A stretch of 48,717 nt of DNA, from positions 1 through 48,717 of IMG/VR virus record IMGVR_UViG_3300020718_000016. One strand, 5' to 3'. Of this stretch, positions 1 to 48,717 are shown one piece after another. The first letter of the stretch is position 1. Every line of letters begins with the position of its first letter. The notes below the pieces were generated by a model. The model saw only the letters and a program-made list of their open reading frames with translations, did not search any database and was not told where the DNA came from. Source of the DNA: a virus (taxonomy: Duplodnaviria; Caudoviricetes). The position numbers and the translations under genes are program-made.

Positions 1-1782
1 ACCACCCAATACACCACCAACGCCAGATTCAACATCGTTTTGAAAACCATTGTATTCTTTAAATGTCAGTTTTTTCTTTTTCTTTTCAGCCAATGGATTT
101 GGTTCTAACTTAGCACCAAGCATTGCTGTACCATTCTGACTTGCGTTACTATATTCTTGTGATTCGCTATATCCTACTTGGCCAAGACCGGCGCCAGCTG
201 CGGCACCTTGACCACCTGCTCTGGTGTCATATTCTTGGCCTACACCAGAAGGTCTACCGACACGACCTGCGCTTAGTGACTTGTCGCCACGCTTCTTTAT
301 TTTTTCTTTGTTGTTGTCTTTTTGGAAGTTTGGCTCTTTGGCTGGCGGGTTGATTTTGAGCGTGGGGACGCTTTCTTCGTAGGCTGAGTGCCAGGCTCCA
401 CCGGTGACTGAGCTACCGACTCCTGTGTTTTTTCTTGGTCCGGTGTCACCTCGGATTTGGTCTCTACCGGTAACGAGGGATCCTGCGTTGTCTGGACGCT
501 GGTCACTTGGTCCTTTTGCTCGGTAGAAAGGGTTGTATCTTCCGATGGTTTTTTGCTGAATAGACTTAGAATTGCCTTTAACATTGTTTTCTCCAAATAA
601 ATTTACATTCCTATTTAACCAATCCGTAGCAGATTCATTGAATATTCTTGAATCTAAAAACGACTTAGTGGACTGGTATATATCACTAATATCTTCTTCT
701 TTGGTATCTAGGTTTCCTGTGTTGTCAAAGGTTACCAAGTTATTATACATCTCATTGAATTGTATAATATTTTCTTGTGCTTTTTGCCACTTATCTTGCC
801 TAACTGATTCAGCCATCATACGAGTTAAATTGGAGTTTCTTTCTTTACTAGTTTCATTATTCGTATGAACAAAAATCATCATGGTATTATAACCAAGTTC
901 TTCTAATTCTTCTTTAATATAGGTAATCTTTTCAATGTCATCTGCTGGTCCGTTAATAATCAATGGACCACGAGCACGAATTGCTTCTCTACGGAAATCG
1001 TTGGTCTTTTCTGACAATTTTTGTTTATCACCCAAATAATCACGAGCTTGAATAAAGTTTAATTCTACCGCTTTTGCTTCGGCAATGGCTTCACGGATAA
1101 CAATATCTTTACCTGAGCCTGGACCACCAGTTACAAAAATTGCTTTGAAATGTCCTCTATAAAGTTCTTCATTTAAACCCATTCCTTTACGAACATCGTG
1201 CATCAATTCTTTTGCGTGAGCATCAGATACATGATGTGGAACGCCTTGACGGAAAGAATGGAAGTCTTTATTTTTTGCGTGTTCTCTCATCTTTGTGCCG
1301 GACATACCTTCAGAACCTTCAGCATCAGGATCTCTATGACCAGCAGACTTAACTTCTATTTTTTTGAAATTATAATGTCCGTGTTTACCTTTTACACCAT
1401 TATATTTGTGTAACAACGTGTGCATTTCTTTAACACGGTCGGAACCAGCAATAACAGTTAATTTATCATGGCCTTTTGCGTGTAACTTGGATGCATGATG
1501 TAGAATAGTTGGGTGGTCTTTATCAGAGGTTTCAAAATGAGTACCCGGTGAATATCTTTTAAGATGTTTGATTTTTTGTTCACCTGATAAAGGATTCTTT
1601 TTAGAATCTTGGGAATGAGATACTACTACAACGTGTTTAGCACCTTGTTTCTCAGCTTCGTGTTTAACTCTATCAATAAGTTTTAAATGACCAGTAGTGG
1701 GAGGATTCATACGACCAAAAGCCATCACAACAGGTTTGTGCGCCTTTTCGGTTTCTTCTACTAAATCTAAAAATGACTTCAT
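1..1782 (-). CDS. Cytidylyltransferase-like (HIGH) nucleotidyltransferase fused to a P-loop kinase domain and a low-complexity tail; 3' end runs off the window
   Basis: Not in the ORF track. Manual translation from ATG 1782 (ATGA overlap with the upstream stop) has no stop down to base 1: MKSFLDLVEE...AFGRMNPPTTGHLKL...AGSDRV...RDPDAEGSEGMSGTKMRE...FKAIFVTGGPGSGKD. Confidence 0.85.
   Translation of the reverse strand, partial: MKSFLDLVEETEKAHKPVVMAFGRMNPPTTGHLKLIDRVKHEAEKQGAKHVVVVSHSQDSKKNPLSGEQKIKHLKRYSPGTHFETSDKDHPTILHHASKLHAKGHDKLTVIAGSDRVKEMHTLLHKYNGVKGKHGHYNFKKIEVKSAGHRDPDAEGSEGMSGTKMREHAKNKDFHSFRQGVPHHVSDAHAKELMHDVRKGMGLNEELYRGHFKAIFVTGGPGSGKDIVIREAIAEAKAVELNFIQARDYLGDKQKLSEKTNDFRREAIRARGPLIINGPADDIEKITYIKEELEELGYNTMMIFVHTNNETSKERNSNLTRMMAESVRQDKWQKAQENIIQFNEMYNNLVTFDNTGNLDTKEEDISDIYQSTKSFLDSRIFNESATDWLNRNVNLFGENNVKGNSKSIQQKTIGRYNPFYRAKGPSDQRPDNAGSLVTGRDQIRGDTGPRKNTGVGSSVTGGAWHSAYEESVPTLKINPPAKEPNFQKDNNKEKIKKRGDKSLSAGRVGRPSGVGQEYDTRAGGQGAAAGAGLGQVGYSESQEYSNASQNGTAMLGAKLEPNPLAEKKKKKLTFKEYNGFQNDVESGVGGVLGG
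297..584 (-). CDS. Putative nested (overprinted) small protein, 95 aa, with a basic C-terminal tail
   Basis: GGAGA RBS 5 nt before ATG 584; MLKAILSLFSKKP...KKASPRSKSTRQPKSQTSKKTTTKKK; different frame from the enclosing 1-1782 ORF. Confidence 0.5.
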   Translation of the reverse strand: MLKAILSLFSKKPSEDTTLSTEQKDQVTSVQTTQDPSLPVETKSEVTPDQEKTQESVAQSPVEPGTQPTKKASPRSKSTRQPKSQTSKKTTTKKK

Positions 1783-2960
1783 TTTCTTACTTTCAATAAA
1801 TTAGCTTTTGCAAATTCTTTACGGTTTACCAATTTAGTTGGTTCGCCTGCATGATGAACAACATATCCTTCTGGATCAGTTGCTTTACTATCTATATGGT
1901 GTTCTAATCCACCAGTATGTTGATTAAGATTGCTTACCAATATATCTTTTGCTTGTTGTAAATGTTTGTGCATCTTCAATAAGTTCTCATAATCTTTTTT
2001 GTGTTCGTCAATATGTTTATGATGTGCTTTTAATTCTGCTTCTTTACGACCTTTAGAAGCTGGTGTTTTTAACTTTTCGGCCGATTTATTGATTTTATCG
2101 GCAATATGTTTCTTCAAACCTTCAGCAGAAGGTTTTTCATCAGTTCTAACCGTTTGATTAATATATGTTGCTAGATGACCGGCTTCACCAGCATGAGGCA
2201 TAGTGTTTTTATACAAGGTCTTTTTGTGCATATCATGTATTTTTTGTGCAGCATCCATGTGTTTATGGAATTCAGCTTGGTCATTTTCTGAATAATGTAT
2301 ATTGCTCGTATCGTGTTCTGGATGTTTAGTCCATACATCAGAATGAGTTTTGAAATTGTGTAGGTCTGGATGTGGATCCGCCTTCATTGAAGTAATATCT
2401 TTACCATGGTATTGTGTATGGACTACAATACCAATCTTCGAATCTTTAATTTTTTGTGCTTCTTCACCATGGCCAGTATAAGTGATGGTGTTTGGTGTAA
2501 ACGAAACTTTACCATTTTTGTGATGATGTAAATCATCATGTGTATACATCAAATCCCCTTGATATACACCAGTTTTAGGTGCAATTTTCTTGAGGTGATT
2601 CAAAGACGCATGGAGTTTGTCCATGAGTCCTGGAGCGTGTCCATGGTTCTTCTTGATATCTTCGTGAGTGTAGTTAATTTTTGGATTTTTGTTGAAAGCA
2701 GACTTAGATGCCACAAAGAACTTACCGGTTTCAGGATGGTGACCAAATACTAATGCTGGGGAGCCATCATATTTCATTGTAAGATGAGTGGATTTACTGC
2801 CGGACTTCATGTGTTCGTGTGCTTGATTTAATGCACCTTTGGCGTGTTCAAAACCTTTGGAACCATGGAATAATGGTCTATCTTCAGCATGGTGAATATG
2901 CTTCAGTTTGCCATCATCGGCACCAGCTTCTTCTTTTAGAAATGTTTTAAACGACTGCAT
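1779..2960 (-). CDS. His-rich ligase-fold nucleotidyltransferase-like protein (DUF6267-like, conserved in T4-like phages)
   Basis: KYDGSP (ligase motif I, KxDG), YQGDLM, PEGYVV (motif IV), TKLVNR (motif V); N-terminal MQSFKTFLKEE. Confidence 0.65.
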   Translation of the reverse strand: MQSFKTFLKEEAGADDGKLKHIHHAEDRPLFHGSKGFEHAKGALNQAHEHMKSGSKSTHLTMKYDGSPALVFGHHPETGKFFVASKSAFNKNPKINYTHEDIKKNHGHAPGLMDKLHASLNHLKKIAPKTGVYQGDLMYTHDDLHHHKNGKVSFTPNTITYTGHGEEAQKIKDSKIGIVVHTQYHGKDITSMKADPHPDLHNFKTHSDVWTKHPEHDTSNIHYSENDQAEFHKHMDAAQKIHDMHKKTLYKNTMPHAGEAGHLATYINQTVRTDEKPSAEGLKKHIADKINKSAEKLKTPASKGRKEAELKAHHKHIDEHKKDYENLLKMHKHLQQAKDILVSNLNQHTGGLEHHIDSKATDPEGYVVHHAGEPTKLVNRKEFAKANLLKVRK

Positions 2961-3015
2961 GAGTTCCTTTTAAGATGTAGCACACTATGGCTACTAAAAA
3001 GAGTGAATTTGGACT

Positions 3016-3023
3016 TATTTATC
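3016..3023 (-). promoter_or_regulatory. T4-type late promoter (GATAAATA variant)
   Basis: One mismatch to TATAAATA, about 55 nt upstream of ATG 2960. Confidence 0.55.
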
Positions 3024-3094
3024 CAACTTGTGAAATTCTAACGCCAATCCGTCAAAAGATTGGCTTAGATACATAGTCAACGGAATTGTTGGAT

Positions 3095-3979
3095 TTACAG
3101 CTGTTCTTTGATGTAATCTTCTAAACGGACCTGTGGTTCCCAACCAAGAATTGTTCTTGCTTTGGTATTATCTGCCAAGGTGACTCTAGCTTCACCCAAT
3201 CTTGGTGGAATAAAAGTCTGTTTATCAGAAATCATGTTGGCCAGTTCTAATACTGAATGATTTCTGCCGGTTCCAATATTGAATAGTCCGGTTTCTTGGG
3301 ACTGCATGGCCAAAATATTAGCATTAACAGCATCACTTACATAAGTGAAATCTCTGCGTTGTTCACCATCACCAACAATTGTCAAAGATTCTCCAGCACG
3401 ATATTGGCGCAAAAATAGACGAACTACTGGTGCGTATGGACCCTTAGATGGTTCTCTTGGACCATAAATGTTGAAATAACGGAATACAACTGTTGGTAAT
3501 TCAAATAAGTCGGTATACATCTTACAGAGTTTTTCACCAGAAACTTTAGCAACAGAATAAGGATTTAAACAATCATCTGGCATATCTTCATTTAGCGGCG
3601 GAGTATTTGCCAAACCATAACCTGAAGATGTGGAAGAATACATCACTTTCTTAACACCGGCTTCACGAGCACATTGTAATACAACTGCGGTACCCAATAC
3701 GTTGGTACGAACTGCTAGAATTGGATTTTCAATAGTAGGTTGAATACGAGATTCTGCTGCCAAATGGAAAACATAATCTACGCCTTCATATAAAGGTCTA
3801 GTTTTTTCATAATCAGCAACATCTTCTATTACGTAAGTTGCTTTTTTATTATAATAAAATTGGTCATTTGAATTGGCAGATTCATTGTCAATAACAATAA
3901 CATCATGGCCAAGTTCAACTAATTTATCCACTAGATTTGAACCAATAAAACCGGCACCACCAGTAACAATACTTTTCAT
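3095..3979 (-). CDS. NAD-dependent nucleotide-sugar epimerase/dehydratase (extended SDR, GalE-like)
   Basis: MKSIVTGGAGFIG, FHLAA, PYSVAK (YxxxK), FRYFNIYGP, RDFTYVSD; start moved to ATG 3979. Confidence 0.92.
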   Translation of the reverse strand: MKSIVTGGAGFIGSNLVDKLVELGHDVIVIDNESANSNDQFYYNKKATYVIEDVADYEKTRPLYEGVDYVFHLAAESRIQPTIENPILAVRTNVLGTAVVLQCAREAGVKKVMYSSTSSGYGLANTPPLNEDMPDDCLNPYSVAKVSGEKLCKMYTDLFELPTVVFRYFNIYGPREPSKGPYAPVVRLFLRQYRAGESLTIVGDGEQRRDFTYVSDAVNANILAMQSQETGLFNIGTGRNHSVLELANMISDKQTFIPPRLGEARVTLADNTKARTILGWEPQVRLEDYIKEQL

Positions 3980-3983
3980 TTTT

Positions 3984-4766
3984 TTACTCCATCGCTTTTT
4001 TATAAAATATATCTTTTTTATCACCTGTTCTATCCCATTGATGAATAACAGGCACAATCGTTCCATCAAAATTCAATAAATTTTGACTAGCATCAAACTT
4101 CATATTATCGTAACGATTCATCGTTGATATTGGACCTTGTCCCGTATGATATAGTTTGTAACTAGAAAAAACTTGATTGTATATTAGGTATCCATGTGTT
4201 GGTTGGTCTGTTGCATAACACCTTTTCTTAACATAAACATTATGCAACTCTTTAATCATTTCATCCAGATAATTAATAATACCTGCTCGAGTGCCCATTG
4301 TTGTGCCGGCGCAAATAATATAATTGTGGCCAATTTGATTGAATACTTCTTCACCATAAGCACCAGCGTAATTACCTTTTAACCACCAAGTATTACAATC
4401 ACAATTCTTATAGTGGTGCATCTCCAAAAAGAATTCAAGTTCGGTAGTCATTTCATGTGCAAATGGATCCGATTGAAATACCACATCTCTTGTATCGGAT
4501 AAGAAAACTTTTTTCACAGCTGGATACTCTTCCATCACTTTACGATGAAACTGGTGTCTTAAATTACAAATTTGGTCGTGGTCATAATGACCTTCAATTT
4601 TAAAACCTCGAATATTATATTTGTTAAAAAATTGTTGCAATTCATCATTAATATCTAACACAACCATGGCAATGTGGCCGTCATAATACTTGCGTAATGA
4701 TTTTGCAAAAGGTTCTAATTGCTCGGCATTATAACCAATCGAGGTACCTAAAACTAAATTAGACAT
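3984..4766 (-). CDS. GT-A-fold glycosyltransferase-like protein
   Basis: LSDTRDVVFQSDPF, ICAGT, DQ, IHQWDR; paralogous to 7462-8304. Confidence 0.7.
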   Translation of the reverse strand: MSNLVLGTSIGYNAEQLEPFAKSLRKYYDGHIAMVVLDINDELQQFFNKYNIRGFKIEGHYDHDQICNLRHQFHRKVMEEYPAVKKVFLSDTRDVVFQSDPFAHEMTTELEFFLEMHHYKNCDCNTWWLKGNYAGAYGEEVFNQIGHNYIICAGTTMGTRAGIINYLDEMIKELHNVYVKKRCYATDQPTHGYLIYNQVFSSYKLYHTGQGPISTMNRYDNMKFDASQNLLNFDGTIVPVIHQWDRTGDKKDIFYKKAME

Positions 4767-5448
4767 TTTTATTAAATTCTTCCCAATCAACTCCAGGCGA
4801 CATATAACTATCAACTTGTGTGGTCAAACCAGGATTTGGTGTCCACAAAGAATAACCCATACGAGCTAATGTTTCAAATAATTTAATATCCCACAATCCA
4901 ATTTTTCTTATTGTAGGAGCAATAGTTTTATATATTGATTCGTCAACTGCATATGTGCAACAAGCAAATTCAGCAGTTTCCCAAATACCTGATGTTCTCT
5001 TTATAGTATCAAAACTATATTCGTTATGATATCTGCGAGTATGTTTTTCAGAGTGGTCGTAACCAGTAACTAGTTTCAATTCAGGTAATGCCTTTGCAAT
5101 TTCTAATATAGATTCTGGTTTATGTAGATAGTCATCTTCTACAAAATAGATGCTACCACCAATCTCATCAGCAATATCAAATGTTTCATTTAAACTGCCA
5201 AGATTACTTTTAACAAAAGTTTTACGAATTTCATATTTGTCTGGTATCTCATTAAGTAAAATTTGGCCATCACCATCATGAAGAAATATTACTTGACTAA
5301 CTTCATTACCAGCAAATTCTACAGCATCAAGAAAAGATTTTAAACATTTCTGTTTACTATACCAACGTGGACGAATATCTCTTATATTTCCATCAGCTTC
5401 GGCTTCGCACAGACGATAAATGATATTAAGCAATTTTCTCACCAACAA
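4759..5448 (-). CDS. Glycosyltransferase (GT2-like)
   Basis: IYFVEDDYLH DxD-like motif; true start may be TTG 5433. Confidence 0.65.
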   Translation of the reverse strand: MLVRKLLNIIYRLCEAEADGNIRDIRPRWYSKQKCLKSFLDAVEFAGNEVSQVIFLHDGDGQILLNEIPDKYEIRKTFVKSNLGSLNETFDIADEIGGSIYFVEDDYLHKPESILEIAKALPELKLVTGYDHSEKHTRRYHNEYSFDTIKRTSGIWETAEFACCTYAVDESIYKTIAPTIRKIGLWDIKLFETLARMGYSLWTPNPGLTTQVDSYMSPGVDWEEFNKNV

Positions 5449-5920
5449 TCATAAATGAATCATTTAAGTCACGGTCAGAAGCAAAGATATTAATATAACC
5501 ACGGTCAGTCATATAATCTTTAATGATTTCTGGTGTAAAGATGTGAATGTGTTTACGATTATTCCATGGACGCCAATATTCTTGGTGATAATGTGGAAGA
5601 TATAGAAATAGTGTTCCGTGATTCTTTAATTTAGATGTCCAATAATCAAGTGCTTTCACCCAATCAGGAAGATGTTCTAAACAATGGCTGGAATAAATGT
5701 AATCAACTGGTTCTTCAGGAAGATGATATGCTTCCCATTCATTATCAAAATTCAAGTCAATTGGAATGGAATCAGGAAAAGCCCAAGCTACCCTATTGCA
5801 TCCAATATCGTAACCTGTGCCATTACAGAAGTGTTTGGCAAAAGGAATAGCAAACTGTGATGCGTTACCCTCATCTTGAAATTTTGGATAAGATTTGTTT
5901 TTATATTGTATTGTGTTCAT
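5426..5920 (-). CDS. Class I SAM-dependent methyltransferase
   Basis: GYDIGC, DYIYSSHCLEHL, LKNHGTLFLYLP. Confidence 0.85.
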   Translation of the reverse strand: MNTIQYKNKSYPKFQDEGNASQFAIPFAKHFCNGTGYDIGCNRVAWAFPDSIPIDLNFDNEWEAYHLPEEPVDYIYSSHCLEHLPDWVKALDYWTSKLKNHGTLFLYLPHYHQEYWRPWNNRKHIHIFTPEIIKDYMTDRGYINIFASDRDLNDSFMIVGEKIA

Positions 5921-6657
5921 AAAGTATTCACATCAAAGTCATTAAGGTAAACTAGTTTAGCATTCCTATTCTTAAAATAATGGCGTTGAAAGGAATATTC
6001 AATTGGTTTATTATCCCAATTTCTATTATCTTCACCCCATAATATATAAGAATCTTTCTTCATTAAGTCGGCAATAATACCAATACCCGTAAACGTGGTA
6101 ATAAATGGTTTGGTATTTTGTTTGATAATATTACAATTATACACTAAATCATGCGTATAGTCAAGATAATACGTAGGTCTATCTTCCAAAATACCAGAAG
6201 ATTCAATCATGTTGGAATATCTTCTAGTATCCAACTCTTTTGCTATCTGTAATGACCATCTATCACCTACAACAATCTCTTTGCTTGTGTCTACTACCAC
6301 ATTTTTTGGTACTCTTAATTCAAAATCTTCATCAATATCAAATTGAATTTTATAGTTTTGTTTTATAAAATTAGCATAACGAACTGTTGATAACGGACTA
6401 TTTCCAGGATTTTCATCTGAACCGGTATCATCAATTAAAATATAATTTGAAACATTAGGATTCTCATAAACAAATTGCACTTTACTGAACATCTCTTGTG
6501 ATGACAACAATTGTTTAATACCTTTAAATTGTTGTAACCTATCACAAATAATGAAATGTATTTGTTCTCCTGTTGCTTTATGTAAACCTGATAATGTAGG
6601 TAAACAATTAGCAAAGTCCCCCAAATTGTGTATACGAGGAGATACTACTGTAAGCAT
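5917..6657 (-). CDS. GT-B glycosyltransferase, GT9/heptosyltransferase-like
   Basis: N-terminal HNLGDFANCLP (GT9 xxGD motif), FITTFTGIGIIA; lies in the GT cluster. Confidence 0.5.
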   Translation of the reverse strand: MLTVVSPRIHNLGDFANCLPTLSGLHKATGEQIHFIICDRLQQFKGIKQLLSSQEMFSKVQFVYENPNVSNYILIDDTGSDENPGNSPLSTVRYANFIKQNYKIQFDIDEDFELRVPKNVVVDTSKEIVVGDRWSLQIAKELDTRRYSNMIESSGILEDRPTYYLDYTHDLVYNCNIIKQNTKPFITTFTGIGIIADLMKKDSYILWGEDNRNWDNKPIEYSFQRHYFKNRNAKLVYLNDFDVNTL

Positions 6658-7469
6658 GAGTTAAATTTCTTAAAGATAATAAACCAGTCTGATGGGTCAA
6701 CATAATGTAATTCAAATTCAGCAGGATTAGTTAAATAGGACATTAACAGGAGAGTTTGGTCATCATCAATAAGGTTGTGTTCTATCAATTTATTCAAACA
6801 ACCTAAAACCAATCCTCTAAAGTATTCCCACTTCTTGGTGCCAGCAACAATATGACAACCCATAATATAAACATCACCTGTGTAGATGATGGAATCAATC
6901 GGTCTATCAGGTTCAATTGTTCTAATATTGAATAAATGAATCTTCTCTTTATCAAAATCATATTCCCATTTATTAATTGGTGGTACTGTTGTGTCTGTTC
7001 TGCAATAACCAAAATCAATCCAAGCAGTTAAATCTGTCTTAACTAGTCCTGAATTAATTGCATGAGTAACATAGAAGGCTTTGAAAATATTAACTAACAC
7101 ATAATCAGCGTGCCAATATTCAATTAATTGTGGATTAGTTACTTTGCCATAATATTCTGGAGATGCTTGTATTTTTTCAATCAATCCTTTATATTCTTTT
7201 AGTTCATCAGGTAGATACGATGGCATTACGACAATCTTAGTTCTATTCTCTAAACCAAATTCTTTCCTAATATTGTGTATTTTCTCTGCGCAATCTTCGG
7301 TGGTATAAACTACCATATCATTTTGAATTTTAGCTTGTTTTCTAAAGAATTCAAAATAGGTATCAGTAGTTCTATGCTGATGATGTGGTAACACACGACC
7401 TTTGACTTCTTTAGGTAAACTGCCTCTACCCAAATCAAAGAATGCCGTTACAATAGTAATATCACTCAT
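6645..7469 (-). CDS. HtrL/YibB (WlaTC) family glycosyltransferase
   Basis: TIVTAFFDLGR, YFEFF, AWIDFGYCR, IDDDQTLLL. Confidence 0.8.
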   Translation of the reverse strand: MSDITIVTAFFDLGRGSLPKEVKGRVLPHHQHRTTDTYFEFFRKQAKIQNDMVVYTTEDCAEKIHNIRKEFGLENRTKIVVMPSYLPDELKEYKGLIEKIQASPEYYGKVTNPQLIEYWHADYVLVNIFKAFYVTHAINSGLVKTDLTAWIDFGYCRTDTTVPPINKWEYDFDKEKIHLFNIRTIEPDRPIDSIIYTGDVYIMGCHIVAGTKKWEYFRGLVLGCLNKLIEHNLIDDDQTLLLMSYLTNPAEFELHYVDPSDWFIIFKKFNSCLQ

Positions 7470-8304
7470 ATTTTTTCTCTAACTTTTCTTTCCATTCTGG
7501 AATACGATTGTATTGGTGAACAATAGAATACTTTTCACCAGTAGATGTATAAACGAACTCGCCATCAAATGTGGGTTCAGGACTCAATAACTTAGGTCTG
7601 AATTGGTAAATCTTTCTCAAGTCTACTGTTGTACCACATTGGCAAGCCCATGGTTCATCATGATTAACAAACTTGGTGATATCTTTATATGGTTTAAGTG
7701 AGAGCAATAGATTCAAAGCTGCTTGGTCAGGTCCGCCACCACCTTCAACATACATCGGTGCACCTTGACACAACAACCAAACATTATAACACAAGTCAAT
7801 ATAATCTTCAAACACACCAGCAGTAACACCTGCATTGTGAATAGGAATATCTTTCATGTGGTCAGCAGCAATAGGACCAAAAGAACGGTACATATTGTGA
7901 ATACCCCAATCTTCATCTTTATATAATAGTGATTCGCCTGCAGCAACAATCTTCTTGTCACCAATGTTTTCTTCTAACCAAATAGATGGGTCTTTTTGAA
8001 ACACAACATCAGCCACATCGGTGTTAATGATGTAACGAGGTTTTTCTGGAAGTTGTTTGAGAATTTGCCAAATGTGTAAGAAACGAATATTAACAATATT
8101 AAATTGTTCTTTCATTTGAATATCAACTACTTTGAAATCTAGGCTTTCCAAATAGTGAATTAATGGTTTTTCAATATTATAACAAATTAACCATTTTTGA
8201 CCAGAGAATCCTGAACGGATTAAAGAATGAACCCATGGTGCAATTTTTGAAAATTTGTAACCTGTAATAAAACCAATTACTACATCAGATTCTTTTCCCG
8301 CCAT
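7462..8304 (-). CDS. GT-A-fold glycosyltransferase-like protein
   Basis: TDVADVVFQKDP, NAGV, DQAALN, VHQYNR. Confidence 0.72.
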   Translation of the reverse strand: MAGKESDVVIGFITGYKFSKIAPWVHSLIRSGFSGQKWLICYNIEKPLIHYLESLDFKVVDIQMKEQFNIVNIRFLHIWQILKQLPEKPRYIINTDVADVVFQKDPSIWLEENIGDKKIVAAGESLLYKDEDWGIHNMYRSFGPIAADHMKDIPIHNAGVTAGVFEDYIDLCYNVWLLCQGAPMYVEGGGGPDQAALNLLLSLKPYKDITKFVNHDEPWACQCGTTVDLRKIYQFRPKLLSPEPTFDGEFVYTSTGEKYSIVHQYNRIPEWKEKLEKKYE

Positions 8305-9008
8305 GGATATTTCCCATCATATTTTTTCATCATTACTTCATTACCATTGATAAAGAAATCAGCATTGACTGAACCTTTACCACCATCTACACGATAATGT
8401 GCCGTGTATTCATTTGTGCAATCCCATTTAGGGAAATGTTGTGTTACTGCTTGTAAGAATACTCTATCTTGACCCCAACCACCATGCCATGCACTTGCTA
8501 TTCTAATTGCTACTGAAGTTTTAACACAGTAACTATTAGTATCTATATGATGTATTCCGTGATAGCTTTGCCATTTGCCTAACGATTCACAATCATCAAA
8601 GCAAACAAATTTACCAGACTTATCGTGAATTTGTCTTAATGAATAGCACCAGTCAAGATTTCGTCTTTCAATTGTTTCAACACAAAGTTGAACATGGCGA
8701 TCCGCCAACCAATTATCTTGGTCGAGATACATCACATATTCAGTATCAACTAGATGAGTAAATGCTGCGTAGACACGATGACCATAGAATCCTTTGGCAC
8801 CGACATTGATGGGTAAACTACACAATATAATATTTTTATAATTTGAATGTTTCTCGAATTGTTTAATGTGATTCTTTACAGCATAAACAAATTCAGGTCC
8901 ATCACAAACAATATAACACTTTGTTTCATAGGTTTGATTTAATACAGATTTAATTGCTTCGTGTACTGGCGCTGCACCAGTAGTTGGTATAATCACAGTT
9001 GCGGTCAT
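8280..9008 (-). CDS. Glycosyltransferase family 2
   Basis: TVIIPT, SVLNQTY, IVCDG, YLDQDNW. Confidence 0.88.
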   Translation of the reverse strand: MTATVIIPTTGAAPVHEAIKSVLNQTYETKCYIVCDGPEFVYAVKNHIKQFEKHSNYKNIILCSLPINVGAKGFYGHRVYAAFTHLVDTEYVMYLDQDNWLADRHVQLCVETIERRNLDWCYSLRQIHDKSGKFVCFDDCESLGKWQSYHGIHHIDTNSYCVKTSVAIRIASAWHGGWGQDRVFLQAVTQHFPKWDCTNEYTAHYRVDGGKGSVNADFFINGNEVMMKKYDGKYPWREKNLM

Positions 9009-9010
9009 AA

Positions 9011-9289
9011 TTAATCTCTTGTCAGTTTTAAAATTCTCTCTATTTGTTTCTCTATAATAGGTGTTCTATTAGGCCAATATATGTATTCTTTGTCCCCGGT
9101 CTGATGTAACTTAGTGAGGAATGGTATCACAATTTTCTCCACTTCGGCAAGACGTGCCTTATAATCTTCTGCTGTCTTTGTGGTAGTATTGATGACCGAA
9201 TTGTATTCTTCTTCGGATACTGCGGAGAAGCCAAAGTCATTATCGTCTGCGTATTGTGCTGCTAGTTTGTCAAAATCAATAAGTGACAT
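9011..9289 (-). CDS. Conserved hypothetical T4-like phage protein
   Basis: DFGFSAVSEEE...IPFLTKL...KEYIYWPNR; packed in the operon. Confidence 0.7.
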   Translation of the reverse strand: MSLIDFDKLAAQYADDNDFGFSAVSEEEYNSVINTTTKTAEDYKARLAEVEKIVIPFLTKLHQTGDKEYIYWPNRTPIIEKQIERILKLTRD

Positions 9290-9297
9290 AATTTATC

Positions 9298-10620
9298 TCA
9301 TTTCAAAATAACAAATTCACCCGAATCTGGTGACATTGATGCAATATATCTATACATTTCTTGAACAAAAGAGTCCGATTTAAAAATGATTATTGTTGTT
9401 TTTCCTTTTCCTTTTATTTCATCTGGACTCTGGTTATTTGCTTGAATCCAAGCAATAAAATCAGGAAAAACATTGTTTGTAACATTTAAAGCACTTTGTA
9501 AACTTCTATCATCATCGTAATCTTTTTTTATTATTTTCTTTGCAGCTTCAGATTTAGCACGTTTTAAATCTTTTTCTAATTTTTCTCGCTTCGGTTCCAT
9601 AATTTTTTGATATTTTTTTGAACCTGTATCCCAAGCTTTTCTAAAAATTTCAGCTTGAGCCGAATCAATCTTAGAAAAAACATCAACAAATATTCTCAAA
9701 GAAGCAATACCTCCACCTTTAGCTTGAGTGCCAGAAAATATTTCAGATTTAAAACCATCACTTTTTTCGCCGTTAGATGCATCATGTCTTATTTGAATAT
9801 AATCTTTAGGATTATCCGTTATTTGAAGTTGAATATCCCTAGTTTGTGGATTTTTAACAGTTGATTTTTTCCAAGGTTGTCTTAATTTTTTAAATTCAAG
9901 CTTTAAAAGTTCTTTAGCTTCTTCTTGTTTATTAAAATTGATAGGGTATATATTTACAGTTTTTGTTTGTTTCTTTAAAGAAATTGGCAATAAATCTCCA
10001 GATTTAATTAGACCATTAATTAATTCGTTTAGATTAACAAAGTGAAAGCTTTTTATGTTTGCTTTTACTTTATAATAATCATATTGAGTTTGAATAGCTT
10101 TTTTGGCCACCTCTTTAGCATAATAAATGTCGGCAGGAGACCATTTGTTTAAATCTCCGAATATGTTTCCATCATTTTTATTAGCTATTGAAAATAACTT
10201 TGAAATATTACCCATAACTTCACTATCTCCACGGTAATACCAAGCTGTTGATGTTAGTGTTGATGGTGCTGTAAAGTTTTTTAATTGGGGAATTTTATTA
10301 ATATCTTTAATAAACTTATCTGCAATTTTAACTGAAGAAGTATACCAATCTTTGTTCTCTGTTAAAAAGGTAAAAATTTCATTATAAGGTAAATTTGTTG
10401 ATATACCTGTAGCAGTAAATTTTTCATAAATGATTTGCGGATCATCTTGTTTATTTGGAAACAATTCCACCCAATGGTTAGTAAAACCTGTAAAATTTTT
10501 ATAATTTTCCAAATCAAAAATATCTTTTAAAGTTGCTTCACCTTTTTTAATAAGTGCGTAATCTCCTAATGCACAAAAGAAAGCCTGTGAAGATTCTGCT
10601 AGTGAGGTTTTAGTTGCCAT
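9298..10620 (-). CDS. Hypothetical protein, possible PD-(D/E)XK-fold nuclease
   Basis: 440 aa Lys-rich ORF; KWSPADIY...PISLKK pattern. Confidence 0.5.
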   Translation of the reverse strand: MATKTSLAESSQAFFCALGDYALIKKGEATLKDIFDLENYKNFTGFTNHWVELFPNKQDDPQIIYEKFTATGISTNLPYNEIFTFLTENKDWYTSSVKIADKFIKDINKIPQLKNFTAPSTLTSTAWYYRGDSEVMGNISKLFSIANKNDGNIFGDLNKWSPADIYYAKEVAKKAIQTQYDYYKVKANIKSFHFVNLNELINGLIKSGDLLPISLKKQTKTVNIYPINFNKQEEAKELLKLEFKKLRQPWKKSTVKNPQTRDIQLQITDNPKDYIQIRHDASNGEKSDGFKSEIFSGTQAKGGGIASLRIFVDVFSKIDSAQAEIFRKAWDTGSKKYQKIMEPKREKLEKDLKRAKSEAAKKIIKKDYDDDRSLQSALNVTNNVFPDFIAWIQANNQSPDEIKGKGKTTIIIFKSDSFVQEMYRYIASMSPDSGEFVILK

Positions 10621-10623
10621 GTA

Positions 10624-11733
10624 TCACCTAATAATTTGAATGTCTTTTCCTGAGGTCCAGATTTCAAGTTCTGTTCTTAATCTACCCTCAGATTTAAGGG
10701 TTTCGTATCTATTTATAGCCTTACTCCGCCACCATTCAATAATGTTAGACAATTCGTGTTTATGATAATTCTCACCAGGAATTAAGGTATCAGTTTTACA
10801 GTTCATGTAATCTACTGTATTTTTGAATCCGTAATCAGAAGTATAATATCTTTTCTTCTCTGTCAACTTTTTAGCGTTCTCAATCGTTAAAGAGAATGCC
10901 TCTCCTTCAGAACTTCCTTTAAGAGCAGCTTTAGTAAGAGCAATCATTTTGGTAAAAGTTCTTAACTTTACGCTAGTATTTGATGTATCTTCTCCTAACA
11001 AATTTCCTACTTTACTTTCCACATAATTTTTTAAATCTGTATATCGTTCACCGTGCATCATTGGTACAATATCAGATTCGGTGAGACCTTGAAAACGAAT
11101 GTAAGGTTTCATACCATCATATTGTGATACCGTTTTAGTGCTACCATATAAACTGGTAGTTTCAAATAGACATAAATTCATACCATATTTTTTATTACAG
11201 TATTCTCTTACGGTATGACTGGTACAAATGGCAGCCAAAAGTTTACCACCAAGATAATTAAATCCAAATGGCTGAGATGGCACAATTGCAAAACCCATGG
11301 CACAAGAAGCATTAAACCTTTTGGCAGTATCTTCATTTTGAATCCAAACTTGTCCTAGGTAGTCATTACGAGGTTTCATATAGATTACTGGTGAACCTAA
11401 ACGAATGAATCCTAGAATTTTTCCTGAGTTACGTTCTTTAACGGCAAGTTTAATATTCTTACCAACTGGTGCTTTATTAATGTGAGAACTCGTAATAGAA
11501 AGTAATGTTTCCCAAGTATCGTTAGGTATTTCACAAACTTCAATGTCCATATCTTTTGGATGTATTGAGAAATCCGAAAACAAATCATCTTCAATAGGAA
11601 ACAATGATTGTGGTATGTTTGATAGTGATTTTATTTTTTCATCTCTCATATATTCTTCAGTAGTTCCAATATTACTAAAGTAATCGTGAAATGACTTTGC
11701 TACATGGAGAGCATCAGCTCTTTCAAGTATCAT
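10624..11733 (-). CDS. DUF4338/DruA-like protein (paralogue A)
   Basis: IVPSQPFGFNYLGGKLLAAIC, FETTSLYG, SQYDG. Confidence 0.75.
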   Translation of the reverse strand: MILERADALHVAKSFHDYFSNIGTTEEYMRDEKIKSLSNIPQSLFPIEDDLFSDFSIHPKDMDIEVCEIPNDTWETLLSITSSHINKAPVGKNIKLAVKERNSGKILGFIRLGSPVIYMKPRNDYLGQVWIQNEDTAKRFNASCAMGFAIVPSQPFGFNYLGGKLLAAICTSHTVREYCNKKYGMNLCLFETTSLYGSTKTVSQYDGMKPYIRFQGLTESDIVPMMHGERYTDLKNYVESKVGNLLGEDTSNTSVKLRTFTKMIALTKAALKGSSEGEAFSLTIENAKKLTEKKRYYTSDYGFKNTVDYMNCKTDTLIPGENYHKHELSNIIEWWRSKAINRYETLKSEGRLRTELEIWTSGKDIQIIR

Positions 11734-13112
11734 ATTTTGAAACCTTCAAATTTCTTACTAGGTTGAATTTTGTTAAATGCTCCAATTGGTGCTTTACCAG
11801 CATCAGCAATACCTTGTTGAGCCGATTGTTCAACATCATACAATCTCATCTTTGCACGGTCAACACCAATCGTGAATCTCTTATAGTGTGTTGGATCATT
11901 GTAACGATTCTTTAATTGTTTTACCATCATTTGGCCAAGTTCTTCTAAATCTTCAGAAGAAATCAAAGCAAACATCAAGTCTGCTGTGGCGGGAAGTCCG
12001 AAGCTTTCACTCGTATCTTCAAGTCCTGGATCACTGCTCGTAAATCCGCTTCTGGTAGTTTGAGTTGCAGATACAATAGGAACATTATACTCAACCGCCA
12101 ATCCTCTAAGCTCTTCAGCAATGCTCTTGACATAAGTGTAGGAGTTAATATTCGCACCAGCCTTAATACGGGAAGAACAACAGATATTAAGATAATCAAC
12201 AAAGATAATATCAGGTACAAAACTACGTTTAAGATTAAGTTCATTTAATAATGTCCTAAAGTGTGAAACAGAAGCAGATGCGGTTGGATATTCTTTGATG
12301 ATTAATTTGCCATATGTTTTTTCACGGACTTTGGCAACTTTCTTATCATACATATCTTTTGGTAAGTCCATCAAGTCATCAAGAGTTACATTCAATAAGT
12401 TTGCATCTATTCTTTCGGCAATTTTTTCTTCAGCCATTTCAAGAGTGATGTATAATGCGTTCTTACCTTGCACCATAGCGCCTGCTGCCACATGGCACAT
12501 GAACAAAGATTTACCAACACCCGTACCTGCAAGAGCAATATTGAGAGTTTTAGCTGGTAGACCCCCTTTTGTAATCTTGTTGAAGTATTCGAGGTCAAAA
12601 GGAATCCGCTCTTCTTTTCTATGGTAGAAATCAAAGCGAGCATCAGAGTTTTCAAGATAGTCATGTCCTACGGTCGTATCAAATGAAACGGCCAAGGCGT
12701 CCGATAGTATAGAGGGAATCGCACCTTTGTCATGGCTTTTGTCTTTACCATCGAGAATTGAAATAGCCCGTAATACACCATTGTAAATGGCCTTCTCTTG
12801 GCAAAACTTTTCGGTCTTGTCAACAAGCCATTGAACCTCGGTTTGTTCTTTGCTATGAGTTTCAATTTCTTTGAGATACGATTCACATCCCTCAACTTCT
12901 TCAGATGTAAGATTACTCTTTTCTTTGACGGCAATACTAATTGCTTCAACCGATGGCGGAGAATTGTAAGTTTCCGTGAATGATGTAATTTCATTGAATA
13001 ATGTTCTTTCGGTTCTGTCCGAAAAATAATCAGATTTTAAAAACGGTAATACTTTTCTTAGATACTCCTCATTGAATATCAATGATTTGATTATCGCTTG
13101 TTCCAGTTTCAT
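11730..13112 (-). CDS. 41: Replicative DNA helicase gp41
   Basis: LAGTGVGKS Walker A, ITLEMAEE, IFVDYL, SATQTTR, QLKNRY. Confidence 0.96.
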   Translation of the reverse strand: MKLEQAIIKSLIFNEEYLRKVLPFLKSDYFSDRTERTLFNEITSFTETYNSPPSVEAISIAVKEKSNLTSEEVEGCESYLKEIETHSKEQTEVQWLVDKTEKFCQEKAIYNGVLRAISILDGKDKSHDKGAIPSILSDALAVSFDTTVGHDYLENSDARFDFYHRKEERIPFDLEYFNKITKGGLPAKTLNIALAGTGVGKSLFMCHVAAGAMVQGKNALYITLEMAEEKIAERIDANLLNVTLDDLMDLPKDMYDKKVAKVREKTYGKLIIKEYPTASASVSHFRTLLNELNLKRSFVPDIIFVDYLNICCSSRIKAGANINSYTYVKSIAEELRGLAVEYNVPIVSATQTTRSGFTSSDPGLEDTSESFGLPATADLMFALISSEDLEELGQMMVKQLKNRYNDPTHYKRFTIGVDRAKMRLYDVEQSAQQGIADAGKAPIGAFNKIQPSKKFEGFKI

Positions 13113-13392
13113 CAATTATTTCCTGCTCAATGTTAGATGACATAAGCTCAACGAGCAAGTCACCAATATAGTTTTTAAATGCTTCATCTTTTTCCAATTT
13201 TCTTGGCTTCATTACATCGGATTCTATCACATCATAACCAAAAAGTAAATGGATTTGCTCACCTTTTTCTTCAAACTTTACCTTACCATACTTGTAAATG
13301 GTACCTTTGTAAGGCCCCTCAAGAAATTTAATATGAACTCCTTGAGCATCTTCTTTGGGGTAGATATAACAGTAATCAACACCTTCAATCAT
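13069..13392 (-). CDS. gp40-like protein (head vertex assembly chaperone position)
   Basis: Sits between uvsX and 41 as T4 gene 40 does; similar size. Confidence 0.55.
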   Translation of the reverse strand: MIEGVDYCYIYPKEDAQGVHIKFLEGPYKGTIYKYGKVKFEEKGEQIHLLFGYDVIESDVMKPRKLEKDEAFKNYIGDLLVELMSSNIEQEIIDETGTSDNQIIDIQ

Positions 13393-14461
13393 CTTCTACT
13401 CCGTTAGTTGTCTCCAATTCAAATGCTTGGTCAACATCTTCTTGCATGATACCACTAGTGGAAATTTGATAGGTATCTTGAACATACTTTTGAAAAGATT
13501 TTTGTTTTAGAATTGGTAACCAGAATTCTGAGGTATCGGTTTCTTTAATGCGATATTTCTTATCTTCTATAACGCCATCTGAATCCACCTTACTGTACCA
13601 CCCATTAGATGGCTTAACAACATGGCCTGAATCCAAAGCAATATCAAGTAGTCCACTCCAACGACTAATACCACCATCATGACGAACTGTAACAGGAATT
13701 TTAGACTTTTCTTTAACATATCTTGATTTCTCCACGTTAATAATGAAGTTATATCCAACAACTTCTGTACCTTCTTTTTCTTGCTGACGGCCAATGATAA
13801 AGATATTATCAGCCGAGTAATATGAACCTGTGCCACCGCCAACGATTGCTTTAGGGAACATTCCAATTTCCATGTAAGTGTGATTCACTACAATCATTGG
13901 AATATCTTTGAGTGATAGATGTGGTGTCACCATTCTGAATAATGATTTAACGGCTTTTGCTCTTGACATATCACCAACAGTTTTGCCCTCTAAAGCATCA
14001 TTAACTTCTTTGATTGATGCCAAATTACCAATCGAATCAACAACAATAATTAAATGGTCACCTCGTTCAACTTCATTCATTTGTTGCATGATATCAATTT
14101 TTAATTTTTCAATATCGGTAATAGGAGTATGAAGAACACGATTAGTATCAATACCAAAAGAGTCGAAGTAGGATTGCGGTGTGCCGAATTCCGAATCATA
14201 GAATAGTAGTGCTGCATCAGGATATTTGTCCAAGTAAGATTTGGCCATCAAAAGTGAGAAAGCAGTCTTAAAGTGTTTTGATGGACCTGCCCACATTGTA
14301 AGACCTGGTGTTAAGCCACCATCTAATTTACCACTCAATGCCACATTGATAATTGGCACAGAAGTGGGAATCATATCCTTATCAGTAAAAAACTTTGATT
14401 TGGATAGAATAGCCGAATCTTTAATTGTGCTATTCTTTTTAATTTTATCTAATATACTCAT
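13385..14461 (-). CDS. uvsX: RecA-like recombinase UvsX
   Basis: AGPSKHFKT, FYDSEFG, DSIGNLAS, VGGGTG. Confidence 0.96.
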   Translation of the reverse strand: MSILDKIKKNSTIKDSAILSKSKFFTDKDMIPTSVPIINVALSGKLDGGLTPGLTMWAGPSKHFKTAFSLLMAKSYLDKYPDAALLFYDSEFGTPQSYFDSFGIDTNRVLHTPITDIEKLKIDIMQQMNEVERGDHLIIVVDSIGNLASIKEVNDALEGKTVGDMSRAKAVKSLFRMVTPHLSLKDIPMIVVNHTYMEIGMFPKAIVGGGTGSYYSADNIFIIGRQQEKEGTEVVGYNFIINVEKSRYVKEKSKIPVTVRHDGGISRWSGLLDIALDSGHVVKPSNGWYSKVDSDGVIEDKKYRIKETDTSEFWLPILKQKSFQKYVQDTYQISTSGIMQEDVDQAFELETTNGVEDD

Positions 14462-14471
14462 GTTTCATCCT

Positions 14472-15491
14472 TTAAAAGTCACCGCCATCTACATTCTTTT
14501 CTTTAAAAGCAAATTCAGCATTATAATCATACTTAGGTTCTAGTTTTTTTTTAGGTGGTTCTTCAACCACTTCATGGTGTTCTGAATAAATTCCAGGACC
14601 ATGCACTTCAACTCTCTTAATAGTTTGACCTGTAAATGGATCAACAGGCTCAGGTATCTTAATTGGTTCTACCGGTTCTTCTTCAATCTCGGCAATATTT
14701 TCCTTATCAACTTTAACCTTATCATCTTCTTCAGGCTTAGGTGTTTCAGGTTCTTTTTTTGGTACAAATACCGGAATATCACTTGGAGTTAATCCAACAA
14801 TTTCACCGTGTTTAACAATAGGAGTACCTTCTTTTTGTTTCATACTCATATTTGCTGCTATCAATAATAACACAGCTAGCGGGTCAAATACAACCATAAT
14901 TAACATGATTACCAATCTTACTGCTTTATCAATGGCATTATCATCATCTGTACCATAAATCATATCACCAACATACTTGATAGGTCCTACTTCTGCCACA
15001 AGTTTATTGGATTCTTTTAGTAATGGTAATTTCTTCTTACTAATCTCATTCAGTTCTTTTTGGGTATCTTGAATCTGTTTATCTAAACGATTACTTGCCG
15101 TTGATGGATCCTTGGCACGAGCAAGTAAATAATCCAACCTTTCTTTGGCAATCTTCTCTTGCTGATTAAGAGTTTTTACTTCTACCATATTGGCACCAGC
15201 ATCAAGTGTAGAATCAATATGTGCTTTAGAAAGATAACCGAAAATACCCATTGAAGTAATGAGCATCAAAATAACAACAGCAGTTGTCAAATATGACTTT
15301 AATAAAAAGGGACAGTTCTTCCAATTACGATATAACCATGATGTAGTAACCAGTTTACTGGCTTCAAGAACTGAACCCATAAAGACGATTGGCCAAAATG
15401 CGCCGGTAAAGATTGCAGCCAATCCAATGACTGAATAATATGCTGCAATACCTGATAGTGCTAATGCGCATAGTAATGTTAAGTATATCAT
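14472..15491 (-). CDS. Multi-pass membrane protein with coiled coil and acidic Pro-rich tail
   Basis: Three N-terminal hydrophobic segments, coiled coil, then VVFDPLAVLLLIAA segment. Confidence 0.7.
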   Translation of the reverse strand: MIYLTLLCALALSGIAAYYSVIGLAAIFTGAFWPIVFMGSVLEASKLVTTSWLYRNWKNCPFLLKSYLTTAVVILMLITSMGIFGYLSKAHIDSTLDAGANMVEVKTLNQQEKIAKERLDYLLARAKDPSTASNRLDKQIQDTQKELNEISKKKLPLLKESNKLVAEVGPIKYVGDMIYGTDDDNAIDKAVRLVIMLIMVVFDPLAVLLLIAANMSMKQKEGTPIVKHGEIVGLTPSDIPVFVPKKEPETPKPEEDDKVKVDKENIAEIEEEPVEPIKIPEPVDPFTGQTIKRVEVHGPGIYSEHHEVVEEPPKKKLEPKYDYNAEFAFKEKNVDGGDF

Positions 15492-18025
15492 GAGAAAAAT
15501 CCTTCTAGTGTGCTAGTTTTTTCTGTTGTCCACTTCATGCAATCTAAAATAACTTTAATCGGTTCAATAAATGCCTTTTCAAATTGAACATCGTAATCAA
15601 TATAATCATGTAGGCCAAATTCTTTGGGTAAACTATTGGGGAAAGATATCACAGTATCTTTAAAAGGATTTGGCATTTTGAGATAACTATACTTCAGTTT
15701 CTCGCCTTCTTGAATGAGTGGGTATTTCTTGGTTAAACCTTTTTCTTTTAGATAGTGATTATAGAGAATGGCACCTTTAACATGAATTGGTGTGCCTTTC
15801 TCATATAACGACAATGTGCTAGTATATTTAGATAATCCGTTACAACCTCTAGGTGAGGAGATTTCTTCTGGAGGCAGTCCTTTAAACTCTTTTCTAAAAT
15901 CAGCAATAAATTTTTGCACATCTTCTTCTGTGCCATTTACCATGAGTTTAATAAGTTCTTTCATCTTCTCACGAATGACCGATGGGGTGGAAGATTTGAC
16001 CATCTCTAAACCCATCACTTTGAGTTGCGGTTCTTTGTATTGAACTCCTTCATTATTATACACATTGAGAATGTAACGCTTCTTGGCAGTCCAGATTCCT
16101 TTATCTGACAATCCTTCACGTTTCATTTCCATTTTTTGAGAATACGCACACACATAGTCTGCCAACTCTTTATAACTCTTGTCAATAAAAGGTTGAATTT
16201 TATCCTCACATATACGGTCCATGATGGAGATAACTTTTGAAGTTTCAGTTGGTGTTTTAACAATGCTATCAACCAATGGACCAAGGTTGAGATAAATCGA
16301 ATCTGTATCTGATGCAATAACATAATCTTTCTCACTTTTTAATAATTTGTTCATCCAATTGTTAAGCTTTGCTTCAATCCAACGAATACTTAATTGTCCA
16401 GAAGTAGTAACACCAAGGGCCATACGTAAATCATAAAAACGGAAATATTGAGAACCGAGAGCGCCATAAGCAGAATTAAGACCAACTTTCTTGGCGAGTT
16501 GGATGTTATTGTATTTGGCAATTCGTTTTTCAATTTCATATTTTTTGGATTCATCAGTTTCATTTTCATATTCCTGTTTTGCTTGAAGCATCAATTTTTT
16601 AAACTTTTTTCGGTCAGTATACATTTCTTCCATCATTCTTGGTAAGAAACCTTGAATGTCGGTACGAAAGAATTGACCGTTGGGAGTTATTGTTGCACCT
16701 TTGAGTTTAGATGTGTCTACCGATTTGCTCAATAGTTTATCAACAGAAACACCATTGGAAAGAATCTCACGCATTTCATCTGTATAGTTTTCTGGTTCAA
16801 TCAATGTTTCAGGACTTATATTGAATTGCATCATGAGGTGGGGGTAAAGTGAATTTAGGTCAAAGCTGGCAACATAATGGTGCATACCAACTTGCACTTC
16901 TTTAACATATGCGCCTTCAAACATTCCATCTTTTGATTTAATCACTTTTGGTGGAACAATAATGCCTTTCTCAAACAGATAAGCATAAGTCAATGAATCC
17001 CACATACGAGTTTGAGCAAATACATCTTCAAAGTTTGTCTTGGTATCATATGCCAAAGTTACTGCCAGTTCGAGCAGTTTCAACTTTTCTTCTAGTTTAA
17101 AAATCAATTCAACGTCTTTGATATTATACTCAATAAACTTTTGAAAGTTCAAACGATAAAGAGAATGTAGATTATCATATTCATCATAAGAGATTTTGCC
17201 TTCACCGAGTTCAACATTGGCAATAGCATCTAAACGATAACTCTCTTGTGACTTTCCACCAGGAGCATACCATTTGTATAGTTCAATATAATCAAGTGAT
17301 TCAACACCCATAATATTATAGGCAATCATCTCACGACCATTGATGACTGTCTTTCGTTCACCAATATAATTCCATGGTGATAATTTCTTGGCTTCATCTT
17401 CACCAAGAATTTTACGAAAACGATTAATCAAATATGGTTCATCAAAGAACTTTGTATTCCAACCAGTCAGAATATCAGGATAGTTATCTTTCCAAAATGC
17501 CATGAATTGTTTGCAAAGAGAATATTCATCTTTACATTTCACATATACTTCTTCACCTTGCACTTCATAATCACCACAAGCAAATACAAATGCCGATTTA
17601 CCAAAGTTCATAAACTTCACACAGATTGCTGTGATAGGTTCATTTGCTTTATAAGGATCAGGAAATCCATTCTCTGAACCAACCTCAATATCAACTACTG
17701 CAATTTGAATTTTATCAAAGTCATAATCAACCATACCTGTATGCTGGTCAGCAATAAAAGCATATTCAAATCGAGTTTGTCCATAAATCTTAGGACCGTT
17801 AGACACGCCATTAAATTGCTTAATATAATCACGTGCATCATTGATTCGACCAAAGATTTTCTGGTCAAGATAATCACCTTCTAATGAAGTAAAATTGGTG
17901 ATTTTTTTAGATGGAATGTAGAGAGAAGGAGAATACTCAATCTTCTCTCTTACTCTTTTTCCGTTTTGAATGCCTCGATAAAGTATGTTATTACCGAAAG
18001 ACTGCACATTAGTATAGAAATTCAA
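15488..18025 (-). CDS. 43: Family B DNA polymerase gp43
   Basis: DIEV exonuclease motif, SFDLNSLYP, KKVGLNSAYG, ASDTDS; TTG start; no intein. Confidence 0.97.
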   Translation of the reverse strand: MNFYTNVQSFGNNILYRGIQNGKRVREKIEYSPSLYIPSKKITNFTSLEGDYLDQKIFGRINDARDYIKQFNGVSNGPKIYGQTRFEYAFIADQHTGMVDYDFDKIQIAVVDIEVGSENGFPDPYKANEPITAICVKFMNFGKSAFVFACGDYEVQGEEVYVKCKDEYSLCKQFMAFWKDNYPDILTGWNTKFFDEPYLINRFRKILGEDEAKKLSPWNYIGERKTVINGREMIAYNIMGVESLDYIELYKWYAPGGKSQESYRLDAIANVELGEGKISYDEYDNLHSLYRLNFQKFIEYNIKDVELIFKLEEKLKLLELAVTLAYDTKTNFEDVFAQTRMWDSLTYAYLFEKGIIVPPKVIKSKDGMFEGAYVKEVQVGMHHYVASFDLNSLYPHLMMQFNISPETLIEPENYTDEMREILSNGVSVDKLLSKSVDTSKLKGATITPNGQFFRTDIQGFLPRMMEEMYTDRKKFKKLMLQAKQEYENETDESKKYEIEKRIAKYNNIQLAKKVGLNSAYGALGSQYFRFYDLRMALGVTTSGQLSIRWIEAKLNNWMNKLLKSEKDYVIASDTDSIYLNLGPLVDSIVKTPTETSKVISIMDRICEDKIQPFIDKSYKELADYVCAYSQKMEMKREGLSDKGIWTAKKRYILNVYNNEGVQYKEPQLKVMGLEMVKSSTPSVIREKMKELIKLMVNGTEEDVQKFIADFRKEFKGLPPEEISSPRGCNGLSKYTSTLSLYEKGTPIHVKGAILYNHYLKEKGLTKKYPLIQEGEKLKYSYLKMPNPFKDTVISFPNSLPKEFGLHDYIDYDVQFEKAFIEPIKVILDCMKWTTEKTSTLEGFFS

Positions 18026-18026
18026 T

Positions 18027-18338
18027 TTAACCTGTAATGATTTGTTTTGTTGGAGGAACTACAATACCAGAACCAAAAATTTGATTGTAATTATTAACAA
18101 AATCTTGTGCTGGAACATAAGAGTATACTACACTACGCTTAGGTATGGCAATAGTAGCATCTGGTTTTTGTTCAGCATGAAGTGGAAACGGAGCAAGGCC
18201 TACGCTAGGTTGACCGTCTTTACCACGAACCATGGCAATACCAACTGGATTTACTAAAATATAATGAGTGTCATCCACAGATTCTACTTCAGATAAAACC
18301 TCTTCCCCCGTAACCAATTTTAAGATTTGAATGTCCAT
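18027..18338 (-). CDS. Sm-like-fold phage protein
   Basis: MDIQILKLVTGEEVL...YNQIFGSGIVVP; ATG 18338 with AGG RBS. Confidence 0.7.
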   Translation of the reverse strand: MDIQILKLVTGEEVLSEVESVDDTHYILVNPVGIAMVRGKDGQPSVGLAPFPLHAEQKPDATIAIPKRSVVYSYVPAQDFVNNYNQIFGSGIVVPPTKQIITG

Positions 18339-18352
18339 AATTACCTTTCTGT

Positions 18353-18360
18353 TATAAATA
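18353..18360 (+). promoter_or_regulatory. T4-type late promoter
   Basis: Exact TATAAATA upstream of the plus-strand ORF at 18431. Confidence 0.7.
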
Positions 18361-18381
18361 TAAACAATGATTTGAACATTA

Positions 18382-18410
18382 ATTATACTATTTTTTGTCC
18401 CTATTGTCAA
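18382..18410 (-). promoter_or_regulatory. Sigma70 early promoter for the polymerase operon
   Basis: TTGACA-17nt-TATAAT perfect consensus. Confidence 0.85.
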
Positions 18411-18430
18411 TCAAATAACGGTATATTTTA

Positions 18431-18859
18431 ATGTTAGATCCATTATCTGGTGGCGTGAATGTGCTTAAAGGCGCCAATCAAATGAGCAAAGACTTAGGTG
18501 GTATTGTTGGTGACCAACAAGCCGCTATGGAAAATGCTGTCCGAGACCAACACAAAAAACGTATGGAAGCTGCCGCTCGAAAAGCATACGAACAATCAAT
18601 TGAAGAATTTAAAGCTTTTGAAGCTTACGAAAAGCAAAAATCTCACGAAAAAGAAGTAGCAAGAATCAAAGCACAAGCCATGGCAAAATATGGTAATCAA
18701 GCATGGAATGAAATAGGGGCTTTGAAGCTAAAACTAAGAAAAGAAAAGGAACAAGAAGAAGAATTAATGGATGCTGACCGACACAAAGTCCAGGAATTGT
18801 TCTGGTGGTGTATGACAGTTGCGGCATTAATTACATACTTCTTTAAACTGTATAAATGA
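18431..18859 (+). CDS. Coiled-coil protein with a C-terminal membrane anchor
   Basis: ORF track; C-terminal LFWWCMTVAALITYFF. Confidence 0.7.
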   Translation: MLDPLSGGVNVLKGANQMSKDLGGIVGDQQAAMENAVRDQHKKRMEAAARKAYEQSIEEFKAFEAYEKQKSHEKEVARIKAQAMAKYGNQAWNEIGALKLKLRKEKEQEEELMDADRHKVQELFWWCMTVAALITYFFKLYK

Positions 18860-18978
18860 AGAAATCAATGCAACCAACAGTATTCATAGGAATACTGATT
18901 CTATTGCTTACTCTAATGGTATTAGAATCTGATTCAACAAAACAAAATACGAAACAAACAACTTCTGCACAAAAATAA
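18856..18978 (+). CDS. Small single-TM protein (40 aa)
   Basis: ATGA overlap with previous stop; MKKSMQPTVFIGILILLLTLMVLESD... Confidence 0.5.
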   Translation: MKKSMQPTVFIGILILLLTLMVLESDSTKQNTKQTTSAQK

Positions 18979-19013
18979 AGAAAACTATATATTATAAATT
19001 AACTGAGGTTATT

Positions 19014-19106
19014 ATGAATAAGTTGCCATTACTAGTATTCACGATTATCATGACTTGTGTAATATTAATTAATTACATGGAAATCATGGCCAAATCGCAG
19101 GGCTAG
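19014..19106 (+). CDS. Small hydrophobic peptide (30 aa)
   Basis: GAGG RBS; MNKLPLLVFTIIMTCVILINYMEIMAKSQG. Confidence 0.45.
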   Translation: MNKLPLLVFTIIMTCVILINYMEIMAKSQG

Positions 19107-19260
19107 GTTCTTTTACTTTTTGTCTTTGTTCTTGTTCCCGTTCTATACGGCGGAACTCATCATCTTCATTCTTTGAATCTTGTTCTTTAACCGGATCAGG
19201 TTTGACAATGGTGTAAATTTCAATTGGTGGAACACCACCTTTTTCCAAAGGTTGTGTCAT
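19084..19260 (-). CDS. Small hypothetical protein (58 aa)
   Basis: MTQPLEKGGVPPIEI...EDDEFRRIEREQ; ATGA overlap with the upstream ORF. Confidence 0.5.
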   Translation of the reverse strand: MTQPLEKGGVPPIEIYTIVKPDPVKEQDSKNEDDEFRRIEREQEQRQKVKEPSPAIWP

Positions 19261-19397
19261 CTTCCTCTACCTGCCTTTCGCATGATATTAGGTTTTACTT
19301 TTAATGCTGGTTTAGGTTGAACTGGTTTGACCGCACCTTTATTTTTAATTTCAGGCACATTAGGAACTCTTTTAGTATTAGATTTAATCACACTCAT
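19257..19397 (-). CDS. Small basic protein (46 aa)
   Basis: AAGGAGA RBS right after tRNA-Met; MSVIKSNTKR...NIMRKAGRGR. Confidence 0.6.
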   Translation of the reverse strand: MSVIKSNTKRVPNVPEIKNKGAVKPVQPKPALKVKPNIMRKAGRGR

Positions 19398-19410
19398 AAT
19401 ATCTCCTTGT

Positions 19411-19485
19411 TGGTTGCGGAGAATGGAATCGCACCAATGCCCTCCGGATTATGAGTCCGGCGCTCTACTCCTGAGCTACTCCGCT
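19411..19485 (-). tRNA. tRNA-Met(CAT), initiator-like 1:72 mismatch
   Basis: Cloverleaf, anticodon arm CCGGA-CTCATAA-TCCGG, encoded CCA. Confidence 0.85.
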
Positions 19486-19497
19486 ATAACTTATATA

Positions 19498-19635
19498 TCA
19501 AAGAATGTAGTAATCTTCTTTACCCACACCACAATCTGGACATTCAAAATCTTCAGGTAAATCTTCCCATTTACCTTCTACTTCTTCATTATGGACATGA
19601 CCACAAACTACACAAATATGTTGTTGATTTTCCAT
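19498..19635 (-). CDS. Rubredoxin (45 aa)
   Basis: Manual translation MENQQHICVVCGHVHNEEVEGKWEDLPEDFECPDCGVGKEDYYIL; two CxxCG motifs. Confidence 0.9.
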   Translation of the reverse strand: MENQQHICVVCGHVHNEEVEGKWEDLPEDFECPDCGVGKEDYYIL

Positions 19636-19778
19636 TATAGATTCTCCATATTTTTTGCATATTCAAGAATAGCTTCAGCAAACATAACAGGAAAATCTGC
19701 TCTTCCCCCAGCCATTGTTATACCTTCGGCTCGACCTGTAATCTGTAGATAGATATTGTGGATTACTTCTTTACTCAT
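19635..19778 (-). CDS. Small hypothetical protein (47 aa)
   Basis: TAATG overlaps on both sides; MSKEVIHNIYLQITGRAEG... Confidence 0.6.
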   Translation of the reverse strand: MSKEVIHNIYLQITGRAEGITMAGGRADFPVMFAEAILEYAKNMENL

Positions 19779-20227
19779 TATAGTTTCTCCAATACAGTTT
19801 TATAAGCATTAGCATGACGTTCTTCTACTTTAGCCAAAGCAGCAAATCTTTTTTCTGCTTTAGCGAGAACTGCTTTGAATTGCTCAGCGTGTTCTTTAGA
19901 TTCTTCAATCTGCTCAGTAAATTCTTTACTTGCAAGAGATAGACCTTCACCAAATGCCTGATTTCTAAATTGTGGATACATTGTGGTAAACTCATATGTT
20001 TCACCTTCAATGGCTTTTTCCAAACATTCTTTTGTAGATGGTTTACCGATGAGTAATTCTAGATGACCCCAAGCGTGTAGAATTTCTTGGTCGGCTGTGT
20101 GTTCAAAATGCTTTGCTACTTCTTCAAAGCCTTCTTCACGAGCAATCTTGGCGAAATAACGGTACTTGATATGAGCCATTGATTCGCCAGCCAATGCACT
20201 CTCAAGGTTTTGTAATGTATTAGACAT
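19778..20227 (-). CDS. rbr: Rubrerythrin (ferritin-like di-iron domain only)
   Basis: TLQNLESALAGES, YFAKIAREEG, QEILHA, GETYE, EERH. Confidence 0.92.
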   Translation of the reverse strand: MSNTLQNLESALAGESMAHIKYRYFAKIAREEGFEEVAKHFEHTADQEILHAWGHLELLIGKPSTKECLEKAIEGETYEFTTMYPQFRNQAFGEGLSLASKEFTEQIEESKEHAEQFKAVLAKAEKRFAALAKVEERHANAYKTVLEKL

Positions 20228-20268
20228 AATTTACTCCATAGTTAAAAACTTATATATTTCTCAAATCA

Positions 20269-20327
20269 ATAAATTTTTGTTATCTGATATATGATATATT
20301 TTAATGAGCGTTATAAAAAAAATTGAT
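20269..20327. promoter_or_regulatory. Putative OxyR/LysR-type operator
   Basis: ATAA-N7-TTAT-N7-ATGA-N7-TAAT-N7-ATAA-N7-TGAT directly upstream of rubrerythrin. Confidence 0.4.
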
Positions 20328-20402
20328 GGTGCCCCTTGTCCGACTCGAACAGACCACCTACTGATTACAAATCAGTTGCTCCACCAGATGAGCTAAAGGG
20401 GC
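20327..20402 (-). tRNA. tRNA-Thr(TGT)
   Basis: Anticodon arm ACTGA-TTTGTAA-TCAGT, GTTCGAG T loop, CCA end. Confidence 0.93.
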
Positions 20403-20477
20403 AAGCTGTGCGGTTTTCTACCCCCTGAGCCACCGAACTTTCTCATTCGGACTTTGCTACGCACACAAGGTCGGACT
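20403..20477 (-). ncRNA. Candidate small structured RNA between tRNA-Tyr and tRNA-Thr
   Basis: GC-rich; TGTGCG/CGCACA closing stem; inner CCGAA/TTCGG hairpin. Confidence 0.35.
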
Positions 20478-20562
20478 TGGTGGAGAATCTTGGAGTCGAA
20501 CCAAGTATGCCTGAGGCGACAGATTTACAGTCTGCTGAAGTCACCAATGCTTCTCATTCTCC
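20478..20562 (-). tRNA. tRNA-Tyr(GTA)
   Basis: GCAGA-CTGTAAA-TCTGT, long variable arm, CCA end. Confidence 0.92.
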
Positions 20563-20569
20563 ATATTAC

Positions 20570-20645
20570 TGGCTCCAGAGCTTGGGGTCGAACCAAGGAC
20601 ATCAAAATTAACAGTTTTGCGCTCTACCAACTGAGCTACTCCGGA
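20570..20645 (-). tRNA. tRNA-Asn(GTT)
   Basis: CAAAA-CTGTTAA-TTTTG, GGTTCGA, CCA end. Confidence 0.93.
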
Positions 20646-20651
20646 ATATCT

Positions 20652-20847
20652 ATTATTGAGAATACTGTTTTGTGTTTAAGATAATTCAACCGACCCCTTA
20701 CGGGATTATTTCGGTATTATAGGTCTCTCCTGTGTTCGTCTTGCTGTGTCAGCATACAGCGTTTCAGATACCTGAAGATTACTACCAGGATGATGTTCTT
20801 CCCTAACAGTTAGGATTGCTTACTCTTTTGCACACATTCTCAATAAT
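20652..20847 (-). ncRNA. Candidate ~195 nt multibranched ncRNA between tRNA-Gly and tRNA-Asn
   Basis: 12 bp perfect closing stem ATTATTGAGAAT/ATTCTCAATAAT enclosing several hairpins. Confidence 0.6.
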
Positions 20848-20920
20848 GGAGCGGAATATTGGAATTGAACCAATGACGAAAGGTTGGAAACCTTTAGTTT
20901 TACCACTAAACTAATCCCGC
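20847..20920 (-). tRNA. tRNA-Gly(TCC)
   Basis: AAAGG-TTTCCAA-CCTTT, GCGGG acceptor, U73, CCA. Confidence 0.92.
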
Positions 20921-20926
20921 AAAAAC

Positions 20927-20996
20927 TGGAGCGGTGGCTTGGATTTGCACCAAGTGATTAAGTTGGACACCTAATCTGGTTCTATACCCCGACCGC
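20927..20996 (-). ncRNA. Non-canonical tRNA-Gly(TCC)-like RNA (70 nt)
   Basis: GCGGT/ACCGC acceptor with TCCA end, 7 bp anticodon stem, minimal D arm, almost no variable loop. Confidence 0.6.
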
Positions 20997-21005
20997 ATAT
21001 GTAAT

Positions 21006-21034
21006 ACTATAACACAAATTTATTTATTTGTCAA
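21006..21034 (-). promoter_or_regulatory. Sigma70 promoter driving the tRNA array
   Basis: TTGACA-17nt-TATAGT with extended -10 TG, just upstream of the first tRNA-like gene. Confidence 0.8.
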
Positions 21035-21127
21035 CGAGTAATGTATCTTTTTACTAAAATATACCAGTATTTTATTCCACGAAATGTGGGTAGACAATCC
21101 ATGATGTCAAAGGAAAAACTTACCTCT

Positions 21128-21679
21128 TTAGGAATGTTCCCGTAGGTCTTGTTCAAAGTATCCTTGCGTGTCATCTTCTTTCCATCCTAATGGTTCTATT
21201 TCAATATCTGAATCTGGATTTTGAACACCTTTAAATACATTCCAAAGTTTTTCTTTAATAGCAAATTTGGTAAATAGGCCGGCTTCATATCCGTGTGCTT
21301 CTATTTCCCAAGGTTGAACCCAATAATCAATTGTATCAGAATCAACTCTTTCACCTTTCCAACGAGTTAATCTTTCGTTGGTTTCACCATAAACATATTG
21401 TTTAATATGAACCATTTCATGAGCCAATGTTTTGAGAATGTCATAACCACCAATGCCAGAATGTAATTCAATTTCAAATTCTCTTGGCTTACCGCTATTA
21501 TTATATTCTTCTACTGAAGCATAACCATAAGCAGGTATGTCTTTAGTAAATTTTATCCGAACAAAGATGTTTTCCAACATTTTTTCAGATATCAATTCTT
21601 TTGCGTAAAATTGAGCAGCCCGCTTCACATACGGTCTAAAGCGCTTTTTATCGGGACAACCAACTATACTTAACTTCAT
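21128..21679 (-). CDS. HExxH zinc metallopeptidase (zincin/SprT-like)
   Basis: TLAHEMVHIKQY, PWEIEA. Confidence 0.8.
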   Translation of the reverse strand: MKLSIVGCPDKKRFRPYVKRAAQFYAKELISEKMLENIFVRIKFTKDIPAYGYASVEEYNNSGKPREFEIELHSGIGGYDILKTLAHEMVHIKQYVYGETNERLTRWKGERVDSDTIDYWVQPWEIEAHGYEAGLFTKFAIKEKLWNVFKGVQNPDSDIEIEPLGWKEDDTQGYFEQDLREHS

Positions 21680-21741
21680 TAGGTCTCTCCTTAGTAAATT
21701 GACCCAATAATTGTATCGCTCTGTACCTGCTCACCTACGCT

Positions 21742-21749
21742 TATTTATG
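21742..21749 (-). promoter_or_regulatory. T4-type late promoter (CATAAATA)
   Basis: Upstream of the metallopeptidase gene. Confidence 0.5.
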
Positions 21750-22107
21750 ACCTAGCATCCCTTATCAATACCTGAGATTTAATCTCATCAGGTGAAAAGA
21801 AATGCTCTAATGTATCTATAACTCTTTGTTCCTCAAAGTCTTTACAACTAAAGACATCAAGGTAGAGGTCTCCGTTATGGTCTAGGAAGTGCCCCATGAT
21901 GCTGGAAGTTTCAATTAATTGTATAACCGTCCAGCCGGCTAAATCTGTTTCATCCGCAAAGTGTACCAATTGTGGTTCACCATATGGTAACATCTCAATC
22001 ATTCTTACCAATTCTTTTGTAAAATGCTTGATATACTCTGGATCCTGAGCCTTGGCTGGAAAACAGCCTTTGGCGTCAATGACTAAATGTTTACCCCAAC
22101 CTTGCAT
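21745..22107 (-). CDS. speD: S-adenosylmethionine decarboxylase proenzyme
   Basis: WGKHLVIDAKGC, QLIETSSIMGHF (pyruvoyl Ser site), YLDVFSCKDF. Confidence 0.85.
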   Translation of the reverse strand: MQGWGKHLVIDAKGCFPAKAQDPEYIKHFTKELVRMIEMLPYGEPQLVHFADETDLAGWTVIQLIETSSIMGHFLDHNGDLYLDVFSCKDFEEQRVIDTLEHFFSPDEIKSQVLIRDARS

Positions 22108-22280
22108 TACCACTCTCCGTTGTCAAACCAAACACGAATAGTGATTGGCAAAAGTTCTAGTATAAAAGCGTCTTGTTCCCACGCTTCGTTTGTTTTAAAC
22201 ATCTCACAATTAATCCTCCAATGGAATGGATTTAATTTTAATGTAATATTAATACCTGAGTATTTTAACCAGTTAATCAT
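22107..22280 (-). CDS. Small hypothetical protein (57 aa)
   Basis: MINWLKYSGINITLKLNPFHWRI...RVWFDNGEW; overlaps both neighbours' start or stop. Confidence 0.65.
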   Translation of the reverse strand: MINWLKYSGINITLKLNPFHWRINCEMFKTNEAWEQDAFILELLPITIRVWFDNGEW

Positions 22281-22483
22281 AATATACCTAACTGATTTTT
22301 GATATACTTATCCTTCATCATGGCAGGTATATCTAAGTAAGGTTCTTCTAATAGAAATGGACAAGGACAACCCCATTTATATTCAGATAAAAACCGTTTT
22401 AACATATTCACATGATTTTTGTTTTTTGGGTCAAACAAATACTTTGGATTTCTTAAAGTTTGAAGTTCAATTAATTTACTCAT
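22277..22483 (-). CDS. Hypothetical protein
   Basis: ORF track; WGCPCPFLLEEPYLDIP. Confidence 0.65.
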   Translation of the reverse strand: MSKLIELQTLRNPKYLFDPKNKNHVNMLKRFLSEYKWGCPCPFLLEEPYLDIPAMMKDKYIKNQLGIL

Positions 22484-22701
22484 TTCACATACTCCAAATT
22501 ATCTTTACGCATATAATGAATTACTTGTGTGCTTCCGTCAGGTACAGTTTTGACCACAGGAATAAAAGTTATTCCATCAATCTCATTTGTTGCCCAATTT
22601 GAGTAGGTATAATAGATATCGGAGTTCGTTTTAGAACGAACCTTTTTAAGGATTGGTTTACTAGCAGTATAACCAGGTCGAGTTTTATTCCAGTTTTTCA
22701 T
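22480..22701 (-). CDS. Hypothetical protein
   Basis: Start reset to ATG 22701, downstream of the promoter. Confidence 0.6.
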   Translation of the reverse strand: MKNWNKTRPGYTASKPILKKVRSKTNSDIYYTYSNWATNEIDGITFIPVVKTVPDGSTQVIHYMRKDNLEYVK

Positions 22702-22708
22702 AGTATAA

Positions 22709-22737
22709 ATTATAACATAAAAAAAGGGGTCTGTCAA
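22709..22737 (-). promoter_or_regulatory. Sigma70 early promoter
   Basis: TTGACA-17nt-TATAAT. Confidence 0.8.
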
Positions 22738-22744
22738 GACCCCT
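22719..22744 (-). terminator. Rho-independent terminator after hsp20
   Basis: AGGGGTCT-TGAC-AGACCCCT followed by a T run. Confidence 0.8.
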
Positions 22745-22749
22745 CTTTA

Positions 22750-22815
22750 TTACCTACCATTTGGATAGTTTAATTGTTCCCATTCTTCATCAGAAACAGG
22801 CCACCAATTATTCAT
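22750..22815 (-). CDS. 21 aa Trp-rich acidic peptide coupled to hsp20
   Basis: MNNWWPVSDEEWEQLNYPNGR; start overlaps the hsp20 stop; fills the gap up to the terminator. Confidence 0.4.
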   Translation of the reverse strand: MNNWWPVSDEEWEQLNYPNGR

Positions 22816-23275
22816 CCTTAGATTTTACAGTAATTTTCTTTACCGCATCCTGTGCTTTGACCATGTTTTCCAACCAGACCTTAAGCATACCATTTGCAAT
22901 CTCGGCATCTTTAATTTCTACCTTATCGGCAAGAGTAAAGGCACGATTGAAATTGCGGTTAGCAATACCTTTGTAGATATAATTATCAACATCATCGGAA
23001 CTATCAACAACAGAACCTTTGATTACTAACTTGTTACCTTCTAAAAGAACTTCAATATCAGTTTTAGCAAAACCAGCAACTGCCATTTCAATGACATACT
23101 TGTTGTCTTTTACTTGCTTGATATTATATGGAGGATAACCAGGAGTTACTTTGGCGACTGTTTCTGTTACATCACGAATTTGGTCTAGTACATCATCAAA
23201 ACCAACTGTGAATGGATCCAAAGTCTTGTGGAGGGAAGCCCATTGTGGGAATAAAGATAAAGTTGTGCTTGTCAT
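22808..23275 (-). CDS. hsp20: Small heat shock protein (Hsp20/IbpA-like)
   Basis: YPPYNI, IEMAVAGF, YKGIANRNF, NGMLKV. Confidence 0.95.
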   Translation of the reverse strand: MTSTTLSLFPQWASLHKTLDPFTVGFDDVLDQIRDVTETVAKVTPGYPPYNIKQVKDNKYVIEMAVAGFAKTDIEVLLEGNKLVIKGSVVDSSDDVDNYIYKGIANRNFNRAFTLADKVEIKDAEIANGMLKVWLENMVKAQDAVKKITVKSKDE

Positions 23276-23331
23276 AGATTTCTCCTTAATTAAGCGAGTT
23301 AGTCAAAACTGCGGCCTCAAATGAGCACCGC
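23276..23331 (-). promoter_or_regulatory. ROSE-like RNA thermometer leader
   Basis: GCGG..CCGC hairpin, then CTCGCTT-AATT-AAGGAG pairing over the SD. Confidence 0.6.
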
Positions 23332-23337
23332 ACATAT

Positions 23338-23367
23338 AGTATACTAGTATTTATACTAATTTGTCAA
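23338..23367 (-). promoter_or_regulatory. Composite sigma70 and late promoter of hsp20
   Basis: TTGACA-18nt-TATACT with TATAAATA (23348-23355) in the spacer. Confidence 0.7.
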
Positions 23368-23393
23368 GTATTTTATGGTAAATATAAAATTAA

Positions 23394-23801
23394 TTAGTGT
23401 GAGAAATTCTTTTTTCCTATTTGGTATTTTGGAGTCAGTTCCCAATCATCTTTTTCCTTATGGGAAAGTATCTTAATTTGTGATAGGAAGATAGGTGCTG
23501 GTTCTTCAATTTGTTTTAAATTTACCACTTTAACTAAACCCCAATCTTGGAGTAATTTAGCAATGGCATTCCTACGAGATAAATCATTCTCGGAAATGTC
23601 CGTTGGTTTACCATCTAAAGCAAATAATTCCTTGAAGTGGACCACATAATATTTACCTTGCTTATGTAATATATGGCAAGATTGATACAATATTCTGTCT
23701 TTTTTGGAAGCTACACCGATACGAGTAAGAGTTTCACGCACTTTGAGAAAATCATCTTTTTCATTCAATGTAACTTCAACTAAATCGATAATTGAAATCA
23801 T
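23394..23801 (-). CDS. regA: Translational repressor RegA
   Basis: DDFLKVRETLTRIG, QSCHILHKQGKYYVVHFKEL. Confidence 0.96.
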   Translation of the reverse strand: MISIIDLVEVTLNEKDDFLKVRETLTRIGVASKKDRILYQSCHILHKQGKYYVVHFKELFALDGKPTDISENDLSRRNAIAKLLQDWGLVKVVNLKQIEEPAPIFLSQIKILSHKEKDDWELTPKYQIGKKNFSH

Positions 23802-24394
23802 GACTTGTTCATTCCGTTGTTCTTATTATTATGGATATCAATACTATATTTAGTTTTAATGGTTTCCATATATTCCAAAACAGATTTAACATCTTCAATC
23901 CCAGCATCAGATTTTATTCTATTAGCTTTGAATGATATTACTTCAATGTTTCCTTTGACATATCCCAATTCAGGAATAATTCTATCCAGAGATGGTGAAA
24001 AATCTCCAGGTCCACGACCAGTTGTTGCAATTTCAAATGGAGCCTTCAATACAGGACAAACCTTAGGAATAACAATATCCGATAATTCTATATTAAAATC
24101 TATATTTTTTTGTTGCGCTCTCTGTTTGGCTCTTGACCACATAAGATATATGTAATTTTTTCCTAGTTTTCTATATTCTTCTCTACCTTTTAATTTGTTC
24201 TTTTCTTTATTTTTTTCTCTTGATTTTTTAGCATAAACGTTTCCTGATTTTTTTTGATTTTCAGATAAACACTCAGCACACCAACCATTACTGGTGTATC
24301 TTTTGGACAGGTGTCCGTGTTTACAAGGTTTTTCGGTAAAATAAAAAAGTGATTGAATTTTTTTTGCTTCTTTAGCTGTTTTAGGATAGTTCAT
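23798..24394 (-). CDS. Free-standing HNH-type homing endonuclease
   Basis: CKHGH..RY..CAEC N-domain; CPVL, SPSLDRIIPELGYVKGNIEVISFKANRIK; TATAAATA at 24424-24431. Confidence 0.8.
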   Translation of the reverse strand: MNYPKTAKEAKKIQSLFYFTEKPCKHGHLSKRYTSNGWCAECLSENQKKSGNVYAKKSREKNKEKNKLKGREEYRKLGKNYIYLMWSRAKQRAQQKNIDFNIELSDIVIPKVCPVLKAPFEIATTGRGPGDFSPSLDRIIPELGYVKGNIEVISFKANRIKSDAGIEDVKSVLEYMETIKTKYSIDIHNNKNNGMNKS

Positions 24395-24436
24395 AATTAT
24401 TGTATTTGTAAATAGTATTATTGTATTTATAACAAT

Positions 24437-24826
24437 TTACTTCTTTACTCCACCCTTTTCCACTATATTTTTTATTTCCTCTATTTGTTCGGTAGTAAGA
24501 ATTCGTAATGCTTCTTTGGCCTTTTCATTGGAATAACCAAAATATTCTTTTACACATTCTATATTTTTGTCAACCTCTGATTTCTGCCACGGTTGGAATT
24601 TTCGTTTCATAGATCGTATAGTGTTGAGAAGATACTGGTATTGCATATCCTTGTCTATACCAGGAGTGAGGTTTAACTGGTTAACATAAGATATACAATC
24701 TAAATGGTATGACAAGGCACGATTGACCACGAAAGGCACATAGTCCTTATAATCATATTCATCTTTAAACGGAGATTTTTTAGTTTGTAAGATTGATGGT
24801 ATGATTTCTTTGAATAGGTCTGGCAT
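24437..24826 (-). CDS. 62: Clamp loader small subunit gp62
   Basis: YVPFVVNRALS, YFGYSNEKA, synteny 44-62-regA. Confidence 0.92.
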   Translation of the reverse strand: MPDLFKEIIPSILQTKKSPFKDEYDYKDYVPFVVNRALSYHLDCISYVNQLNLTPGIDKDMQYQYLLNTIRSMKRKFQPWQKSEVDKNIECVKEYFGYSNEKAKEALRILTTEQIEEIKNIVEKGGVKK

Positions 24827-24901
24827 TACTTAAACTCACAATCAACTATATAAAAACTAAAATTACTAAATATATATAACATAACAAAATACCTCATCAT
24901 A

Positions 24902-25531
24902 ATGAAAAATATACCATACACATACCTTATATATTGTAAGACAACAAGACAATATTATTATGGTGTAAGATACTCAAAAAATTGTAATCCAAACGACCTA
25001 TGGAAATCTTATTTTACCTCATCTAATTATGTTAGAGAATTAATAAACAAATATGGAAAAAATGATTTTCTTTTTGAAATAAGAAGAACTTTTACAAATT
25101 CATATAAAGCAAGATGTTGGGAACAAAAAGTTTTAACTAAACTAAATGCATCTAAGCGAAATGATTTTATAAACAAAAATAATTCAGGTTTTCCCAGTGG
25201 TCAAAATAGAATATGGATTACCAACGGTAAACAAAACAAGTTTATTGATATTTTGGAAATCGATAATTATACTGATTGGCAAAAAGGAAGAACATTTTCG
25301 AAATCAATAAAGCAAAAAATATCAATAACCAGAAAGTCACAAAATTTAATAAACATACCAAATCATAGCAAAGAACAAAAATTAAAATGGTCAGAAATGC
25401 GTAAGGGTAAAATAAATGGAAGAGATACTTCTAAACCGGTAATAGTTAATAATAAAAAATATTCATCAATAAAACAAGCTATGTTAGAAACAGGACTATC
25501 CAGATATATTATAAAACAATCTAATCCTTAA
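24902..25531 (+). CDS. Free-standing GIY-YIG (Seg-like) homing endonuclease
   Basis: YTYLI...YYYGVR, YFTSS, WEQKVL, IWITNG NUMOD-like motif; opposite strand; ACTAAATA upstream. Confidence 0.85.
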   Translation: MKNIPYTYLIYCKTTRQYYYGVRYSKNCNPNDLWKSYFTSSNYVRELINKYGKNDFLFEIRRTFTNSYKARCWEQKVLTKLNASKRNDFINKNNSGFPSGQNRIWITNGKQNKFIDILEIDNYTDWQKGRTFSKSIKQKISITRKSQNLINIPNHSKEQKLKWSEMRKGKINGRDTSKPVIVNNKKYSSIKQAMLETGLSRYIIKQSNP

Positions 25532-26456
25532 AGGAACAATCCACCATAATTTCTGTCAAACAGGCCACCATATTAATTTCATGGTCTGCTACGAAAGCGG
25601 ACTGATATTGATATTTTGCGAGTATGAGAACTAACTGCGGAACCGTGTTGGCCTTGAGTGCCTCATAAAGAGTATCATAAAGTTTACGATAAATCTTTAC
25701 AGGATCGTTGTCTAGGTTATTAGTAACCCACTTGCGAACAGAAGCAAAGTCTTTTTCTTTTAATGATGTGACAAGAGATTCAAGTTGAATATCAGCAATA
25801 TTACTAAGAATGCCGCTATCAATTGTGCCAGAAACCGAATATCGCTGAAGCTCATTAATAACACGGCGATTGTCCGGAAAATGTTTTGTGATGACTGCTG
25901 CCACCACTTTCTTGTCATAAGTAATGTTCTCTTGTTCCAATATCCATTCAACACGCTTAAAAAAGTCTGCTGCCATTTTCTGTTTAGAGCCGTTGACCTT
26001 AAAGTCGACCACAGAGCAACGAGAGTGGATTGGATCAATGATACGATTTTTGAAATTACAGGTGAATATGAAAGAACAGTTTGATGCAAATTCTTCAATT
26101 GCACCACGCATTGCTGGTTGAGTTGAGTTAGGGTTAAGATAATCTGCCTCATCAATAATTACTACCTTTCTGCCACCCATGAGAGAAACCGATGAAGCAT
26201 AGTTTTTAATTTTATTACGAAGAACATCAATGCCAGACTCATCAGAGCCATTGATGACAATATAGTCACAACCAACTTGCTCACAGAGGGCTTTCGCAAT
26301 GGTAGTTTTACCAACGCCTGCCGTACCGGATAATAATAAGTTCGGTATTTCTTTTCTATTGACATACTCTTGAAACGTGGCCTTGATTGCTTCAGGAAGA
26401 ATACAATCTTCTACTTTTTTAGGCCGATACTTCTCTACCCACAGTAATTGTTCCAT
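25521..26456 (-). CDS. 44: Clamp loader large subunit gp44
   Basis: WVEKYRP, GTAGVGKTT, IIDEAD, HSRC. Confidence 0.96.
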   Translation of the reverse strand: MEQLLWVEKYRPKKVEDCILPEAIKATFQEYVNRKEIPNLLLSGTAGVGKTTIAKALCEQVGCDYIVINGSDESGIDVLRNKIKNYASSVSLMGGRKVVIIDEADYLNPNSTQPAMRGAIEEFASNCSFIFTCNFKNRIIDPIHSRCSVVDFKVNGSKQKMAADFFKRVEWILEQENITYDKKVVAAVITKHFPDNRRVINELQRYSVSGTIDSGILSNIADIQLESLVTSLKEKDFASVRKWVTNNLDNDPVKIYRKLYDTLYEALKANTVPQLVLILAKYQYQSAFVADHEINMVACLTEIMVDCSFKD

Positions 26457-26476
26457 AACTTGCTCCCATAATATAA

Positions 26477-27076
26477 TTAAATCTCAAAAACACAATTAAT
26501 AATCATTCTATAATCCGATACGGCCGGACAACAACCTGAATGAATTTGGTGTGAATCAAATATAACAGCACGACCTTTTTTTGGAGTTACTGTTTGTTGC
26601 CTTGTGATAAGGCCTAAAGTTTCTCCATCATAATATTCATTATATAGAACGGTGTCACCATCACCACCATTAACATAATATAGTAAAGTTTTTTTACCTA
26701 CACGATTTGGCACACCAGTGATAAAATCGGTGTCATCAATGTGGGGCACCTGTAAGTGTGGACCATCTTGTTTCATCAACAAATTTGTTTTAATTCGTTG
26801 TGAATATTTAATCTTTGATTGCATTTGATTTTGAAAAGAAACAATCAAAGGTTCAAGAAACTTTAGAAATGGACTTTTAATTTCATTATTATCTACAAAG
26901 ATGTGCCTAAATTGAATATGTTCTTTTGTTGGCGCATCTGTGTAATAATCAGTTATTGGATAACCACTTACAGAATATGAATTAAAGGTCCAAGGAAATT
27001 CTGAACCTGTGAGCATTGTTTCAAGTGAATCTTGATATGTTTTTGGTAAAAAATCATCAATGATTAATGGATCCAT
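26477..27076 (-). CDS. 2OG-Fe(II) oxygenase
   Basis: PHIDD (HxD), LLYYVN, FDSHQIHSG, RMIIN. Confidence 0.82.
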   Translation of the reverse strand: MDPLIIDDFLPKTYQDSLETMLTGSEFPWTFNSYSVSGYPITDYYTDAPTKEHIQFRHIFVDNNEIKSPFLKFLEPLIVSFQNQMQSKIKYSQRIKTNLLMKQDGPHLQVPHIDDTDFITGVPNRVGKKTLLYYVNGGDGDTVLYNEYYDGETLGLITRQQTVTPKKGRAVIFDSHQIHSGCCPAVSDYRMIINCVFEI

Positions 27077-27747
27077 TACTCGGCCTTACTGTCTTTAGCT
27101 TCAAAAGCAACCCAATATTGTAAATCTTCTTTAGTATTCTTCCAATGACTAATACCTTTAAATGAGATTCTAACATTATAAGAACCGGGAATCATTTTGA
27201 TGTTATCAGTATTAAATACAATCTTATATGATTTACTGTTTCCTTCACCAACTTCAATTGAATTGGTGTGAGCGGAATCATCTTTTGCATCAAAGGTAAC
27301 AATAGAAATTGTTTCGCCATCAGATTCTACGGCAATATTTGGTGAAGATACGGCTTTGGCTGTGTCCATAATCCAATGGTAATCTTCAGCACTCAATGTA
27401 AATTCACATTCTGCCGTATCCAATTTAAGTTCACGGTCTGGTGGGGTTACGATTTGACTTTTCTCGGTCATGCGATACTTAGTCTGACGCTTGCCATTTT
27501 TAAATAAAATATTGACATTATCAAAATCCAATTCAGGAGAATCTTTAAAGAGATTATATACCAACAAGAATTGGTTCAAATCATACACACAAAAGTCTTG
27601 TGGGAATTCGTCTTTAAGATTTGCTTCAGCCAAAACAGATTTGCCTGAGGACATTGTTTTAATTTTCTTGCCTTGTTTGAATTGAATGCCTTGATTAATT
27701 GAGGCAAAATTCTTCAATACCGTTAGTGTTTCATTAGATAACTTCAT
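27076..27747 (-). CDS. 45: Sliding clamp gp45
   Basis: MKLSNETLTVLKNFASINQGI, YDLNQFL. Confidence 0.95.
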   Translation of the reverse strand: MKLSNETLTVLKNFASINQGIQFKQGKKIKTMSSGKSVLAEANLKDEFPQDFCVYDLNQFLLVYNLFKDSPELDFDNVNILFKNGKRQTKYRMTEKSQIVTPPDRELKLDTAECEFTLSAEDYHWIMDTAKAVSSPNIAVESDGETISIVTFDAKDDSAHTNSIEVGEGNSKSYKIVFNTDNIKMIPGSYNVRISFKGISHWKNTKEDLQYWVAFEAKDSKAE

Positions 27748-28196
27748 TCACTTTCTCCATCATTAAAAAAATTAATTGTATCATGTTCATACAAAAACAT
27801 CAAGCAGCACATAGCGTGTGCCAAGTGATTCTTACCCGTTTCTTGGTCATTTTGTTCACCGGACTTCCAAGCCCAAAGATGCCGCTGTAGTGCATCATAA
27901 TATCTCCGCTTAGCATCTGGTACTTTTTTCCAATTATCAGGTTCATATTTTTCTGCACCAAAGGTCAAAATTTCTACTGTTGCTTTGAGTGCATTTGTTG
28001 GCAATAAACTAAATTGCAATTTACCGCCATCAAACTTACGACCACCGGTGGTGGCCGTTTGTGATGCTTTAACTATATCTTGTGAAGCAACATCTTCATA
28101 ACCTGGATGATAAGGTGCCTCACTAACCAATCTTGCTGCATCGGTATCAAAATTAGCATTCAACCAATTTTTAATCTTTAATTCTTCCGGTGACAT
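27744..28196 (-). CDS. dATP/dGTP diphosphohydrolase (DUF5664)
   Basis: GRKFDGGK, FGAEKY..DNW, ALQRHL, ETGKNHLAHA. Confidence 0.85.
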   Translation of the reverse strand: MSPEELKIKNWLNANFDTDAARLVSEAPYHPGYEDVASQDIVKASQTATTGGRKFDGGKLQFSLLPTNALKATVEILTFGAEKYEPDNWKKVPDAKRRYYDALQRHLWAWKSGEQNDQETGKNHLAHAMCCLMFLYEHDTINFFNDGESE

Positions 28197-29014
28197 TACA
28201 TTTCTCCAACATAATTAGCAACTGCTGGCATATCTCCTTGGAAATGATAGGTACCAATATGAGCAGTTCTCATCCAAGGACACAGAAAGATTTGGCCACC
28301 GATTTTACGCCACATTTGGCAGAACATATAATCTTCTGAAAGATAACGGTCTGAACCACCACCAGTAATAGAATCTTTTGTATCAATAACCGTATCAAAA
28401 TAAGCATGGATGTAACGAGTGCCATCAAAGTTTGCTTGACCAACATGGTCTGGCTTGTATTTGATTTCTGGATATGCTTCTTTCATCTTATCAAACACTT
28501 CACGCTTAATCATCATGAAGCCAGTACCAATCTCTAATACATCAAGAGGTTCTGATACAGTAAATTGTGCTGTGCCTTTAACTGGATTAAATACGAAATC
28601 TCCAGCAACTTTTTCAAGTAGTTGTGGTTCAATATCAGGATTCTTTTCTACGGCTTTCTTAACTGAACGCCATTTGATTGCTTTCTTAGGATAAGGACCA
28701 CCAATAACATCTTTGTCTAGTGCCAGTAAAGCGATTACATCTTGTGGATTGAAATTAACATCAGAATCAATAAACAACATATGTGTGCAATCGGAACGGT
28801 CAAGGAATTCATCAGCAAGATAGTTTCTTGCACGGGTAATTAAGGACTCATTAAACAAGAATGAGAATTTGATTTGGACTCCGTATTGCATACAAAGTCC
28901 TTGTAAATCTAAACAAGCTTTCATATAGAGACCATGATTTTGGCCGCCATACATCGGTGTAGCTACAAACAGTTTTTTCGTTTGTAGTTCTTCTTTTTTG
29001 ATTGAAATTTCCAT
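28196..29014 (-). CDS. GT-A-fold glycosyltransferase-like protein
   Basis: FVATPMYGG, ESLITRARN, LFIDSD, GTGFMMI, YLSEDYMFC. Confidence 0.8.
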   Translation of the reverse strand: MEISIKKEELQTKKLFVATPMYGGQNHGLYMKACLDLQGLCMQYGVQIKFSFLFNESLITRARNYLADEFLDRSDCTHMLFIDSDVNFNPQDVIALLALDKDVIGGPYPKKAIKWRSVKKAVEKNPDIEPQLLEKVAGDFVFNPVKGTAQFTVSEPLDVLEIGTGFMMIKREVFDKMKEAYPEIKYKPDHVGQANFDGTRYIHAYFDTVIDTKDSITGGGSDRYLSEDYMFCQMWRKIGGQIFLCPWMRTAHIGTYHFQGDMPAVANYVGEM

Positions 29015-29034
29015 TTGTGCTCCGATAATTAAAT

Positions 29035-29058
29035 AAAAAGAGGGACCTAAGTCCCTCT
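29035..29058 (-). terminator. Rho-independent terminator
   Basis: AGAGGGAC-TTAG-GTCCCTCT followed by Ts. Confidence 0.8.
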
Positions 29059-29067
29059 ACTCACAAC

Positions 29068-29334
29068 TTAAGCGGCTAAATTATAACCAGCTTTGAGGGC
29101 TGCCTTAACCAAACCTTTGGTTGGTTTGCCCATACGGTAGAAAGCAACTTTCTTACCATCTACAACTTTTTTATTGGTGTAGATTACATGGCCTTCTTGA
29201 CGTAGTTCATCAATACGGGCTGTAACATTGGTAATACCGAAACGGCGTTGTGCTTGTTTGACAGTAAAGGTGTTGTAACCTGAAGGTTGTTGTAAGGCGT
29301 TCAACATCTTTTCTTTAGCAGATAAATTGCTCAT
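29068..29334 (-). CDS. Small winged-HTH DNA-binding protein
   Basis: TVKQAQRRFGITNVTARIDELRQEGHVIYTN; GGAG RBS before ATG 29334; own promoter and terminator. Confidence 0.7.
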   Translation of the reverse strand: MSNLSAKEKMLNALQQPSGYNTFTVKQAQRRFGITNVTARIDELRQEGHVIYTNKKVVDGKKVAFYRMGKPTKGLVKAALKAGYNLAA

Positions 29335-29387
29335 TGTAATACTCCATAGTAAAGTTAAAAATAAACCTTGCGTTAGCAAGTTCTCAC

Positions 29388-29417
29388 ATCATATCATTAT
29401 GTATGTGTGTTTGTCAA
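29388..29417 (-). promoter_or_regulatory. Sigma70 early promoter
   Basis: TTGACA-18nt-TATGAT. Confidence 0.65.
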
Positions 29418-29421
29418 GCGT

Positions 29422-30681
29422 TTATCGACCAACTTGTGGTAAATAACGCTGTTTGGTATCTTCCCACGATAATTCAATCAAATCATCATAGAAAAGAGTT
29501 TCATATGAAACATTGCCCTTTTTCTGTAATTGCCGAATACGACCTTTGGCGTAACGAGTTTTCCAAATATTTGCCAATGCTTCTTCGCTGGTATCAAATG
29601 ATTTTACCAATGCCTCGTCCGTAATTTCTTTCCGCAGAAATTGATTGGTATTATTATAGAGTGGACTAAAATAAATGCCACGTTGATGTTCGGTACGAAT
29701 TAAGTGCTTTGGTATGCCAAGTTTAGAATACGCAAAATTCAATGAACGATTCTTGTGGTCACGTTTGAGTGGAAGTCCTTGTGTGTTTTTGGCTTCCCAC
29801 CATTCAAAATATTTACGAGTATGATTTTCTTTAATCCAGTCAAACACTAGTTTCTTGGTTGCTCTACTAGGTTCAAATGCCACAGAACCGCTTGAGAAAC
29901 CCATTTTGTTCCAATGTTCTAATCCATCATATTGAGATAGACCGCCAGACTTAGTATTGCCATAAAGAGAAGTAGTAGTAACTCCCACCAATGTATCACC
30001 ATATTGTCTTTTCCAATCTTTTTGAACTGTATCAGATAAACACATTAAAGCTAACAACTTGCCACCCATGTAATTAAAACCAAGTGGTTGAAGTGGAACG
30101 ATGGTAGAACCAATGGCAGTATGATTAATCATGTGCTGTTGTGTCTTAACATCTCTTGACCATCCAATTGCATTATCTCTCGGAGTCAAGTCCAGGAAGT
30201 CTGAGGAGATACAGATAACACCAAGGTATTTACCAGTAACTTCATCAGTCAAAACATAAAATAGATTACGACCAATGTTAGAATTATTCTTCATTGTAGA
30301 AGAAAAGGTACGAATGGCATTCCATCTCTCGGCATCAGGACCATTTGATAGAACCATAACAGGTTTCAATTTCTCATAATCATCCGGCTCTTGTGGCATC
30401 CAAAAATTAGATTTTACTTTATCAATTAATTTCTTTTGTTCAGGATCTACCATCATAACTTCACTACCAAAGAGTGTAGAAACTTCGTGAACAGGATATC
30501 TCTCTTTGACTTCACACCACTTTTGGTATAAAGTATATTCACGAACATCCATTTGAGAAGCATAAGTTAAGTCCTTGATGAGGACTTCTTTCATCGCTTC
30601 TTCATCAATGTGTTCAAAAGTAGTGTTTGATTCTGACCACTTTTTCCATTGTTTCTCTACATATTCAATTGGTGTTGCCAT
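29422..30681 (-). CDS. DUF4338/DruA-like protein (paralogue B)
   Basis: IVPLQPLGFNYMGGKLLALMC, TTTSLYG, SQYDG, HQRGIY. Confidence 0.75.
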   Translation of the reverse strand: MATPIEYVEKQWKKWSESNTTFEHIDEEAMKEVLIKDLTYASQMDVREYTLYQKWCEVKERYPVHEVSTLFGSEVMMVDPEQKKLIDKVKSNFWMPQEPDDYEKLKPVMVLSNGPDAERWNAIRTFSSTMKNNSNIGRNLFYVLTDEVTGKYLGVICISSDFLDLTPRDNAIGWSRDVKTQQHMINHTAIGSTIVPLQPLGFNYMGGKLLALMCLSDTVQKDWKRQYGDTLVGVTTTSLYGNTKSGGLSQYDGLEHWNKMGFSSGSVAFEPSRATKKLVFDWIKENHTRKYFEWWEAKNTQGLPLKRDHKNRSLNFAYSKLGIPKHLIRTEHQRGIYFSPLYNNTNQFLRKEITDEALVKSFDTSEEALANIWKTRYAKGRIRQLQKKGNVSYETLFYDDLIELSWEDTKQRYLPQVGR

Positions 30682-31256
30682 TATATTAGTTTCAATGATT
30701 TAATTAGTTTATTGCGTTTCTTCATACCAGATTGTAACGCCAAAGGTTTTACTTTCTTAGTATACACTATTCCATTCAAATGATCAAGCTCATGTTGGAA
30801 AACTCGAGCAGATAAGCCATTTAACATTGTGGTATGAGTTTGTCCATTAAAGTCTTGGTATTCCACTTCAACAGTAGATGGCCGATTAACTCTTAATCCT
30901 AAAAGTGGAAAAGATAAACAACCTTCCATCATGTTTACCTCATCGTTAGATTGCCAAATAATTTTAGGATTAAAGAATGCCACAAAACTATCTTCGGCAC
31001 CCATTACAAATACTCTATGCTTAAAACCACATTGATTGGCAGATAAACCATAACCTTTATGTTGCCGGCAAGTTTCTACTAAAGAAGAAGCAAATTCATT
31101 TGGATTAACTGGTGGATTACTGAAATTAAACTCAGGCAAAACTTCTTGTAGGATAGGATTGTTTTCACCAACCAATTCAAAAATAGGAATGCTTTGTGTT
31201 GGTGCTGTAGAATTCTTTGCTAGTTCTTCCGTATTAAAACTAATTATTTCACTCAT
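30681..31256 (-). CDS. def: Peptide deformylase
   Basis: GYGLSANQ, EGCLS, QHELDH. Confidence 0.95.
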   Translation of the reverse strand: MSEIISFNTEELAKNSTAPTQSIPIFELVGENNPILQEVLPEFNFSNPPVNPNEFASSLVETCRQHKGYGLSANQCGFKHRVFVMGAEDSFVAFFNPKIIWQSNDEVNMMEGCLSFPLLGLRVNRPSTVEVEYQDFNGQTHTTMLNGLSARVFQHELDHLNGIVYTKKVKPLALQSGMKKRNKLIKSLKLI

Positions 31257-32968
31257 TTTGCTATCCTTGAAAAATTATTGACCTTTTCAAATTTAATAAT
31301 CGACCTAAATTTGTCAAATAACTGGTCTCCTTTATGTGAAATAACGAACACATTAGTATCTGTTCCCATTTCATGAATTAGTTTTAAGAATTCTTCTGTG
31401 CCAACACCATCGAGTGATGAATCAAATATTTCATCAAGAATCAACAGGTTGGTATTTGTAGAATTCTTTAGTTTGGCAATCTGTCGCCAAGTAAACAATA
31501 ATGCCAAATCAATACGCATCTTCTCGCCTTCAGAGAAATTAGCATAAGAAAACTCATCACGATGCCTACTCTTAATGGTTTCTTCAAACTGTTCATTGAT
31601 GTTGAAGTTTACAAAAAAGTCCATTGCTGTCAAATACTTATTAATCAATTTATTCATGATAGGTAAATATTGCCGAATTATCTTAGTTTTAATACCAGTA
31701 TCTTTCAACAAATTACCAGCAAACTCATAATATTGTTTTTGTTCCGATAATTCTTTTTGTGTTTCAACCAATTTAGCCAATTCTTGTTGAAGTTCTTTTA
31801 ATTTGGCATTATCTTCAATAAGCGTGTCTTTCTGTGCTGATAGAGATTCAATCTCTCTTTGTAACTTAGTAATGTAGGTATTGACCGCTGATATTGTAGA
31901 ATTGTGTTTGACAATTTCATTATTGTGCTCTTGTATATGTTTAACTATTTTTTGGATTTCTTCAATACGGTTGTTCGCCTCTTGGATTTTTGTTTCAATA
32001 TCCTGGATTCCAACTCCAATTTCTCCTTTTGTTTGATTGATTCCACTAAGCTGGCTACGTCGGAAGGTGTCAGCGATACCTTGTTTACAGGTCGGACAGT
32101 CGTGGTTTTCTTCATAGAATTTATACTCCTTATCTAATTTCTTTAAACGAGATTCAAGTTTGGATTCCAACTGTAATAGTTTGGTACTTTTCTTTTCTAC
32201 GGCAAGTTTGTCTTGTATTCTGCTTTGTAATGCCTCGATGTGTTTTTGAATTAAATCAATATCTCTTTGTAGAGTAAAGGTTTGGTCAATAGATTGTTTG
32301 ACTTCTTCTTGTTTCTTTTTAACTTCTTCTTCGGTTCGATTCTTATGTTCTTCAATACTTTGTTTTTGGAAGTTAATTTTCTCAGCAGTAAGTTCCATTT
32401 CATACTTGTTTTTGGTCGTTGATTCTTTAATTTCTGACATTCTTTCTTTAACAACACCATTCATTGATGAGAAAATACCAATGTCTAACAAATCTTCAAT
32501 AATATTTCGTCTATCTGCTGGAGATAATTGCATGAACGGAACAAACGAGGCCGAACCTAAAATCACCACTTGAGTAAATGATTTATAATTTAATTTGAGA
32601 ATGAACTTCTCCAAGTGTTCTTGGTAATCTTTTGATGCCGCATCTTGATTTAACAATACGCCATTTTGAAAAATCTCAAATGTATTTGGTTTAATACCAC
32701 GAACTACTTTATATTCTTTTTTGCCAATAAGGAATTCAATCTCCACAACGCCGGATTGGTTATTAATACTGTTCAATAAATTAGGTTTGTTTATTTTTCT
32801 GAACGGTTTACCGAACAAACCAAAACAAATAGCATCCAATAAAGTAGATTTGCCTGCACCGTTATTGCCAACAATGAGTGTATTGGGAGATTTGTCTAAT
32901 CGGATTTCAGTAAAACTGTTACCCGTAGATAATATGTTTTTCCATCGGATAGTTTTGAAAATAATCAT
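31253..32968 (-). CDS. 46: Recombination endonuclease subunit gp46 (Rad50/SbcC-like)
   Basis: GNNGAGKS, CPTC hook, FSEGE, ILDE. Confidence 0.96.
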   Translation of the reverse strand: MIIFKTIRWKNILSTGNSFTEIRLDKSPNTLIVGNNGAGKSTLLDAICFGLFGKPFRKINKPNLLNSINNQSGVVEIEFLIGKKEYKVVRGIKPNTFEIFQNGVLLNQDAASKDYQEHLEKFILKLNYKSFTQVVILGSASFVPFMQLSPADRRNIIEDLLDIGIFSSMNGVVKERMSEIKESTTKNKYEMELTAEKINFQKQSIEEHKNRTEEEVKKKQEEVKQSIDQTFTLQRDIDLIQKHIEALQSRIQDKLAVEKKSTKLLQLESKLESRLKKLDKEYKFYEENHDCPTCKQGIADTFRRSQLSGINQTKGEIGVGIQDIETKIQEANNRIEEIQKIVKHIQEHNNEIVKHNSTISAVNTYITKLQREIESLSAQKDTLIEDNAKLKELQQELAKLVETQKELSEQKQYYEFAGNLLKDTGIKTKIIRQYLPIMNKLINKYLTAMDFFVNFNINEQFEETIKSRHRDEFSYANFSEGEKMRIDLALLFTWRQIAKLKNSTNTNLLILDEIFDSSLDGVGTEEFLKLIHEMGTDTNVFVISHKGDQLFDKFRSIIKFEKVNNFSRIAK

Positions 32969-33010
32969 TTTTATAAATATTAATAAACTACAACAAGTAA
33001 AGAGATAACC

Positions 33011-33670
33011 ATGTATATTATATACCTTTTAACCAATAAAGTCAATAGTAAAGTGTATATTGGTGTAACAAATAATTACACCAAAAGGATGCGAGAACAT
33101 AAAGGCACATATAATAATTACCTAATATCAAAAGCAATCAAAAAACACGGTTGGAATAACTTCAATTCACAAATTTTACTAGAAACGGAAGATGCTGAAT
33201 TTGCTTACAAAGTGGCAGAATCTTCATTTATACAACAATACCAATCTAATAATCCAGAAAAAGGTTACAATCTAACTGAAGGTGGCCAAGGAACTTTAGG
33301 TTTTTCTCCAACACCAGAAACAAGACAAAGAATGAGAGAAAAAAAGTTAGGCAAAAAACTTACTACAGAACATATTCAAAAAATATCCAAATCTGCTTTA
33401 GGTAGAACCTTCACAAAAGAAACCAAAAATAAAATATCCAATAAATTGAAAGGTAACAAAAACTTTCAAGGAAAAACATTTACTGATGAAGTAAAACAAA
33501 TTTTATCGGAACACAAAGCCAAAGACTGGCAACTACTTTCACCAAACAACGAAATTATTAATATACACAATATGAGAAAATTTTGTATTGATAATAATCT
33601 ACATCATTCGGCAATAACTAGAGTGTTACAAGGCAAACAATCTCATCACAAACAATGGAAGAAAGTTTAA
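33011..33670 (+). CDS. Free-standing GIY-YIG homing endonuclease with NUMOD3 repeats
   Basis: IIYLLTN...VYIG, R..EH, GYNLTEGG; TATAAATA at 32972-32979. Confidence 0.9.
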   Translation: MYIIYLLTNKVNSKVYIGVTNNYTKRMREHKGTYNNYLISKAIKKHGWNNFNSQILLETEDAEFAYKVAESSFIQQYQSNNPEKGYNLTEGGQGTLGFSPTPETRQRMREKKLGKKLTTEHIQKISKSALGRTFTKETKNKISNKLKGNKNFQGKTFTDEVKQILSEHKAKDWQLLSPNNEIINIHNMRKFCIDNNLHHSAITRVLQGKQSHHKQWKKV

Positions 33671-33673
33671 TTA

Positions 33674-33895
33674 TTACTTTTCCACCATACTTTTTGAAAT
33701 CTTATCACTTGACTTTCTTATTGAAATTACTTCTTCAATGTTTGTTTTGACACTTCTGATACCACACCAATGACACCACAAATGAATTTTACCCTTTTCC
33801 AAATGTGTATTAGGTTTCATGTGATGCCAATTAAACTTATGAGATAGTTTCATCACAATTCGGTAAAAATATCCGTAAAGGTATCCTTTAATCAT
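33674..33895 (-). CDS. Hypothetical protein (possible metal-binding HH/CxxC)
   Basis: ORF track; WHHM...WCHWCG. Confidence 0.6.
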   Translation of the reverse strand: MIKGYLYGYFYRIVMKLSHKFNWHHMKPNTHLEKGKIHLWCHWCGIRSVKTNIEEVISIRKSSDKISKSMVEK

Positions 33896-34068
33896 TGTTT
33901 AATTTTTACCCAACGATTGCCTAAGATAAGATATTGCATCTTACGCCAGAACCAATTTGGCACTCTACCTTCAGATGGTTCCCAAATAATACCTTCAACA
34001 CCTTTAGCACCAAAACAATGGCACTCCCATCCAGACGGTTCTAGTTTTTTATGAAATTCAATGCTCAC
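33892..34068 (-). CDS. Small hypothetical protein (58 aa)
   Basis: GTGA overlap with the gene 47 stop; ...VPNWFWRKMQYLILGNRWVK. Confidence 0.6.
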   Translation of the reverse strand: MSIEFHKKLEPSGWECHCFGAKGVEGIIWEPSEGRVPNWFWRKMQYLILGNRWVKIKQ

Positions 34069-35147
34069 GCTTGTTCCAAATTTAATGCCTCAACGTATAG
34101 TTCTTTCAATACCGTTTTTAGCTTATCATTATCAATATGTTCTTCTGAAATACCATCTACAAACTTATTAATGATTGTGATTGTATCTTCTGCTTCATTA
34201 ATTATATCATCATCTACACCTTCTGTCAAGTCTGTAAAGTCCTCGGCAATGGTAATATCAATTGGATTAACCTTGTAAAGATTTTCCATGAATCGGTCAA
34301 ACAGATGTGGATTTGTTTTGTTAATTACCACAACTTTAACATAAGTTCCGGCATATTTGTTTAAATCTAAATTGGTAATTTCAGTAATACTACTCTCTTT
34401 ATCATTATAAGGAATTTTGTGGAACATTACATTAGGATTAGGAATAAACTCAAGAGTGTAATCGTCAAGGTTGAAAAGGTGAAAACCCCGTGTGTCATTG
34501 AAATCTTGCCATGTCATTTCCATAGGTGTACCAACATAAACAATATTATCTTGTTTGGACCTATGATGATAATGACCAGAAAAAACAATATCAAACTTAC
34601 TAAATATTTTTCGGTCAAGGCCTTCATAATTTGCCATTCCACGATGCATGGCAAATCCAGCAATTTCAAAGTGTCCTATGCACAAATTGGCAGAAGTATT
34701 TTCTATTTCAGATAAACATTTTTGATAATTTTCTGCACAAATCCAAGGTATTACACAAACATCTGAACCAACATTATCATAATCTAAGTGTATAGTTTGT
34801 GGGGAATCAATTACAGTAATGTTACCATATTCTCGAAGCAACAAATCCAATGAATTAATATCGTTAGTATTTTTGTGATAGGTGTCATGGTTTCCTGCTA
34901 ATACAATCATTTGAATATTATATTCAACCAACTTATTTAAAAACATTTCTTTGGTTCGGCTTAATGTATGAAAATTGATATATTTTCTACGGTCAAAAAA
35001 GTCGCCCAATTGAATAATGGTTTTGATGTTGTTTTGAATTAAATATGGAAAAAAAGTTTCTTTATAGAATTTTTCACCATAATCTAAAAAAGAAATGGAA
35101 TCATTCCTCATGCCAAAATGAACATCACCTAAAATACAAACTTTCAT
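34065..35147 (-). CDS. 47: Recombination endonuclease subunit gp47 (Mre11/SbcD-like)
   Basis: GDVHFG, LGDFFD, GNHD, GHFE, SGHYH. Confidence 0.95.
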   Translation of the reverse strand: MKVCILGDVHFGMRNDSISFLDYGEKFYKETFFPYLIQNNIKTIIQLGDFFDRRKYINFHTLSRTKEMFLNKLVEYNIQMIVLAGNHDTYHKNTNDINSLDLLLREYGNITVIDSPQTIHLDYDNVGSDVCVIPWICAENYQKCLSEIENTSANLCIGHFEIAGFAMHRGMANYEGLDRKIFSKFDIVFSGHYHHRSKQDNIVYVGTPMEMTWQDFNDTRGFHLFNLDDYTLEFIPNPNVMFHKIPYNDKESSITEITNLDLNKYAGTYVKVVVINKTNPHLFDRFMENLYKVNPIDITIAEDFTDLTEGVDDDIINEAEDTITIINKFVDGISEEHIDNDKLKTVLKELYVEALNLEQA

Positions 35148-35168
35148 AATATACCTTGCAAAAATATT

Positions 35169-35333
35169 TTAGTTTCTGTCTGGCTTTTTGTTGTCAACAT
35201 TGTCATACTGTTTAATTTCAATTACCGAATCAATAGGTTTTAAGTTACGTGAAAATTCAATTGCTTCATGAAAGGTTTCAAAAGACTTAAATCTTACGGA
35301 TCCACCAGTCAAATAATAACTCAATCTATACAT
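35169..35333 (-). CDS. Small hypothetical protein (54 aa)
   Basis: MYRLSYYLTGGSVRFKSFETFHEAIEF...; GAGG upstream. Confidence 0.6.
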   Translation of the reverse strand: MYRLSYYLTGGSVRFKSFETFHEAIEFSRNLKPIDSVIEIKQYDNVDNKKPDRN

Positions 35334-35337
35334 TATA

Positions 35338-35904
35338 TCATTCCTCTAGAAACTTTTCAATACCTTTGGGCTTGTTTGCCTCTTTTTTCTTTTCTCTTGC
35401 TTCTTCATAGTTGCCAATAAATTCGGCAATATTATCATAGAGTTCAAACTGTCTTGTCGTACCATCTTCTAATTCAAGCATTTCCATTTCATCCAAAATA
35501 CCCATCTGTTCTGTTGCCTTATACTTCACATAAGTCTGTTTCTTTTCTTTTTGAATTCTTCGTAAAAAGGCAAAATAAATGATTTGAGTAAAGTAAGCAA
35601 ATGGATTCTTTGATTTGGTTGGGTCAAAGTTATCAAAATACATTAGACAGTTTTCAATACCATCTGAAATCATTTCATCACGATAGGTGTAGTTAATGAA
35701 GTTGGGTTTATGAGATAGACCTTCCGCTATCTTCATGAAACACTCTCCAATGTAGTTTGGAATAGGAGGTGGGTTAGTTTTATTCTTCTTCGCTAACTTA
35801 CAACCCTCTTTATAATCAACAAGAGCTTGTAGAAAGTCTGCATTGTTGACGTATTGTTTTGGTTTCTTGGTTAATTTAGGTGTTGGTGTATTCATATTTA
35901 CCAT
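35338..35904 (-). CDS. 55: Late sigma factor gp55
   Basis: YVNNADFL, NFINYTYRDEMISDG, NPFAYFTQI; start uncertain (35895 or 35904). Confidence 0.95.
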   Translation of the reverse strand: MVNMNTPTPKLTKKPKQYVNNADFLQALVDYKEGCKLAKKNKTNPPPIPNYIGECFMKIAEGLSHKPNFINYTYRDEMISDGIENCLMYFDNFDPTKSKNPFAYFTQIIYFAFLRRIQKEKKQTYVKYKATEQMGILDEMEMLELEDGTTRQFELYDNIAEFIGNYEEAREKKKEANKPKGIEKFLEE

Positions 35905-35912
35905 AATAGTTA

Positions 35913-35941
35913 TTGACAATCGCTTGACAGACCGTTAGTAT
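35913..35941 (+). promoter_or_regulatory. Antisense sigma70-type promoter upstream of gene 55
   Basis: TTGACA-17nt-TAGTAT; a second TTGACA at 35924. Confidence 0.5.
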
Positions 35942-35973
35942 CGAGTATGTCCTTGGTTGAAAGTAATAAAGCA

Positions 35974-36363
35974 TTAATGTAATGTATTTCCATGCTGTTC
36001 TAACTCCTCAAATTCATTAATCATATTACCTAATTCTTCATCATCCATCTCAGAGATAATTTCTTTGGCCTTTAACAATTCTTTAATCTTATATACCGTA
36101 TTAACATAGTATTCACAGAATTCATCCTCAGGTTCAATCATAGAAAGAATATCTTTAGAATGTATTTCAATCGAGTTCTTTTTAATCAATTGCACAGGTA
36201 ACCAATGGCGCATAATTAGACCGGCATTATTTGGATTACGGGTATCAATGGCAAATTCCATAGGTTCTTCAAGGATGTAATGATCCATACCACTCATAAC
36301 AACATTGGCAATCAAATCTTCCCCATTCTGTAATTTAATAATTTGTGTTTTATACTCAGGCAT
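35974..36363 (-). CDS. Sm-like-fold conserved phage protein
   Basis: IIKLQNGEDLIA, WLP; position between uvsW and 55. Confidence 0.7.
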   Translation of the reverse strand: MPEYKTQIIKLQNGEDLIANVVMSGMDHYILEEPMEFAIDTRNPNNAGLIMRHWLPVQLIKKNSIEIHSKDILSMIEPEDEFCEYYVNTVYKIKELLKAKEIISEMDDEELGNMINEFEELEQHGNTLH

Positions 36364-37066
36364 TTTTTAGTCCTATTTTGTATATTTTAAATGGGAACTG
36401 CTCTTCATTATATATCTTAGTTCTATCCAATAGATGTTTCAAAGTGTAATTCATGTGCTTGCCAACCCGTAGGTCATCTGATATATCATATAGTGTTGCT
36501 ATTTCTTTACCTTCACTTTGTCGTAAGCCTCTTCCAATGCTTTGCAAAGTTCGTATGCTCGATTTAGTCGGCATTGCAAAAATAATGTTATGCAGATTCC
36601 TAATGTTAATTCCAGTAGAAAAAGTCCCAAAACTAGCCACAATAATAGCATTGTTTTCTATCTCCATAATTTTTCTAATATCTTCACGATCCGTGGTGTC
36701 CGTTCCACCATGAACAAAGAATACTTTTCTGTTGCCAATCTTCTCTGTATCCTTTATCATATCATACAGGATTCTACCATGCTTGTCAACCATTTGATAC
36801 AACACTAAAGTATTTTTACCTAAGCTAACTGCAAGATTTTTAACAAATTTATTTCTTGCCTCATGTGAAATTAAGTAACCAATTTCTTCAGCATAAGTCA
36901 TGCCTTTAACTGTTTTAGATTCTTCATCGGTATGTTTTAATACGAGGCATTTAATTTCAAATTTAGCCAACTTATTATCGTCAATCAATTCTTTGGTTGA
37001 GATTACTTTTTTAACTGGACCAAATAAACCTTCTAATACAAGTTTATGCGTTTTAAAATTAGACAT
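36356..37066 (-). CDS. uvsW: UvsW helicase, C-terminal half (RecA2 domain)
   Basis: KTHKLVLEGLFGP, ASFGTFSTGINI, QSIGRGLR. Confidence 0.9.
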   Translation of the reverse strand: MSNFKTHKLVLEGLFGPVKKVISTKELIDDNKLAKFEIKCLVLKHTDEESKTVKGMTYAEEIGYLISHEARNKFVKNLAVSLGKNTLVLYQMVDKHGRILYDMIKDTEKIGNRKVFFVHGGTDTTDREDIRKIMEIENNAIIVASFGTFSTGINIRNLHNIIFAMPTKSSIRTLQSIGRGLRQSEGKEIATLYDISDDLRVGKHMNYTLKHLLDRTKIYNEEQFPFKIYKIGLKNA

Positions 37067-37778
37067 TTGTTTTTCTTTTTAAATGAGATTGACTAATTTT
37101 TGTCTTAGTTTCTTGTGAAAGTCTTTTATTTTTCTTGGATAATCTTCTTTTTTCTTTTAAATCTAAAGCTTTTTTTGTACCATATAACTCCTCATAGGTT
37201 TTTCCTTTAGACCACTTGCCTATTTTTAATTTGGTGTTTTCATTGTGTGAATATCTACCATCATAAATCATTTGTTCAAATGTAATTTCATTGTTTAGAA
37301 ATTTATAAAGCCTTCTTTTTGTTGTTTTTAAACTTATAATTGCTTCTTTTCTGCTACTGTATGATATACCATTTATTGTTATTTCCTTAGCATTTGGATT
37401 GTTATCAGACATTCGTTTTAGTTCTTTCTCTGATAATTTTTTTCCTTTGTGTAATAAACTAGCTGAAAAGGCATGAGCCTTTCTCGCCACTTCATAACCA
37501 ACAGAATTATAATATCTATTGTTGGAATCGTGATATCTCATTAATCCGAAAGCGTGACCCATTTTTATTTTGTTTTTTCCTTCAGTGAATTTCCACAACA
37601 ACCAATGGCAAATAAAATGTTCTCTTGCCGTAAGTAAAACAATATTATTTTTACTATTATTTCCACCTAATGATTTTGGTAATATATGATGTTTTTCATA
37701 ATAAACACCATTAGAAATATTTCTATTTTCCAATATAGATTTTTTTATAATATTATGATATATTTTTTTGTAGTCCAT
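37059..37778 (-). CDS. HNH (MobE/Mob-like) homing endonuclease splitting uvsW
   Basis: YKKIYHNII, EKHHILPKSLGGNNSKNNIVLLTAREHFICHWLL; TATAAATA at 37783-37790. Confidence 0.9.
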   Translation of the reverse strand: MDYKKIYHNIIKKSILENRNISNGVYYEKHHILPKSLGGNNSKNNIVLLTAREHFICHWLLWKFTEGKNKIKMGHAFGLMRYHDSNNRYYNSVGYEVARKAHAFSASLLHKGKKLSEKELKRMSDNNPNAKEITINGISYSSRKEAIISLKTTKRRLYKFLNNEITFEQMIYDGRYSHNENTKLKIGKWSKGKTYEELYGTKKALDLKEKRRLSKKNKRLSQETKTKISQSHLKRKTNV

Positions 37779-37812
37779 AACTTATTTATAAGATTCAGTA
37801 CCTTCAAGTAGA

Positions 37813-38610
37813 TCAATTTGGCAATGTTCCTGTTAATCCTATCCGATATTTGGCATTAATTAAGCTAGTCATAATTGTAGTAAGTGATTGTGCTTTAAAG
37901 TTGTGAGCTTCATCACCAATAACATAATCAAACTGTTCAAAATATTCTTTTGGCATTTTATACAAAGACTGCCATGTGGAGATAGTTAGTGGTTTGTCTG
38001 TGTTCTTATCTTTGCCTTGATAAATTTTGTGTACATATTGTTCCATTGTGCCGTCATTATAATCACCAAAGTCTGATGCCAACTGTTCAACCAAAGAAGT
38101 GGTTGGAACAATAATCAAACCTTTTAAATTTTGATACTGAAATAACTGTCTGAATATAAGATAAATGATGAGTGATTTGCCAGATGCTGTTGGTGATAAT
38201 AACAACGCTCGGCGTTTTTGCATGGCATGAATGTATGCATCTATTTGGTGTTCTCGTACTTCAATAGGTTCACCACGGGAGTGAATATTTAATGATTCTA
38301 TAAATTTTTTGGCATGATATAATGAATATTCATCTTCAACATCTACGCCACCTTCATACTCAAAAGTATATTCTCTTTCTTCACAAAACTGTTCCACATA
38401 ATTTAAGAGACCAAGGTATATTTGAGAAGTATTTAAATGATAAAGATATATTTTACCATTCCACATTCTGTTTCTATATGCCGGAACAAATTGATATCCT
38501 GGAACTAGGAACGAAAAATATTCATGTAGTTCTTTTGCTATAGATTTTTCACAAGTTATCTTAGCATATACTTCATCTTTCTTGGAGATTATTAAATTAC
38601 TGTCCGCCAA
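37813..38610 (-). CDS. uvsW: UvsW helicase, N-terminal half (RecA1 domain)
   Basis: REHQ, SPTASGKS, DEAH, GLTGTL then stop; likely TTG start 38610 (track gives 38637). Confidence 0.9.
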   Translation of the reverse strand: MADSNLIISKKDEVYAKITCEKSIAKELHEYFSFLVPGYQFVPAYRNRMWNGKIYLYHLNTSQIYLGLLNYVEQFCEEREYTFEYEGGVDVEDEYSLYHAKKFIESLNIHSRGEPIEVREHQIDAYIHAMQKRRALLLSPTASGKSLIIYLIFRQLFQYQNLKGLIIVPTTSLVEQLASDFGDYNDGTMEQYVHKIYQGKDKNTDKPLTISTWQSLYKMPKEYFEQFDYVIGDEAHNFKAQSLTTIMTSLINAKYRIGLTGTLPN

Positions 38611-39031
38611 TGAATCTTTCCCATCCAATAAAGTCACGCAATTGAAAAGTTCTAGATTTCAATTCGGACATAATGGACTCTAAAACAGATACCGTTTCTT
38701 CATGGTATACTTTTTTCTCTAATAACTTAATGAGATGGTCGTCAGCTTCTAAGTAGGCATTAATATCAGTCTTTAACACAAACTGAAAAGGTTCCCATCC
38801 GTATTCTGCCAACTCATCTTGGCTTAATCTTCCGGCATAATAATCCAACCGAACCTTACGCATACGAAGATAATCAAAATGTGCTTTCTTTGAAGCAATC
38901 TTGTGTTTGGTAAGAATACTGAGGTATTTGTTATGTAGAGTAGGAATCTTTAACAATTCTTTTCCAGGTTCTGTCTGGTCAATAACTGTATCTTTTTCCC
39001 AATGCTTTAATACTTGTTCTAGATTTTCCAT
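38597..39031 (-). CDS. uvsY: Recombination mediator UvsY
   Basis: WEKDTVID, IPTLHNKY, RTFQLRD; synteny. Confidence 0.9.
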   Translation of the reverse strand: MENLEQVLKHWEKDTVIDQTEPGKELLKIPTLHNKYLSILTKHKIASKKAHFDYLRMRKVRLDYYAGRLSQDELAEYGWEPFQFVLKTDINAYLEADDHLIKLLEKKVYHEETVSVLESIMSELKSRTFQLRDFIGWERFIGGQ

Positions 39032-39063
39032 AATATACTCAAAAATGTAATGCTTAAATCTGT

Positions 39064-39092
39064 ATAATAACACAGACCTTAATAAATGTCAA
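39064..39092 (-). promoter_or_regulatory. Sigma70 early promoter for uvsY-uvsW
   Basis: TTGACA-17nt-TATTAT with extended TG. Confidence 0.7.
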
Positions 39093-39619
39093 GCGGTTTC
39101 AAAATTAAAATAATCAAACATGAATACACCATCGGCGGTAATAATATCATCTGCGGATTGCTTGGTATCAAACATAATATCCGAAAGAGAGATAGGGAAA
39201 CAATTGATATAGTGAACACGAAACAATGGGTTATTCAATGCCGAAAGAACTGTCAAGGTGGCATCAGAATAGGCTTTAGGACCTCTAGTTTTGGTAGGAT
39301 TCTGTTGTGATGATAACCTATTTCTTTCATCCGTGCCTTCTGGAGATGCGATGGAACGGAACCAACCATGTATTTCTTGCCAGTTTTGCATCTTCTCATC
39401 AACAGTAAAAGTCAATGCTAATTGATTATACATCATCTTATTACCAGGTGCATATACATCTACACCGGGAAAATTCAATGGGGCCTGTCCTAGTTGAACC
39501 CCTGGTATATTTACCGCTTGGCAGAAGTATTGAACCGTAGGTATCCTCGCAAAAGTCATTATAAACTTTGTCGGTTGGAGGAGATTGGTATTCTGTGGCT
39601 GTCTGGTTAGTGCTGTCAT
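39089..39619 (-). CDS. 3: Tail tube terminator gp3
   Basis: NLLQPTKF, YFCQAVNIPG, FTVDE..NW.EI, FPISLS. Confidence 0.88.
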   Translation of the reverse strand: MTALTRQPQNTNLLQPTKFIMTFARIPTVQYFCQAVNIPGVQLGQAPLNFPGVDVYAPGNKMMYNQLALTFTVDEKMQNWQEIHGWFRSIASPEGTDERNRLSSQQNPTKTRGPKAYSDATLTVLSALNNPLFRVHYINCFPISLSDIMFDTKQSADDIITADGVFMFDYFNFETA

Positions 39620-39636
39620 ACGGATATTTAGGCCAT

Positions 39637-39665
39637 AAAAAAAGAGACCGCCGAAGCGGTCTCTC
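39637..39665 (-). terminator. Rho-independent terminator after gene 23
   Basis: AGAGACCGC-TTCG-GCGGTCTCT followed by a T run. Confidence 0.9.
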
Positions 39666-39692
39666 TCAAATATCACTCTACGGTGATTTTTA

Positions 39693-41027
39693 TCACATGA
39701 GGTTTTTGACACCAAAAATCCTGTAATAAACGTTGCTGCGTGGTGTCAGAATACCATTGCTTGGGTTTAAACCTTGAGCAAATGGGTTTGCAACCATACC
39801 GTAACGAGTCTTGAAACCAATCTTTGGTTGGAATGTAAATTGGTCTACTGCACGAACCATTTGTAATGGAACGTATGGGCAATAGAACAAACCAGCGTCA
39901 TAAGGAGAAGAACCTTTATAACCAACTGTTACCAACTCTTGGTTAGCAGCATAGCCACCAAAGTATGGGTCAATGTAAACCTTGATACGACCATGTAACA
40001 AACCAGCAAATGTATTGCCAGTATCGTCAACTTGGAGGTCAGCTTGAAGAGCAGGAGTGTAAGAAAGAACACCAGCCATAGCCATTGCAGATGCTACGTC
40101 AGATGAAACAATCAATACGTTACCTTTACCTCTACGAGTTTGCTTGGCAATCACGTTAGCGTCACGCTCGATTTGGAAAATCAAACCTTTGAAACGCTCA
40201 ACAGACCAACGACCATTGGAGTCTGTATCTAAGTCGAAATAACCAGCAGTTGTTGTACCGTATTGAGCACCCAAAACAGCAGAGCTATAAATGGTACGGA
40301 TAACTTCACGGTTGATTTCAGCAAGAATCTCAGTAGACAGAATGTTAGACAATTCTGTTTCTGCATCAAGACCATGAATTGCTTTCAAGTCTTGTGCGAG
40401 TTCTAATGAGTATTCAGCTTTCAAGGCACGGCTTTGTGCAGTTACAGTAACTTTCTCAATAGAGAATGCCATCTGTTGGAACACGTTAGCAGAGTCAGCA
40501 CCCAAATATTCAGCAGAAGCTGTTTGGATACCAATACCAGTTGTGAATGAGTTAGCTGCTTCGTTAGAGATAGCATTGTTAGATGTATCTGTACCGGAGT
40601 TACCAGCAAAACCGTAGTTGTTGAAGCCACCATTTGCAGAGGATTGACCAGAGAAAATTGTGTTTGCTTCGTTGTAGAATGCCTCAGAACCAGTTTGGTT
40701 AGCGTAACGAGCACGCATTGCAAAAATCAAGCCTGTAGGACCAGTCATTGGTTGAACGCCAGCAACATCATAAGCGATGAGGTTAGGCAATGAACGGCGA
40801 ACCAAAGAAATCAAGATTGGGTCGAAGTTCTGAACACCACCAGTAACGTTTGTAGGACCTGTATCGCTGGTCTCCATCAAAGCCTGACGGTCTTTAGCCA
40901 TTGCTTGGTGTTGGTTTTCCAAAACAAGAGCTGTAACAGCTTTCTTGTATGGGTCTTTAATGGCTTCTAATTCTGGATGCTCCAGAACAGGTTGCCATTT
41001 CTTTTGTAGTTCTTCTGTCAAATACAT
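39693..41027 (-). CDS. 23: Major capsid protein gp23
   Basis: GVQPMTGPTGLIFAMR, SRALKAEYSLELAQDLKAIHGLDAE, FQPKIGFKTRYG. Confidence 0.98.
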   Translation of the reverse strand: MYLTEELQKKWQPVLEHPELEAIKDPYKKAVTALVLENQHQAMAKDRQALMETSDTGPTNVTGGVQNFDPILISLVRRSLPNLIAYDVAGVQPMTGPTGLIFAMRARYANQTGSEAFYNEANTIFSGQSSANGGFNNYGFAGNSGTDTSNNAISNEAANSFTTGIGIQTASAEYLGADSANVFQQMAFSIEKVTVTAQSRALKAEYSLELAQDLKAIHGLDAETELSNILSTEILAEINREVIRTIYSSAVLGAQYGTTTAGYFDLDTDSNGRWSVERFKGLIFQIERDANVIAKQTRRGKGNVLIVSSDVASAMAMAGVLSYTPALQADLQVDDTGNTFAGLLHGRIKVYIDPYFGGYAANQELVTVGYKGSSPYDAGLFYCPYVPLQMVRAVDQFTFQPKIGFKTRYGMVANPFAQGLNPSNGILTPRSNVYYRIFGVKNLM

Positions 41028-41059
41028 TTTTATTCCTTTTTTTTATGTATTGGGGTTAA

Positions 41060-42346
41060 TTACTTAACCAAAGTTTGTGAAATGGTTTTTGCATATACTT
41101 CCATTGAAGGATCAGCGAAAACTTGTTTTTTCTCATCTTCAACTAACACTTCTTCAAAAGCAGATGCGTCTGCAACCTTAACATCCGCTTTGAAATATGA
41201 TTCTTTCAAAGTGTCAAGTTTAGTTACAAATTCTTGTTCAGTAGTAAAATCCACACCTTCTGCAAGTGCTTTTAATTTCTCTACTTGAGTCTGCGTCAGG
41301 CCTTCACACGCTGTGTAGATAGCCTCAATTTTTTTCTGTTCGTTCAAATCTTTTGTAAGTTCAATACCTTTGTTGATTTGCTCATTCAAAGCAGCTTCTA
41401 ATTCTTCTACTTTAGCAGCTAATTCTTCAGCAATATCAATTTTCTCAGATGGAACGTCGATGTAGTGTTCAACAAACAAATCACGGAGACCAGCCATGAA
41501 ATCTTCAGCAATTTCAGCACGGAGACCAGACTCAACAGCAATTTGATTATCTTTAATCCATTCTTCTACCATGTAGTTGAGGTAATCGTCAACCTTAGCA
41601 GCCATATCTTCTTTAATTTGTTCTACGGCAACTTCAAATTGTTCCATCAACTCTTGCTCAGATTCGGCAATAACTTCTTCTGCACGAGCAATAACGGCAG
41701 CTTCAAAAATGGTAGATGCTTTGGTGACAAATTCTTCAGAAAGATTTTCGCCAGACAAAAGAGCATCAATATCTTCTTTCATCTTTTCTTTCATTTTGTC
41801 TTGCATCATTTTTTTCTTCATCATTTTTTCTTCTTCCTCTTCGGAAATTACTGTGTCATCGGCTTCTGTTTCTTCGCCATAAGACTGGAATGTAGCGCCT
41901 GGATTCTTTTGCATCATTTGTGGTGCTAATTTACCAGCAATACGGTCACGAATTGCTTCGTATGGTGTTGCATCAGATTTAACTGGATTAGCAATATCGG
42001 AACGACCCATAGAATCTTGTGGACCAGTTGCCTTAGTAGCGCCTACACCATCTTTTTCTGAACCAACAGGAGGAGTAGCACCTGGAGGAGTTGCTGATGG
42101 AACACCTTTAGTGTAATTAGGCAGTTCGTCTGTCAAAGCACGTTCTGGTGATTGGCCAATTTCGCCAGCATCATTAGTACCGTAAGCGGTCTTAGATGCT
42201 AAACGGTCTGCACCAACTTCACCGTGTGGATGTTTATCTGAGCCACGCTGACCTTTTTTGGAAGCGATATTGGCATCAAAAGTTGACTTGGAATCCTCGC
42301 CTAGCAAGATTGACTTAGCGGCATCGGACAGGTTAAAATTTCCCAT
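41060..42346 (-). CDS. 22: Prohead core scaffold gp22
   Basis: LSEEFVTKASTIFEAAV, VDDYLNY, LKESYF. Confidence 0.92.
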   Translation of the reverse strand: MGNFNLSDAAKSILLGEDSKSTFDANIASKKGQRGSDKHPHGEVGADRLASKTAYGTNDAGEIGQSPERALTDELPNYTKGVPSATPPGATPPVGSEKDGVGATKATGPQDSMGRSDIANPVKSDATPYEAIRDRIAGKLAPQMMQKNPGATFQSYGEETEADDTVISEEEEEKMMKKKMMQDKMKEKMKEDIDALLSGENLSEEFVTKASTIFEAAVIARAEEVIAESEQELMEQFEVAVEQIKEDMAAKVDDYLNYMVEEWIKDNQIAVESGLRAEIAEDFMAGLRDLFVEHYIDVPSEKIDIAEELAAKVEELEAALNEQINKGIELTKDLNEQKKIEAIYTACEGLTQTQVEKLKALAEGVDFTTEQEFVTKLDTLKESYFKADVKVADASAFEEVLVEDEKKQVFADPSMEVYAKTISQTLVK

Positions 42347-42374
42347 TTTGAAAATCTCCTTGATTTATATTGGA

Positions 42375-42382
42375 TATTTATA
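42375..42382 (-). promoter_or_regulatory. T4-type late promoter
   Basis: TATAAATA upstream of gene 22. Confidence 0.8.
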
Positions 42383-42383
42383 A

Positions 42384-43028
42384 TTAAAGTTTTTTGACTA
42401 GGTTTTCCCAAATGCGTAGACTTACAGATTCAATATCTTTTCTGGAGGCTTGTTTAATTTGAGCCTTAGCATATGAGATATCTTGTTCTGTCCAAACACC
42501 ATTTATTAATACCCATTCTTTTCCTTCCATAATGCCTTGAACAAACGCTCCAGGCGCAGAAGGATCTGCTACAATATCTGCCGCTGTGGCTAGATAAAAA
42601 TCGTTCTGAACAACATTAACACCGTTAACATTTTTCAATGAACCCATACCTCTAGAAGAAACACCTAATTGGGCGCCACCTTCAATCAATTGACGAGCGA
42701 TTTGACCCATAGGTGTGTCTAGAATTTTTGCTTTACCAATCCATTGTGTACCATCTTCTCTGAGTCCTACGATAAGATGAGATACTCGGTCTAGATTGAT
42801 GGTTGGTGTTTCAGGATGACCTAATTCACCAAAAGCACGGTTTTTATTAATGTATTCTTCTGTATAACGATGAACTTCTTTCTTCATCGTATTGTATTCG
42901 TATAGACGACCGTTCTTGTTTTTCTTTTCAGAAACAAGGAAAGGACCTTCAATAAAGAGTTCTTTTTTGCCGTCTGCGCCTTCGGTAATATAATTTACCG
43001 TTTCTTGAATTTCTTTGATGAGTTTCAT
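42384..43028 (-). CDS. 21: Prohead protease gp21
   Basis: GELGHP, GVSSRGMGS, DIVADPSAP. Confidence 0.96.
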   Translation of the reverse strand: MKLIKEIQETVNYITEGADGKKELFIEGPFLVSEKKNKNGRLYEYNTMKKEVHRYTEEYINKNRAFGELGHPETPTINLDRVSHLIVGLREDGTQWIGKAKILDTPMGQIARQLIEGGAQLGVSSRGMGSLKNVNGVNVVQNDFYLATAADIVADPSAPGAFVQGIMEGKEWVLINGVWTEQDISYAKAQIKQASRKDIESVSLRIWENLVKKL

Positions 43029-43315
43029 ATTCCTAATGCGCCTCTTTTTCTTAAAGATGTTTTTCTTTTTCTAATTGTTTGCTTAATTTTAGCCAACCTT
43101 TTAAATTTACTTCTTTTAGCACTTAACTGTCTATCTCTACGTTCACGATAAGACATACGAACTAATTTTCCACTACGAATTGTCCAACCTGGCTGGTTAG
43201 AAAAAGTTTTGTTTCTTTGTATCTTACCTTTTCTTACACGAACTCTAACAATTCTTTTTCTGCCAATTTTTTGAACTACGCCTTCATTTAGCAGAAACTC
43301 TTTGAAGGTTAACAT
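43025..43315 (-). CDS. Basic prohead core protein, gp68-like
   Basis: MLTFKEFLLNE followed by an Arg/Lys-rich region; immediately upstream of 21. Confidence 0.7.
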   Translation of the reverse strand: MLTFKEFLLNEGVVQKIGRKRIVRVRVRKGKIQRNKTFSNQPGWTIRSGKLVRMSYRERRDRQLSAKRSKFKRLAKIKQTIRKRKTSLRKRGALGI

Positions 43316-43317
43316 TA

Positions 43318-43866
43318 TTACTGCTTAACGCCAGTAATAGCATACGAACCATAGTTAAATGCAGCAGGATCATTAAACTGACCACGTTGATAATGTGCGT
43401 TGTCTTTTCTTAACGATACAATTAAAGTATATGCTGTATTTGCAGTTACGCCGTAAGTATTAATTCCTAAATTTCCATTTGGATTGATAGCGTTATTTGG
43501 AATAGCAGGATTTTGTTGGCTACCAAATTCACCGTTACCGTTCAAATAGAAGATAGTTGCATTGTTTGATGTGGTGTTACCTGCCCAAAATAATTCAACG
43601 GAACCAGGAGGAGTTGAAGTTCCCATACTTACGTAGTATTGTGCTCCAGTTACTTGTAAATTATAATAAGGTAACGCAGTATTGCTAACACTTAAAGAAC
43701 TTCTTAATGGCACACTATTTGCATCCAAAGCACCATACAAAGTATTTGCTTGAATACGAGCATTGTTTGCTTCATTTCCTGAAGTACCATCAAACTGACC
43801 TGTTAATTTAATAATAGCGTCTGTTGTTGTATCTCTCAATACTTGATATGTAAATTTGTTTGCCAT
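43318..43866 (-). CDS. Putative virion structural protein
   Basis: Asn/Thr/Gly-rich, in the head module, CATAAATA at 43892-43899. Confidence 0.6.
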   Translation of the reverse strand: MANKFTYQVLRDTTTDAIIKLTGQFDGTSGNEANNARIQANTLYGALDANSVPLRSSLSVSNTALPYYNLQVTGAQYYVSMGTSTPPGSVELFWAGNTTSNNATIFYLNGNGEFGSQQNPAIPNNAINPNGNLGINTYGVTANTAYTLIVSLRKDNAHYQRGQFNDPAAFNYGSYAITGVKQ

Positions 43867-43903
43867 CTTTTATCCTGTGTTTATAGTTACATATTTATGT
43901 AAG

Positions 43904-44119
43904 TTATTCTTGGCCAGAATCTTCCGAAGCTTGTTGTTCTTCTTGTTCTTCTTGTGTTTCTTCATCAGCCAACATATTTTGAGCCATGTTTTGTTTGGCC
44001 AACTCAAAATGAGCTGATACTTTTGCATGAATATTGTCATACAAAGCGTTACGAAATTCTACACCATTATCATCCATGGCGTAATCAATAATATTGCGAG
44101 TTGAGTAATCCGGCATCAT
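43904..44119 (-). CDS. Acidic prohead core protein, gp67-like
   Basis: Downstream of the portal gene; GGAGA RBS; TATAAATA at 44140-44147. Confidence 0.65.
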   Translation of the reverse strand: MMPDYSTRNIIDYAMDDNGVEFRNALYDNIHAKVSAHFELAKQNMAQNMLADEETQEEQEEQQASEDSGQE

Positions 44120-44153
44120 TTTCTCCTAAAGTATTCAAATATTTATAATAAAT

Positions 44154-45758
44154 CTATTCATCTGCTTCATCTTCTTCATCACCAGCTGGACCTTCAGGTT
44201 GTTTTGGTACATTAGACATCATCATCTGTTGTGCCACTTCATTACCTACACCAACTGGTAAACCAAGACCCATTTCTTTTTCTTCATCAATTTCAGATTG
44301 CATTTCTTTGATTTGGTCATCGGTCAAGCGTAAAACTTGACGCTGAATCCAAGCTTGAGAAAAATAACGACCTGTATAAGGATCAACCTGACTTAACAAT
44401 CCAAGGCGTTCCTTCATTAATTCCGCATCTTTTAATTCAGTAAAGTTATTATCTTTAATAAAGTCATAATAGATATGTTCTTTGAATTCGTTCCATTCTT
44501 CATTGGTACAAATACCTTTGAGGACACATTGAACTCTCAATGCTTGGTCAAATAACTCAGCAAACTTATTACGTAAACGGTCAACAAATTTAGCAAACTT
44601 TAATTCGTCACGGGTAATCTCATTGGTACGACCAAGAGTAAAACCTGCCGATTCTGGATTTAAACGAGAAACTGGCACATTCAAGGCCTTGTATAGTTTC
44701 TTTTCAAAATACTTAACATCTTCTAACTCTCCAAGGTTTTGACCACCAGGTAATGTAGAAATCTCGGTACCTTTTCCACCTTCACGGCGTGGCAACCAAA
44801 AATCTTCCATCATAGACAAGAATTTACGGTCATCACGAACTTCACCTGTGTTGGCATCGTATACAAGTTTGTTCTTGTACTTTACCATAATATCACGGAG
44901 GTATTGTTCTGCCTTTAATTTAGGTAGATTACCCACATCAATGTAAAAAATACGGCGCTCAGGGGCACGGCTAATACGATAGATGACAGTAGCATCTTCA
45001 ATCATCCTTAACTGGTTGAGTGGTTTTATAGCCTTATGAAGATAAGACAATACGACAGCTCTACGAGAATCCATAAGACCAGACACAACGGAAATAATAG
45101 AATCTGTGGTAATACGAACACCAACTGGTCCAAAATTAGATGAAGAACCAGTAGTAACCTTATCATTGAAAATATAATATTCGTTAACAACGTTCATTAC
45201 CTCCACACCAGTGCGTTCATCTTTTTTCTTTTTCATTTCACGCACTTTACGAAGTTTGCGTGGATCAATATAACGAAGTTCTTTAATGCCTTGAGTAGGA
45301 TTTTCACGGTCAATAATGATGTGGTAATACATCTTACCATCAACATAGTATCTACGGAAAATATCTTGTGCCATGTTGTTGTAATTCAGCATACGAAGAA
45401 TCGTAGAGAATTCGTCTTTAATGGCTTTTTTGATTTTTTCTGGTTGCTTTAAATCATCCAGAACAATTTGAATAATTTTGCCATCGTCATCTTGGCAAAT
45501 AGCTTCACCAACGATATCGTCAATCGCTGATTCAATTTCTGGCTGCATAGCCATTTCACGGTAACGAGAGATAAGTTCTACTTCATTTTTGGCAGTACCG
45601 TCTAAGTCAACATATGTTCCATAATATGCTGCTGAGGTAATCGTTAAAGCGCCATCGTCATTTGATGGAGGCGAAAAAGATTGTTGCACAGCTTGGTCAT
45701 CATTGGCCTGCTTCCGTGCAATTGTAAAACCAAAAAGAGAGAATTTATTAGCTGCCAT
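44154..45758 (-). CDS. 20: Portal protein gp20
   Basis: YRISRAPERRIFYIDVGNLP, EDFWLPRREGGKGTEI. Confidence 0.97.
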   Translation of the reverse strand: MAANKFSLFGFTIARKQANDDQAVQQSFSPPSNDDGALTITSAAYYGTYVDLDGTAKNEVELISRYREMAMQPEIESAIDDIVGEAICQDDDGKIIQIVLDDLKQPEKIKKAIKDEFSTILRMLNYNNMAQDIFRRYYVDGKMYYHIIIDRENPTQGIKELRYIDPRKLRKVREMKKKKDERTGVEVMNVVNEYYIFNDKVTTGSSSNFGPVGVRITTDSIISVVSGLMDSRRAVVLSYLHKAIKPLNQLRMIEDATVIYRISRAPERRIFYIDVGNLPKLKAEQYLRDIMVKYKNKLVYDANTGEVRDDRKFLSMMEDFWLPRREGGKGTEISTLPGGQNLGELEDVKYFEKKLYKALNVPVSRLNPESAGFTLGRTNEITRDELKFAKFVDRLRNKFAELFDQALRVQCVLKGICTNEEWNEFKEHIYYDFIKDNNFTELKDAELMKERLGLLSQVDPYTGRYFSQAWIQRQVLRLTDDQIKEMQSEIDEEKEMGLGLPVGVGNEVAQQMMMSNVPKQPEGPAGDEEDEADE

Positions 45759-45777
45759 ATTGTGTTATATCCAATTC

Positions 45778-45810
45778 AAAAAAACATAATGAGAGGACCA
45801 AAGTCCTCTC
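45778..45810 (-). terminator. Probable terminator after gene 19
   Basis: GAGAGGAC-TTTG-GTCCTCTC followed by ATTATGTTTTTTT. Confidence 0.65.
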
Positions 45811-45821
45811 TAATAAAATAA

Positions 45822-46370
45822 TTAAGCGTCTGTTGATGCAGTATTTGTCCAGTATTGGTATGCAAATGTTACTGAGTATTCTTCAATAGTATCATTTGAA
45901 CTCCAATCTAAATCAATTGGCGCTACATCTAACGGGAACATACCAACAAACTTATATGTGTTAATTGCTGAGCCAGTTTTACCATATTGAGTAACTGTTG
46001 CATCAACTGTATAACTTGTTGGACTTGTTGCCGAAGCACTGCGAACATTGCCTGCGTGACTATTAAGAGCACTCATCCAAGATTCCATAGAATTGCGAAT
46101 CAAGAAATCTTCATCGTTAATAATCTGTAATGTCCAGTCAGCAAAGGTACGATTACCGGCAAATTTCATTTCACGACCAAAGTAGTAAACTGGAACTTGA
46201 CCAACGGTTGAACCTGGTAACTGTGATGCTTTTGCCATAAATTGCAATTTTTGACCTGCAGCGGTTGCATTATTAGCAAACTGTGGTAATGTTAGAGTCA
46301 CTTGAAATAGATTGGGACGAGCACCGTCACCAATCATATTTGCTCTAAATTCTGCTACATTGAATGTCAT
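45822..46370 (-). CDS. 19: Tail tube protein gp19
   Basis: GARPNLFQV, AGNRTFADW, IEEYSVTFAYQYW. Confidence 0.95.
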   Translation of the reverse strand: MTFNVAEFRANMIGDGARPNLFQVTLTLPQFANNATAAGQKLQFMAKASQLPGSTVGQVPVYYFGREMKFAGNRTFADWTLQIINDEDFLIRNSMESWMSALNSHAGNVRSASATSPTSYTVDATVTQYGKTGSAINTYKFVGMFPLDVAPIDLDWSSNDTIEEYSVTFAYQYWTNTASTDA

Positions 46371-46398
46371 TGTTTTCTCCTATATCCTTGTTTATTTA

Positions 46399-48111
46399 TT
46401 AGAACTGGCCAACGACTTCAGTAAAGTCAACACCTGTTCTTACAGCAACAAAGTTCAACTGGATAAAGTTAATTGAACGAGCAGGTTTGACATAGATATC
46501 ACCAACAAACTGATTAGAATCAACAACTTGTGGAGTGTTGTTTGTAGAATCACAAACTACTTTAAAGTCATAGATACCACGGCGACCTTGAACATCACGA
46601 AGGAATGGAGTTACAAGAGCAACAAACTGTGCTTGTGTGAATGAATCGTTAAATTCAAACAATGAATACTTAGCAGCTTGAGCAATTGTTTTCTCTAATA
46701 CAATAAACAATCTACGAACGTTGATACGGTCAAATGCTGATGGTTTAGCTTGTAGTGTCTTATCACCATAAAGGATTGTTCCGTTAGATGGGAATGTTAC
46801 AACTGGATTGATACCAATAGAATACAACGAATCACGTTGAGTCTGATTTGGATTCCATGCCAATTTAACAACATTCTTCAGATTACCACGGTTGTAACCA
46901 GCAGGTGAGAACCATGGATCACGAACTGAATCGGTGTATACACAAAGACCAGCAGTATCACCGTTCAATGGTACCCAACGATAGGTGTTGTTATACTTGT
47001 CGAACATATACTTCCAACCACAATCAGCAACTGCGTAAGAAGTAGAACGAGCCAATGAAGTGTTCCAACTTTGAATGTTGGTAACTTCACTACCAGACTG
47101 GTTAACAACAGCAGAAGATGGAGGTGATACAAACGCTACACAATCTTTACGAGAGTTAGCAATATTATCAATTACATATTGTTGAACTGTTGTGCTATGG
47201 CCACCAGTCATTACCAATGAAATATTAACAGCATCGGCATTAGTAAACTGGCCATAAGAAGTAATACGGTCGCCGTCAACAGTTGCTGCATCTGAACCAG
47301 AACCTAAAGTAAATGTCTGTGCAGTAGAAACTGTGGCATAACTTGTATTGGCAAGTGGTTGACCCCAAGTAGAAGAAGTTGTTGCATAACTTACTGGATC
47401 AACTGCGTAGATATACTTAGAATTATTGAAAATATAATTCTTATAGTAGTTTGAGTTGCCCAAAGAATCGGTTGCATTTAAACCTTTAGACAAATACGGA
47501 AATACTTCTAATACGGTATTTTTAGCACCAGTAAATAGACCACCAGTATCCATCACAACAATATGAACTTCATCGTTTGCTGCGCCGGCAGCTGCAGCTT
47601 GTGTAGAAGTACCAGGAGCGCCATTTACATATCCAGAGATTGTTACGCCACCAATATTCCAAGAAGCGGAATAAGAAGCGGTATCAACCAAAGAAATGGT
47701 TAGTGAGTTACCTAAAGCACCTGGATAACGAGCCATGAAAGCACCATAGGCGTTATTATTATTACTTGTTAAGTAAGTAGCTTGAAATACATCTTCATTA
47801 GCAACTTGAATGTTGTTGCCTGTTGTGTTTGCGTCAGCATTGTATGAAGCATTGTTGGCTGAACGAACAACTTGAAGATTGTTACCATAAGCTAAGAAAG
47901 AAGCTGCGGTAAAAAATGAAACATAAGTGTTAGAATCTGGATTACCAAATATTTTTGCTAAGGTAATTTCGGAATCAACTAAAATTCGTTTATTTACTGG
48001 ACCCCATTGAAAATTTCCAGCAAAGGCACCGGCAGTAGTTAGTACCGAAGGAACGACTGTTGTTAAGTCGACTTCGGAAACGTTTACGCCTGGAGAGATT
48101 TGAAACGCCAT
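46399..48111 (-). CDS. 18: Tail sheath protein gp18
   Basis: SPGVNVSEVD, PWFSPAG, RINVRRLF, KPARSINFI. Confidence 0.97.
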   Translation of the reverse strand: MAFQISPGVNVSEVDLTTVVPSVLTTAGAFAGNFQWGPVNKRILVDSEITLAKIFGNPDSNTYVSFFTAASFLAYGNNLQVVRSANNASYNADANTTGNNIQVANEDVFQATYLTSNNNNAYGAFMARYPGALGNSLTISLVDTASYSASWNIGGVTISGYVNGAPGTSTQAAAAGAANDEVHIVVMDTGGLFTGAKNTVLEVFPYLSKGLNATDSLGNSNYYKNYIFNNSKYIYAVDPVSYATTSSTWGQPLANTSYATVSTAQTFTLGSGSDAATVDGDRITSYGQFTNADAVNISLVMTGGHSTTVQQYVIDNIANSRKDCVAFVSPPSSAVVNQSGSEVTNIQSWNTSLARSTSYAVADCGWKYMFDKYNNTYRWVPLNGDTAGLCVYTDSVRDPWFSPAGYNRGNLKNVVKLAWNPNQTQRDSLYSIGINPVVTFPSNGTILYGDKTLQAKPSAFDRINVRRLFIVLEKTIAQAAKYSLFEFNDSFTQAQFVALVTPFLRDVQGRRGIYDFKVVCDSTNNTPQVVDSNQFVGDIYVKPARSINFIQLNFVAVRTGVDFTEVVGQF

Positions 48112-48163
48112 TTTTTATCTCCTTGATATTATGATTATTTTGGCAGTTATGATACCATACGGA

Positions 48164-48171
48164 TATTTATG
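48164..48171 (-). promoter_or_regulatory. T4-type late promoter (CATAAATA)
   Basis: Upstream of gene 18. Confidence 0.65.
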
Positions 48172-48189
48172 AAAGGCCATATTTAGAGA

Positions 48190-48717
48190 TTAACGGTGTA
48201 ATTCTCTGATATAACCTGCATAAGTTTCACCGGAATCTGCTTTTTCCCACACATCTCCACCTTCCACCATAAAACTATGCTCTAATCCATCTTCAATAAT
48301 AGGTGCCGGTAAGGTTTCTTCATCATATTGATTCATTGTTTCCAGTTGAAGTTGCTTACGGACATCATGAGCCACAATTTCTCTAAAGTATTTCTGAGTG
48401 GTTGCCCAAGAGAACATGACCAAACCCATCACCATATCGTCATTGGCATCTTCTTCAGCGGCAAAAGAACTCTTGCTAGCAACAAAAGTAGTCAATTCTG
48501 AAATAGTATCAAAATCATTAATGACTAACTTATTACCTTCAATCAATGTTTTTAGGTTAGAACAACCAATTCTCTTAACCTGAGTAGACATTTTAAGACC
48601 CATCTGAACACCTCTGGCAAAACCAGCTGAAAGTTGTTGTGGTTTCTTATTACCTGTGAATATTTTCCATAAATTTTCGTATTCAAGGTCTTGGTGTAGA
48701 ATATCGGCAACCTGTGG
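48190..48717 (-). CDS. 17: Terminase large subunit gp17, C-terminal part (5' end outside the window)
   Basis: Frame is open to the window end: DLEYENL...KRIGCSNLKTLIE...DDMVM. Confidence 0.92.
   Translation of the reverse strand, partial: PQVADILHQDLEYENLWKIFTGNKKPQQLSAGFARGVQMGLKMSTQVKRIGCSNLKTLIEGNKLVINDFDTISELTTFVASKSSFAAEEDANDDMVMGLVMFSWATTQKYFREIVAHDVRKQLQLETMNQYDEETLPAPIIEDGLEHSFMVEGGDVWEKADSGETYAGYIRELHR

Follow-up and report, generated by a model that had tools for sequence, protein, structure and literature searches.

The spacer between a tRNA-Gly and a tRNA-Asn gene of a T4-like myophage carries a member of a real RNA family that is apparently undescribed, is uncatalogued in Rfam and has a knotted core of unusual density. 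The family comprises 96 distinct sequences of 165–236 nt in phage and metagenome contigs, which fall into 53 clusters at 90% identity (identity between clusters at least 40%, median 55%). Among the 53 representatives, 38 positions are at least 97% conserved; part of this positional invariance was fixed by the search patterns, and each end is also conserved in the matches found via the other end. The window, by which we mean the whole 48,717-nucleotide stretch of DNA analyzed, is a 29%-complete phage record with genes for DNA polymerase, clamp, clamp loader, capsid, portal and sheath. The nearest named capsid proteins (~65% identical) are those of Methylophilales phage Melnitz, and protein searches indicated no host. 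A first-pass annotation had proposed a structured non-coding RNA in the tRNA operon, assignable to no family and with no convincing ORF. This proposal is supported by strong compensating change among homologues, described below, and by Rfam, which returned no family for the window at the gathering score or at E ≤ 10 and no match for the loci of 34 relatives; no ORF of 60 aa or more lies on the transcribed strand.

The first collection, from loci around relatives of two neighboring proteins, gave 32 matches in 154 partly redundant loci and 14 distinct sequences. Separate patterns for the 5′ and 3′ cores chose almost identical sets of viral contigs (51 and 56 loci), which implies that the two ends form one unit, and a metagenome scan (86 loci) brought in a second subfamily. 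From 259 locus matches we obtained 78 distinct full-length sequences, having put aside 17 (8 cut by contig ends and 9 chance matches). The family model R1 then recovered a class that the patterns had missed, and two further scans yielded 29 members in 36 loci. Matches in L270, L284, L306 and L357 were due to chance, as were those in 6 of the 31 loci from one later scan.

Searches elsewhere returned little. A blastn search with the window copy and that of L117 found no real match among 50,697 annotated phage records, and the best R1 score in the related phages Melnitz, DLP6, Mosig, P-SSM2 and S-SRM01, 16.6 bits, came from a short match that we rejected. One exact-pattern scan across 185,579 genomes of bacteria and archaea, a search that diverged cellular relatives could escape since no model was used, gave 6 matches, all without the 3′ half and rejected as chance. 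We found no description of the family in the literature. A fragment may be listed in the alignments of PMC10690425; in the parts searched of its supplement (10,006 viral candidates of 30–151 nt), none of four family motifs was found.

Table 1. Positions in the window of the RNA element, its parts and its immediate neighbors
Feature	Position	Strand	Remarks
Sigma-70-type promoter-like site heading the tRNA operon	21006..21034	-	11/12 consensus, extended -10; consensus match only
tRNA-Gly(UCC), upstream neighbor	20847..20920	-	last A of its CCA starts P1
ncRNA gene (whole element)	20652..20847	-	196 nt; 159 bits on R1 (by construction)
P1 closing stalk, 5′ strand	20836..20847	-	starts at last A of the tRNA-Gly CCA; 10/13 pairs with two-sided change, 98% paired
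P2, 5′ strand	20833..20835	-	3 bp with 20674-20672; 68/68 paired; first pair G-C, G-U or A-U
Pseudoknot 3	20829..20831	-	G20831 with C20792, A20829 with U20793, middle base bulged
Pseudoknot 2, 5′ strand in A-rich joiner	20817..20820	-	pairs with domain-A loop bases 20754-20751
P3 hairpin	20800..20815	-	4 bp (20815-20812 with 20803-20800); 8-nt loop bears pseudoknot 1
Pseudoknot 1, 5′ strand	20805..20810	-	6 bp with 20669-20664; 99.8% paired
Domain A	20728..20790	-	P4, then three-way junction with two hairpins; second loop bears pseudoknot 2
Domain B	20680..20727	-	P5 plus variable arm, 16 to 81 nt in alignment
Unpaired joiner, P5 to P2	20676..20679	-	98-100% conserved, partly fixed by search patterns
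Pseudoknot 1, 3′ strand	20664..20669	-	directly before P1 3′ strand
P1 closing stalk, 3′ strand	20652..20663	-	pairs with 20836..20847
tRNA-Asn(GUU), downstream neighbor	20570..20645	-	begins 6 nt past the stalk

The knotted core and its variable domains

Compensating mutations support the knotted fold that we predict. In alignment A1, which contains 68 sequences of the initial 78 (the other 10, near-duplicates, were omitted), 94.8% of cells are paired and 30 of 44 pairs show two-sided change, compared with 83% and 20.9 ± 1.6 pairs in shuffles, which ignore relatedness, and with 40–56% of cells when the partners are slid. The core runs from P1 (13 bp) and P2 (3 bp) through an A-rich joiner to the P3 hairpin, then to domain A on P4 and domain B on P5, and returns by a joiner to P2. 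The window copy also folds more stably than expected by chance (z = −3.2, with 1 of 200 shuffles as good), but the opposite strand folds equally well (z = −3.1), so that folding energy alone cannot give the strand.

All three pseudoknots, which were absent from the first-pass drawing, vary among relatives. The variable pair of pseudoknot 1 is U-A in 55 sequences, C-G in 9 and U-G in 4, with 6 and 10 changes on the tree, and the pair that closes the P3 loop around it (U-A 37, C-G 29, U-G 2) changes 12–13 times. Pseudoknot 3 emerged from an unbiased mutual-information ranking without a prior; it is G-C in 53, A-U in 11 and U-A in 1 of 68 sequences, with 3–4 changes. For pseudoknot 2, the central two pairs form in 68 of 68 sequences of A1, where the covariation amounts to one flip in one clade; later classes add a GGG/CCC form as well as 5- and 8-bp forms, and own partners score 3.70 versus 3.57 ± 0.03 for swapped partners (2 of 2000). 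A further helix considered between conserved words, UAAG/CUUA, was rejected: two classes do not preserve it, and the C in it is already accounted for by covariation within P5.

Comparison with relatives also revises part of the secondary structure drawn in the first pass. The perfect 12-bp stem closing the whole Gly–Asn spacer is there, as are all the complementary words that had been named, and the CCTG/CAGG, GCTGT/ACAGC and ACCGA/TCGGT helices hold. Three of the four GTGT/ACAC pairs do so too, the fourth forming in only 24 of 68 sequences. The CCTAA/TTAGG helix had been shifted out of register by one base (its second pair forms in 31 of 68 sequences, versus 66–68 of 68 in the family register), and what it left as a loop is actually the 8-nt loop that forms a pseudoknot. 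The second ATAAT/ATTAT pair is broken in 8 of 10 relatives with the same domain, which instead pair 20727-20723 with 20684-20680. The base of P5 is weakened in the window copy, so the local register may slide to the earlier drawing there. Nor is the proposed GNRA cap conserved: in roughly half of the class (5 versus 6), GTAA gives way to TTAC, the reverse complement. The domain-B tip hairpin (window 20692-20701, minus strand) occurs in both orientations among relatives, which suggests inversion of a small palindrome.

The architecture of domain A is predicted to be alike in nearly all classes when the pseudoknot-2 loop is held open; in the alignment, P4 is 94% paired. Types of the two domains reassort: one A type occurs with three B types, and a single B type is combined with four named A types. 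We considered paired T-loops that would read the tRNA elbow and rejected them: the UGAAA word is confined to a subset of the classes, and pseudoknot 2 has the other loop as its partner.

The loops raise the question of whether the RNA assembles with itself, as an RNA-only oligomer like a small GOLLD, ROOL or OLE. Of 36 distinct domain-B loops, 17 contain a palindrome of at least 4 nt, where shuffles give 10.1 ± 2.2 (a post hoc test on related loops), and 13 of 45 first domain-A loops do so, where shuffles give 8.1 ± 2.3 (likewise post hoc); OLE and GOLLD are described as switching between such palindromes (PMC12286853), and pseudoknot 2 or 3 could be intermolecular. However, a domain-B loop of this kind is found in only 50 of the 96 sequences and is missing from the window copy, and close variants break the palindrome. 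We consider an oligomer held together by such loops rather improbable.

Setting in tRNA operons and patchy distribution

On the minus strand of the window, the sigma-70-type site is followed by an atypical tRNA-like gene, tRNA-Gly, the RNA element, and then tRNA-Asn, -Tyr and -Thr. The promoter-like site was the best of 4 found in the scan, where 5.5 were expected, and no terminator-like site was found on this strand. Several neighbors deserve mention in their own right. The tRNA-Gly-like gene (20927-20996, minus strand), missed by ARAGORN and Rfam, has a glycine-type acceptor stem with CCA, a long covarying anticodon arm and non-canonical D and T loops; 32 variants come from loci of related phages, where the gene followed the promoter immediately in the cases inspected, and it is possibly a non-proteinogenic tRNA or a decoy. 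Between tRNA-Tyr and tRNA-Thr lies a weakly folded 75-nt insert (20403-20477, minus strand) that the window shares with L003 and L082 alone and that is absent in L087. Also in the tRNA region, a rubrerythrin-like gene and then a short rubredoxin-like ORF (19500-20227, minus strand) have 579 relatives in viral contigs. In nine distinct loci (L107, at about 3860-4024 on the plus strand, L116, L117, L160, L193, L195, L258, L279 and L340), a second conserved RNA of ~165 nt lies directly upstream of the element. It had no Rfam match in the loci scanned and ends in a strong hairpin, which occurs on its own in L183 and L319.

Company with tRNA genes is a general property of the family: with a relaxed ARAGORN threshold, 73 of 78 members have a same-strand tRNA within 300 nt. 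A tRNA, of seven types altogether, ends within 12 nt upstream in 34 of the 78, and one starts within 30 nt downstream in 45. The stalk is lengthened into its own flanks by a mean of 2.4 extra pairs, versus 0.84 ± 0.13 with swapped flanks (0 of 5000), and it pairs the upstream CCA through UGG in 15 of 21 abutting contexts versus 0 of 52 others. We read this adaptation as selection for a long closed stalk. It would also suit a cis-acting regulator or a mere processing spacer, but beyond the tRNAs no fixed gene follows the element, its strand bears no terminator-like site, and a spacer needs no three conserved pseudoknots; we judge that explanation unlikely.

The element comes and goes between close relatives. 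L082 and L087, whose flanking DNA is 82–98% identical to that of the window, lack it, and their Gly and Asn genes are joined by a 6-nt spacer. It occurs once each in 16 of 50 viral records, including 2 of 4 complete genomes; 15 of these records were picked because they are carriers, and only 48 candidates were scored in the largest. The carriers' capsid proteins are 58–93% identical to that of the window. No ORF cluster was found to track the RNA locally, and no phage partner protein tracked it across 14 records (10 of them fragments; ORFs of at least 40 aa). Fourteen clusters are common to both complete carriers and absent from every non-carrier; the window and the two distant carriers, each of them a fragment, have none of these.

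Presence and absence at one site in close relatives, beside many tRNAs and with endonuclease genes 3–4 kb away, might suggest a selfish insert that a homing endonuclease moves or that excises itself. The empty site, however, has a different 6-nt spacer with neither a precise junction nor a duplication, there is one copy per genome, and no ORF cluster keeps company with the RNA. L087 aligns through the endonuclease region 23798-24394 yet is without the RNA, whereas L007 has the RNA and not that gene. Exchange via flanking tRNA homology explains the pattern, and we regard selfish mobility as very unlikely; taken with cis regulation, both are unlikely. The endonuclease genes (23798-24394, minus strand, and 24902-25531, plus strand) sit among clamp-loader and regA genes, and the presence or absence of each in close relatives is independent of the RNA element.

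Assembled contigs from 7 RNA runs of 22 listed, which had no DNA control and of which X2 and X19 belong to one study, give a hint of a discrete transcript. The contigs come from relatives (~86% identical) and cannot show ends, strand or level. In the lake-water run X2, a relative is covered between 20842 and ~3 nt past 20656 by a contig 208 nt long with a depth of 380, and the contigs reaching into the flanks have depths of 26 and 4. X19 yielded five contigs of depth 24–503, three of which stop only a few bases from the 5′ end, while the deepest runs 23 nt upstream. The one contig in X1 (depth 13) runs 173 nt upstream through the 5′ end, and X3 shows a depth of just 2–4. No contig covered the element in X13, X16 and X18, which is no evidence of absence.

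What the RNA might do

The reading that we prefer, with a probability of roughly 45%, is that the RNA may act in trans, binding a host factor as a decoy or modulator. That it is co-transcribed with the tRNAs, released by host nucleases and stabilized by its stalk is, for the three jointly, quite probable. Transcription together with the phage tRNAs would begin at the promoter (21034-21006). RNase P, whose action on a downstream tRNA is established, would free the 3′ side by its cut there, a cut or trimming at the upstream CCA would free the 5′ side, and the 12–22-bp stalk would protect both ends. The invariant A-rich joiners at the meeting point of the three pseudoknots would form the binding surface, and the target might be a host protein or complex involved in translation, RNA decay or antiphage defense. 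We arrive at the host-factor step by exclusion, there being no phage partner and no fixed downstream gene, and by analogy with the accessory genes of phage tRNA regions, which are documented as counter-defense sites (10.1101/2023.03.15.532788; PMC13096335). Binding is preferred because what is conserved is a tertiary core and not a guide for pairing.

The same anatomy would, however, fit a ribozyme or a small-molecule pocket equally well. We keep as a minor possibility that the RNA is functional without protein and represents a new class, either a ribozyme of RNase P-like order acting on tRNA precursors or an RNA sponge for a host immune or stress signal. Pseudoknots together with 97%-conserved bases are described as a mark of biochemically demanding RNAs (PMC5737381), and the conserved tertiary contacts here are as dense as in ribozymes and riboswitch aptamers, which makes the core a candidate new RNA fold. 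If the RNA does bind a defense factor or signal, or is catalytic, it would be a candidate new kind of phage RNA tool.

A new class of ribozyme that cuts itself or tRNA precursors would account for the three pseudoknots, the 38 near-invariant positions and the many unpaired purines, and for an RNA that is always among tRNA genes with no partner protein seen. Its closing stem, short second stem, pseudoknot strand before the closing strand and two exchangeable domains resemble bacterial RNase P RNA, in which the strand order around the long-range pseudoknot is similar. The active-site pseudoknot helix of RNase P RNA, though, holds a bulged U, whereas pseudoknot 1 consists of 6 contiguous pairs from a hairpin loop with no bulge, and the element is much shorter. 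RF00010 gave 0 candidates for the element while detecting the controls in 11 of 14 genomes, and the other RNase P models had no match. Nor did any Rfam model of self-cleaving ribozymes or group I introns match at E ≤ 5–10, theta ribozymes being covered insofar as Rfam 15 models them. Sister phages process the same tRNAs without the element, and the contigs show no joint suggestive of splicing or a circle. A ribozyme is, on balance, doubtful.

The core is also pocket-like, its conserved joiners closed by three pseudoknots, and with its patchy presence this might suit an aptamer or sponge for a small molecule, for example a nucleotide signal of host immunity or stress. No regulated gene follows the element, so small-molecule binding would have to act in trans. 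Rfam gave no riboswitch family, there is no consistent downstream gene and no terminator-like expression platform, the neighbors give no clue to a ligand, and a literature search found no RNA sponge of this kind. The chance of such a sponge seems small to us.

Comparison with known RNA families

Among known families, manA (RF01745) shares with the element a length of about 195 nt, a multibranched form and a home in T4-like aquatic phages. In Pelagibacter phage Mosig (L413), a manA RNA (64 bits, 1501-1708, minus strand) lies directly upstream of a rubrerythrin gene, and rubrerythrin also follows the operon in the window. True manA RNAs, however, have another core and stem order, and R1 does not score them; conversely, the best RF01745 score in the window is 6.7 bits, outside the element, against a required 55.2 (controls: P-SSM2, 182 bits, and Mosig, 64 bits).

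The raiA motif, described as 163–253 nt long with a closing stem, two pseudoknots in a compact core and optional peripheral stems (PMC12968392), resembles the element in size and compactness. It differs in that both of its pseudoknot partners are placed in the P5–P6 linker (PMC12968392), whereas pseudoknot 1 of our element closes just before the 3′ strand of P1. The raiA RNAs are moreover bacterial rather than residents of phage tRNA operons, and the element has no Rfam match.

The first-pass annotation had named GOLLD, ROOL and T4 rnaC and rnaD as precedents. The setting is indeed common to them, but the comparisons place the element in none of these families. GOLLD and ROOL are characterized as phage-borne RNAs near tRNA islands with several pseudoknots and without a known protein partner or function (PMC12286853; PMC5737381). 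The element resembles them in its phage tRNA setting and multiple pseudoknots. At 165–236 nt it is a third to a quarter the size of those RNAs (about 580–800 nt or more), it has no Rfam match, and self-pairing loops are not universal in the family.

Closest in context are T4 rnaC (species 1, 139 nt) and rnaD (species 2, 119 nt), which are likewise non-tRNA RNA genes in the tRNA cluster of a T4-like phage; we know of no role for either. The element is longer, with a 12–13-bp closing stalk and three pseudoknots, and lacks a T-arm-like 3′ end such as rnaC has, and R1 found no match in the T4 locus (L206) at E ≤ 5. Since species 1 and 2, it has been an open question why T4-like phages retain RNAs other than tRNAs amid their tRNA genes. 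The present family offers a small and well-supported test case for it, with a natural minimal form of 165 nt (L295), natural compensatory variants of the pseudoknots, and sister phages with and without the RNA.
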